A stretch of DNA of 64,000 bases from Sphyrna mokarran (taxonomy: Eukaryota). The stretch's first letter is position 1. Every line of letters starts with the position of its first letter. The translations under genes were made by a program, and so were the position numbers. Location: positions 34,100,001 through 34,164,000 of the forward strand of contig JAGIQG010000019.1 in the NCBI GenBank assembly GCA_024679065.1, in the 5' to 3' direction. Below, piece by piece: positions 1 through 64,000 of the stretch. The notes under the pieces are model-generated. The model ran no database searches, had not been told where the DNA came from, and saw nothing but the letters and a program-made list of their open reading frames with translations.

Positions 1-129
1 GTCAGCTGTAAGGGGAAGGTGGATGGAGGTTGGGATCTTTACAATACTTATTAATAAGTTAGGTGTGACTTTATTTCTGAATGTTGGAACCATCCAAAGT
101 TTGTGATTTTAAAATTGCAAATTCAGACA

Positions 130-275
130 GTTCTCACTGCAGAGAAGTTTTGCTTGCTGATTGTAGGAACTTGCTGTGCACAAATTAGCTCTTTCATTTC
201 CTATGCTTAACAATGTCCATGTTCAAAAGTGTGTCATTGACTTAAACTGTTTTTGAGATATCCAGTAGTCCAAAA
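130..275 (+). mobile_element. Degenerate 3' part of Deu-domain SINE
   Basis: ttgtaggaacttgctgtgcacaaattagct...ttcaaaagt resembles the 3' half of the copy at 23475-23930. Confidence 0.5.
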
Positions 276-842
276 GCCTCTCTCTTTTGTCTTAAACCCC
301 TTCCTCAGTGATTGCACTTCCTCCTAAACCATCCTGACATTTTCAATTCTTTAATTGCACAACTTTGCCAAGAGAACTGTAGATGATTGGCAGAAAGTGT
401 TCTTAATGGTACAGAAATTGAACCTATTTTGATTTATACTAAATTAAAGATGACAAGACAAGGAATGGGCTATGAGTAGACCACTTTGTGTCTGTGCAGA
501 CTTCCTGCCTCCCACCCTCATCCCTACTTCAGAATTAATTACATTTCCATGGCAACACTCACCTGCCCATTTATACCTGAAAGCATGAGTCATAGCTACA
601 ATAGTGCAAAACGATCAAGAGAGAACAGGAGGATAAAAGTCTATCTGGTCCAGTATGATGCCCTAGTCAACATTTTACCTTCATCCTGAGTGTTGTAAAG
701 ATAAAATCGAAGGATAGACGACTCAGAAATTTACATTAGTTGAACATTCATATTAGAGTCTAACTGAAGTGGGTTACCCTGACAATCGGCAAGGGCCTGG
801 AGTCCCATAAAGCATATTTATTTTAAACTAGTATGTTGCATT

Positions 843-1141
843 TCATAGATTCCCTCTAGAAGAAGGCTATTCAGCCTATCAAGTCTGCAATCATCTCTGA
901 AAAAGCATTTTGCCCATGTCAAACCCTTACCCCTATCTATGTACTCCCATGCATTTACCATGGCTAATCCACCTAACCTATATACTTTTGGATCATGGGA
1001 GAAAACTGGAGCACCTGAAGGAAACTGAGACAGACACTGGGAGAAAGTGCAAACTCCGCACAGAAGTCACCCAAGGCCGGAATTGAATATGGGTCCCTGA
1101 TGCTGTGAGGCAGTAGTGCCAGCCACTACGCTACTGTGCCG
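843..1141 (-). mobile_element. tRNA-derived V-SINE (HE1-like) with CR1-type tail
   Basis: Minus strand has A/B-box head (tagcgtagtgg...ttcaattcc), V core (gtttgcactttctcccag...tgctccagttttctccc) and tail ending ctatga. Confidence 0.85.
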
Positions 1142-1254
1142 CATCTATCATTACTCCTTCAGCCTCATTCTCAACTATTTCAGCTCAACTCATGAAGCAC
1201 AAGTTGCTAGCAACACTTGTACTTATGTACTTGTAATTCCACCAGTAAGTGTTA

Positions 1255-1400
1255 GCTGTGGTTCAGTGGATGGCACACTAACTGTGTTAGGTTAGAAGTC
1301 CCATTTCAAAGACTTAGGGCATAAAAATAAAGTCTATCCTGAGACTGCTGTTTGGTCAGAAATGCTGTTTTTCCAAATTAAATCTCTCAAAGGCTGACCA
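1255..1400 (+). mobile_element. Deu-domain SINE 5' fragment
   Basis: gctgtggttcagtggatggcac head; similar to 23475-23640. Confidence 0.4.
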
Positions 1401-2176
1401 GGCTTAATGGGATTCTTATAAGTCATCCTTTTTGTAGAATTTATCCAAGAACAATAATAGAAATTCCAATCCCTCTTAGTTTCCAAATCATTCGCTTTTC
1501 ATTCAGAAAGCGATCCACTCCTAAGTTCACTTTTTCTTGATAAAGCCAGAGCCAAAACTTACTTCATTTTGCAGAATGGAGTAATCCATGTCCACAGCTC
1601 AATTTCAGTTTCCAATGTTCATGTGGTTCCATCTCCAAGGAAATTGGTGAATAATCAAAACCTGACATTTTGCATCTTCCTCCTGCCATCTTGGAACTTA
1701 CATTTGGCAGCAGCAGTATTCTTATTTTTTCTTCTAACAGTGAAAAGAAAAACATTTTACAGCAACCAATCACCAAGGCTTAACATTCACTTTCTGCTAT
1801 CATGTTTTCACCAATAATAGTACCTGGTAAAGGAATAAGCTTGAAGCTGGTCTTTTACTCAGGTAGGTTTATTCTCAGGCCAGCACCATCCCAATCTCCA
1901 TCTGCTTCCCCACACCCAACTAACTGTTCTATTTATGTTTAGTTTTGCTCTTTTGGTGGTTGAGCCAATCATCACCACCTGTTTTAATTAGGCAACTGGC
2001 TTAACAATGTAGTTGCCAGTGGATGTAATTGCTAATATATTTCCATCATAGACATTCAAGTATACATGCTCATATACCATCATACACAGTCTCATATTTG
2101 CACTGACACACAGTTGCATATATATCCTCACACATACACTGAGTCATATATATCCCTGCCATAGTCCCATATATAT

Positions 2177-2497
2177 CATAGAGTCATAGAATCCTACAAT
2201 GCAGAAGGAAGTCATTCAGCCCATCTGGTCTTCGTTGACCACAATCCCATTTAGGCCCCATCTCCATAATCGCATGCATTTACCCTAGCTAGTCCTCCTG
2301 ATACTAAGGAGCAATTTAGCATGGCCAATCCACCTAACCAGCACATCTTTCTGACTGTGGGAGGAAATCGAAGCACCTGGAAGAAATCCGTGTGGATACG
2401 GGGAGAATGTGCAAACACCACACAGATAGTGACCCAAGGCAAGAATTGAACCTGGATCCCTGGCACTGTGAGGCAGCAGTGCTAATCACTGTGCCAG
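2177..2497 (-). mobile_element. V-SINE (HE1-like) with CR1-type tail
   Basis: Head ggcacagtgattagcactgctgcctcacag, B-box ggttcaattc, V core, and (atagagtc/atagaatc) tail repeats. Confidence 0.88.
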
Positions 2498-2734
2498 TAT
2501 GTACACACTGTCATAACAATCTGATGTACTCCATACTGCATATAACACTTTGATATATCCCACATTCGTCGCACATGGTCGGTTATACACCACACATCTC
2601 ATTGTAACTCACTAATGTAATCTGCACCCCTCACTGCAACATCCTATGCCTCCCACTGAAAAATTCTTTGATATAACCAGCAGTGTTCACGGAATCTTTT
2701 GTTTATAATATTAGTATATGTTGTGCTTAAGGAA

Positions 2735-2890
2735 AGCATTTACATTTCTGTAGTGTCTTTCTCAAGCTGTCGGAAAGACTTTTACAGACAATTATGTACT
2801 TTTGAAGTATAGCCATTGCTTTAAGGTAGGGTCAATGGCAGCAGATTTGTGCAGAAAAAGGTCAATAAACAGGAATGAAATAATGATCAG
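2735..2890 (-). mobile_element. Deu-domain SINE 3' fragment
   Basis: Reverse complement resembles 23760-23930. Confidence 0.5.
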
Positions 2891-2996
2891 ATGGAATTTT
2901 TCCAATTCATGGCACCTGGCACAAATGATGGCAAGCTGGGAAAATAGCATATAAAGCTAAAAATCTGATTTGTACCTGGCACCAGTTTAAAATTGA

Positions 2997-3270
2997 TCTA
3001 TTAGTCACAAGTAGGTTTATGTTAACATTGCAACAAAGTTACTGTGAAAATCCCCTAGTTGCCACACTCTAGCACCTGTTTGAGTACACGGAGGGAGAAT
3101 TTAGCATGGCCAATGCACCTAACCAGCACATTCTTCAGACCGTGAGAGCACACAGACGAAATCCACGCAGACATGGGGAAGAAAGTGCAGACTCTCCATA
3201 CACAGTGACCCAAGCTGGAATCGAATCCGGTTCTCTGGCACTGTGAGGCAGCAGTGCTAACCACTGTGTT
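2997..3270 (-). mobile_element. V-SINE, alternative-tail subfamily
   Basis: Same head and V core as 2177-2497, but the tail is gtggcaactaggggattttcacagtaac...acctacttgtgactaata. Confidence 0.85.
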
Positions 3271-4452
3271 ACAGTACAATCCATGTTTGCAATTTTACTG
3301 TCTCTTTTAAGTGGCATGACCCTTCCAGAATGGGCAGGAGGCTTATTAACATGAGACTGACTGGTTTTCAATATCATTAGTGAGCTGGGCATGCAATCGT
3401 TTCCCCCCACTTTTGGAAGCTTCCCATCTCTCCAGCGTGACATCGCCCTCGCGCCAATAAGTACAAGTCTGTAAAAAATATGGCTTGGATTCAGCAGTAG
3501 CGAAGGAAGGCTAGAGAGTAAGTACTGCTGAGCACCAACCTCTAGGGTGCAGTTGTGGAGGTGGTCTCAGCCACCATGCCTGGATGCAGGGCTTGCATGG
3601 GTGTGGGAGATTGGAGTGGCTTAGACTTCTCTGGGGTCTGCAGGACAGTGGCTTGTGGCTCTTGTGGCACATATTACCCTTGGCTACTCATTGACCCATG
3701 AGGGGTTCCACATGAAGTTCAATTCTATCTCCACTAATGTCATGCTGGTTGCCCTGACATCCACCTGCTGGACAGGCTGTATGGTTTCTTGCGAATGTTC
3801 AATCCCAGGCCTCACTAACAGTAACAAGCAGCAGGTCTGGCAGCTGTTGCCCCAATCAAGGGAGCTTGGCAGGTGTTAGCATGGCTTCTCACACTACATG
3901 AACCCTGCAGTGATCCTTATAATGACCACCTATTGTATGGAAGTCATGAGGGTATTCTTCCACCCTCTGTCTGAACTGCAAGCTATTTCTGGAAACCAGT
4001 GCACCAGATGTCCAAGTGGGTGCACAAGGGTCTATGTTTAAAGGGTTCCCAATGCTTCCAACTGTCAGTCATTCTTATGCTCCATGCAAGTGCTAGAACA
4101 TGGAGCCCAGTCTGCCACATGTTGCTGCAAAGGGCCTGTAGTAGCAGGATTCTGTACCTGGTAGAATGGCCATCTGGAGGAGCATCTACGCACTGCACAC
4201 CAACGACCATGCAACTGCACTGCGGATGCAGAAGGCATCATGCTGTACCATGTATAGGAAAGGTACAGCCAAATGGGAGGCCTTTGGTGACCATGAGGAG
4301 GCACAGCAATGTCTGTGGCAATAATGCAACAGTGGCCAGCAGTTCCTTGATGTGGAGAATGACACCGGGGATGGTATACAGTTGGCGTAGCTCAGTCTCA
4401 TGGGGACACAGGTTGCTGGAATGGATTAGGGGTCGGAATGGATAACCCTCAA

Positions 4453-7215
4453 GTCTCTGTCTCTCTCTCTCTCTGTCTGTCTCTGTCTCTGTCTCTCTCT
4501 TTCTCTCTCTCTGTGTCTCTAACTCTCTCTCCCTCTGACTCTATCTGTCTCTCGCTCTGTGTCTCTCGCTCCCTCTCTTGCTCCCTCATGCTCTCGCTCT
4601 CTCACGCTCACTTGCACTCTCTTGCTCGCGCTCTCTCTCTTGCTGTCTGTCTCCCTTGCTCTCACTCTATCTCTCTCGCTCTCTCTTTCTCGCACCCTCT
4701 CGCCTTCTCTCTGTTTCTCTCTGGCTCTGCATCTCTCCCTCTGTCTCTCTCTCTCTCCCTCTGTCTCTCTCTCTCTGTTTCTCCCTCTCTCACCTTCTCG
4801 CCTTATTCTCTCGAGATCTCACCCTCTCACAGACTTGCTGCCTCTCGCGCACTGCCTCTCGCGNNNNNNNNNNNNNNNNNNNNNNNNNNNNNNNNNNNNN
4901 NNNNNNNNNNNNNNNNNNNNNNNNNNNNNNNNNNNNNNNNNNNNNNNNNNNNNNNNNNNNNNNNNNNNNNNNNNNNNNNNNNNNNNNNNNNNNNNNNNNN
5001 NNNNNNNNNNNNNNNNNNNNNNNNNNNNNNNNNNNNNNNNNNNNNNNNNNNNNNNNNNNNNNNNNNNNNCTGTCTATCGCCTTCTCGCCTTATGGCCTTC
5101 TTACTCTCTCGAGTTCTCATAGGCTTGCTTGTCCTGTCATGCTCTGTCTCTCGTGCTCTGTCTCTCACCTTCTCGCCTTCTTGCTCTCTTGAGCTCTTGC
5201 AGGCTTGCTCATCTTCATGCACTCTCTCTTGTGCTCTTTCTCTCTCGTGCTCTTTCTCTCTCATGCTTTCTTTCTCCCACGCGCTGCCTCCCTCTCGCGC
5301 TGCCTCCCTCTCGCGCTGCCTCCCTCTCGCGCTGCCTCCCTCTCGCGCTGCCTCCCTCTCGCGCTGCCTCCCTCTGTAGCTCTCTCTCTCTTGTGCTCTC
5401 TCTCTCTTGTGCTCTCTCTCTCTTGTGCTCTCTCTCTCTTGTGCTCTCTCTCTGTGGCCCTCCCTGTCCCGCTGGCCCTCCCTGTCCCGCTGGCCCTCCC
5501 TGTCCCGCTGGCCCTCCCTGTCCCGCTGGCCCTCCCTCTCCCGCTGGCCCTCCCTCTCCCGCTGGCCCTCCCTCTCCCGCTGGCCCTCCCTCTCCCGCTG
5601 GCCCTCCCTCTCCCGCTGGCCCTCCCTCTCCCGCTGGCCCTCCCTGTCCCGCTGGCCCTCCCTCTCCCGCTGGCCCTCCCTCTCCCGCTCGCCCTCCCTC
5701 TCCCGCTCGCCCTCCCTCTCCCGCTCGCCCTCCCTCTCCCGCTCGCCCTCCCTCTCCCGCTCGCCCTCCCTCGCTCTCTTGTGCTCTCGGAGGCTTGCTC
5801 TCTTGCCCTCTCGCGCTCGCTCTCTCTCGCGCTCGCTCTCTCTCGCGCTCGCTCTCTCTCGCGCTCGCTCTCTCTCGCGCTCGCTCTCTCTCGCGCTCGC
5901 TCTCTCTCGCGCTCGCTCTCTCTCGCGCTCGCTCTCTCTCGCGCTCGCTCTCTCTCGCGCTCGCTCTCTCTCGCTTGCACGCTCCCTCGTGCTCGCCCGG
6001 TCCCTCGTGCTCGCCCTGTTGATCTCGCGCTCAGTCTATCGCTTGCTCTCTCTCTCTCTCGCACACGCTCTCGGTCTCACACACGCACCCTCTCACTCTC
6101 TTCGCGGGCGCTCTCTCGCGCGTGCGCTCTCGCTCTTTCTCGCACACGCTCTCGCTATCTCTCACTCGTGCTCCCTCTCGCTCTCTCGCCCTCCCTCGCC
6201 CGCGCTCTCTCGCCCTCCCTCGCCCGCGCTCTCTCGCCCTCCCTCGCCCGCGCTCTCTCGCCCTCCCTCGCCCGCGCTCTCTCGCCCTCCCTCGCCCGCG
6301 CTCTCTCGCCCTCCCTCGCCCGCGCGCTCTCGCCCTCCCTCGCCCGCGCGCTCTCGCCCTCCCTCGCCCGCGCTCTCGAGCTCACTTTTTCAGTCTTGTG
6401 CTCGTTCTCGGTCTCGCGCGCCCTCTCTCGCCCGCGCCCTCTCTCGCCCGCGCCCTCGAGCTCACTGTTTCAGTCTCGCCCCCGCTCTCTCTCGGTCTCG
6501 CCCTCGCCCCCGCTCTCTCTCGGTCTCGCCCTCGCCCCCGCTCTCTCTCGGTCTCGCCCTCGCCCCCGCTCTCTCTCGGTCTCGCCCTCGCCCCCGCTCT
6601 CTCTCGGTCTCGCCCCCGCTCTCTCTCGGTCTCGCCTCGCCCCCCGCTCTCTCTCGGTCTCGCCCTCGCCCCCGCTCTCTCTCGGTCTCGCCCCCGCTCT
6701 CTCTCTCGGTGTCTCTCTCTTCGCCCCCGCCCCCGCTCTCTCTCGGTCTCGCCCCCGCCCCCGCTCTCTCTCTCGTCGCGCCGCCCCCGCTCTCTCTCGG
6801 TCTCGCCCTCGCCCCGCTCTCTCTCGGTCTCGCCCTCCCGCCCCCGCTCTCTCTCGGTCTCGCCCTCCCGCCCCGCTCGCTCGCGCTCCCTCCCCCGCTC
6901 TCTCTCGGTCCGCGCTCCCTCCCCCGCTCGCTCGCGCTCCCTCCCCCGCTCGCTCGCGCTCCCTCCCCCGCTCGCTCGCGCTCCCTCCCCCGCTCGCTCG
7001 CGCTCCCTCTGTCTCTCTCTCTCTTTTTCTTGCGCTCTCTCTCGTGCTCGCTCTCTCTCGTGCTCGCTCTCTCTTCCACTCACTGTCTCTCACTCTCTCT
7101 CACACTCGCTGTCGCTCTCTCTGTCTCTCTCTCGCGCTCGCTCTCTCTCTCTCTCTCGCGCTCGCTCTCTCTTGCGCTCACTGTCTCTCACTCTCTCTCT
7201 CTTGCACTCGCGCTG
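4453..7215. repeat. Compound pyrimidine-rich micro/minisatellite
   Basis: (CT)n background with perfect sub-arrays: 18-mer cctccct(g/c)tcccgct(g/c)gc ~5459-5770, 16-mer ctctctctcgcgctcg ~5810-5975, 24-mer cgccctccctcgcccgcgctctct ~6185-6375, and ctctctctcggtctcgccctcgcccccg units ~6480-6860. Confidence 0.95.
4864..5069. other. Assembly gap (N run)
   Basis: Run of N inside the CT array. Confidence 0.99.
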
Positions 7216-8699
7216 TCATGTGAGTCCTCAGTGATGGCCTGAGAGTCTGAACTAAGCTCTGGAGCTCCTCAGCAATTGCCTGCTGTGGCTGGATCAAGCT
7301 CCAGATCCCCTCCACATCTGTCCTTTGAGATTGGGCCATGCTGTCAAAGCAGGAAGCGATGGCTTGGTGAAATCGGGCCAGGCTCTCAAAGCCTCAGAAA
7401 TATCCCTCTGAAACTCCAGCAAGCTCCTGAGGTCCTCAGCCATCAACGTCTAAACTCAGCCATATCTTGGACCCTTTCATAGATGGCTACCATTTCTTTC
7501 CCTAGGCTTTCCACGGCAGTCGCCACCCAAGCAGTATTGGTCTGGGTGCCACACAATGCTGGTACCAGTGACACCCCCTCCTGCAATTACCAGCTCTGCT
7601 TCTAGAGAACTGTTCCCAGCTGCTTGTCATCTGGCTCGGGGCCAGCTGTCTCTTTGGCTCCGGCAAATCTCTGCATTTCCACACCCACTCAGCATTAATG
7701 GCTGAGTGGTGCTCACCAGAAAATAACCCAGAAGCGTCACCACTAATGTGTCTCACTGAGATGACTCTGTTGACTGGTCAGTGCTTTTGTCGAAGTTGTC
7801 CTCCAAGGTGTCAATGGGGTTCGCAGCAAGGGTGCCATCTCCTGTGGGCCAGACCTCATTGGGTTTCGCTCCTGCAAAAGGAGACACACAGTTCAGTGCG
7901 AAAGCACATCTGGGCGGTTTGCAGCTGATTTGGAAATGGTTATATTAATGAAGGTTTTGTGGCTCCTCACTTCTTTGCTGTATGCCAACCTATCAATTAT
8001 GGCTCTTTCTGTTGCTTTCCCTGAGAGTTCCATGGCTCGCTCCACAAACAGATCAGAAGATGCAGCTTGGGGACTCGCACCAATTAAGAGGCTGCTTAGT
8101 CAGGGAAGTTAGGGGCCTGCCTTTGGAGCCACTTTATTACAGAAACAACATGACCAGGAAGAAGGTGACTCAGTAGTGTCTTTTAAGTCAATGGTTATTG
8201 AAAGCCTGATGGCTACATGCCCACAGGGTGTTCGAGGTTGGGGGCAGGATGAGATGGATACTAACCCTTGCTACCCACTGTCTGAACAAAGTCGTTAATT
8301 TTCTTGCAGCACTAATCACAGGTCTTCCATGTCGGTGCATGGGCACTGTCTGCTGCAGCCACTGCATCCAGGCCACGTTGCTGTTTCGGTTCCAGGGTCA
8401 TCTGACCTCTTTGAGAACAACATGGAACAACTTTCCTCTATGGCACCTAGCAGCCATCCTTACCTTCCCTCCATAAAACATAGGGCTGCTCTGCAAGGTG
8501 CCATTTTCCTTGCATGGCTGGCTGTCAGTGCTTTGTTAGTGTTTAAATTAAACTCCTCCTGCTTAACCGCGCACAGCTGTGGCTACGTGAGGTGAATCTT
8601 GTGCCTGGAGCCTCCATGATGGCATGTTTCATGTGACTGCTTTTTCAATTCACTAAATGTCAAAAGATTGTGACGCCAAGCACACCTGAGAGACTGATA

Positions 8700-9005
8700 G
8701 GGGATAGGGCTAAAACTAGAATGCATAGGTTTAAGGTGATAGGGGAGAGATACAAAAGTGTCCAGAGGGGCAATTTTTTCGCACAGAGGGTGCTGAGTGT
8801 TTGGAACAAGCTGCCAGAAGTAGTAATAGAGCAGTACAATTTTATCTTTTAAAAAAGCCTTTAGATAGTTATATGGTACGATGGGTATAGAGGGATAAGG
8901 ACCAAATGCCGGCAATTGGGATTAACTTAGCGGTTTTAAAAACAAAGGGCAGAATGGACAAGTTGGGCCAAAGGGCCTGTTTCCTTGCTGTAAATCTCTA
9001 TGACC
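8700..9005 (+). mobile_element. CR1 LINE 3' end
   Basis: HRFKVIGERYKSVQRGNFFAQRVLSVWNKLP, then 3' UTR gggccaaagggcctgtttcc...tctatga. Same subfamily as 44895-45390. Confidence 0.85.
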
Positions 9006-9094
9006 TGTGTGGAACACTGCATCATTCTCGCAGCTTTGACACTTAGAAAACTGTTGGGTAAATTTCCCTAATGTTTCGGATCATCAGATGAATG

Positions 9095-9210
9095 GTTATA
9101 TATCCAAAATATTAACTCTCTTTTTGCCTCACTGATGCTGTCACACCTGTTGAGTACGTTCAGAATTTTCTGTTTATTCCAGATTTCCAGCATCCGCATC
9201 ACTTTGCTTT
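9095..9210 (-). mobile_element. Short interspersed element, probably Penelope terminal-derived
   Basis: Revcomp acagaaaattctgaacgtactcaacaggtgtgacagcatcagtg. Related copies at 16245-16350 and 53370-53500. Confidence 0.5.
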
Positions 9211-9485
9211 AGAAATCTACCTTTGGCATGGGGTAAGGGATAAATTAGCTCAGACAATGGGAACGTGCAAAACATTCTTCAAAAGTGCCAGTGAATCTTT
9301 TAGGTCAGCTTGAGAAGACAAGGGCCTCACCTAAGTGTCTCATTTGTTAGGAGGCACTTCCAACACTGCAGCACTCCTTTAGTGCTGCATTTGAATTTTA
9401 ACCTCTATTATGATCTCAAGTTTCTAGACTGGGATTTGAAGCAATAATTTCCTGAGAGTGCTGTCAACAGAAACATGGTTGACAA
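9210..9485 (-). mobile_element. Deu-domain SINE (SacSINE1/AmnSINE-like)
   Basis: Revcomp matches the Deu core of 23475-23930 (tgcagcactaaaggagtgctgcagtgttggaagtgcc...tgagacactt). Confidence 0.7.
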
Positions 9486-9916
9486 TTGTTCATAATTGTT
9501 AAGATAAAACAAATGCTCAAGTGGCAATTACATGCTATTCAATAATTCATCAGCAATCAGTGAAGTATTTTTTATCTGTCACATTCTTGTTTGTGAAGTA
9601 AGCAAAAAAAATTAATTGATCATGTTACTGACAGTATCTTTGATGAATAACATTGACAGGGTCAGCTGCTTCCTTATTTGTATATTTATCTGTTTGAAAT
9701 GCACAATTGATTTATTTTGTTTTTTTGCCTCTCTTCTGAACCACCAATTACTGGGCCACAATGGTTTATGAAGTAAATCATAGTGGGCTGGCTTATGGGT
9801 AGATTGTGTTTGTGATGTCTTTCGGATATTTTTCAGCTGGCTTGTTAATTGTTCACACTCGCTCTAGTGCTTGCCGCAGACAAAAACCAGCTTCTTTTTT
9901 CCCTTCTCTCTAACAG

Positions 9917-9925
9917 CGTATGGAT
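9917..9925 (+). CDS. Candidate 9-nt microexon (CGTATGGAT) of the SHANK3-like gene
   Basis: Long pyrimidine tract ending ...cccttctctctaacAG, then 9 nt, then consensus donor GTGAGT (9926-9931). TGCATG lies at 9960-9965. Frame-preserving. No transcript evidence. Confidence 0.55.
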
Positions 9926-10185
9926 GTGAGTGACTCCTGGAGCCTGTAGGAAGTTCCTTTGCATGTAATTAACACCCAGTAGCTGCCTTGTGTGAGGGAT
10001 GTCAGACGAGAATGCTAGATCGACATTTGTTTGATTTCTCCTACCCCCCCCCCCGCCTCCATCCTCTCCCCCTCCCCCTCCGTGCATTATGCAACAGGCT
10101 ATGTGCGGGGGGGGAGGAAAGAGGCATGTGGGGTGGGGTTTGAATGGAGTGGGGGGATGAGAAATGCATGCTGCTCGAGTGACTG

Positions 10186-10372
10186 AGGTGTGTGTGCGTA
10201 TGTATATGTGTGTGTGTGTGTGTGTGTGTATGTATTTGTGTATCTATGTCAGTGTCTTAGACAGCAAGCATTCCAGCTTTATTTTGTTAACTCCAACCTC
10301 TGTGCAGAAGAGAAAAACACACACGCACACATATACACACACACATACATACGCACACATACACATACATAC
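10186..10372. repeat. Facing (TG)n and (CA)n microsatellites
   Basis: TG-rich 10186-10250 and CA-rich 10316-10372. Confidence 0.9.
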
Positions 10373-10468
10373 AATCAAGACTTTGCTGCTGCTGCTGAAT
10401 GCTGGTGATCACCTTTTGAAGATGGTTGTGAAAAGTAACCCAGCTCCCCTCTTCTCTTTCTCTCACAG

Positions 10469-10551
10469 TGATTATGTCATCGAGGAAAAGACAGCAGTGC
10501 TTCAGAAGAAGGAGAACGAGGGATATGGCTTTGTCCTCCGAGGAGCTAAAG
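10469..10551 (+). CDS. SHANK3: SHANK-family (SHANK3-like) coding exon, start of PDZ domain
   Basis: Polypyrimidine tract and tctcacAG acceptor (10467-10468), donor G|GTGGGA at 10552. Translates (S)DYVIEEKTAVLQKKENEGYGFVLRGAK, matching the SHANK PDZ N-terminus. 83 nt; the phase-1 end joins the 49360 exon to form GCG (Ala). Confidence 0.93.
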
Positions 10552-11524
10552 GTGGGATTTGCTGCATTCCTGATTCCCTTATTTTTCCTTTGTGAAACAT
10601 CCAGCTATATACTGAGCTGGGGTTATAATGCTGCACAGATGATCGGGAATTTGTATTTTGCCTTGAGAACCTTTCACACTGCTTCTGCCGTCCCCTATGA
10701 ATCTGTCCAGTTTAACAGCTTGTTTCAGTGTTGCTAGCTTAGCCTCAGCACCTTCAATCTTTGTCATACTTGCAACATGATGAGGAACCATTGTTATATC
10801 TGTGTTGTACAGATGGACAGGGTGAATTTATGCTTCACCACAGACAACGTTCTATTCATCATGCTTCTCATTATTGCAGGCAGCAGGACTGCAGCTAGGA
10901 AGAGACAACAGAATGGCCAATTGCATTTTTCTTGAAAACTGACTGTTATGCCAAACACTGGTGTAAAAATATGGTTGACACATTTCCCTGTTTTTGCAAA
11001 TATTTCAGGGCGAAATATGCAACTGCTCTGGAAAGCGAGGTTTATTAGATAGGGACAGAATTCTTGTTAAAAGCAGTTACATGCCGAAAGCATCGGAGCC
11101 TTTCTCTCCAGTGCAATTTTTCCAACAGACTGGAAAGGTAATGTTTTAAAAAATGTAGTCAGAATGTGCCCATGTCAATACTTGGCAGAAAATACCATTT
11201 CAATTTGCGTGTGAGCACTTGTATCTCTGTCAGCGCCTGCGAAACACGTGTTTGCACACGTGTGCGTATGTGTAAATGTGCACGTGTGCACGCAAATGAA
11301 TGACCACAGACCTCGTTACGTGTGAGTTGATCTGCCTACACAAATTCACATGTCCAGCTATTGATGCAAAAGAAAACTATTCCTGTCACGGTATGTACAA
11401 TACTGATATTCTCAGATACAGGAACAATGTGAATGCCATGCTAAGTAATGGCATCAACATTCATAATGGCAATACATACAACAAAACTGTTTGTCCTTTT
11501 CAGGACCCTGTGTGTTCATCTCTC

Positions 11525-12530
11525 TAACATATGGAATGGGATTCACTTTCCATTGACTGTATCTACTATCTTGTCCTCCATTTTTTGTAATGGCATTTAT
11601 AATATTTATCCCTTTACATAACAAAATTAATCATTCACCTTTGATTGTACGGAACAGTATTCACTGACCATTCCTCTATTGTATAGAACAAGATTCATAG
11701 CCCCTTCTTTTTGTTGTATGCAACAGTACTCAATGCCTGTTTCTGTATTGTATAAGAAGATTCACTTCCTGTTCAGCCATTATATATGACAATATTCAAT
11801 GCCCATTTCTCTACTATATGTAATAGTGAATATGTTATATTCACTGTCCCTTCCTCTATTGCATAAAGGAATATTCGCTACTTGTTCCTCCATTTTACAT
11901 GTAACGGAATTCACTGTCCATTCTTCTAATGTGTAGAATAGTATTCACTATTTGTTCTTCTATAATATATAACTGGATTCACCATCCATTCCTCTATTGT
12001 ATGAAGCTATGTTGTTCCTTTATTATATATAACAGAATTCACTGTACGTTCCTCCAATTTATAAAACAGTATTCGCTACTCATTCCTCAGATTCACTGTC
12101 TATTTCTCTAGTGTATAAAACTACTCATTTCGCTACTCATTTCTCTATTATATATCATAATTTTATAGGACAATATTCACTACAAGTTCCTCTATTATAT
12201 GTAACAGGACTCACTGTCCCTTCCTTTATTGTACAAAAGAATATTCATACTCATTCCTCTATTACATATAACAAGATTCACTGACCCTTCTCCTGTTTCA
12301 TAGGACAGTAATCACTGCCCGTTCCTCTATTGTATAGAGGTTTCATTATTCATCCTGTTGTTTAATAGGATTAACTATTTGTCTGCCCATTATATAAAAT
12401 GGGATTCATGGTTTATCCATTTGTTAAAAATAAGGTTCATGGTCTGCCCCCTCATGTATATAATGGGATTAAATATCAATTTCTCTATTGCTTAAGGGCA
12501 TTCATAGTCTGACTTTCCACTGTATATTTT
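11525..12530. repeat. Degenerate ~34-bp tandem array, block 1
   Basis: Units resemble taacaggattcactgtccattcctctattgtata. Confidence 0.85.
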
Positions 12531-15205
12531 TTCCGGTCATGGAGCATGAATGTCACTGACAAAGCAAGCATTTATTGTCTATCCCTAATGGCCTTCGAGA
12601 AAGTGGTGATAAGCTGCCTTCCTGAACAGCTGTGATCCACTTGGTACAGGTACAATGCACAGTGCTGTTAGAGAGAGAATTCCAGGAGCTTGACCAGTGA
12701 CAGTGAAGGAATGGCAATATGGTTCCAGTTAGGATGATGTCTGAGTTGGAGGTGTATTTGCAGGTGGTGGTGATCCCATGCATCTGCTATTCTTGTTCTT
12801 CTAGGTGTTAGAAGTCACAGGTTTAGAAGGTGCTGTCGAAGGAATCTTGGCAAGTTGCTGCAGTGCCTCTCGTAGATGGTAAACTCTGCAGCCACTATGC
12901 ACTGATGATGGAGAAAGTGAATATTTAAGGTGGTGATCGGAATACCAATGAAGCAGACTGCTTTGTCCTGGATGGTTTGAGACTCTTGAGTATTGGAGCT
13001 GCATTTATCCAGGCAAGTGGAACGTATTCCATCACATGCCTGACTTGTGCCTTATAGATGGTGGGCAGCTTTTGGTGGGATAGATGTTCAGTTATTTGCC
13101 ACAAAATTCCCAGCCTTTACCTGCTCTTGTTGTCATAAATTTTCTGGTCAGTAGTAACTCCCACGATGTTAATGGTGAAAGACTCAGCAATGGTAATGTG
13201 GTTGAATGTCAAGGAGAAATAGTTAGAGTCTCTCTTGTTAGAGATAATCTTTGCCTGGTATCTGTGAGGTAAAAATGTTACTTGCCCCTTATTAAGTAGG
13301 TGCAGGAATGGGCCATTTGATCCTTCAAGCCTGATCCATTATTTGTTCTGATCATGGGTAATCATCCAACTCAGTAGCTTGACCCTGCCTTCCCCCATAT
13401 TCATTGATTCCCTGTGCCCCAAGAGCTATATCTAACCCCTTGAAAACAGACATTGTTTTGGCCTCAATTGCTTTCTGTGGTAATGAATTCCACAAGCTTA
13501 CCATTATCTGGCTCATCCCAATTAAGTTGTATCCAGAGATGGACTTCTTCATTAAGTAAATAATACTAAACATTGTGCAATTATCAGTGAATATCTTCAC
13601 TTTTGACCTTTTAGGTCAGGAACCGACAGGCCCCGGTGCAACCCAATGTGAATGTTGGTAAGCAGCTTATTGCTGTGTAAGTGTCACTTGATAGCATTGC
13701 CAAAGTACTTACAACATTTTGCTGCTGATTGACAATAGACTGAAGGAGTGGCAATTGGCCTGATTGGATTTGTCCTGCTTTTTGTGGACAGAATACTTCT
13801 GGGCAATTTTCCATATTGTCAGGTAAATCTATGTTATTGTATTGAAACAACTTGGTAAGAGTGCAAGTTGTTCTGAATTATACTTTCAGTACTACTGCTG
13901 GATGTTATCAGGGCCCAAAGATTTTGGTGTTTTGAGCATCATCAAACTGGTTCTTCATTATGCGTGGAATGAATTGAACAGGCTGAATACCAATGTCAGT
14001 GATACTGGTGATATCAAGAGAAGGCCAAGATGGATCTACTGGCTGAAAACAGCTATAGTTGCTTCAGCCTTGGCCTTTTGCACTAACATGTTGGACTCAG
14101 CCATTATTGAAAATGGAAGTGTTTGTGGAACAGCCTCCTCCAGTTAGTTCTTTGATTGTCCATCACCATTTGCTACTGGATGTGACAGATAGGCAGAGCT
14201 TTAATTTGATCCATTGATTGTGGAACCATTTAGCTCTGTCTATATTTTCCAGTTTCGGCGGTGTAGCATGCTTGCTGCCCTGTGTTACAGTTTCATAGGT
14301 TGGCACCTCATTTTTAGGTAACATCGATCAGATGCTGATACTGGCACCTCATTGAACCAGAATTGGTCCTTTGACTTAATGGTAATGGAAGAGTGAAGGT
14401 ACATTAGGATTAGATTACAGATTGCAATTGAATATACCTCTGTTGCTGTTGATGACCCACAAATCTTTATGCAAATTTGTTTTTGAGCTGCTAGATCTAG
14501 TCGAGCCCATCCATGTAGCATGGTGGTAGTGCTAAACAACATGATGGAAAACTTGCCTCCACAAGGACATTTGGTGGTCACTCCTACCAATATTGTCATG
14601 AATTGATGCATCTGTGACTGGTAGATTGATGAGGATAAGATCACATAAGATTTTCTGTTTTCTTTGTTCCCTCACCATCTGCTGCAGGCTCAGGTTGGCA
14701 GACATGTTCATCGTTACATAGCTAATTCAGCCAGTAGTGCTGCTACTGAGCCACTTTAATGTTGGACGTTAAAATCCTCCATCCAGAATTTACTTTGTGC
14801 CCTTGCCCAAGGAAACAAAGCAAACTCTGGATGGAGGATTTCAATGTCCAACACTAAGAGTGGCTCAGTAGCACCACTAAGGCTGAACTAGCTGTGCAAT
14901 GCATCTTCCAAGTGTTTTTTAAAGCACTGGTTCATCAAATAATGTACGGTGATGATAATAATCATAAGTACGATGTTTGCTTGTCCATTGCCCATGTTTG
15001 GCCAGGTGCCATGAGACATCATACGATGTCAATGTTGTGAGCTCATAAATTCACCCTTCCTAACAGTGCTGTCACCCCTGGTGACTCTGTGCTGCCAGCG
15101 GCATGGAACATACCCAAGGATGGTGATGGAGGAATTGGGTGTAAGGTTTGTTTTATGAAGTATTACTTTGTCAGGCTGTTGCTTGACTCTTCTTTGGGAC
15201 AGCTC
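12530..15205 (-). mobile_element. Old CR1-superfamily LINE of a second lineage (ORF2 remnants)
   Basis: Minus-strand WNSLSNSTV, then 3' end ttagggatagacaataaatgcttgc. EN-like (W)MEDFNV near 14780. Many stops. Related fragments at 44620-44880/45390-45500, 59680-59750 and 62990-63890. Confidence 0.7.
13295..13505 (-). mobile_element. Short CR1 3' end nested in LINE
   Basis: LWNSLPQKAIEAK...; 3' UTR gatcagaacaaataatggatcaggcttgaagg. Confidence 0.75.
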
Positions 15206-15214
15206 TTACACTTT

Positions 15215-16030
15215 ATAATTGGACTCACTGTCCATACTACTTGGCATATAACAGGATGTACTGTCTATCCCTCTATCCTATGTAACTGGATTCACTCACC
15301 ATTCTTCAATTGTATATAAAGAGAGCCAGTGTCTGTCCCTCTATTATATACAGTGGGATTTACTGTCTCTCCCTCTATAAGCATATATCTAGATTTACTA
15401 TCGACAGTGTATTTAACGAAATTGAACATCTCTTCCACTATTATATATAACGAGATTTAACATCGCTCCCTCCAATATATATAACGGATTCACCATCAAT
15501 ACCTTTTGTTGTTATAATAGCATTCACTGTCAGTGACTTTACTATAAATAATTGGTTTTGCCATCTACCCCTCTATTGTATCTAACAGGATTCCATGTCC
15601 ATCACTTCATTGTACACAGTGATTCACTCTCTCTCTTTCATTGTGTATAATGGTGTTTAATAATTGTCCCTCTATTGTGCATAACAGATTAATTGTCCAT
15701 TGTTTCATCATGTACAACAGGATTCACTGCCCATCCCGCTATTGTATGTAACAGGATTAAACATGCATCCTACACAACTCTTGACAGCACATAACAACAT
15801 CTAGTATCTGTCTTTTTATTGTAATATAACAAAATTTAATCAACATCTGCTTTGCTTATGTATATATTATAATTCACTGTCGGTCCACTTATTTGTGTAG
15901 AACAGGATCTGTCCTTCTATAGTATGAAACGGATTTCACAATCTGTCCCTATGTTGTACGTAACACAGTTCACCAACCAATTCACTTTTATACAGAACAA
16001 GATTCACTGAGCATTGCATAGAAAGGGCTT
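15215..16030. repeat. Degenerate ~34-bp tandem array, block 2
   Basis: Same unit as block 1 (taacaggattcactg(c/t)ccatcc...tattgtat). Confidence 0.85.
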
Positions 16031-17159
16031 TGAAGTAAATAATTATGAGACTGTTCACAAGCATGAAGATTTGGAAAGTTAAAGAGAAATAACAAGGCAA
16101 TATGCAAGGTGCCAAAAAGATGTTGATAACCAAAGTGTGGTAGGAAGGAACAGAGCGTGCAAACGTAAGAATGCACTAATCAAAATGGCAATTTATCTGA
16201 ATACATGAAGTATTTATAGCAAGAATCAGTAGCACAAATAGAAATAAATGAATAACAAAAGACAGAAAATGTTGGATAAAATCAGCAGGCCTGGCAGCAT
16301 CTGTGAAGAAAGAAACACAATTAATGTTTTGAGTCCATATGACCTTTCTACAGATATAAATGAATATGATCTGATAGCCATTCCAGAGATGCGGTTGCAA
16401 AATGGGCTAGAAACTGAATATTCAAGGGTATTTGACATTTCAGAAGAACAGGAAGAAGAAAAAAGGAGACAAGGTATCTCGCTCTGTTAGTAAAGGGTGA
16501 GATGAATACAGTTGTGTGAAATGGTGTTGGTTTGGCAGATCGAGATGTAGAATCAGTTTGAGTGGAAATCAAAAAAGGCAAAGGAAAAAAGTCACTGGTG
16601 GAATTTGTTTATAAGCATCTGACAGTAAGTACACTAGGACAGAATGGAAATTGAAACATAATGGGGGCTTCTAAGAAAGGTACTGTAATAATCATTGTTA
16701 ATGTTATTTTTCATTTGATTGAATAAATCAGATTTGCAAAGGTATTCTGGAGCATAAGTTCAGAAAGCGTATTCAGACCAATTTCTTCTAAAAATATGTT
16801 CTGAAATCTACCAGGGAGCAGGTTGTTAGAGATCTGATAACGTGTAATGAAACAGATTTAATGAATGACCTGATAGTAAAGGTTCTCCTGGATAAGAGTG
16901 ATCATAAAATGATAGAATTAACATTCACTTTGAAGTGACAAACTTGGGTCTGAAATTTAAAGGTATGAAGACAGAAGTGGCTAAAGTGGAATGGGAAAAT
17001 ATGTTAAAAGGTAAGATGGTGGAGAAGCAATGGTGGACAATTAAGGAGATATTTCATAATCTCAACAAAGGTATATTCCATTAAGGAAGAAGGAGTCCAT
17101 GAGAAAAATGTCCCATCCTTGGCTAAACAAGTCTTTTGAAGAGGTGATTGAGATAATTA

Positions 17160-17815
17160 GAACATAGAACATTACAGTGCAAAACAGGCCCTTCGGCCTT
17201 CGATGTTATGCCGACCAATTAAGAAAAAGCAATGACCCTCTAACCTAAACCATTCCCTTTTCATCCATAAACTTATCTACTAACCTCTTAAACGCCACTA
17301 AACTTGGTGCATCTACAACTGCAGCAGGCAGGGCATTCCATACCCTTACCACCCTCTGGGTAAAGAACCTACCTCTGGCATCCGTCCTATAACTACCACC
17401 CCTTAATTTAAAGCTATGTCCCCTCGTGCTAGCTTTCTCCATCCTAGGAAAAAGGCTATCACTGTCCACCCTATCTAAACCTCTAATCATCTTATATGTT
17501 TCAATAAGGTCTCCTCTTAGCCGCCTTCTTTCTAACGAAAACAACCTCAAATCCCTCAGCCTCTCTTCATAAGACCTGCCCTCCATACCAGGCAACATCC
17601 TGGTAAACCTCCTCTGTACCCTCTCCAATGCCTCCACATCTTTCTTATAATGCGGGGACCAGAACTGTACACAATACTCCAAGTGCGGCCGCACTAGAGT
17701 TTTGTACAGTTGCAACATGACGTTGCGGCTCCGAAATTCAATCCCCCTACCAATAAAAGCTAAGACTCCGTATGCCTTCTTAACAACCTTATCGACTTGA
17801 TTGCCAACTTTCAGG
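17160..17815 (-). mobile_element. Young 5'-truncated CR1 LINE
   Basis: Uninterrupted ORF2 C-terminus (ORF 17245-17718), near-identical to 36030-36695, (atgttct)n tail, and gataatt duplicated at both ends. Confidence 0.95.
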
Positions 17816-18023
17816 GATAATTGATGAGGGAAGGGCTGTGAATGTAATTTATATGGACTTTAGTAAGATGTTGACAAGGTCCTACATGGCAGACTGTTGT
17901 AAAATCTAAAAGCACATAGGATTTGAGTTGCTGGCTAGATGAATACAGAACTTGCTTGGTCATAGAAAGCAGAGAGTAGGGTTGGAAGGTTGTTTTTCAG
18001 AATGGAGATCTGTAGCCAGTGTT

Positions 18024-18630
18024 TGTCGTGGTTCCCCAGGATGACAACGAACTTTTAGTTAATCAATTGAGAGTCTGAGCCTTGATCTTCCAGGTAAAAA
18101 GACTTTATTCTCCAGTGCAAGAGAACAAAGCCAGGATGAGCGGAACAATCCAATGAGCCACTCACTCACAGTCTTTTTATGCCTGCCATAATGATTTACT
18201 CTGACATTCCTTATCTCTTCCTCAAGGTCATTCTCCTCAACCACCATTGTTGTCAAGCCCACTAGTTATCTACTTTGCTTCGGATTGGCCCCTAGTTGGT
18301 GCATTACCCACTTCATGAAACCATTGTGGTTACAGTCTCTGCCCTTGTTCAAATGTTCCTGCTTCTTCAACAATTGTGGCTTAACTCAATCAACTTAAGT
18401 CAAATAGAAAAGGTAACATATTCACTTCATTCTGCCCTTCATGATCATATTTAAGTTAAATAACTGATCAACAACCATTGTTTCCCCTACCATATTAGTC
18501 AGCATACTTTGATCACGTTAGCTAGAGTTGATTAACGTGCTGATCTCGTCATACTTTACATACGGACCTTAGTTACAAGTTTTTGTAAGAGTATGCGTAA
18601 TTACAAACTTTGTAAGAATTTATTCTCACA
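18024..18630 (-). mobile_element. Solo LTR (retroviral/LTR-retrotransposon type)
   Basis: TG...CA termini and 4-bp TSD tgtt (18020-18023 and 18631-18634). Splits a CR1 RT coding stretch (gccagtgtt|ctgcagggatcag). Minus strand has a cataaaaa TATA-like motif and AATAAA. Confidence 0.85.
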
Positions 18631-19674
18631 TGTTCTGCAGGGATCAGTGCTGGGACCTCTTATTTGTGGTATATGTATTTATATAAATGATCTGGAGGAA
18701 CATGTGGGTGGCCTGAATGCAGATGACGTGAAGTTTGATGGAGTTGCTGATAGTGCTGGGAATTGTTAGGGGATAGAAATAGATTGGAGTCTTGGGCACA
18801 GAAATGACAGATGGAGTTTAATCTGAACAAATGTGCGGTATTGCATTTTGAAGGATCAAATCTAGGTGTGAGTTATACTGTAAATGGCGGAGCTCTTAGG
18901 AACATTAATATACAGAGGGATCTGGGCATGCTGGTCCACTTTCCTAAAAATAGCAACACAGGGTGATTAAGAAGGCATGTGGCATGCTTGCCTTCAGTTG
19001 GGGCATTGAGTCCAAGATTTAGCAAATAATATTTCAGCTATATAAAACCTTGGTTAGGCCGCATTTGGAATATTGAATGCAGTTCTAGTCACCATACTAC
19101 GAGAGGACGTGGAAGCTTTGGGAGAGTGCAAAGATGATTCACTTTAATGTTGTCTGTTCTTGAGGAGGGTTGAATAAACGAGGATTGTTTTCACTGAAAT
19201 GATGGAGATTGAGGGGGGGAGGCCTGAAAGAGGTCTACAAACTGATGAGAGGCTTAGATAGTGTGGATAGTCAGAAGTTTTTCCCCTGCATGGAGGCGTC
19301 AAAGGAGCACAGATTCGAAGTGAGAGAGGAAAGTTTAAGGGAGATGTGCAGGGGAATTTTTTCACTGAGTGGTAGAGGAGGTACCAGAGGAGGTGGTAGA
19401 AACATGCATATATTAGCAACATTTAAAAGGCATCTGGATGGGTACAAGAACAGGCAGGGAATGGAGGGATGCAGACTGAGTAAGGGCAGGAGGTTGTTTT
19501 TAGTTTAGTTACAGCAACAGGGCATTAGGGCATAGGCTTGGAGGACCAAAGGGCCTGTTCTTGTGCTGTGCTTTTCTTTCTTCTTTGTTCTAAGGAAATT
19601 AAGGTTGGTACTGAATTGAAAATAAAGGTGTACAATGCTGCAAAGGTTCATAGCAAGTCAGAAGTTTAGGAAAT

Positions 19675-19896
19675 TATTAGAAATAAAGTGACTGTGAAAT
19701 TCCCCTAGCCGCCACATTCCAGTGCCTGTTTGGATCAGTGCGCCTAATCAGCATGTTTTGCAGACTGTGGGAGAAAAGCAGAGCACACAGAGGAAACCCA
19801 AGCTGACACAGAAAAAACGGTAAACCGCACACAGACAGTGACCCAAGCCAGGAATTGAGCCCAATTCCTGACACTGTGAGGCAGCAGTGCTAACCA
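19675..19896 (-). mobile_element. V-SINE, alternative-tail subfamily
   Basis: Head ggttagcactgctgcctcacagtg and tail gtggcggctaggggaatttcacagtcactttatt. Confidence 0.8.
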
Positions 19897-20411
19897 GAAA
19901 AGGATAACTAAAAAATAAAGAGAAAGAAGTTAGAATATGAGAGTATACAAGCAAGAAATTTTTAATAAGACAGTATAACCTCCTACTACCAAAGAAAAGG
20001 AAACAGAATAACTAAAGTAAACAGTGTTCCCTTAAAAGATGCGTTTGGGGAATTATTAATTGGACAAAAGAAACTGGCAAAGACTTTGAATACATCTTTG
20101 TGTCATGGTGGAAAACGTAAAATAGCTAAAGATTAGTAGAAAATTAACAGGAGAAACTTAAAATAGTTGTGACTGTAAGAGAAAAAGTACTAGGAAAATT
20201 AATGGAGCAAGTTTCTTGGATTTGTTGATCTGCATCCTTGGGTCTTGAAAGACATGGCTGCAAAGAAAGTGAATACACTGTTTTCTTCCAAAGTATCCCC
20301 AATTCTGGGAAGGTCTTTTGATTTGAAACCACAAATGTAACACTTCTATTCAGGAAAAGAGAAAAACAGAAAGCAGGAAACAATAAGCCAGTTAACCGAA
20401 TATCTGCAAAG

Positions 20412-20665
20412 GTGATATGAGAAATAACTTTTTCACACATGTGGTTCGGGTCAGGAATGCAATGCCCAGAAGTGTGGTGGAGACAGGTTCAATTGAGGCA
20501 TTCAAGTGGGTATTAGTTGATTATTTGAGTAGAAACAACATGCAGGGGTACAAGGAAAAGGCAGGAGAATGGTACCAACCTATGATGCTCGTTTGGAGAG
20601 TTGGTATTGACATGATGGACCAAATAGCTTCCTTCTGCATTGTAACAATTCTGTGATTCTGTAAT
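20412..20665 (+). mobile_element. CR1 3' end fragment
   Basis: RNNFFTHVVRVRNAMP; tail aattctgtgattct. Confidence 0.75.
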
Positions 20666-21282
20666 TGGGAAAATGCTAGAATCAATTATTAAGGAAGCAG
20701 TAGCAGAAATTGAGAAAATCACAAAAGAATCAAGCAGAATCAACATGGTTCTATGAAAGAGAAATTGTGTTTCACAATTTATTTCATAAATTTATTAGAA
20801 TTCTTTGAGAATGTAATAAGCAGAGTGGAAAAAGGGAAACCAGTAGGTGTAAAGTAGTAGAATTTCCAGAAGACACTTCATAGGTGTCATAAATAAGGTT
20901 ACTATACAAGTTAAGAATTGATGATATTTAGATTAATATGTTAGCATGAAGAGGGTTGGCTCACTAACCAAAGCAGAAAATCAGAATAAATGGACCAATT
21001 TCAGATCGCCAAAGGGTAACTAGTGCAATGTGACAGGGATCAGTGCTGTGTCTCCAATGATTTACAGTCCATATTAACGACTTGGATGGAGGGACAGATT
21101 GCATTGGAGCAGATTTGCTCACTTTTTCCTACCTACCTATAAATTAAGCTGTGAAGAGGGCACAGTCTGCAAAGGGATTTACATATGTTAAGTGAACGGA
21201 CAAAAATTTGAGAGATGTGAAGAACAGGAGGCAGAATCTTATTTAAATGGAGAGAGACTGCAGGATATTTTAGTACAAATAT

Positions 21283-22338
21283 ATCATGGAGTACAAGAGC
21301 TGGCCTTTAATGTTGCAGTTGTATAAAATGTTGGTTAGACCTCATTTGGAATACTGCATCCAGTTCTGGTCGACCTACTACTGGAAGGACGTGGAGACTC
21401 TGGAGAGAGTGCAGAGGAGGTTTACCAGGCTGCTGCCTGGTATGGAAGGTCTGAGTTACGAGGAGAGCTTAGGCAAAATGGGACTGTTTTCCTTAGAAAG
21501 ACGTAGACTTAGAGGAGATCTAATAGAGGTGTACAAGATTATGAGGGGTATAGATAGAGTAAACAGGGTTAAGCTTTTCCCTAGGATGGACTCAAATAGC
21601 ACGAGGGGTCACGGGCTTAGGGTGAGGGGGGTAAGGTATAATTTGGATGCTACAGGGAGTTTTTTCACACAGAGGGTGGTGGGGTATGGAATGCACTGCC
21701 AAGTAAAGTGGTGGAGGCAGGCACTCTGGAGTTATTTAAGAAATACTTAGATGGGCACATGAACAGAATGAGAATGGAGGGGTATAGGAAACTGATTTAA
21801 AATAGGGATCATGAGCCTTGGGAATCCCTGGGAGTGTGTAAATAGATAATGATATTGATGTACTTGTTTTTTATCCTACAGGTGCTTTGGTCCACCTTGT
21901 TGTCTAACAAGGGGCATATACGCGATGGGTCGTGAGAGGGCTGCTCTTGGATTTTTTTTTCGAGAGTATCCTAGTGCTTCATGTCGTTAGTGTACGCTTG
22001 ACTTGGACCATTTGATGGGCAACACGATAGCTCAGTGACTATCACTGTGCTGTGCAGATACATGGATTTGGGCCTGTGTCTGTGTGGGTTTGCGCATTCT
22101 CCCTGTGCTTGCATGGGTTTTCTCTAGGTGCTCTGGTTTCCTCCCACATCCCAAAGATGTGCTCTTAGGCTAATTGGTAAAACAAATTCTCCCTAAATTG
22201 TCTCAAATTTGGTTTTTAATCCATAGATCTATAAACATGGACAGGCATCGTGGGTAGAGGTGGGAACTTTGGGGTGGCGGCACGGGCTCGTTGGGCCGAA
22301 GGGCCTGTTTCCCATGCTGTTTTGTTCTTTGTTCTTTG
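21283..22338 (+). mobile_element. CR1 LINE 3' part with long 3' UTR containing a V-SINE-like core
   Basis: ORF 21286-21750 is the CR1 ORF2 C-terminus. The 3' UTR includes a V core at ~22016-22185. Tail gggccgaagggcctgtttccc...(ttgttct)n. Confidence 0.88.
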
Positions 22339-23034
22339 GTGTTCTAATACTTGAATCATGAAAAGTTAACATGCAGGTACAGCAAGTAATTAGGAAATCA
22401 AATGTAATGTTGATCTTTATTACAAGCAGGATTGAGTATAAATTAAGAGAAACCTTACTGTAACTATACAGGGCATTGGTGAGATCACACCTAATATGCA
22501 GTTTAGCCTCCTTACTTAAGGAGGCATACACTTGCAATAAAAGCAGTTCAGAGAAGATTTATTAGGTTGCTTCCTTTGATGAAGGGGTTGTCTTATGAGA
22601 AATGTATGAGCAGGTTGGGTCTATACTCTTTAGAGTTTAGGAAAATGAGAGGTGACCATATTGAAATATATCGGTTCTGACGGCACTTGTTAAGGAGAAT
22701 GCTGAGAATATCTCCCCAGTCCCGTTGGGAAATCTCAAACCTGGGGGCACAGCTTAAAAATAAGGTGTTTCCCATTTAAAATAGAGATGAGAAGGAATTT
22801 CTTTTTTCAGAGAATAACTTAGTCTCTAAAGAGCATTGGAGTCAAGTTATTAAATATATTCAAGGCCAAGTTAGACAGATTGTTGATCTGCAAGAGAATC
22901 AAAGACTATGGGAGGCAGGCAGGGAAGTGGAGTTTAGGTCACAAAATGATCAGCCATGATCTTATTGAATAGTGATGACAGCACAAGTAGCTGAATGACC
23001 TATTCCTGCTCCTATTTCTTACGATCTCATAATA

Positions 23035-23465
23035 CTCTAATGTATTTAATAGAATTCACTGTCCATTCCTTTATTGAACATGATAAGATTCACAGACCAT
23101 TCCTCTATTGTGAATAAAGAGATTCATTGTCTATATATTGTACAAAGTGGGATTCACTTTCCACCCACTATTTTATCTGAATACATTTAACATCAGCCTC
23201 TCTATTGCCTATACTGCGATTCACCTCTATTTTATATAGTAGGATTCAGTGTCCAATACTATATTGTATTTAAGCATATTCACTGTCCATCTTCCTACTG
23301 TGTATAACAGGATTTACCATCCCTTATTTTGTTTTATATAATGGGATTGGCTATTCATTCTTCTATTATAATAGATCCCTATGTTATATTTAAACAGGTT
23401 TACTGTCTGCTTCTTTATTGCATCTAATAGAATTTGCTGGCTGTCTTTCTGTTTATGAAATGAGA
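23035..23465. repeat. Degenerate ~34-bp tandem array, block 3
   Basis: Same unit (aattcactgtccattcctttattg). Confidence 0.8.
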
Positions 23466-23474
23466 TTAGAATGT

Positions 23475-23930
23475 CAGCGTGGCTCAGTTTGTAGTACTTT
23501 TACCTCTGACACAAAGTTCCAGGTTCAAGTCCTACTCTTGGGCTTGAGTATTAAAGGCCTACATTGACACTTCAGTGCAGTACTAAAGAAGTGCTTCACA
23601 GTTAGAGGTGCTGATTTTCAGATGAGATATTAAATATAAAGCCCCATCTCCCTACTCCAATGGGTGTAAATATCACCTAGCAGTATTATTTCAAAAACGA
23701 GCAAAAGAATTATCCCCAATATCTTGGCCAATATTGACCCCTTAATCAACATCACAAAAAAATTATCTGGTCATTATCATATTGCTGCTTGTGAAAATAG
23801 GCTGTGTGCAAATTGACTGCCATGTTCCTGACATTGCAACAGTGATTACATTTTAAAATTGACTTCATTTTCTGTAAGCATATTGAGACATCTGATAGGT
23901 GTGAAAGACTCTCTATAAATGCCAGCTTTC
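23475..23930 (+). mobile_element. Full-length Deu-domain SINE (SacSINE1-like)
   Basis: tRNA head (gtggctcagtttgtag; ggttcaagtcc), Deu core, and tail ctataaatgccagctttcc followed by a CCTT-rich stretch to ~24080. Confidence 0.85.
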
Positions 23931-24099
23931 CTTCGTCCCTTCCTCCGTCACTCACTCCCTTTCTCTTCCTTCCTTCCTTTGTCTCTTCTTCCCTACCTTC
24001 CACCCTCTCTCCCCCCTTTTATTTTCTGCACACTCTTTGTTTCCTCCTCCCCTTCCCCACTTGTCTCCCTCTTTCCTTTCATTATGTATAAGAAAATTG

Positions 24100-25375
24100 A
24101 CTGAAGATCATTTATTCTATGTAGTCGAATTCTGTAATCATCCCTCTATTGCCTGTAATGTGATCTACTGCTCATTCCTCCATTGGAGGAATGTATGAGA
24201 AAATTGGCCACATCTCTTTGCTGTATGTAACAGGTGTCACTATCCGGCTTTCTGTTGTGTGATATCATTCAACGCTTGTCCCTCTATTATATGCGTAATG
24301 GGATACATCTTCGTCCCTTTGTTGGATGTAGTGAGATTTGTTTTCCCTTTTATTATATATAATGAAATTCACTGTCCATTCCTCTAATGTATATAATGAG
24401 CCTTACTTCTGTCCTTTCATTGCATATTATTGCTTTTATTGCATATTATGAGATTCACCTTCCTTCTATAGTATATAATGGCATTTACCATTGCTCCATC
24501 GATTGTAAATAATTTGATTTCCAGTAGGCTGTCAACCGAATATAGCAGGTTTCATTATCTATCTTCTTATTGCATATTAGGGGAGTCTCATCTGCCCCTC
24601 TTTGGTATTCAAATGTATTCAAAATCCACGTCTTTGTTGAATATAACAAAATCGCATATCTGTTCCTGCATTGTATGTAACAGGATTTACCTCCAACTTC
24701 CTATTGTATATAAGGGAATTGCTTGATGTCCCTCTATTGTATATAAAGGATTTACTATCCATCAATTAATTGTATATTAAACTCTGGTCCTTTACTGTAT
24801 GTAATAGGATTCACTATCTGTCATATTATTAGAGAAATTAATATAATTTTCATATTCCTATTGTATGTTGGTTTTCTCCATACTTCTCTCTATCCTCTAC
24901 ACTGGAATTCTTTCTGTGTTTTTATTGTTATAACAGAAATTACTGTCTATTAACAAGATTCACCATCCATCCTTCTGCATATGAAGGAATTCACCATCTA
25001 TCTCTACACTATGTTTAAAAAGAAATTCATTGTCTTTTTCCTCTATAGTATATAACGGGGTCCACATTTTGTTTATTGCATTTAACAAGATTCGCTGACC
25101 ATCTTTTTATTTTATATAACATCCTATATATATATAAAATGGAATTCATTTTACAAATAACGTAAATAGTAATGTGTCTGATGGGATTCATCATTGCCCC
25201 ATCTATTGTTAAATCAAGGTTCACCATCTAGTCTTCAATTGTCCATAATGATTTCTTGTATTTATTGCAATTGTGCAAAATATAATTTACTGCCCAACTC
25301 AAAATTGTGTGTAACATTCATGGTCCAACCCTCTATTGTATGTATTGCATTTCACTATCTTTCTCTGGGTGGTTA
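24100..25375. repeat. Degenerate ~34-bp tandem array, block 4
   Basis: Same unit family, more diverged. Confidence 0.8.
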
Positions 25376-26469
25376 AAAAAATAAAGTATGAGGCAGGCAG
25401 TTGGGAAATGCAATGTTACCCCCTAATGTAGAGATGACCATACTCTTGCTAGTGCCAAGGTTATCAGATTGTTACAGGCACAGGCAGGTGATAGCCAAGG
25501 CCTAGTTGCAGGGGTAGGAAGGAGGATAAGGCCAGTACTAGTCCACACTATGTAGGTATATTCACTGCTAAAGCAAGAAACAATGTAGCTAAATCGTATT
25601 GTTACATCCAAGGTCATTCCAATAATGGTAGAATTGCTGGTAAATGGACACCAATTATCAAAGGAGGTGGACATTCAAGCTGCGGTTTCCAATCTCAATG
25701 GACAGGCGCACAACTATCTCCAAGTCAGTACTCAACTTATGAAATTAGAAAGCACAAAGGCCAAACTTGTCACCTAAGTGAACCACTAAGGATAAAGAGC
25801 ATTACAATGATCCCAGTGACCTATGGACAACAATCCATCTGATCCCCAGTTGTTGTCATGTGTGGGTAAAAACTGAGCCTAATAGTAAAAGATTGGTTCC
25901 AGCAAATGAGATTAAATTAGTTGGAGATCTTCTGGCTAGGTGAGAGAGGGCTGTATGGACTCATTAACAGACATCCTAAAGATTTTCAGGAACAATTTGG
26001 AAAGACAAGAGGGGTTCAAGCCAAAATTTATGTTGATTCCAATGCCATGCCCAAATATTGTCAAACAACACCTGTCCCTTACTCCCTATTAGAGAAAGTG
26101 GAGGCCGAACTTGGACACCTTCAAGATCTAGGCCGCACAATTCACAGGGTAGGCCACACCTGTCATCCCTGATCTCAAGCCAGATAAATCAGTCTGCATA
26201 TGTGGGGATTGTAAGTTAACAGTCAATCAGTTTTCTAAATTAGACAGGCACCCAATACTCAGAATTGAGGACTTGTGCACCAACATAGCTGGCAGCCAGA
26301 TGTTCACTAAAACTGGATATGAGCCACGTTTATCTTCAACTCAAACGAGATGAAGCAACTCGAAAATATGCTTTGACAATATACACAAGGGTTTCTATGA
26401 ATATACCCGCCTCCCCTTTGAGGTCTCATCTATATGTGCTATATTTCAGTGGATGAGGGAGAGCATTCT

Positions 26470-27196
26470 TTATAGAATATGGAACAGTGCAGCACAGGAA
26501 CAGGCCCTTTGAGCCACAATGTTAGCAAATTAAATTAATCCATTCTGCCTGCCCTTGGTCCATATCCCTCTATTTCTTGTCTCCTTTACTACCTATCTAC
26601 TTGTGTGGCCATTTTTAGGGAGCTATGGACTTGAACCCCAAGATCCTCCTGAACATCAGTACTTCCAAGATTCTACCATTAACTCTATATTTACCCTTAA
26701 CATTTGATTTCACAAAGTGCAGTATTACTCGGTTTGAATTCCATCTAGCATTTCTCCACCCGTATCTGCAACTGATTTATATCCCGCTATATACTTTGAT
26801 AATCATTATTCACAATTTCACTTATTTTTGTGGTCATCTTCAAGCTGACTAACCCACCCACGTTTTCATCCATTTACATATGTCACAAACAACAGAGGTC
26901 TTAGTATGGATCCCTGTGGAACACCACTAGTCAGAGACCAATGGCCAGAAAAACACCCTTCCACACTACTCTCTGATTTCTGTGGGCAAGTCTATTCTGA
27001 ATCCAAACGGCAAAGTCACTGTGGATCCCATGCATCTTAATTTTCTGGATGAACCTACCTTGAGGGACCTTGTTGAAAGCCTTACTAAAATCCATGTGAG
27101 GAGCATCCACTCTTCTATGATTATTGATCACCTTTGTACTTCCCACAAAAAAAAAATCAATCAAGATAAGACATGACCTGCTTTGCACAAAGCCAG
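26470..27196 (-). mobile_element. Deleted CR1 LINE nested in the Gypsy RT
   Basis: HMDFSKAFNKVPQGR RT motif; tail atagaatatggaacag. Confidence 0.85.
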
Positions 27197-28603
27197 GGGT
27201 TACTTAAAGTGGCAGTATACTTTGAGGATGTCCTGGCCATGAGCATCTCAGAACAAGAGCACTTGGCTACCAGAAAGAAATGCTGAAAAGATTTTTGACA
27301 ACTGGGGATACTTCTAAAGAGAGAAAAAAATGTTTCAGGCAAAGGAAGTAGTCAATGAAGTGATTTATTTGGGTTATTGGATGGATGCAGAATTGTAGAA
27401 GAGAAAATAAGGGTCATCAATTGGATACCAACCCTAAAAAATATCAAAGTTACAATCCTTCTTAGGCTTAGTGAACTACTATGGGAAATTAATTCTGGTC
27501 TTGGCTACTTTTACTGGTCCCCTTCCATGCTCTGCTGCAGAAGCAGCAAATACTGCACTGGAAGGTACACTAAGCTGAGGTCTTCAACAAGGTAAAACAA
27601 CAATTAATGTCATTAAATCTGTTAGCCCATTTTGACCCTAAGAAGGGACTCATTCTGAGAAGTGATATGTCCCCTTACAGGATCAGGGCTGTGCTTTTGC
27701 ATTACTGGGAAGATGGAACAGAAAGACCCCTAACGTTAGTATCCAAGACCTTCTCAGAAGCCAAGCTGAGGTACCCGCAAATTGAGAAAGAAGGCTAGGC
27801 AGTCATCTTTAATCAAAGAGTCTATGATAGGAACTTTATAACAGTGACAGACCACAAACTTCTATTTGGGGTATAGCTCTGGGTTGGGTTCTGTTACTTG
27901 CTGCTTACAAATATCTTTTAGAATATTGCTGTGGGACCCATATAACCAATGCTGATGCTTTCAGTCACCTTCCACTGCCAATGAACCCTATTTGTCCACT
28001 AGCATTGGATGAAGTTGTGACGACTTTAAATTTTTTAGAGACCCTACTGGTAGTCACAGAAGAATTACAACCTAGACTCAAAGAGACCCAACTTAATCAA
28101 AAGTGAAGTATGTGGTCTTGAATGGTGAACTCTGAGGACAAGCTCCAGAAGAAGTGAAACCCATTTGACTGAAAAGGATGAACTTAGTGTGGAGGATGGA
28201 ATAATTTTCTGGAGTGCCGAGTGGTTGTCTCTCATCATTTGAAGCATAACTAACTGCATAGTAGCTAACCTAGAATATCGAAAATTAAATTGCTGGCTAA
28301 GACCTACATCTGATGGTCAGACATTGAGCCGGACATCATGGATTTAATAAGGCAATGTGATCCATGCCAGGAGAATCAAAAGCTTCCTCCTTTAGCCTCT
28401 TTGCACCCGTGGGAGTGGCTGAGCAGGCCATGGGTGAGAGTCCATATGGACTTTGCAGCCCTTTCACGGGCTCCATGTTTTTGATCCTGGTAGATGCATA
28501 CTTAAAATAGTTAGAAGTACCCCACATGAGCTCCTCTACTTCACATGCCACAATCGAGAAGCTAAGACCGAGCTTCTGTATACATTTCATATCAGAAGTC
28601 CTA

Positions 28604-28731
28604 AGGTGGAAATTTCCTGTCCTGCCCACCATGGGAATCGTAGCCAGTGCAACACGGACCATGCAAAGATCCGTTGACCTTGCGCGGGTATTTCCGATCT
28701 TGGGGTAAGCGCTGCCAGGAAATCCCACCCC
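28604..28731. mobile_element. ~125-bp MITE (Harbinger-like TIRs)
   Basis: Ends ggtggaaatttcc / ggaaatcccaccc. Interrupts the integrase motif EVL|VSD. Homologous to 47802-47928 and 55092-55217. Confidence 0.8.
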
Positions 28732-29145
28732 GGGTGAGTGACCACCTTCAGCAGTATCAAGTCCAAAATTTCATGCTTTCCAGTGGCATCAAACATGTTA
28801 AAATGGCACCTTACCATCCACCCTCAAATGGGCTAGTGGAATGAACAGTGCAAACTTTTAAAACTGGCATAAAGAAATGCCAGTACCTATAGAGACCAAA
28901 TTGGCATGTTTCTTATTTGATTATAGAACCCGCCATACTAGTCTTAGCCAAGTATTTCCAAACCTGATGAGGATGGAGTCCAGACAAAAGACCCAGAAAA
29001 TAAATTATGACTCTACAAGAGCAGAGAGGACATTTGAAATGTGATCAAATTTATTTGACCATAATAGGGACCATAATATAAAAGATAGGGCCAGTGTCCT
29101 ACAAGGTGAAGGTCCAGGATAAGATCATGAAAAATCAACTACACC

Positions 29146-29238
29146 ATGGATGATATTGGAATAGTTTAGGTTAGAGGGTCCACTGGCTGGCGCAACATCG
29201 AGGGCCGAAGGGCCTGTACTGCGCTGTAATGTTCTATC
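29146..29238 (+). mobile_element. Very short young CR1 3' end
   Basis: ggcgcaacatcgagggccgaagggcctgtactgcgctgtaatgttcta. Confidence 0.85.
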
Positions 29239-29762
29239 TTACGAACAGGGTGCAGGCTTTCCTTCTAGCTGTACAGATGATCACCACAAATACAGGACAA
29301 CAGCTTGTGGCTAACCCAGAGCCCATACTTCCAGATAATGACAAAGCAGATTCAGAGATGGAAGCTGAGAAAGCAGGCATCAAGAACAAAATGAACACTG
29401 AAGATGAACCTATGTTGATGATACTCAAGTGTTCCCTCAGAAAACTAAAGTCTTTAGTTAACTTCATATCTCCAGATCCTACAGCATCCCCAGCTGTCTT
29501 TAAACTGGTTGGCAAGCAGTGAAAAGAATCTCCTCCTAGCTGGGTACTGAGGAAGCAGTGGATCTGAGGAACATGTTATAGTGGCCAAAAAGGACAGGGG
29601 ACAAAGAACAAAGAAAATATACAGCATAGGATCAGGCCATTTGGCTCTCCAAGTCTGCACCAACCACGCTGCCCGATTGAATTAAAACTCCCTGCTCTTC
29701 TGGGGACCTTATCTCTCTATTTCCATCTTATTCATGTATTTGGCCTGATGCCCCCCTTAAAA

Positions 29763-30338
29763 ACAGCCTAAGAGCACATCTTTGGGGTGTGGGAGGAAAC
29801 CGGAGCACCTGGAGAAAACCCACGCAAGTACGGGGAGAATGTGCAAACTCCCACAGACACAGGCCCAAATCCATGTATCTGCACAGCATAGTGATAGTCA
29901 CTGAGCTGTCGTGTTGCCCATCAACTGGTTCAGTTCAAGCGTACACTAACGACGTGAAGCACTAGGATACTCTTGAAAAATCCAAGAGCAGCTGTCTCAT
30001 GACCCATTGCATTTATGTCTCTTGTTGGGCAACAAGGCGGACCAAAGTACCTGTAGGATAAAATAGAAATACGTCAATATCATTCACAATTTACGCAATT
30101 CCCAGGGAACACCCAAGGCTCACGATCCCTATTTTAAATCAGTCTTCTATATCCCTCCATCCCCATTCTGTTCAAATTCTCCCTAAATTGTCTCACAAAT
30201 TTGGTTCCATGCAGATTTCAACACCAATGCAGATTTCTGTAAACCTAGACAGGGATCACGGGTGGAAGTGGGAATGTTGAAATGGCTGCACGGGCTCGTT
30301 GGGCTGAAAGGCCTGTTTCCCGTGCTGTTTTGTTCTTT
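29763..30338. mobile_element. 5'-inverted insertion of the V-core-bearing CR1 subfamily
   Basis: 29763-30172 is the revcomp of ~21760-22172; 30173-30338 is direct with 22183-22330. ttaaaa occurs on both sides and the host CR1 resumes. Confidence 0.85.
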
Positions 30339-30552
30339 AAAAATCATTATCGTATCTGCTTCCGCTACCTCCCTCGGCGGTGAATTCCAGGCACCCACCA
30401 CTCTCTGTTTTAAGAAAAAAGAATTTGCCTTGTACATCTCTTTTAAATCTTGCCCCTCACACCTTAAACTTATGCCCACTAGTAATTTCTTCTTCCACTG
30501 TGGGAAACAGCTTCTGACCATCCTCTCTATCGATACTCCTCATAGACTTCTA

Positions 30553-30690
30553 TCATAGAACATAGAACATTACAGCGCAGTACAGGGCCTTCGGCCCTTG
30601 ATGTTGCGCCGACCAGTGGAACCATCTAATGACCTCTAACCTAAACTATTCCAATGTTATCCATATGCCTATCCACTGACTATTTGAACC
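30553..30690 (-). mobile_element. Short young CR1 3' end nested in older CR1
   Basis: (atagaac)n tail and UTR matching 61520-61645. Confidence 0.85.
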
Positions 30691-33600
30691 TTCATTGTTC
30701 CAGTGAGAACAAACCAACTTTCTCCAATCTCTCTTCATAGCTATTGCCATCCATACCATGCAACATCCTGGTAAATCTTTTCTGTACCCTCGCCAGTCTC
30801 CTCAACTTTACAGTAATGTGGCAACCAGAATTGAACACTATATTCTAAGTGTGGCCTAACTAAGGTTCTATAAAGCTGCAACATGACTTGCCAACTTTTA
30901 AATTCAGTGCCCAGGCTGATAAAAGTAAGCATGCCATGTGCCTTCTTGACTACCTTCTCCATCTGCGTTGCCACTTTCAGTGACCTATGTACCTGTACAC
31001 CCAGATCCTTCTGTCTATCAATACTCCTAATGGTTCTGCCATTTACTGTATATTGCCTATCTTTATGAGATCATCCAAAATGCATTACCTCACATCTGTC
31101 AGGATTAAACTTCATCTGCCATCTTTGCGCAAGCCTCCAACCTGTCTATCCTCTGTATTCTCTGATGGTCCTCATCACTATCAGCAAATCCACCAACCTT
31201 TGTGTTGTCCGCAAACTTACTAATCAAAAGTTATATTTTTCTCCAAATCATTTATATATTATGAACAGCAAAGATCCCAGCACTGATCACTGAGGAATAT
31301 CACTTGTCACAGCCTTCCATTCAGAAACACATCCTTCCTCTGTCTTCTATGACCAAGCCAGTTCTGTATCTACCTTGCCAGCTCACCTCTGATCCCATGC
31401 AACTTCACCTTTTGCATCAGTCTGCCATTAGGGATCTTGTCAAAGATCTTACTGAAATCCATGTAGATAACATCCACTGCTATATCCTCATCAATCATCA
31501 CTGTCACTTCCTCGAAAAACTCCAAGTTAGTGAGAAGTGACCCCCCCAATCACAAAACTATGTTGCCTCTTGCTAATACGTCCACTTATTTCCAAGTGGG
31601 AATAAATCCCCTCCTATAATTTCCCTATTACTGATGTAAGGCTCATTGGCCTATAATTATCTAGATTATTCTTGCTACCCTCCTTAAACGAAGGAACAAT
31701 ATTGGCAATCCCCTGGGACCTCCCCTGTAGTCAATGATGACACAAAGATTTCTCTCAAGATCGTAGCAATTACCTCCATTGCCTCTCTCAGTATTTTGGG
31801 GTATATCCCATCAGGCCCTGGGGACATATCCATCTTAATGTTTTTGAAGAATCCCAATATCTTCTCCTTTTTGATCTCAACATGACTCAGACTATCTACA
31901 CACCCTTTCCCAGATTCATCATCCAGCGAACCCTTTTCTTTGGTGAATATGACTCATTCAATACTTCTCCCATTTCCCCTGGCTCCATGCACAGATTCCC
32001 TCCCCTATCTTAAGTGGGCCAACCCTCTCCGTAGCTACCCTCTTGCTCTTTATATATGTATAGAAAGCCTTGGATTTTCCTTAATCCAGCTGGCCAGTGA
32101 TTTTTTTGTGACCCCTTTTAGTCCTCCTTACTCCTTGCTTAAGTTTCTTTCTACTTTCCTTGTATTCCACACTTGCTTCCCATGTTCCCAGCCTCCTAGC
32201 TTGAGAAATGCTTTCTTTTTCTCTTTGACTAGTCTCACAATACCTCTCGTTATCCAAGGTTTCCAAAACTTGCCATACTTATCCCTCATCCTTACAAAAA
32301 TGTGTCGGTCCTGAATCCCTATTAATCTACACTTGAAAGCCTCCCACACGCTAGAGGTTGATTTGCCCTTGAACATCTGCCCCAATCTACATTCTTCAGT
32401 TCCTGCCTAATATTGTTGTAATTAGCCTTCCCCAATTTAGCATTTTAATTTGAAGACTACACTTTTCTTCATCCATCGTTTCTTAAAGCTTACTGAACTA
32501 TGGTCACTGTTCCTGAACTGTTCCCCTATTGAAACATCAATCACCTGGCTGGGCTCATTCCCCAATACCAGATCCAGTTTGGACTATCTACTCACTGTTT
32601 CAAGAAGCCTTCCTGGAAGCTTCTTACAAATTCTGCCTTATCCATGCCCTAGAACTAAGTGAGTCTCAGTCAGTGTAGGGGAAGTCAAAATCTCCAACCA
32701 CAACAGTACTGTTACTTTTATACCTTGCCAAAATCTGCCTATATATCTGTTCCTCTATCTCTTGCTGGCTGTTGGGTGACTTATAGTAAAACATTGTGAC
32801 TGTACCCTTCCTATTCCTGAGCTGTACCCGTATTGCTTCGCTGTATGAGCCCTCCAAGGTATCCTCCTGCGGTACAGCTGTGATATTCTCCTTAACCAGT
32901 ATTGCAACTCCCCCACCTCTTTACATCCCCCTCTATCCCTCCTTAAACATCTGTATTCTAGAATGTTAAGCTGCTGATCCTGTTCTTCCCTAACCAAGTC
33001 TCTGTAATGACAACAACATCATATTTCCAAATACTAATTCAAGCTCTAATTTCATCTGCCTTACCTGTTATACCTTTCGCATTGCAACAACCGCGCTTCA
33101 ATCCACCAAATCCTCTTTGATTATCAACTACACCCTGTCTACTCTTTCTCTGAGTCTTATTGTCTCTACTCTCTGATTCCCCTTCAGTTAATTCACCTTT
33201 GCTTTTGTTCCCATACCCCTGCCAAACTATTTTAAATCCTCCCGTTTGACACTCGCAAACTTCCCAACAGAATATTTATGCCTTTCCAGTTTAAAAACAA
33301 CTCATCCTTCTTGTACAAGTCCCACCTGCCCTGAAGAGACCCCAACAGTCCAGAGATCTGAAACTCTCTCTTCTACTCTATCTGTTTACCCATGTGTTGA
33401 GCTGCACTATCTTCCTATTTCTAGCCTCACTGGCACATGGCACAGGGAGTAATCCTGAGATTATAACCCTAGAGGTCCTGCTTTTTAATTTCCTATCTAA
33501 CTCTCTAAACTGCTGCTGCAAGATCTCATTACTCTTCCTGCCTATGTCATTAGTACCAAGATGTACCACGACCTCTGGCTGTTCCCTTCAGAATGCTTTC

Positions 33601-34499
33601 TGCCTGTTTAGAGACATCCTGGACCTGCACCTGGAAGACTACTATCTTAGAGTCTCTTTCACATCACAGAAGCACCTATCTGCACCCCTAACCATAGAGT
33701 CCCCTATAACAATTGCTTTAGTGCTTGTTGTCCGTCGGTGCTTAACAATAGAGCCAGCTGTGCCACTGGCTGCTGTTGCTGTTATCCCCTAATAGGCCAT
33801 TCCCCCCAACAGTATCCAAACAGTATACTTGTTAGAGAGGGGGATGACCACAGGGGATTCTCACACTGACTGCCCACTCCTTCTAGTGGTCAGCCATCTA
33901 TCTGGCTGCACCTTGGGTGTGACCACGTCTCTAAAAGTTTTCATCCATGACACTTGCCGCCACATTCATGCTCCTAATCTGGGCATCAGAGTTCCCAATC
34001 TAGTTCCATATGAGCATCCAACTGCTGCTCCAACCTGTCCATGCGGTCTGTAAGGAGCTACAATTTGGTGCACTTCCTGCAGATGTCGTCATTTGAGATG
34101 CTGGAAACATCATGAATCTCTCACATCTCACAAGTGCAGCACTTAACCTCACTGACTGACATTTCAAGCACCAATTAAATTATTTAAGAAAATTCATAGA
34201 ACCCTTGCCTTCACTTTTACTTTCTATAGTGGACTTTTTTTTGTTTAGAGGAGGGAAGGAGGGAAACAGTGATGTAGTGTTTCACGCATACTACTCCTCA
34301 ACACCAGATTTTCCACTTCCCACTTCCTAATAGACATTGCCAAACTGACTCCTCCCAAAATGCACCAGTGAAGTCCCTCAGTCAATTCTACCAGATGCCG
34401 TAACTCCTGTTTATAACTTCCACTTCCCACTTCTTGCTAGATGTTCCTGGGCTGACTTCTCCCAGAATGCACCAGTGAATCCCTCAGCAGCTTCTATGA

Positions 34500-35121
34500 G
34501 ACATAACATTAAGAAACCTCCCAGTGGGCTTGTGGAAAATGAGTTTCTCTATTGAATGGGGAACAGTGTCTTGGCCTCGCTGGTGGAACTGGGACACTGA
34601 GGTCCCCCTAAGGAGGTCAAGAGCAAGGTGCCAACCTGGCATCTGGGTAGTGCCCACAGCGTGCCGCCTGCTAGGGTGGGACCTATGGATGTGGGGCTTG
34701 AAGGGGTGGTCCAATGGGGAGGGGAACCTGCTGCCATTCTGCCTGCGATCAGTGGGGAAGAGGGGGCTATGATCAGTCTGGGGGGGCAGGGCGGTTGGCG
34801 GAGGCAGCATCTTGGGCACTGTGGGCTTGCAATCAGCTGCAGGCCCCTGCAATTGCAGTTTAAGATATAGGGTTTGTGAAGCTTCCTGCAATAGCAGGGG
34901 CCTGACAACTTGTTCTCTGTCTGTCAATCTCTGCAGTTGCTATTGCGTATGTGCGACATCAGAGGTCTAGACATGCATAATAGCTCCCTCTTTAGGCTGG
35001 CTGTCAAATTAAGCCCAGCCCACGGTGTAGCCCATATTTTCAATGACTAAATGCTTTAGATTGGGATCAAGAACTCTCCTATTTTCTTGCCAGTTCGATA
35101 CTTTGAACCAAAATTCTGCCC
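34500..35121. mobile_element. Non-autonomous DNA transposon remnant (Harbinger-like)
   Basis: Ends aaaattctgccc (also at 54862-54873). Internal gtgccaacctggcatctgggtagtgccc motif is shared with 46170-46260. Confidence 0.5.
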
Positions 35122-35400
35122 AGCAGGCCTGACAGTATCTGTTGAAGATGGTAAGGCAGTTTGAGAAAGCAATTAATAATGCTTATGGGATTCTAGGATT
35201 TATAAAGAGAGTTACAAGGATTGCAAAGGCAAGGAACCTTCAAAAAACATTGGTTTGGCTCAACTGGAAAATTGTGTCCAATTCATAGCACCACACTATG
35301 GGAACAATGTGAACAAATTGGAGAGGGTGCAGAAAAAACTTACAAGTCTGGTTACAAGAATAAGAGACTTCAGTTACGTGAAAGGAGCTACTTTCTTTTT

Positions 35401-36695
35401 GTGAACGGTAGATCGTGCCTTACTAACCTTATGGTTTTGTGAAGGGTAGGTCGTGCCTTACTAACCTTATTGAGTGTTTTGAAAAAGTGACCAAAGAGGT
35501 GGATGGGGGTAAGGCAGTTGATGTGGTATATATGGACTTTAGTAAGGCATTTGATAAGGTGCCCCATGGAAGACTTCTGCAGAAAATGCAGATGTATGGA
35601 ATTGAGGGTGATTTAGCTAATTGGATTAGGAATTGGCTAGCTGATAGAAGACAGAGGGTGGTGGTTGAGGGAAATTATTCATCATGGAGTTCGGTTACAA
35701 GTGGTGTACCTCAGGGATCTGTTTTGGGGCCCCTGCTGTTTGTAATTTTTATAAATGATCTGGATGAGGGTATTGAAGGATGGATTAGTAAATTTGCAGA
35801 TGACACCAAAGTCGGAGGAGTGGTAGATAGTGAAGAGGGGTGTTATAGTTTGCAGAGAGACTTGGACAAGTTGCAGAGCTGGGCCGAGAGGTGGCAAATG
35901 GAGTTTAATGCGGAAAAGTGTGAGGTAATTCACTTTGGCAGGAATAACAAATGTGTAGAGTATAGGGCTAATGGTAGGATTCTTAATAGTGTTGGAGAAC
36001 AGAGGGATCTTGGTGTATATGTGCATAGATCCCTGAAAGTTGGCAATCAAGTCGATAAGGTTGTTAAGAAGGCATACGGAGTCTTAGCTTTTATTGGTAG
36101 GGGGATTGAATTTCGGAGCCGCAACGTCATGTTGCAACTGTACAAAACTCTAGTGCGGCCGCACTTGGAGTATTGTGTACAGTTCTGGTCCCCGCATTAT
36201 AAGAAAGATGTGGAGGCATTGGAGAGGGTACAGAGGAGGTTTACCAGGATGTTGCCTGGTATGGAGGGCAGGTCTTATGAAGAGAGGCTGAGGGATTTGA
36301 GGTTGTTTTCGTTAGAAAGGAGGCGGCTAAGAGGGGACCTTATTGAAACATATAAGATGATTAGAGGTTTAGATAGGGTGGACAGTGATAGCCTTTTTCC
36401 TAGGATGGAGAAAGCTAGCACGAGGGGACATAGCTTTAAATTAAGGGGTGGTAGTTATAGGACGGATGTCAGAGGTAGGTTCTTTACCCAGAGGGTGGTA
36501 AGGGTATGGAATGCCCTGCCTGCTGCAGTTGTAGATGCGCCAAGTTTGGTGGCGTTTAAGAGGTTAGTAGATAAGTTTATGGATGAAAAGGGAATGGTTT
36601 ATGTTAGAGGGTCATTGCTTTTTCTTAATTGGTCGGCGCAACATCGAAGGCCGAAGGGCCTGTTCTGCGCTGTAATGTTCTATGTTCTATGTTCT
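35401..36695 (+). mobile_element. Young 5'-truncated CR1 LINE with open RT frame
   Basis: ORF 35439 onward has intact RT motifs (YMDFSKAFDKVPH, SGVPQGSVLGP, FADD), a (atgttct)n tail and ttctttt on both flanks. Inserted in an old CR1 (35125-36980). Confidence 0.96.
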
Positions 36696-36989
36696 TTTGA
36701 GATGGTTAAGAGGAGATTAGATAGATGTTTAAAATTATGAAGGCCTATATAGGAAAGTGTTCCCATTGGCAGGTTATCAACAATGAGATGATTGGCAAAA
36801 GAATCAGAGACAAATGAAGAAAGCCCATTTTATGCAGTGAGTAGTTAGGATCTGGAATGCATTGCCTGACAGTGTAGTGGAGGTAGATTTAGTCATGGCT
36901 TTCAAGAGAAAATTGGATAATTATGTGAAGAAAAATAATTACAGGGCGAAATGGGGAAGTGAGATCAAATGAGTAGCTCTTTTATGACA

Positions 36990-39870
36990 AAAGCCTGAAG
37001 GCAGAACCCAAATGAATTTGGAGATGTAACTGGTGGGTCAGCAAGCCAACACATTCCTGCATCCAGGCATTCTTCCCCAAGGGAGTCCATCCAAAGTTAT
37101 GGCTACCTACCTGAGGTGGCAAATAGTCAATAATCAGCAATTAAAGGCTAATTAGTCAACCGTCTAAGACAATTTCAGATCTTCCCAACATCACGAGCTC
37201 CAAGCTATGTCAACACCTCAACAGTAGGTGACCATTGTTCAATGAAAGAGACAAATATTCTGGAGTTAAAAGTAGTATGGTGGTAGGAAAGAGTGAATTA
37301 AAGTTTGCATCAAATGGACCAACAAAACTTTAAGGAGATTAATGCTGCCCACTATACAGCATTGATATATGGTCCGAGTAATTTACTCAGTTGGTTGCCT
37401 GAACTGCAGAAGAGGAGCTAAATGGAGACCAACACAGGCAGACACAGGTAGCAGAGCTCAACTTTGGAGTCAGGGTAGAACACAGAAGAGGGCAGCTGCA
37501 ATGAAGCAGAATTTGTAGGTAACATCTCAATTTTAAAAAACTTTTCAGACTAGGATTTGATCCTGACTGACAAGGGTTATCCATTGAAGGCCTGGTCATG
37601 ATGCCAGTACAAAGTTCTTACACTGAGGCAGAGGAAAAGTACACTGTTGCCATTATTCCACCAAGCCAACAACTGAACAGTCGATGGAACTTCTTAGGAT
37701 GTGTTTTAGGTACCTTAATCACTCTGGGGTGCCTCCAGTATCTATCAACAAGCATTTCATACTTAGTGGTGATGTTCTGCACCCCACAGCACATGACAGT
37801 GCAGTGAGAAAAGCAGTTGAAGCAATATGACTGTCATCAGAAGACAGCCTGACTCAAGTCAATGTGGGGAGTGAGGAACAACTGTGCTTGCTCATCTTGC
37901 CCATGCTGAGGCATCAGCAGATAGACAGGGGCAGAGGGGATGCCTTATCCATACCAGGTTTCTAATAGTGGTTTATTCTCCAACTGCTGTTTTCAGAATT
38001 TGATTAATCTCGATCAATGCATGCTCCAGCTTATCTAACCCATGCCTCTCAACCTTTTGCCTTTCCCATTCCACTGCCACACTTCATGCCAGCCCTACAT
38101 GTAACCTGTAGTCATGGTTGCCCCTGAGTAGGCCTTCTATATGAGCCTGCAACAATGACATGAGGACCATGAGAACACAAACAAACAAGTATTAATTCAA
38201 GAAAAGCAACAAAAGGTTTTATAATCAATGAAAGATGTGTGAAAAATGAAATTGCTATGTTTTTTGAGATGATGGGTATCTCTACATACTGTTCTCCTAA
38301 TGTGGAGGCAGCATACTCTATTGCCTGATGTGCCAAAGGAACTATCTGCAGCCACCATCCTCTGAGTGGACATTTCCTTGAGAACTCAGTGCAGACTTCC
38401 CATCTGCATATATGCAGACACATCCTCAATCATGGAGGCATGAATCAGAGCATGTGTCTCTGGCAGACAAGCCAGGGGACCTGTTGTTGAAATTGGGGTG
38501 CCAAGAGGAGAGTCCCAACATCAGAGGGCCTTCTTGTCCCAGCTCTTTTAGGACACCATTGCACTTGGATGCTGAGAAGAGTGGGAGAATATCTGCTTGC
38601 CATTTTTGCAGTGGTACTCTCGAAGCTTCTAATCATTGTGGTCAAATTGGTAAAACTGCTCCCGCATCCAATCATTAGCTTAACATGTATAAGTTACCAT
38701 CAGGATGGTCAGTCTTTCAATGGAGTGACTCACACACTTGTTCGACTGAATCATGGTGAGACTCTCCATGGATGTACTTTGCTATCTCCTTAGGGAACTC
38801 TGCCAAATATCCACAAATTTCTTTTTTCTACTCCATGTGCACCCTCTTTTCCTGCAAGAATGGGTGAGAGCATCTGCATAAAGGATAAGATTACCGTGAA
38901 AGCTGGGATATTACTGCAACAAAGAAAAGCTTGCATACTACCACTTACATGCTGCAATCCTCACATTTTCCATGAGTGGCCATGTTGCTTGTTTTGCGCA
39001 ATGATAGGCCCAGAGCACACAAGGATCACTATTGCTGAAACTGGTCATAGCTGGACATTCACAATGTATAGGCCAGCATTACTCAAAAGGTCCTGCTTTA
39101 TGGCATCAGTGGGTTTTATAATGTTTATCTTTCCAGACTTCAGAAGGCAATTGAAGCACTGAATTCTGATTATGTTGTGGCTGGAGACCTCCTCTGACAT
39201 TTCCAGCCAAGCCTTTTTTGTCACTGAGGTTGGGTATCTTCCCCCATTCTTTGGAAAAATGATGTAGTTGTGTGTATGCACAACTCCAATTGAAAATTAT
39301 GGTGCGGTCTTTTGACCCCCTTCTCTCCACAATGCTCATCCCTTCAATTCAACAATCTTATATTTACTGTAACGACCAAACAGAATGACTAGACAGCTTT
39401 AAATCTGTTGTTTCCCATCCCCTGAAATCATTGCTGCCCTCATTTGAACAACAGATGCTGATGTGGCAGTGTAATTGGCTATCTATTGGAAGAATTGCCC
39501 TCCTGATGTACTTCAGTCTACAAATGGTGACCTGGAAATGTCCCAGCTCTCATTCAATTTCTGTTAATCATAAGATTCACTAATATGATTAATCATAAGA
39601 ATTGCTTCTTTCAGCATTGTTATCATTCAATGATTAACTGAAATTAACACTTTGACTTTTTGAGGGCAATCATACCAGCTTGTGCCCAGTTTCTCGCCTC
39701 TCAAGTTGGTACTGGCACTGAATTGTTTGTGAATGGAGTTAGGCAAATTTTAATATTAATGAGCTCATTTTAATATGATTAGTGAGACCTAAACATAATC
39801 GTCTGGACATACTAGCCGTAACAGCCTCGCCGGTCAAGGTCCTCACTGGCGAGGATCATATAAGGTCCCC
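36990..39870 (-). mobile_element. Degenerate PIF/Harbinger element with Myb/SANT gene remnant
   Basis: Minus strand 39280-39130: IIFPKNGGRYPTSVTKKAWLEMSEEVSS...QCFNCLLKSGK|gt, typical of Harbinger Myb/SANT-like proteins. Extent approximate. Confidence 0.6.
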
Positions 39871-39874
39871 AACA

Positions 39875-41210
39875 CTGTACTCCAGCTGTAATCAAACCAA
39901 TGCTGTGCAACTCCAACATGACATGACTTTATGGCATGACTAATAAAAGCAAGTGTCCCATATGCCTTCTTAACTGTCTTATTCATGTGCTCTGCCAACT
40001 TCAGAGATCTGTGAATAAATATCCCAAGAACCTTCTGTTCCTCTGGGCTTCACTGTGTCCTGCCATACATTAAATACTTTCAAAAGTGTATCACCTTATG
40101 CTCATCAGGGTTAAATACCATCTGCCATTGGTTTGCCCATTTGACCACCCCAAGTATATCTTTCTGTAACCTATAACCATCTTCTTTACTATTAACCACC
40201 CTAAAATCTGCAAACTTCCTTAACATTCCCCCCACAGTTTCATCTATATTATTTATGTGTAAAACAAATAATAAGGGTTCCATTTCTGCTCTTTGTGGTA
40301 CACCACTGGACACTGGCTTCCACTCACTCAAACAATCTTTTATTACTACCCTTTACGTCCTGTTACTAAGCCAGTTTCTGATCCAGCTTGCCAAGTTTCT
40401 CCGAATTCCACGTGCTTTAACTTTCTCAATCAGTCTGTGAAAGCTTTTCTAAAATCTGTATAAACTACATCAACTGAACTTCCCACATCCACACAATTGA
40501 TCATATTTTTGAAAAATTTGTTAGGCGTGACAAAGCTATGCTGACTATCCCTAATTAACCCATGCCTTTCCAAGTGGATATTAATTCTCTCCTTCAGAAT
40601 TTTCTCTAGTAGTTTCCCTACTACAGACATGAGACTCATTGATCTGTAATTTCCTGGTTCATCTCTACCACCATTCCTGAAAAGTGGAACCACATTCGCC
40701 ATTCTCCAGTCTCTGCCAATTCCCTTGTGGCCAGAGAGAAATTAAAAATTTATGTCAGAGCTCCTGCAATTTCCTGCCTTGTCTCCCACAGCAGCCTGGA
40801 GTGTAATTCATCTGGGCTAGGGGATGTGTCCATTTTTAAACTATCAGAACCTTCTACATCTCATCATTTCCAATGCAAACTGTGCAATTTTCTCAGAGTT
40901 CCTTTTCCAGAGTGAAGACTGAAGAGAAGTATTCACTTCAATGTCCTGTAGCTTCACACACAGATCGTCCCCTTGTTCTCTAATGGGCCTAACTCTTTCC
41001 TTGGTTATCCTCTTCCCTTGAATGTATTTATAAAATATCTTCAGATTCTCCCTAATCCTGTTCACAAGTCTTTTTCATGCCCCCTTTTTGGTCTTCTAAT
41101 TGCTTTTTTAAGTTCCCTCTTTCATTTCCTATATTCTTCAAGGGCTGCAGCTGAATTGCTCCCTTTAGACTTGCTAAAAGCATTTATATTCTTCCTCACC
41201 CAGTCCTGAA
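39875..41210 (-). mobile_element. Degenerate CR1 ORF2 fragment
   Basis: ANVVPLFRNGGRDEPGNYRSMSL, VYTDFRKAF and SSGVPQ motifs. Confidence 0.85.
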
Positions 41211-41239
41211 TTGTTCTGGACATCTTGGACTGGTGTTGT

Positions 41240-41830
41240 GCAATGGAAAAGGACTAGTTGTGAGGAAGATGCAGAGATGCTTCAGCTTGATTTGGGCAGT
41301 GTGTGGGCATATGAGTCGCAGATATAGTATAATGTGGAGAAATGTGAGATTATCCACTTTGGTTGCAAAAATAGGAAGGCAGCTTATTATTTGAATGGAT
41401 TTTAATTGTGAAAGGTGGATACTTAATGAGACCTTGGTATCCTCATATATCAGTTGCTGAAAGTGTGCACGCATGTACAGCTGGCAGTAAAAAAGGTATG
41501 TTGGCCTTCATAGCAAGGATTGAGTACAGGGATAGAGATGTTTTGCTACAGTTGTATAGGGTGTTGTTAAGGCCATACCTGCAATACTGTGTACAGTTTT
41601 GGGGCCTTCATTTGTGGAAGGATATTCTTGCAATACAAAGTTGAGGCCAAAATATTGTATGACTTCAAGAAGGAATTAGCTATCGCCCTTGAAGCTAAAG
41701 GGATCAAGCGATTTGCAGGATCAGGGTATTGAATTTGATGATCAGCCATGATCATAATGAATGCGGAACAGACTTGAAGGGCCAAATGGTCTCCTTCTAC
41801 TTATATTTTCTATATATGTTTCTATGTATA
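41240..41830 (+). mobile_element. CR1 3' fragment
   Basis: LLQLYRVLLRPYLQYCVQFW and CR1 3' UTR. Confidence 0.8.
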
Positions 41831-41834
41831 TGCG

Positions 41835-42035
41835 TAGGATCCCTATAGTGCAGAAGGAGGCCATTTGGTCCATCATGTTTGCACGAACTCTTCGAAAGAG
41901 CATCTTACCCAGACTTACCCCTCTGCCGTATCCCCATAACCCCACACGTTTACCATGCTCAATCCACCTAACCTGCACATCTTTGGACTGTAGGAGAAAA
42001 CTAGACACCCAGAGGAAATCAAACATGCAAACTCA
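41835..42035 (-). mobile_element. V-SINE, 5'-truncated
   Basis: V core cagtccaaagatgtgcaggttaggtggattg and CR1-type tail. Confidence 0.8.
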
Positions 42036-42340
42036 TTAAACATTAAACTGAGGCCCTATCTATCCTCTCAGGTGGATGTAAATAATCCTGTGACTTTATT
42101 CAAAGAAGAGCAGACGAGTTTTCTGGGTGTCCTGGCCGATATTTATCTTTCATCAGTATTATTAAAAGATGATCTGATTATTATGGCATGCTTACATGTG
42201 AGATCTTGCTGTGTGCAATTTGGCTACCAAGCTTCAAACCTCACAATAGTGACTGCATGTTAAAAGTATTTTGTTGCTGGCAAAGTATTTTGCAACATTC
42301 TGAAGTCATGAAAGGCATTATATAAATACCAATTCTTTCC
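42036..42340 (+). mobile_element. Deu-domain SINE 3' two-thirds
   Basis: Matches 23625-23930. Confidence 0.75.
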
Positions 42341-42989
42341 CTTCTAATCTCAAGAATTCAGCTACTTGCTGATTTAACCAGCTAAGCTATAGGGAGAACT
42401 TGTATGGTGTTCTGTGGGCCTGCAGCCACAGACCAGCAACATGAGCTGAGCAATCAACACCAAAAAAGGTAAAAAGCTGCAAAACATGATGCAGACACTG
42501 AGCTCACAGCAAAATTCAGGCATTAGTCAGACTCTCAGACCCTCAGCCTGACAATTGATTGGCACTGACCTCAGATTACTCAGCTCTTCCTTTTGATTTA
42601 AATTGAGAAAACTATTCTTAGGAACAAGTACAAAACTTACCAACCATTCCTCGAATAGAGACTCTCTGGAAAAATTAACACTTATCCAATGATAGGCAAA
42701 AGATTCATTTTCCCTTCCGATGACAGATAGTGGATGGAAAACTGTGTGACTGAAGCAAAGGCTAATCGTCTCCACTTAGTGAGAATGTTATTGAAGAACT
42801 TTTCTGTGTTTGTATCGGCAAAAAATGAAATAGAACGACGGAAGAGTATTGGAAAGGGCTGTGGGATGACATTAGACTCAGCACTCACAACATTCAGGCA
42901 ATATGAATGTGCGTTAAACAAGTGAACAGAATGCTGAATTTCATGACACCAATGGAATATAAGTCGATTGGACTCTTATTGAAGCTTTT

Positions 42990-43850
42990 AACAACTTGCA
43001 TTTATATAGCACCTTTAATATAATCAGACATTCCAAGATGCTTTACAGGAGTGGTATCATCTAGAATATGAAGCTCTGCCATCTAAGGAAATAATAGGAC
43101 AGCTGGCCAAAACCTTGGACAAAGAGGTATGTTTTGATGAGTATCTTAAAGGAAGGAAGAGAGGCAGAGAGGTTGAGGGAACTTCAGAGTTCAGATAGCT
43201 GAAAGCACGGCCACGAATGCTGAAGAGATTACATTTGGGGTGCATGAGAGATCAGTATTGGAGGAGCAAGAAGATTTCAGTGACTTGTAGAGCTGGTGGA
43301 GTTTACAGATAGTGTGAGACCTTGAATGTTTTTGAAAACATTGGTGAGAATTTTAAAATTGAAGAAGTTTGCTTGCAAGAGCCAATGTAGTTCAACAAAT
43401 GCAGAAGTGATGGGTTAATAGAATTTGGTGCGAGTTAGGATGCAGGTTGTAGAGTTTTGGATGAACTCAAGTTTATGGGGCAGCACAGCCATTAGCACTG
43501 CTGCCTCACAGCGCCAGGGACCTGAGTTCAAATTCTGGCGTCGGGTCACTGTCTGTATGGAGTTTGCACGTTCTCCACTCGTCTGCGCGGGTTTCCTCCA
43601 GGTGCATTGGTTTCCTCCCACACTCCAAAGATATGCGGATTAGGTTGATTAGCCATACTTAATTGCCCCTAATGTCACCGGATTAACAGAGTAAATATGT
43701 GGGGTTAGGGAATTGGGCCTAGGTGAAATTGTTGTTGCAGGCTCGATGGGCCAAATGCACTTAAGGATTCTATGTTTCTATGTTGGATGGAAGATAGAGG
43801 ATGGCACTAGTAGATGTGTCTGGAGTAGCACCAGATGTTAGGATATACAA
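42990..43850 (-). mobile_element. L2-like LINE 3' region with nested V-SINE
   Basis: Terminus aggtgctatataaatgcaagttgtt; HKLEFIQNSTTCILTRTK is typical of the L2 ORF2 C-terminus. Confidence 0.7.
43477..43785 (+). mobile_element. V-SINE (HE1-like)
   Basis: gggcagcacagccattagcactgctgcctcacagcgccagggacc head, V core and ttctatg tail. Confidence 0.88.
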
Positions 43851-43959
43851 GGCTGAGAAATTTCCCCCTTTTTGCAGAATACTGATTTCTCAAGTGTGCA
43901 GTTACATTGGAATTGATTTTCTGACCTCTGCCTATTCTAGTTGTTGGTGCACTTGAACT

Positions 43960-44380
43960 CAATCTCAGCCAACCTCCAAAGATCTCCATAATTCAATCTG
44001 TCAGTAGTTTCACATAGACTCTTTTACCTTCAAAGCCCTTCTCCAGGGCTTCTGGTCAGTACACCAGATGACAATAGCACCCACTTTGTTGGTAGGTTTG
44101 ATCACAATGTCACGGTTGGATCTGACGAAGTGAAGGGCAGAAAGTTCAGAAGGAGAGAAGTTGAAATGGGTGATGGGGGAGTCAGAAAAATTGAGACGGC
44201 CAAAGTCCTGATGACAGTTCCCAATGAAAAGATCGAGAGCACGTAATTATCCTGGTGGAGGTGTCCAATTGGAGGCAGGATGTTGGAGGCACGTAACTGT
44301 GGAATGGGGTGTGGGGGAGCGGAGGGGGGGATACTTGACCAAAGAAGAAGGCACAGTAAATCACATGGGCCCTGTATCCA
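43960..44380 (-). mobile_element. Penelope-like element remnant
   Basis: Minus strand RSNRDIVIKPTNKVGAIVIWCTD corresponds to the Penelope RT N-terminal IKPADKG motif. Confidence 0.7.
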
Positions 44381-44894
44381 GGTAGGAATGCTAATTAGCT
44401 GTTCCTTAGACCCACAAATTTACTCTGCCTTTCTATTCATTTAAATAGACAGTTTAAAGTATTATCCATTTATAAAGCACCTTTCAATATTTAAACGTTT
44501 AAACCACTCAGGCTTGTGGTGAGCAGAATTTAGAATAGGTCACATGACCCCCATCCTCCAATTTACCCTAAACTAAAGGCATAGCTCCAAAATATAAAAC
44601 CTTGCATTTGTAACAAAACAATCACTCCCTCATCCAATGGTGCACAATGACAGTCGAATGTACTATCTACGAGATGCACTGCAAAACCTTGCTAAGACTT
44701 TGAAAGCATCTTCCAATCCCGTGACCTCTACTGTCTAGAAGAACATGGGTGGCAAGTATGTGAGAATATGAAGTACAAGTTTTTGTCCAAGTCACATGCC
44801 ATCTCAACTTGAAAATTGGTTTCCTTCTGGATTTTCAACCCATTGCTGGGCTGAAAATCTAGAAGTTTATCAAGACTGTGGGTATACTACACTC

Positions 44895-45390
44895 CATGTA
44901 ATAAGGATATTACTAAACTAGAAAGAGTACAAAGAGATTTACTAGGATGCCACTGGGACTTGATGGTTTGAGTTATGGTTTTCCCTGGAGCGTAGGAAAC
45001 TTAGGGGAGGATCTCATAGAGGTCTATAAAATAGTAAAGAGCGTAAATCAGTTAGATAGTCAACATCCTTTCCCAAAGTTAGGGAACTCTCAAATTAGAG
45101 GGCACAGGTTTAAAGTGAGAGATACAAAAGTGTCCAGAGGGGCAATTTTTTCACATAGAGGGTGATGAGTATCTGGAAAAAGCTGCCAGAACTAGTAGTA
45201 GAGGTGGGTACACGATTGTCTTTTAAAAATCGTTTAACAGTTACATGGGTAAGATGGGTAGAGAGATATGGACCAAACGCGGGCAATTGGAACCACTATT
45301 TTAACCACTAGCTTAGTGGTTAAAAAAAAGGGTGGCATGTATAAGTTGGGCTGAAAGACCTGTTTCCATGCTATAAATCTCTATGACTCT
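44895..45390 (+). mobile_element. CR1 3' end
   Basis: KLERVQRDLL...GEDLIEVYKI...RGHRFKV; tail ctctatgactct. Confidence 0.85.
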
Positions 45391-45929
45391 GACTGCAGCA
45401 TTTAAAGAAGATAACTCACCACTCTTTCCTCTAGGACTATTACTGATAGCAACAAATAGCTTTGCCGGTGATCCTTACATCCCATGAATGAATAATAAAA
45501 ACAACACTACCAAAAATAGTTCCTTAATTTCATTTTGTGTTTGATAGATCTTCCTACACTGCTGATCCTGCAAAACTTTAAACTTTAACCCTGCACTGCC
45601 GATCCTGCAAAACAACAGTCGATATTCTTCAAAAGTAATTAATCCATCTTGGAACATTCTTGGAACTTCTTACAATGTAAAAGACATTATATAAGTTCAA
45701 AGTATTTCCATAAGAAGCCAAAAGATGCTTTGACAACTCGCACCTCCCCCACTCTGAACTCTCCGGACTGTCTCTCACGTACCCCTAGTTCTCTGTTACT
45801 TTCTCCTTTAAACATTTCACCTTATTCCACCCTCTCAACTCTCATTAAAAATTCTCATTTTCTCCTGTCCACACAAGTACAATTAAAATGAAATTTCATT
45901 GAGATGTCTTAATTACTTTCCTTGCAAAG

Positions 45930-46594
45930 TGTCAGTACCAAATTACTTCTCACCGTCACACTCTACTGCAGGATGGCCCACCATTCTGCCACAATCTTTC
46001 CTACCCGGCACTGATTACTCCTGCACAGTGGCAGCAGGACCCTCTTTCTCCTCCACCAATCGCACCTCCACTGATTATATCTACAGAGTGACAATGGGCA
46101 TCTCTGACCTCCACCTCCTCCCCAGTTGGACTGCCCCTTTGGGCCCTGCACCCATAGTTCCTAGTGGGTAGTGCCAAGTTGCCTGCTGGGCATTGCCCAA
46201 GTGCCAGGCTGGCAGTGCCAAGATGCCAGACTGACAGTGGCAGGTTGGCAGTACCCAAGGGGCAGCCTGGCCCTTGTCCTTAGCCTCTGGTTCTGCTGGT
46301 GAGGCCAATACAATTGTTCCCCTCCTTGGGTAGTAGGTGTTTTCCTTGCCTGAGAGAACATTTGGCAGAGCCATAAGCGTAAGTGAACCCAGACAATTGG
46401 AAATCAAGCTCCCAAAACATATGCATACAAGCATTTCAATATATTTAAATAAATTATTCAACCTCTTGTCTATTTCTGGTGAGAAGCTGACCTCACCGGA
46501 AACCTGGCGTTATCCTTATTTCTCAGCTTTTACACAATTTTACGGGCTCGCTCTGGCTGTCGATGGACGGGGTGAGCCAGTAAAGTTCCACCCC
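45930..46594. mobile_element. Non-autonomous DNA transposon remnant (Harbinger-like)
   Basis: Ends gtaaagttccacccc; gtgccaggctggcagtgccaa repeats shared with 34620-34660. Confidence 0.5.
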
Positions 46595-46595
46595 T

Positions 46596-48483
46596 AGTGT
46601 TATGTATCGTCGCATGCTACTCCAACAATTGACAGTTCCTAATCTACCCAAGCTCTACTTCAACATTGTGATGACAAACATAAGACACATTGTGGGCCTG
46701 AAGAATGTTGGTGTTGCCTCAAGATTCAAATAAATTTTGGCTTTTGCTGCTTTTAATCATCCCAATTCCTTTTGAAAACCTCAGATTATTACAGTAACAA
46801 TTGACAACCTCCATCTGTAGGTTTAATATTTCCAACTAATCTAATATTTTCTGCTTCAACTAATCCTGATCCATGAGGCAAGGTCTGTGACCCTCAATTA
46901 CTAGATTAGGTAGTTGAGCTGTTTGGCTTCTGTAGGATATAGTAACTACTGCTGACCCTACTGTCTTCAATGTTTCTTCTGTATAGGTAGACAAAATGGC
47001 TCTTGAATCACTCAACCTCAAGGGCTGCAGACCTTTTTGAAGGTATCGAAATGCTTGCTCCCTGTGACTGTGGCCGCTGCTCCAGTATCGAAATCCATTT
47101 TAAGAGATCTGTCATTTACCATCAAAGCTATCTCTATAGGGGCACCTTATTGAGTTGCACCTGGTTTAAGGTATATGACTTGTGTCCCTTATCGAGCTCC
47201 TCATCCAGTTTTTTTTTTAAAAGAGCTAAATTAACTGTTGTGGTTCTTTTTGCATGTTCTATCCTGACTGCTTCATGCTGTACCAAGCTTGTAAATGATG
47301 CTTTCTTTTACATCGGTAACATACATAATTTCTGCACCAGTGAGTTTCTTGGGCATGTTCTCCCCCACACCAGAAATAGACTTCCATCCATCAGTGCTAC
47401 ACACTGCTCCCTCACCCAGGTTGTTCCTTGCAGTGCCTGTTTGCTGCTACAAACAGTTCACCTCATTGGATATGCCTTGGTAATTTGCTTATGCCCTGCT
47501 CAGTGTATTCACTCTCTTGGGCTGTCTCCACAACTTTTTCTAAGGAGATTTTGGAATAAGCCAGCAACAACTTCTGTATTACAAGACTGTCTGTTCCACA
47601 GGTTAAATGGTTTCTTAACATTTTCCCTAAATCTGGATCAAATTCACAGTGGTCTATTAACACTCTCAATCTGGCCCACAAAGCCAGAGATGGTTTCGCC
47701 TGGCTCCCGGATTGCAAAATGAAATTTATACCTCAACATGATGATTGAAGGTCGAGGTTAACATCATTATTGACCAATTTGACTATGTAGTCAAAAGACT
47801 TTGGGTGGGATTTTCCAGCCACGCTCACCCCCAAAACTGGAAAATCCCATTCCAGATCAATGGACCTTTGCATTGTCCATCCACATTGGCTATGATTCCC
47901 ATGGCGGACAGGACGGGAAAATTTCCCCTTTCATTTCTGAAACAGCAAATGGTGTTAAACTTCTCACTAGGTTGTATGTATGTATATGGGCCATAGACTG
48001 TGAGTGGTATCACCTTTCTTTTTTTATCTGCTGCAATCTCATTTGCTACAAAGAAATAATGCAGTCTTTCAATTTCATGCTCCCGGTTGGGTCCAACGGC
48101 TCAATCTTTCCAATTAAAGGCATTTTTGAGGTGAATGTCCTTGCTTCTTCATAGTTTCGTCATTTGTTCTCCTCCCTCTCCAGCTGATGACTAATTAAAT
48201 TTTTTTCCTCGTCACCAATGTAATAACTTCAAAGGCAACTATCATGGCTTCAGGCTACGAAGTATTTATTACCAACAATATTTATATATGTACAAGCAAT
48301 GGTTTAACAGAGCTGCAATACACGTCATTCTAATCTTCTCCCTGGCTCAAACTGATATTCTTTCTCGACCCAGGATGTACATCCTTGTACCAAATTGGTT
48401 CACTTTCACACACTGCCTCTCCAATCACATGGCCCTTGGTGACTACCCACTTAAAGGGGCCATGCTGGCCCTCCAGTCCTACA
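46596..48483 (-). mobile_element. Truncated Gypsy-type LTR retrotransposon: 5' LTR, PBS, gag, protease
   Basis: LTR ~48483-48219 ending ttaCA, then PBS tggtgacgagg (48217-48207); gag MPLIGKIEPLDP...ERLHYFFVAN and ARLRVLIDHCEF...MLRNHLTCG; protease KMDFDTGAAATV (~47100-47055). Confidence 0.88.
47802..47928. mobile_element. ~125-bp MITE
   Basis: gggtgggattttcc...ggaaaatttcccc; reverse complement of 28604-28731. Confidence 0.8.
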
Positions 48484-48990
48484 CTATTGCAGTCTCCTAC
48501 TCTGCTCCAACTGCAGTGCCCTACTCTAACCTCACTATAGTCTCCTATTTTGCAGCATTGCAATCTCTTAAACAACCCCATCACAATTCCCTACTGCACC
48601 AAAATCTCTTATTCTTGTAGTTCTCAACATTACACTATTAAATCCTCTACGCTCATTGCAGCCTTCTATACCACTCCTTTACAGTCTCCTACTCTATTTT
48701 GTTGTAGTTCATCACTTTAACTCATTGCAATCTCCTACTTTCACCCCATTGAAGTGTCTTATTCTACCCTAATTATATCCTTTTACTCTGCTCCATCACA
48801 GTCCATGGTTTAACCATTGCAGATTCCTGTCTTATTCCAGTGCATTACTCTACTCTCACCCGTCATTGACCTCTAAATTAATCCCATTGCAGTTCGTTAC
48901 TTTAACACAACTGCAGTCTCCCAATTTACCCCATTGTGATCCTCTACTTCAATCCCATCACTCTCTCCTACTTTACCCCTCTTAGAGTCA
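48484..48990. repeat. Degenerate ~24-bp tandem array
   Basis: Units resemble cccattgcagtctcctactctaac. Confidence 0.8.
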
Positions 48991-49359
48991 TTAACACTCA
49001 TAAAAAAGTCTTAAGTTTCCCTTCATTCATCTGATGATTCTAAATCAAGTCCTTCTTATTAAAATCTAAATATGCATGCAGTTTTGCTCTCCACATAAGT
49101 CTGAGGGTTGGATTCTTACAAGTTCCATCTAACCTGATATCAATAAGCTAACCTAGGAACATTTGGTGAAAACATTTTTATTTCAACCTATCTTTACTTC
49201 AGCCCAATAACTGTCAAACAACAACTTGCAATTGTATAGCACCGATAACAGTGCAAGATGCTTTAAGTTGCTTCAAAATTAAAGAAGCAAGGGAAATCTA
49301 AGTTCTGAAAGTATGCAGTAAATGCAATTGATTCACTTAGAACTTTCTTTTTTTCATAG

Positions 49360-49484
49360 CGGAGACTCCAATTGAAGAGTTCACCCCCACACCAGCATTC
49401 CCAGCTCTGCAATACCTGGAATCAGTGGATGTGGAAGGAGTGGCATGGAAGGCTGGGCTCAGGACGGGAGATTTCCTGATTGAG
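49360..49484 (+). CDS. SHANK3: SHANK3-like coding exon, PDZ domain core
   Basis: Acceptor ctttcttttttttcatAG, donor GAG|GTAAAC. Translates (A)ETPIEEFTPTPAFPALQYLESVDVEGVAWKAGLRTGDFLIE. AETP and SVDVEG are SHANK3-type residues (SHANK1/2 have SVDEGG). 125 nt. Confidence 0.95.
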
Positions 49485-49954
49485 GTAAACATCAACTCCT
49501 CTAATTAAAAGTTAATGGTCACTGAAAACAAACTTTATTTTTGCCTCGGGAGAAAGTGTAGTTGGTGAGCTGTGGTTTTAAAGTATTTTGATGATTCCCA
49601 GGGAATTGGCAAAATCGACCCTGGCAATTCGTCATCGTCAATTCTGGCTGACAGTATTGTCTTTTAACCTGGGATTTTGCTGAGAGTCATTGTTGGGCTC
49701 GTATCTTTATAGCCTGGGAGCATTGGCTGGTGGTCTGTTGGCACGGAGTGTTGAATTTTGCTTTGCTAGTCTGGAGTGTTGTGTGGTATCTTTATACCTT
49801 GGAGTGTTTTTTGATGTTTTTTCTGCCCTGAGTATTGCCCAGTGTTTTTCTGAAATGTCAATAAAAATCATAAAATATTGCAGCAAGAAGAGAGATCGGT
49901 ACCAGTGAAGTGCTATTCAAGGTGATAGTAAGGGCTCAGAACAAGTCTACTCTA

Positions 49955-52900
49955 AAACTAAAGGGTCTGGCCCATAAAGCATTAATATGGGACTAAGTAC
50001 AGCACTTAATGTAAGAGAGAGCATGACCCGCACTGAGAGGCCAGTATAGTGTTGAACAAGGCTGTGTGTAGAAGCAACCATAGAGATAGCTCCTAATTTG
50101 CACGTTTACTGTATTTATGTATATAGTTTCAGGTAGTTCATAAATATTTGCTGTTGAATGACCTAAGACTTACAAATAAGACTTATCAAACTATGGCTTA
50201 CAACATGGTGGCAGCAAATGGAACAACTCAAAATCTAAGATACTACAGAAGAAAATTAAAATCCTAGAAAACTTAAGGAAAAGTCAAAGAAGCATTCTGA
50301 TTTGAAGAAATACTTAGAAAATAAAGGCGTAGAAGGAAATTGCCAAAGAAAAGCTCCAGAGAAAGGGTTGGAAGCTGAAGGCAAAAATTAAATTGCTCAA
50401 TGCAGCTGAATACTCCATCAAAGCCTGTGGAAGTCTAGCTTGAATGTCCAGAGTGCGCAGGGCCTACAGAATAGCAGGAATGAGCTACCAATATAAAATT
50501 CCTGGACGCTTCAAATTCCGAAAGAAAATTAAAGAGTACAGTAGTTAGAAATTGCTGTATGGATTACAGTTTGCTAAAACTGACTCCAACAGTGCCTAAA
50601 CAACTTTTTCCCAAACTTGCTCTGAACAAACAGAACAAAAATCTATTAAAAAATAGTCACAACTGAGTTGGCAGCTTTAAGAATCTATCAAAAGCTGGGA
50701 TACAGTGCCGCTAGGAACCAAGAATATTGTGGTAAAGTGGGAATCTAACCAATCAATCCAAGTAGCCATTGTTGAAAAATTTAAATCACTGAGATCACAA
50801 ATGCTATCTGGAGCTTTCCAAAACCAGCAAGTGCTGAGAAAACCCTCTCTGCAGAAGTGTATGGCAGCATGATTTTGGCTTTTCAGAAACCTCTTAAAAT
50901 GGAACCTGCAATTTATAAACTTTAACATGGGTCAGAAATCCACTTTTCCAAACACTTTGGATTTACCCAAGGCTCAGATCAATCACAAAAATTTGGAGAA
51001 AGAGATTCCTTCGGTGCATGAGATATGGATAAAAAGACAGAAGCTGAACATGTTAAGACACTACTTGGTAGGCCTGATAGCCAACAATATAGTAGACAAG
51101 GAATCAAAATTCTGCAAAATTTGAAGTTTTAAAATCAGTTGATGCTTATTTTAACATTAGTGGTAACAAAATGCTTGAAAGGATAAATTTAATAAATGTG
51201 TTCAACATCCAGAGAAATCTGTTGATTCTTTCATTAATGGGCTGTACGGAATGGCTGATGTCTGTGATTGACCTGAAATCTAGTCCGGGATAGAATAGTT
51301 GTAGGAATGACAGATGATGGACGCTAATACTTGCCTCAAAAAAGGAAGATCTAACCCTTGAGAAATCCGTCTGAATTGGCAGGCAATCTGAAATCCCTCT
51401 GTAGTACATCCATAATTGAGAGGGAAAAGAAAACCCACCCTCCAACTAGTGAAACATGGACACTTTAGGACAAGAGAGGCAATACCCAAACCAATTAGTA
51501 CAGCAAGTATGTCAGCATGGTGGGTCAAAGCGCCCCTACAGCCAAGATTACTGTCCGGCAATTTCAGCCCAATGCTTCCAATCTAGTTGAACAGGACGCT
51601 TAAGAAAGCTATCTACGGCCAAAACATCAAAACGTACAGAAGATCCTAAGAGGATTCAAGACGTCAAGGCAACACTCCAAGAGGTCACATAATCATGCTA
51701 CTTGGGTGAGGTCAGAGATCATATATTTTCATTCCAGAATACAGACATCTTAGTTAATGGCCATCTCACAAACTTTAGGTGGAATCTGGGAGCCAATATT
51801 ATGGTCCTATCAAAAAACAGTGGCTGAAAGACCTCTGGTTATGAACAATAGACACACCAGTTTAGGAGCCTAGAAGAATCCAACTTCCAAACATAGGCAT
51901 GATCCTAGAACTACCAACATATGGTGAAGAACAAATCTTTAAGCTAATGCACATCATCCAAAACCAGTCTTTTTCTTTCTTAAGCAAAGATGTCTAAATA
52001 GCCAGAATCTCCTCAAAATAGCAGAACACATCAAATCAACCACTGTCATAAATTATGCAGCTGCAAGTTCCTGAGAGCTCCAACAAGAAAGATCCTCATG
52101 ACTGGGACTTCAGCTCTGACTTATCTTCTCTCTACGTGAAGCAGATTTGTCCACTTTTGTTACTGGTGTCAGAAGCTGCTTATTTGTCCTGCCAGCCAAA
52201 CACTCAGATAGTTACCATGATGTCTGAAGTAGATGACGTCAAGGGAGGAACCAGCAATGAGAAGAAACTCAACGTCCAGCTTCAATGCCAATTAGAAAGA
52301 TGAACCCCGAGACCACAGAGCAGATGCTGCTATTCTCAGCCAATATGACAATGAATAATAGTCTTTCATTGACAACTGCTCTCCACACAGCCAAACACAA
52401 AGATGAGCTTACTACCAAGCCACACTCTCATAACAGTAAGAGTCATCTTCATCCCAGTGAGCATCATGATAAGTCACAAAGAGGAAGAAGAGAAGAATTC
52501 ACAATGGAGACAAACCCACAGTTTTTCTTCCCTGTAATGAGAGAGATAAACTAACCACCATCTATCACTATAATTAGAGTGTCAAAAAAGAGCAATTAGA
52601 TATTACAGAACAGCTAAAAAGGACAAAAGGATACCCAGATACCTGAATAACCACCAATTCAACAAAACTTACCTGCAGCCACAAAACATATCATGTTTTC
52701 ACACTCAGAGAATTGTTATAAAAGGGTTCTAAGGCCTGCAGACTGCCTGAACCTACGAACTCTATGTCTATGTATATGGGGTGAACTGGGATTAAGCTTG
52801 TGAGTATGTTGGATAAAGACTTGAAGGGAAGTGTAGTATAAGAGTCTGTCACATAAAGAGTTAATGTGGGATTGGGTACAGTACTGTTCATGCAATGACA

Positions 52901-53065
52901 TAAGAGAAGACATGACCCTCATCTAGGACTCTATATAATGTTGGACAGAGCCATGTGTTGAAGCGAGCATGCAGCTCTTAGCGCCCATTAGTTTTCAGCA
53001 GTTATTAAATACTTACTGTTGAACTACATAAAACTATAAATATCTTAATAAACTTATTGTACCAT
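49955..53065 (+). mobile_element. Internally deleted Gypsy-type LTR element with both LTRs
   Basis: 5' LTR ~49955-50205 ending acaaCA, then PBS tggtggcagc; gag remnant (FDAYFNISGNKMLER...SVDSFINGLY...DLTLEK); protease-like ILVNGHLTNF; PPT gaagggaag, then 3' LTR starting TGTAGTA at 52832 with similarity to the 5' LTR. No RT seen. Confidence 0.8.
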
Positions 53066-53896
53066 GCTCAAAACCTTGTAACAGTTGGGACTTGCCAATC
53101 TAGAACCTTTCAATATCATGGAGCATACAGGGTAGGATGAAGTTAAAAAGGGAAGCTCATGTCAAATATCAAGAGCTCAACACTGCAGTAAACCTTAAGT
53201 AGTGTAGAAAGTGAAATTAAAAAGCAAAATAGGAATGCAAAAGAGGCATTGTCCATTAGGGGACTGAATGGGAACTGAAAAAAAGCTATCCAACCTAATC
53301 CCACTTTCCTGCTTTTGGTTCACAGACTTATAGGTTCGGGTATTTAAGCCCTGATCCCAGTATTTTTAAATGTAAAAGGAAAAATCTGCAGAAGCTGGAA
53401 ATTTGAAATAAAAACAGAAAATTCTAGAAAGGCTCAGCAGGACTGGCAGCACATGTGGATAGAGAAACAAAGTTAATGTTTTGAGTGACTCATTTGAAGA
53501 ACCATGGGCCATTCACAACCCCATGCCAAGCAATGCCCCCATCCACTCACAAGGCCCCTCTTAATCTCTAGATCAAAAAATGGTACTTCTATATTTATTC
53601 ACCCACTGTATAGAACCAATTATCCCTATAGTAGCAATAGAATACATTAAAAAAAAGCTTTTAAAAAGTCATTCATTCATAACATTCCACTTTGTTAAAA
53701 AAACTCCATTCACTATAGGCCAATAAAAGTGTTAATCATCCAGACCTTTTCAGTTATTGTAAGCAATTGCTGACTGAGAGCCCTGACATCCATTAGAATG
53801 TTGAGACAGCTGTGCCCCAAGGAAAACATTGCATAATTGACAACCCTCTCACTCTCTAATCTCTTCTATAAATGACACAACATTTATTTGCAGAAG

Positions 53897-54186
53897 GGCA
53901 GCACAGTGGTTAGCACTGCTGCATCACAGAGTCAGGGACCCACGTTCAATTCCCAGTTTGAGTCACTGTCTGTGCAGAGTCTGCTTGTTTTCCCTGTGAC
54001 TGTGTGGGTTTCCTCCAGGTGCTCCTGTTTCCTCTCACAGCTGAAAGATGTGCTGGTTATGTGCATTGGCCATGCTAAATTCTCCCTCAGAGCAGGAGGC
54101 AGAGTGTAGCGACTAGGGGATTTTCACAGTAAATTCATTGCAGTGATAATGTAAGGCTACTTGTGACAATTATAAATAAACTTTAA
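53897..54186 (+). mobile_element. V-SINE, alternative-tail subfamily, full length
   Basis: gggcagcacagtggttagcactgctgc head, gttcaattcc B-box, V core, and tail gactaggggattttcacagt...gtaaggctacttgtgacaattataaataaa. A tail-only minus copy lies at ~54460-54555. Confidence 0.88.
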
Positions 54187-55091
54187 ATGTTATAAAGCGC
54201 TTTCAAGTGCTTGCAGTTTCAGATTTTGATACTTTAAAAGATCTGGATGACTGACACTTTTATTGGTCTGAAATGAAAGTATTTTTTCACAAAGTAGCAA
54301 GTTATGAATGATTGCTTTTCCAAAACCTTATAAACACATGCCTTTTGTCATTATAGAGTTCATTGGTTCTATATAGTGGGTGAATGGATTTGGAAGTGCT
54401 ATAGCTTGGCATGGAGAGCATTAGGGGCCAAAGGGAATAAGTGGAGGGGTAAAGTAAAGTTTATTTCTTAGTCATAAGCAGGGTTACATTCATTTTGCAA
54501 TTTACTGTGAAAATCCCCTTGTTGCTACACCTGTTCAGATATACTGAGGGAGAACGAATCTTGTAAAAGATTCCCTCAGATGCACTATGATTCCCCAAAC
54601 AGTTGAGGTGCTGTTAATCATATTATTGATTTATGATACACTGTGTAAAGCTAGTCTGACTCCATGACAGTTGCAGAGTACAAGGACATCTCTATTACTA
54701 TCATGGAGCCAGCCACGTCAAGCATACAGGGTGTGGGCTCTGATCACACCCTTAAACTGCACTGTTGAAATTGGAAATCCCAGCTGGGAATTGGTGGAGA
54801 ATTCTGAAATTGGTTCCCAGCTGCCATTTTCACCGATTCATGGAATCTTCCCAACTCCATAAAAATTCTGCCCAAAAAGAATGGTAATGAATGAAACAAA
54901 GTTGTATCCAAGTAAGGTGTGAATGGCTATGTAAAATAACCTGAATACAATATTAAGGGCTAAAGGAAAAAACAAGACAAGATGAACAGAAGAAAAAGAT
55001 ACTCGGAACAAGGTGGCGGCAGAAGTTATGATCGAAGGTTGTTGAACTTAATTTTTTGAGTCCAGAAGGCTATAGGGTGCCAAATGAAAAG

Positions 55092-55217
55092 ATCAGGATT
55101 TTCTGGCTGTGCTCGCCCCAAAACCAGAAAATTTCACCTGAAGTCAACAGAATTTTCCATGGTCTGCCCCTTGCCCATTACGATTCCTGTGGTGGGCGAA
55201 ATCGGAAAATTTGCCCC
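55092..55217. mobile_element. ~125-bp MITE
   Basis: caggattttctggc...ggaaaatttgcccc; co-linear with 47802-47928. Confidence 0.75.
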
Positions 55218-55805
55218 AAAGTGCTGTTCATCACGCTAGTGCTATACCTTACAAAAATACTAGGAGGCCATGACAGAAAGGTCAGCATGAAAGTAAAGTG
55301 CATTTGTCTCCTCAATGTAAAGGAGACATACAAATGTACAATTTCAGAGCAGGGATAAACCATTCTGCCCCTCAGTCCTACTCAGACATTCAATAAGATT
55401 ATGACTAATCTGATTGTAACCTCAACCCCACGTTCCTGTATAACCTCAACCTTTCACCCCTTGTTACTCAAGAATCCATCCATCTCTGCCTTCGAAGTAT
55501 TCAGAGTCTGCTTCCACTGCTCTTTGAGGAAGAGTGTTACAGACTCTCACGTCCCTCTGAGAGAAAAATAATTCTCTTTAACTGCATCTTAAATGATCAA
55601 CTCCTTATTTTTAAACACTTATTCCTAATTCTAGATCCTCTGATAAGAGGAGCATCCTTTCTACATTCATCTTGTTAATACCCCTCAGGATCTTAATTGT
55701 TTCAATTAAGTTGCCTCTTACTTTTCTAAACTCTGGTGAATACAATCCTAAACTCTCCAACTTTTCTTCATAAGCCAACCTGTCCATTTCTGTTATTAGC
55801 TTAGC

Positions 55806-56355
55806 AAGGCCTATACGTTATTGCCAGACCATAATGAAATCTACACGTTGCTGCAAAATCATAGTGAGGCCTGTATTTTGCTGCCAGATCATAATGAAGT
55901 TGTATGTATCTTATGTATGCAAGACCACAGTGAGGCCTTTTTGTCATTGCAAGCTGCAGTGAAGCCTGTCTGTAGCTGCAAGACCACAGCGAGACATGCA
56001 TGATGTTGAAATGTGGTAGTGAGGCCAGTATATTACAGCAAGATTATAGTAAAATTTGTATGTTGATGCAGATGGACTGTTCTATGATTCTAAGCTGATC
56101 CCTGTATGCTGATTTGATTTTTATTATTACTGGTATACAATGGAAAGTATTTCTTGCGTGTCATACAAGCAAAGCATACCATTCACAAAGTACATGGGGA
56201 TAAGGAAAGAAGAGGCTTCAGAATGTACTGTTACAGTCATAGCTAGGATATAGAGAAAGATTAACTTAATGTAAGTTGGGTCCGTTGAAAATCTGATGAC
56301 AACAGGGAAGAAGCTGTTCTTGAATCGGTTGGTAAGTGACCTAAAATTTACGTGT
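55806..56355 (-). mobile_element. Rex1/Babar 3' end plus 30-bp minisatellite extension
   Basis: Revcomp of ~58860-59470, including the aataataaaaatcaaatca terminus and downstream tandem units. Confidence 0.8.
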
Positions 56356-56387
56356 CTCTCTGAACTTCTAATGCATTTACATAACTG

Positions 56388-58168
56388 GAAACCATAGATG
56401 AACAGGGATATCTACTACTTGTTGAAGCCCAGATCTGAGGCATTCACGTCAGGTGACACTGACTTATACAAGAAAGGCAGATACAATCTAAGGAGATCCA
56501 TCAAAGGTGCCAAAAGACAATACTGGACCAAGCTAGAGTCCCAGACTAGACATACCGACCCCCGCTGACTACGGCAAATTCTGCAAGACGTAACAGAGTA
56601 CAAGATTAAGGCACATAAAATCGCTGGCTCTAACGCACTCCTCCCTGATGAGCTCAATGCATTCTACACCATTTTGAACAAAAGGTCAGCAAGAGCATGC
56701 CCTCCACCTTGGAAGCTCTGAATGAACCTCTATCTGAAGCCACTATTGCAGCTGTCAGGGCAGTTTTTCTGAAGGTCAACCCATGGAAAGCAACTGCCCG
56801 GATGGGGTACCCAGACATGCACATAGTTTTAACAGACATGTTCAACCTCTCTTTAAACAATCTGAGGTCCCTTTCTGCCTCAAGAAGATGACCATCATCA
56901 ATCAGCATGCCGTAATGGCTATCGGTCAGTGGTTCTGACATCTATCCTTATGAAGTGCTTCAAAATGTTAGTCATAGCACAAATCAATTCCAGACTTCCA
57001 GACTACCTCAACCCACTACAGTTTGCCTATTGTCGCAACAGCAGACGCCATTTCCCTGGCCTTTTTACTCCACCCTGGAACACCTAGATAACAAAGCTAT
57101 GTCAGACTCCTATTTATTGACTACAGCTCAACCTTCAACACTATTATTCCCACAAAACTCATCTTCAAACTTGGACGTAGGCCTTGTAATTGGATCCTGA
57201 ATTTCCTAACTCACAGACCACAGTCAGTAAGGATGGACGACAACACCTCCTCTATGGTCATTCTCACAAGACTGTGTTCTCAGCCCCCTACTATGCTCAT
57301 TATACACCTACGACTGTAGCCAAATCCCCCTCCAATTTGATTTTCAAGCTTGCTGATGACACCACCATAGTGGATTGGATCTCAAACAATGACAAAATAA
57401 AGTACAGAAATGAGTTAGAGAATCTGCTGAACTGATGCGGCAACAATAACCTCTTCCTCAGTGTCAACAAAACAAAGCGGATTGTCATCAATTTCAGGCA
57501 GCATAAAGGAGATCATGCCCTTGTCTATATCAATGGGGATGAAGTAGAAAGGGTTGAGAACTTCAAGCTTTTGTGTCCAGATCACCAACAACCGACCCTG
57601 GTCCCCTCTTACTGACAAGATGGTTAAAAAAGCCCACCAACGCCTCTATTTTCTCAGAATACTAAGGAACTTTGGCATGTCAGCTATGACTCTTACGAAA
57701 GTTTACAGATGCACCATAGAAAGCATTCTTTCTGGTTGTATCACAGATTCTGCTCTGCCCAAGACCACAAGAAACTATAAAAGGTCATGAATGTAGTCCA
57801 GTCAATCACGCAAACCAGCCTCCCATCCATTGACTCTGTCTACACTTCCCACTGCCTTGGCAAAGCAGCCATCATAATTAAGGACCCCATGTATCCCAGT
57901 CAGTCTCTCTTCCACCTTTTTTTGGGAAAAAGACGCAAAAGTCTGAGGTCATGTATCAACCGACTCAGGAACAGCTTCTTCTCTGCTGCTGTCAGACTTT
58001 TAAATGGATTTACCTTGCATTTTCTACACCCTAGCTATGACTGTAATGCTACATTCTGCATTCTCTCATTTCTTTTCTATGAATGGTATGTCTTTCCTAT
58101 ATAGCACGCAAGAAGCAATATTTTTCACTATATATTAATACTTGTGACAATAATAAATCAAATCAAAT
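56388..58168 (+). mobile_element. Rex1/Babar non-LTR retrotransposon (5'-truncated, degenerate)
   Basis: SGDTDLYKKGRYNLRRSIKGAKRQY, FKLADDTTIV and KKAHQRLYFLRILRNFGMS...YRCTIESILSGCIT; terminus cttgtgacaataataaatcaaatcaaa. Confidence 0.9.
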
Positions 58169-58710
58169 AAATAAGGAAACCAGATATGGACTCATCAGTG
58201 CCTTGTCAACAAAAGCTCAGCCTCCCTATTTTGGTTATCATTTCCCACCACAATAAATGGTATTATTCTATGAGCTTTACTAATTACTTGCTGGACATGT
58301 ATACCAACTCTTTGTGATTCATGCACTGTGATAACCAGATCTGCACTTCAGAGCTCTACTATCTTTCACCATTTAGATAATAAGTTTCTTTTTCATTCTT
58401 CCTGCCAAAATCAACAATTTCACATTTGCCCACATTATACTCCATTTGGCAGATTTTTGTCCACTCACTTAACTTATCTATGTTCCTTTGTAGCCTCTTA
58501 TGTCCATTTCACAATTTACGTTCCTACCCCTCTTTGTGTCATCAGCAGATTTAGCAGCCATAGCTTTAGTCCTTTTTTTTAATTCATTTATATGAATTGT
58601 AAAAAGTTGAGGCTGCAGCACTGGTCCCTGTGACACACCACTCATCACATTCTGCAACCAGAAAAAGACACATTTATGCCAACCCTCCATTTCCTGTTAA
58701 CTAACCGATC

Positions 58711-59470
58711 ATCTGTCCAGTCCATCACACAAACCAGCCCCGCATCTACTGACTCTATCTGCACATTCCACTGCCTCAGAAAAATAGCCAGCATAAACAA
58801 GGATTCCATGCATCCTGGATATACTCCCTTCCACCTTCTTCCATCAGGAAAAAGACACAAAAATCTGAGGTCACTTACCAACTGACTGAAGAACAGCATC
58901 TTCCCTGCTGCCACCAAATTTTTGAAGGGACCCAATTTATATTAAGCTAACTTTTATACTCTAGCTATAACTGTAAAGTCCATTCTGCAGCCTCTTCTTT
59001 CCTTCTACTCTATTTTATGAATGGTTTGTTTTGTCTGTATGGTGTGCAAGAAATACTTTTTACTACATACCAATACATATGACAATAATAAAAATCAAAT
59101 CAACATACAGGGATCAGCTTAGAACCATTGAATTATAGATCTAAGGAGATCCATCTGCAATAACATACAAATCTTACTATGACCTTGCTACAATAGACTG
59201 GCCTCACTATCATTGTTTAGCATCATACATATCTCGCTGTGGTCTTACAGCAACATACAGGCCTCACTGCAGTTTGCAATGATATACAAGTCTCACTGCG
59301 GTCTTGCAACAACATACAGATCTTATTACAGTCTTGCAACAACATACAGGCCCCACCGTGGTCTTTCAGTAACATACAGATCTCATTGCAAGAACAAACA
59401 GGCCTTACAGCAACATATAGGTCTCATTACAGTCTTGCAGCAATATACCTTATTACTGCAATCTTGCAGA
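58711..59470 (+). mobile_element. Rex1/Babar 3' end plus 30-bp minisatellite extension
   Basis: HPGYTPFHLLPSGKRHKNLRS; terminus gacaataataaaaatcaaatca; then aacatacag... units at 30-bp spacing (59311, 59341, 59371). Confidence 0.85.
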
Positions 59471-60857
59471 AAGGCTTTTTGATTTTCATCATCAGAGAAA
59501 ATTCTTTCTCTGAATCTATTCTTTCAAATGCTTTTTATCAATTAATATATCTGATTGAATCAACTCTGGACTTTTTAAACTCGAGAATACAAACCAAATG
59601 TAGCAACCTGTCTTCAAAATTTCATCCTTTAAGCCTTTGTATTATTTGATGAAATTGTGCTGTATGTACTCCCTTCAAAGCCAAATGGGCTGCACAGCCA
59701 AACCATTAGCTTCTCAAGGGCAATTAGGTCTCATAACAAATGACTAAAATAAATAAGTATACAAAGAAGTCAAATCACATCATATGCTTTCTAAGGTATA
59801 ATGCCCATATCTAAACACAATACTCAGTTAAAGGATGAAACATCACTTCTTCACATTTGTATTTTATAATGCATAGAGATTTTATGAATTATTTTGATTT
59901 TTATTTAACCTGAATATAAACTTTTATGGAACACCTAAATGCTCTTGTTTCTCCACAGCTTTTAGTTTCTAACTATTAAGAAAATATCCTAATTTGTCTT
60001 TCTCAGATCCAAGATTAATGATGTCACACCAAACTTCATTGAACATTGTTTTGCTCACTTACTTAATGGCCTTGATTTTACAGGGTACAATGGTCTCAGC
60101 AACCTCCTCCCCACCCAACCAGCTAAAATGTCAAGGGATGCCTAACCATCAGAAGCTTTCATAGCCACATTACAGCCAATTGTCTGGTAAAGAATGAGAA
60201 CAGCGCTACCATGTCTCAGAGTCAGAAAGTCCCGCCTCAGTGAACCAATCAGAGATCAGCTGCTCTCCAGTACCAGCAATACCACTGGAAGTGGTGGCTT
60301 TAATAACATGTTGGCCATCGTTCGGTCAGTCTTACTAAGATATTTGTAATCTTAGGTAGTTCCACAGTAAATATTTATTAAGTATAGAAATTATAAAGCA
60401 AGCTTGATACAAAATTGGCTTATGGCAAGAAACAAAGAGTTTGATGAATATTTTTGAGACTGGAAGGCTGTTTCCAGTGCAGTTCTAAAGGGCTTAGTTC
60501 TAAGCCCCCTGCTTTTTGTGATATATGTTAATGATTTGGATGTAAACGTAGGGGACATGATCAAAAGATTTGCAGACAACACAAAAATTAGCCGTACAAT
60601 GGATAATAGGATTATTGTAGACTGCAGGAAGATCTCAATGAACTGGTTAGTTGGCAGAAAAATATCAAACGGATTTCAATCCGTGTGTGAGGTGATGATT
60701 TGGGGAGGTCAAACAAGGCAAAGGATTACACAATAAATGGGAGGATTCTGAGAAAATAAGGGACCTCGGAGTGAATGTTCACAGATCTCGGAGGTAGCAG
60801 GATAGGTTAATAAGATGGTCAAGAAGGCTATAGAATCTTTTAATTTATTAGCTGAGA

Positions 60858-62525
60858 CATAAGAACATAAGAATATAAAAGTAAGAGTAACAAGTAAGAA
60901 TAATATGTGTGCAGAATATAGGGCTAATGGTAGGACTCAGTAGTGTAGATGAGCAGAGAGATCTCGGTGTACAGGTGCATAGATCTCTGAAAGTTGGTAC
61001 TCAAGTTGATAAGGTAGTTAAGAAGGTGTATAGTGTGTTAGCATTTATTGGTAGAGGGATTGAATTTTGGAGCCGAGATGTCATGTTGCAACTGTACAAA
61101 ACTCTGGTGCGGCCGCATTTGGAGTATTGTGTACAGTTTTGGTCGCCACATTATAAGAAAGATGTAGAGGCATTGGAAAGGGTGCAGAGGAGGTTTACTA
61201 GGATGTTGCCTGGTATGATGGGTAGGTCTTATGAGGAAAAGCTAAGGGACTTGAAGTTATTTTCATTAGAGAGAAGAAGGCTAAGAGGTGACTTAATTGA
61301 GACATATAAGATGATCAGAGGGTTAGATAGGGTGGATAGTGAAAGCCTTTTTCCTCGGATGGAGATGAATAACATGAGGGGACATAGCTTTAAATTAAGG
61401 GGTGGTAGTTATAGGACAGATGCTAGAGATGGGTTCTTTACTCAGAGGGTAGTAAGGGCGTGAAATGCCTTGCCTGCAGCAGTTGTGGACTCGTCAAGTT
61501 TAAGGGCGTTCAAATGGTCTGTGGATAGGCATATGGATAGCATTGGAATAGTTTAGGATAGAGGGTCATAAAATTGGTTCCATTGGTTGGCGCAACATCG
61601 AGAGCCGAAGGACCTGTACTGCGCTATAATGTTCTATGTTCTATAAGAAATAGGAGCAGGAGTAGACCATACAGCCCCTCGAGCCTGCCCCGCCATTCAA
61701 TAAGATCATGGCTGATCTGTAGTGGTTCAGTACCACTTTCCTGCTTTCTCCCCGTAACCCTTAGTTCCCTTGTGAATTAAAAACCTATCCACTCTTGACT
61801 TGAACGTATTCAGTGAGGAAGCCTCCACCACCTCATCAGGCAGACAATTCCAAAGATTCACCACCCTTTGCATGAAGAAACCCCTCCGTAACTCCAATCT
61901 GAACCACTCCCCCTAACCTTGAGGCTGTGCCCTCTAGTCCTGCTGTCTTTGCTAAGCGGGAAGAGTCTCTCAACTTCTACCCTATTCATCCCCTTCATTA
62001 TCTTATACGTCTCTATAAGATCCCTCTCAGCCTTCTAAACTCCAAAGAGTACAAACCTAGCCTATTCAGTCTCTCCTTATAATCCAACGCCCTCATCTCC
62101 AGTATCAGCCTAGTAAACCTTCTCTGCATCCCCTCCAAGACCAATATATCCTTCCTCGAATGTGGCAACTAAAACTGCACACAGTACTCCAGCTGCAGCC
62201 TCACCAGCACCCTATACAGCTGCAACAGAACCTCCCTACTTTTATATTCTATCCCTCTAGCTATAAGGGCCAACATTGCATTCACCTTCTTAATCATCTG
62301 CTGCACCTGCATACTGTGTTTTTGCGATTCGTGCACAAGGACCCCCAGGTCCCTCTGCACTGTCGCATGCTGCAGCTTTTCTCCATTAAATAGTAATCCT
62401 TCTTACCATTATTCTTAACAAAGTGGATAACTTCACACTTGCTAACATTATACTCCATCTGCCAGGTCCTCGCCCACTCACTCAACCTATCCAGATCCCT
62501 CTGCAGGCTTTTCACACCTTCCATG
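60858..62525 (-). mobile_element. CR1 3' portion (minus)
   Basis: SLQRDLDRLSEWARTWQMEYNVSKCEVIHF; tail (ataagaa)n split by the 60897-61643 insertion. Confidence 0.85.
60897..61643 (+). mobile_element. Young 5'-truncated CR1 LINE
   Basis: ORF 60909-61463 is closely similar to 35439-36740; (atgttct)n tail. Confidence 0.93.
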
Positions 62526-63890
62526 CAGTGAGGTTATGCTGGAATTACATAATAGATTAGTTATGCCTCTTGGGAACTGTTTGGATAAAATGCTCTTTTG
62601 GAGAGTAGGTGCAGACCTGATGGACTGAATTGCCTCCTTTTACTGTAGGGATTCTGTGGGTCTGTTTGCTTTAGCAGAGAGGTCAGTGACTAGGATATAT
62701 GGATTTAAAGTGCTTGCTAGAAAGATTAGAGAGGATTTGAGGAAAATAAATTTCACCTAAGGGTTATGGGCATTCTCATTGTCGGAAAGGGTGGTAGAGG
62801 CAGAAACCCACAGCTCACCTCAAATGCCTTAACCTGCAGGATTACAGATCAAATACTGGAAAGCAGGATTAGGTTGGTGTCTAATTTTTCAGCTTGTGCA
62901 AACATGTTGGGCCAAGTGGCCTTTTTCTATGCCAAAAACTTTCAATTATTCGATATTCAGAGGTACAGTAGGAGTCCAAACTAGGAGCTGTCTCCATGCT
63001 TGTTTCTACACACTGTTAAAAATCCATCTCATTCACTGATGCTCTTTAGGGAGTGCAATCTGCCATCCTTACCTGGTCTGGTGTACGTGTGACTCCAGAC
63101 CCATGATGTGGTTGACTCTTAAAATGTCCTTTGAATTTGTCATTTGAAATGGCTAGGCAAGTCAAGTAATTTAAGATGGGCAAAAAATGCTGGCCAATTC
63201 AGTGATGGTGATGTCTACATCCCATGCACGAATTGTATGAATAAAAAGATTACTCTGAGTGCTAGGTCATGTGTTTTCTTACATCACTATTTAGATGGTA
63301 TTGTACTTAATCCCACATTAACTTTTCAAGTATCAGATCCTTGTATGACTGTGGCCACTGCCAGCACTGCATATGGAGCTTGAGGAGGTGTTTGACGCTG
63401 CATTTGGACTGGGCAAGTGTTGGAGGCTTTGCTCGGATCGTGCTGACAACCCTGCAGTGGAGTTTGAGTGTACATGAGGAGGAAGGGAACCTGAAGGGAT
63501 GGGATGAGTAACGTATTTGGAGGGGCTTTCTGTTGGTCCAGTGGAGCAATTATGAAGGGACCCACAAGCAATCTCCTCAGCAATGTAGAATGTGGCAAAC
63601 CCAGCGTCCTTGCTAACACAATCATACTGACAGAATCATACCTTCGAGATAATATCACAGACATCATCACCACCTTTCGTGGATAACGTGGCACAGTGAT
63701 GATTAGTTGGTTGGGAGCTGCCTTGCGTGTGCTTTAACATTGACTCTGAATCCATAGCACCAAAAAACACGCCTGAATCAGCACTCCTCCATGTTGAGAG
63801 GAGCAAGGGCAAGGTGGCAACAGAATATATTCTGGGTGGGGGACTTCAATGTCCATCACTAAGCATGGCCAATAGTACCAAAACAGATGG

Positions 63891-64000
63891 TGGCACGGTG
63901 ACACAGTGGTTAGCACTGCTGCCTTACAGTGCCAGAGTCCCACGTTCAATTCCAGCCATGGGTCACTGTATGGAGTTTGCATGTTTTCCCTGTGCATGGG
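63891..64000 (+). mobile_element. V-SINE 5' part (cut by window edge)
   Basis: ggcacggtgacacagtggttagcactgctgcc head and gttcaattcc B-box. Confidence 0.85.

What the first reader, a model, noticed from the sequence alone, without database searches (positions are those of the whole stretch)
9885..9970. Candidate 9-nt neural-type microexon just before the SHANK3 PDZ domain
Seen: in TE-free sequence, a strong pyrimidine tract and AG (9915-9916) are followed only 9 nt later by a perfect GTGAGT donor, with TGCATG 35 nt downstream (9960-9965) and again at 10165-10170. Known: neuronal microexons are 3n in length and promoted by downstream RBFOX (UGCAUG) sites, and SHANK1 has a short insert at the equivalent SH3-PDZ linker position. 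Inference: if the upstream exon ends in phase 2 with AG, as in SHANK3, inclusion would change S-DYVI to S-V-W-I-DYVI directly ahead of the PDZ fold. Such exons are routinely missed by annotation.
Basis: partly seen in the sequence, partly recalled or inferred. Interest (0 to 1): 0.8.

Follow-up and report, generated by a model that had tools for sequence, protein, structure and literature searches.

The report
Unsupported 9-base SHANK3 microexon look-alike
A nine-base stretch in an intron of a shark's synapse-scaffold gene SHANK3 has the textbook look of a tiny exon, but every transcript and protein record checked leaves it out, so it is likely a silent look-alike or at most a minor variant.

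Summary
The DNA observation is exact, and the upstream exon does end in phase 2, so inclusion would give S-V-W-I-DYVI. The gene is SHANK3 of a carcharhiniform-like shark. The motif is unusually strong: 2 such on the sense strand against 0 antisense, 1.06 Mb each. Nothing shows it is used. In 7 of 7 RNA-type runs laid (6 organisms, tissue unknown, contigs only) the PDZ-exon contig lacks it; 4 show the direct skip junction. None of 54 cartilaginous-fish SHANK3 records has an insert, while 23 of 52 carry the known 24-nt neural microexon and 5 of 53 SHANK2 records carry a real 9-nt one. Its upstream flank is no better conserved than plain intron in one close relative. Verdict: probably a silent pseudo-microexon (0.57); a minor or lineage-restricted exon stays open (0.3); a conserved, highly included neural exon is unlikely (0.05). 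Better supported nearby: a conserved in-frame internal start (ATG 10422) for a PDZ-first isoform.

The parts
9894..9916 (+). Pyrimidine tract and AG: 3' splice-site-like element of the candidate
   Evidence: Sequence; 18 of 20 pyrimidines; nearest UGC at -45 and -49
9917..9925 (+). Candidate 9-nt cassette; would add V-W-I in frame; no inclusion seen
   Evidence: frame; not in RNA contigs or protein records
9926..9931 (+). GTGAGT 5' splice-site-like element (exon side GAT)
9960..9965 (+). TGCATG (RBFOX-type motif), 34 nt downstream; function untested
10165..10170 (+). Second TGCATG; function untested
10422..10468 (+). In-frame ATG and 16-codon extension of the PDZ exon: likely start of a short PDZ-first SHANK3 isoform
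   Evidence: Frame; similar N-termini in 25 database records of bony fish, turtles, tuatara and birds; RNA contig of run X5 over 10397-10490
10469..10551 (+). First PDZ exon of SHANK3 (83 nt), joined directly to the upstream exon
   Evidence: PDB matches to Shank PDZ; loose ends in runs X14, X2, X12, X17
49360..49485 (+). Second PDZ exon of SHANK3
   Evidence: spliced to 10551 in 6 runs by listed loose ends

Best explanation
The nine bases sit between an acceptor-like and a donor-like signal in the intron before the first PDZ exon of shark SHANK3, all transcripts seen skip them, and they are likely a silent pseudo-microexon that arose by chance. An exon of 9 nt is too short for ordinary exon definition (established knowledge), so without a helper such as SRRM3/4 the spliceosome would join the upstream exon straight to the strong acceptor at 10468; that skip junction is shown, while the lack of helper activity and of selection on the motif is inferred.
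For: Skip form: in 7 of 7 runs laid the PDZ-exon contig reaches back to 10461 and carries no 9-nt insert; loose ends spell the upstream exon in X14, X2, X12, X17. 0 of 54 cartilaginous-fish SHANK3 records (16 named species) have an insert, although 23 of 52 carry the neural 24-nt microexon; Scyliorhinus canicula and Amblyraja radiata have the real 9-nt SHANK2 microexon annotated yet no SHANK3 insert. 232 of 232 SHANK3-type linkers have the same length. Against organism K the 57 nt upstream of the cassette carry 5 differences versus a background of 4.4 per 100, one of them removing the UGC at -49. The two genuine 24-nt microexons of SHANK3 and SHANK2 in this genome have UGC at -24 and -23; the candidate has none closer than -45. 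Weaker versions of the pattern are common on the antisense strand (11 in 1.06 Mb).
Against: At this strength the pattern had 0 antisense hits, and the only other sense hit is an apparently real SHANK1 microexon. It is 3n long, the only open-frame choice of 10 donors, and has TGCATG at +34. No difference is listed in 9905-9965 against organism K (P = 0.065; a plain 91-nt intron stretch is also difference-free). Logan contigs drop rare variants, tissues are unknown, and only 7 of 18 RNA-type runs were laid. Annotation catches a real 9-nt exon in only 5 of 53 records, and 39 members of three SHANK3 clusters were not listed. The real 9-nt SHANK2 microexon also lacks a UGC, and UGC is not strictly required (10.1101/2024.09.17.613571, section 10 read).
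Confidence: 0.57

Rival explanations
1. A real but minor, cell-type-restricted or lineage-restricted microexon, likely promoted by RBFOX at the downstream UGCAUG, that would add V-W-I at the hinge between the N-terminal beta-hairpin extension and the PDZ core and so could tune SAPAP binding or dimer swapping.
For: Strong, frame-keeping signals rare on the antisense strand; cassette, donor and first TGCATG unchanged in organism K. The junction falls at the boundary between extension (542-563) and canonical PDZ (564-665) as numbered in PMC6337207 (passages; my mapping via 5IZU). Only 3 carcharhiniform species are among the annotated records.
Against: No inclusion in 7 runs, including two organisms with an identical PDZ exon (X1, X2); upstream flank not conserved.
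Confidence: 0.3
2. One reading: a conserved, highly included neural microexon that annotation missed across sharks.
For: Motif quality; low annotation sensitivity for 9-nt exons (5 of 53).
Against: 0 of 54 records in 16 species, including species whose annotation caught the SHANK2 9-nt exon; long unbroken contigs at depth 15-19 skip it (X12, X17); the shank3 microexons listed for zebrafish are the 24- and 21-nt ones elsewhere in the gene (PMC12626424, supplement rows seen).
Confidence: 0.05
3. The signals belong to the leader of the short PDZ-first isoform: the donor at 9926 would end an untranslated first exon of an internal promoter, and the AG is incidental.
For: A conserved in-frame ATG at 10422 and an X5 contig over 10397-10490 point to an internal start nearby; G+C and CpG rise at 10001-10200; mouse Shank3 has several intragenic promoters (PMC4113141, PMC6175061, passages).
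Against: No joint from 9925 to any downstream place was listed in either lay; splicing 9925 to 10469 would remove the ATG at 10422 and put ATG 9920 out of frame (read from the sequence).
Confidence: 0.08

Closest known systems
SHANK2 9-nt microexon (VDK/VDR) after the PDZ domain
   Same: Same family, same length, frame-keeping; found in this genome at C1437:108667468
   Different: Different position in the protein; it is in protein records of 3 cartilaginous-fish species and 26 of 110 other SHANK2-like records, and has a stronger exon-side donor (GAG versus GAT)
SHANK3 exon 18 (24-nt neural microexon; zebrafish DreEX0066086 and DreEX0066093)
   Same: Same gene; present in this genome at C760:34239900
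   Different: Neuron-specific inclusion is published (PMC4113141, PMC12626424; passages and supplement rows), it has UGC at -24 and is annotated in 23 of 52 shark, ray and chimaera records; the candidate has none of this
Short alternative exon in the SH3-PDZ linker of mammalian SHANK1 (recalled, from no call)
   Same: Same intron and phase by recall
   Different: Longer by recall; not present in 9 of 9 SHANK1-type records held here and no counterpart identified in this shark's SHANK1 intron, so homology is untested
PDZ-first short isoforms (mouse Shank3d; SHANK2 ProSAP1-type start)
   Same: The ATG at 10422 extends the PDZ exon in frame, as the matching place does in this genome's SHANK2 (read from L023) and in SHANK2 records such as P0407 and P0469
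   Different: Concerns the stretch 500 nt downstream of the candidate; the position of the mouse Shank3d promoter in this intron is recalled, not read

Membership tests
Neural (SRRM3/4-type) microexon | 3-27 nt, frame-keeping, no stop | tested here: met
   9 nt, open frame S-V-W-I-D
Neural (SRRM3/4-type) microexon | Strong 5' splice site and pyrimidine tract | tested here: met
   GTGAGT; 18 of 20 pyrimidines; no MaxEnt score available
Neural (SRRM3/4-type) microexon | UGC enhancer close to the 3' splice site (in 74-79% of members) | tested here: not met
   Nearest UGC at -45 and -49, against -24 and -23 in two genuine exons; a third genuine exon has none
Neural (SRRM3/4-type) microexon | Inclusion in mRNA | tested here: not met
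   0 of 7 runs, 0 of 54 records; contigs cannot show rare forms
Neural (SRRM3/4-type) microexon | Neural-specific switch in inclusion | not testable with these tools
   Tissues of the runs are not given; no raw reads offered
Neural (SRRM3/4-type) microexon | Conserved exon and flanking intron | tested here: inconclusive
   One relative at about 96% identity: 0 listed differences in 9905-9965 (P 0.065), 5 in 9860-9916; no distant shark genome reachable
RBFOX-activated cassette exon | UGCAUG in the downstream intron | tested here: met
   +34 and +239; chance 5-7% per 150 nt
RBFOX-activated cassette exon | Inclusion depends on RBFOX | not testable with these tools
   Needs a minigene or knock-down
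SHANK3 (host gene) | Closest to SHANK3 among three paralogues | tested here: met
   Three paralogues in the genome; large exon 95% identical to catshark SHANK3; upstream exon matches only Shank3 5IZU

The most novel reading that the evidence does not exclude
A shark-lineage 9-nt microexon, switched on by RBFOX in a subset of neurons or muscle, inserts V-W-I at the hinge of SHANK3's domain-swapped PDZ extension and retunes SAPAP binding: an independent gain at the intron where mammalian SHANK1 has its own short exon (recalled).
Probability: 0.3. Interest if true: 0.5.

Novelty: not a real feature. Interest (0 to 1): 0.2.

Why it matters
If silent, it is an ordinary intronic look-alike and a reminder that strong splice motifs need read support. 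If used, it would be an unrecorded splice switch at a functionally important hinge of an autism-linked scaffold: the extension before the PDZ forms a second SAPAP-binding site in a swapped dimer (PMC6337207, PMC11371640; passages). That would be a new member of a well-known class in a non-model animal, not a new mechanism. No such SHANK3 exon turned up in the paper searches made (listings and selected passages only).

Tried and rejected
Run search: no holder on record as RNA; the 7 guessed-RNA runs laid did show spliced junctions. No RNA contig covered 9800-10000: no evidence by itself. AlphaFold model of the SH3-PDZ piece: mean pLDDT 38, unusable. Metagenome pattern scan: one hit (L108) with a 24-nt match and unrelated flanks, taken as chance. 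Local alignment of the candidate region to SHANK1 and SHANK2 introns: no better than their reverse strands; the 700 nt before the PDZ exon share only simple repeats with the paralogues. A recalled resemblance of 9917-9942, read in another frame, to the mammalian SHANK1 insert could not be tested: no record or paper held gave that insert. Longer exons from the same AG: 9 of 9 other donors give a stop. Recursive splicing: considered unlikely in a 14.3-kb intron (inference). Bacterial promoter scan does not apply. The primary Shank3-SAPAP structure paper is not held. bioRxiv 10.64898/2026.09.05.749416 has no mention of SHANK in its text; its supplements, which may list elephant-shark exons, were not seen.

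Full report
Observation. The window shows exactly what was described: a pyrimidine tract, AG at 9915-9916, nine bases, GTGAGT at 9926-9931, and TGCATG at 9960 and 10165. The stretch 9760-10020 has a single match in the genome.

Gene. The exon at 10469-10551 matches Shank PDZ structures. The genome holds three paralogues. This one is SHANK3: its large exon is 95% identical to catshark SHANK3 and its upstream exon matches only the Shank3 structure 5IZU. The SHANK2 paralogue is 97% identical to that of Mustelus asterias, which points to a carcharhiniform shark. The upstream exon lies outside the window (C760:34096096-34096171) and ends in phase 2, giving a 14.3-kb intron. In-silico inclusion reads S-H-S-V-W-I-D-Y-V-I; of 10 GT sites within 130 nt of the AG only this one keeps the frame open. 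The next exon is at 49360-49485.

Chance. In 1.06 Mb per strand of the three SHANK loci, a filter fitted to the candidate found 17 sense and 11 antisense hits. At 18 or more pyrimidines of 20 there were 2 sense hits and none antisense; the other sense hit is a 24-nt SHANK1 exon whose translation resembles the insert in catfish SHANK1 records. TGCATG falls within 150 nt by chance 5-7% of the time. The motif therefore stands out. The filter was set after seeing the candidate, and three other genuine microexons in these genes do not pass it.

RNA. The run search listed 18 guessed-RNA and 6 other runs, all contigs, none with a tissue. I laid 7 of the 18 (6 organisms, 7 studies) and 1 of the 6. In all 7 the contig over the PDZ exon reaches back to 10461, through eight letters shared by the intron end and the upstream exon end, which an inclusion form would not have. 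Loose ends spell the upstream exon in X14, X2, X12 and X17; X1's preceding letters were not listed; the contigs of X3 and X5 end at 10461. No joints were listed. This shows the skip form is present and is the main form in these runs. It cannot exclude a rare form, and I could not show that any run is brain.

Protein records. None of 54 cartilaginous-fish SHANK3 records that span the linker (of 58 held; 16 named species; 39 members of three clusters not listed) has an insert, and all 232 SHANK3-type linkers held have one length. Controls: the neural 24-nt microexon is in 23 of 52 of these records, so neural RNA fed the annotation. The genuine 9-nt SHANK2 microexon is in only 5 of 53 records (3 species), so sensitivity for 9 nt is low but not zero; two of those species have SHANK3 records here, without insert. 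This weighs against an exon shared by all sharks and rays, and less against one confined to close relatives. One SHANK2 record has a 32-residue insert at the linker (P0424), unrelated in sequence.

Conservation. One related organism (K) was laid as DNA: 21 other letters and 1 gap over 9479-9995, of which 19 and the gap are listed. None is listed in 9905-9965 (P 0.065 at the background rate), but a plain 91-nt stretch is also free of differences, and the 57 nt up to the AG carry 5. By contrast 10423-10898 differs at 3 of 476 places (Fisher P 0.0002). The result is inconclusive for the cassette and shows no conserved upstream flank.

Regulatory features. The genuine 24-nt exons of SHANK3 and SHANK2 in this genome have UGC at -24 and -23 and GTAAGT donors. 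The candidate's nearest UGC is at -45. The genuine 9-nt SHANK2 exon has no UGC, and a preprint reports UGC in 74-79% of SRRM3/4 targets and not strictly required (10.1101/2024.09.17.613571, passages and section 10), so this is weak evidence.

How it most likely works. Shown: the upstream exon is spliced directly to the acceptor at 10468. Inferred: the 9-nt stretch is too short to be defined without helpers, lacks the usual enhancer position and conserved flank, and is ignored (0.57). Rival: a minor or lineage-restricted, RBFOX-promoted exon (0.3). It would lengthen the hinge between the N-terminal hairpin extension and the PDZ core, which together bind SAPAP in a swapped dimer (PMC6337207, PMC11371640, PMC9740047; passages; primary paper not held). 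The conserved high-inclusion form (0.05) and a leader-exon role (0.08) are less likely.

What is better supported nearby. An ATG at 10422 extends the PDZ exon by 16 codons in frame. Similar starts occur in 25 records from bony fish, turtles, tuatara and birds (largely gene predictions), this genome's SHANK2 has a start at the same place (read from L023), and run X5 has a contig over 10397-10490 at depth 2.8, which could also be unspliced RNA. This fits a short PDZ-first isoform like mouse Shank3d. The papers read confirm several intragenic promoters and Shank3d's loss in exon 13-16 deletions (PMC4113141, PMC6175061, passages); the promoter's place in this intron is recalled.

Literature. Searches for SHANK3 with microexon, SHANK1 linker splicing, internal promoters and elephant-shark microexons gave no report of this exon. 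Zebrafish work lists the 24- and 21-nt shank3 exons (PMC12626424, passages and supplement rows). A long-read study of mouse and human SHANK transcripts does not use the word microexon (PMC11328446, passages). PMC5099374 (passages) added nothing on this site. Earlier notes of this scan cover other genes, where such candidates proved real in some cases and unsupported in others; none concerns this stretch.

Verdict. Observation confirmed; interpretation only partly supported; interest 0.2.

Noticed in passing
window 10422-10468: In-frame ATG and 16-codon extension conserved from shark to birds in database records; likely start of a PDZ-first SHANK3 isoform; one RNA contig covers it.
   Followed up: partly
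window 10553-10898: Intron just after the PDZ exon differs at 3 of 346 places from organism K, against 22 of 516 upstream (P 0.003); RNA-type contigs of two other organisms cover parts of 10700-10898 at about 94% identity. Possible conserved non-coding element or extended exon.
   Followed up: no
window 10552-49359: The intron between the two PDZ exons is 38.8 kb here but under 300 nt in this genome's SHANK2 (L023).
   Followed up: no
window 4450-7220: About 2.7 kb of CT/CG-rich simple and tandem repeats within the same intron.
   Followed up: no
window 17245-17859, 21274-21750, 35427-36740, 60891-61463: Reading frames that look like fragments of one LINE-type retrotransposon family (family judged by eye).
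   Followed up: no
window 32653-32658: A weaker AG-6 nt-GTGAGT motif (15 of 20 pyrimidines) deep in the next intron; probably chance.
   Followed up: no
G000:C760:34239900, G000:C1437:108667468 and 108686099, G000:C927:18979316: The 24-nt SHANK3, 9-nt and 24-nt SHANK2 and 24-nt SHANK1 microexons are present in this genome; no SHANK1 counterpart of the 9-nt one was found.
   Followed up: partly
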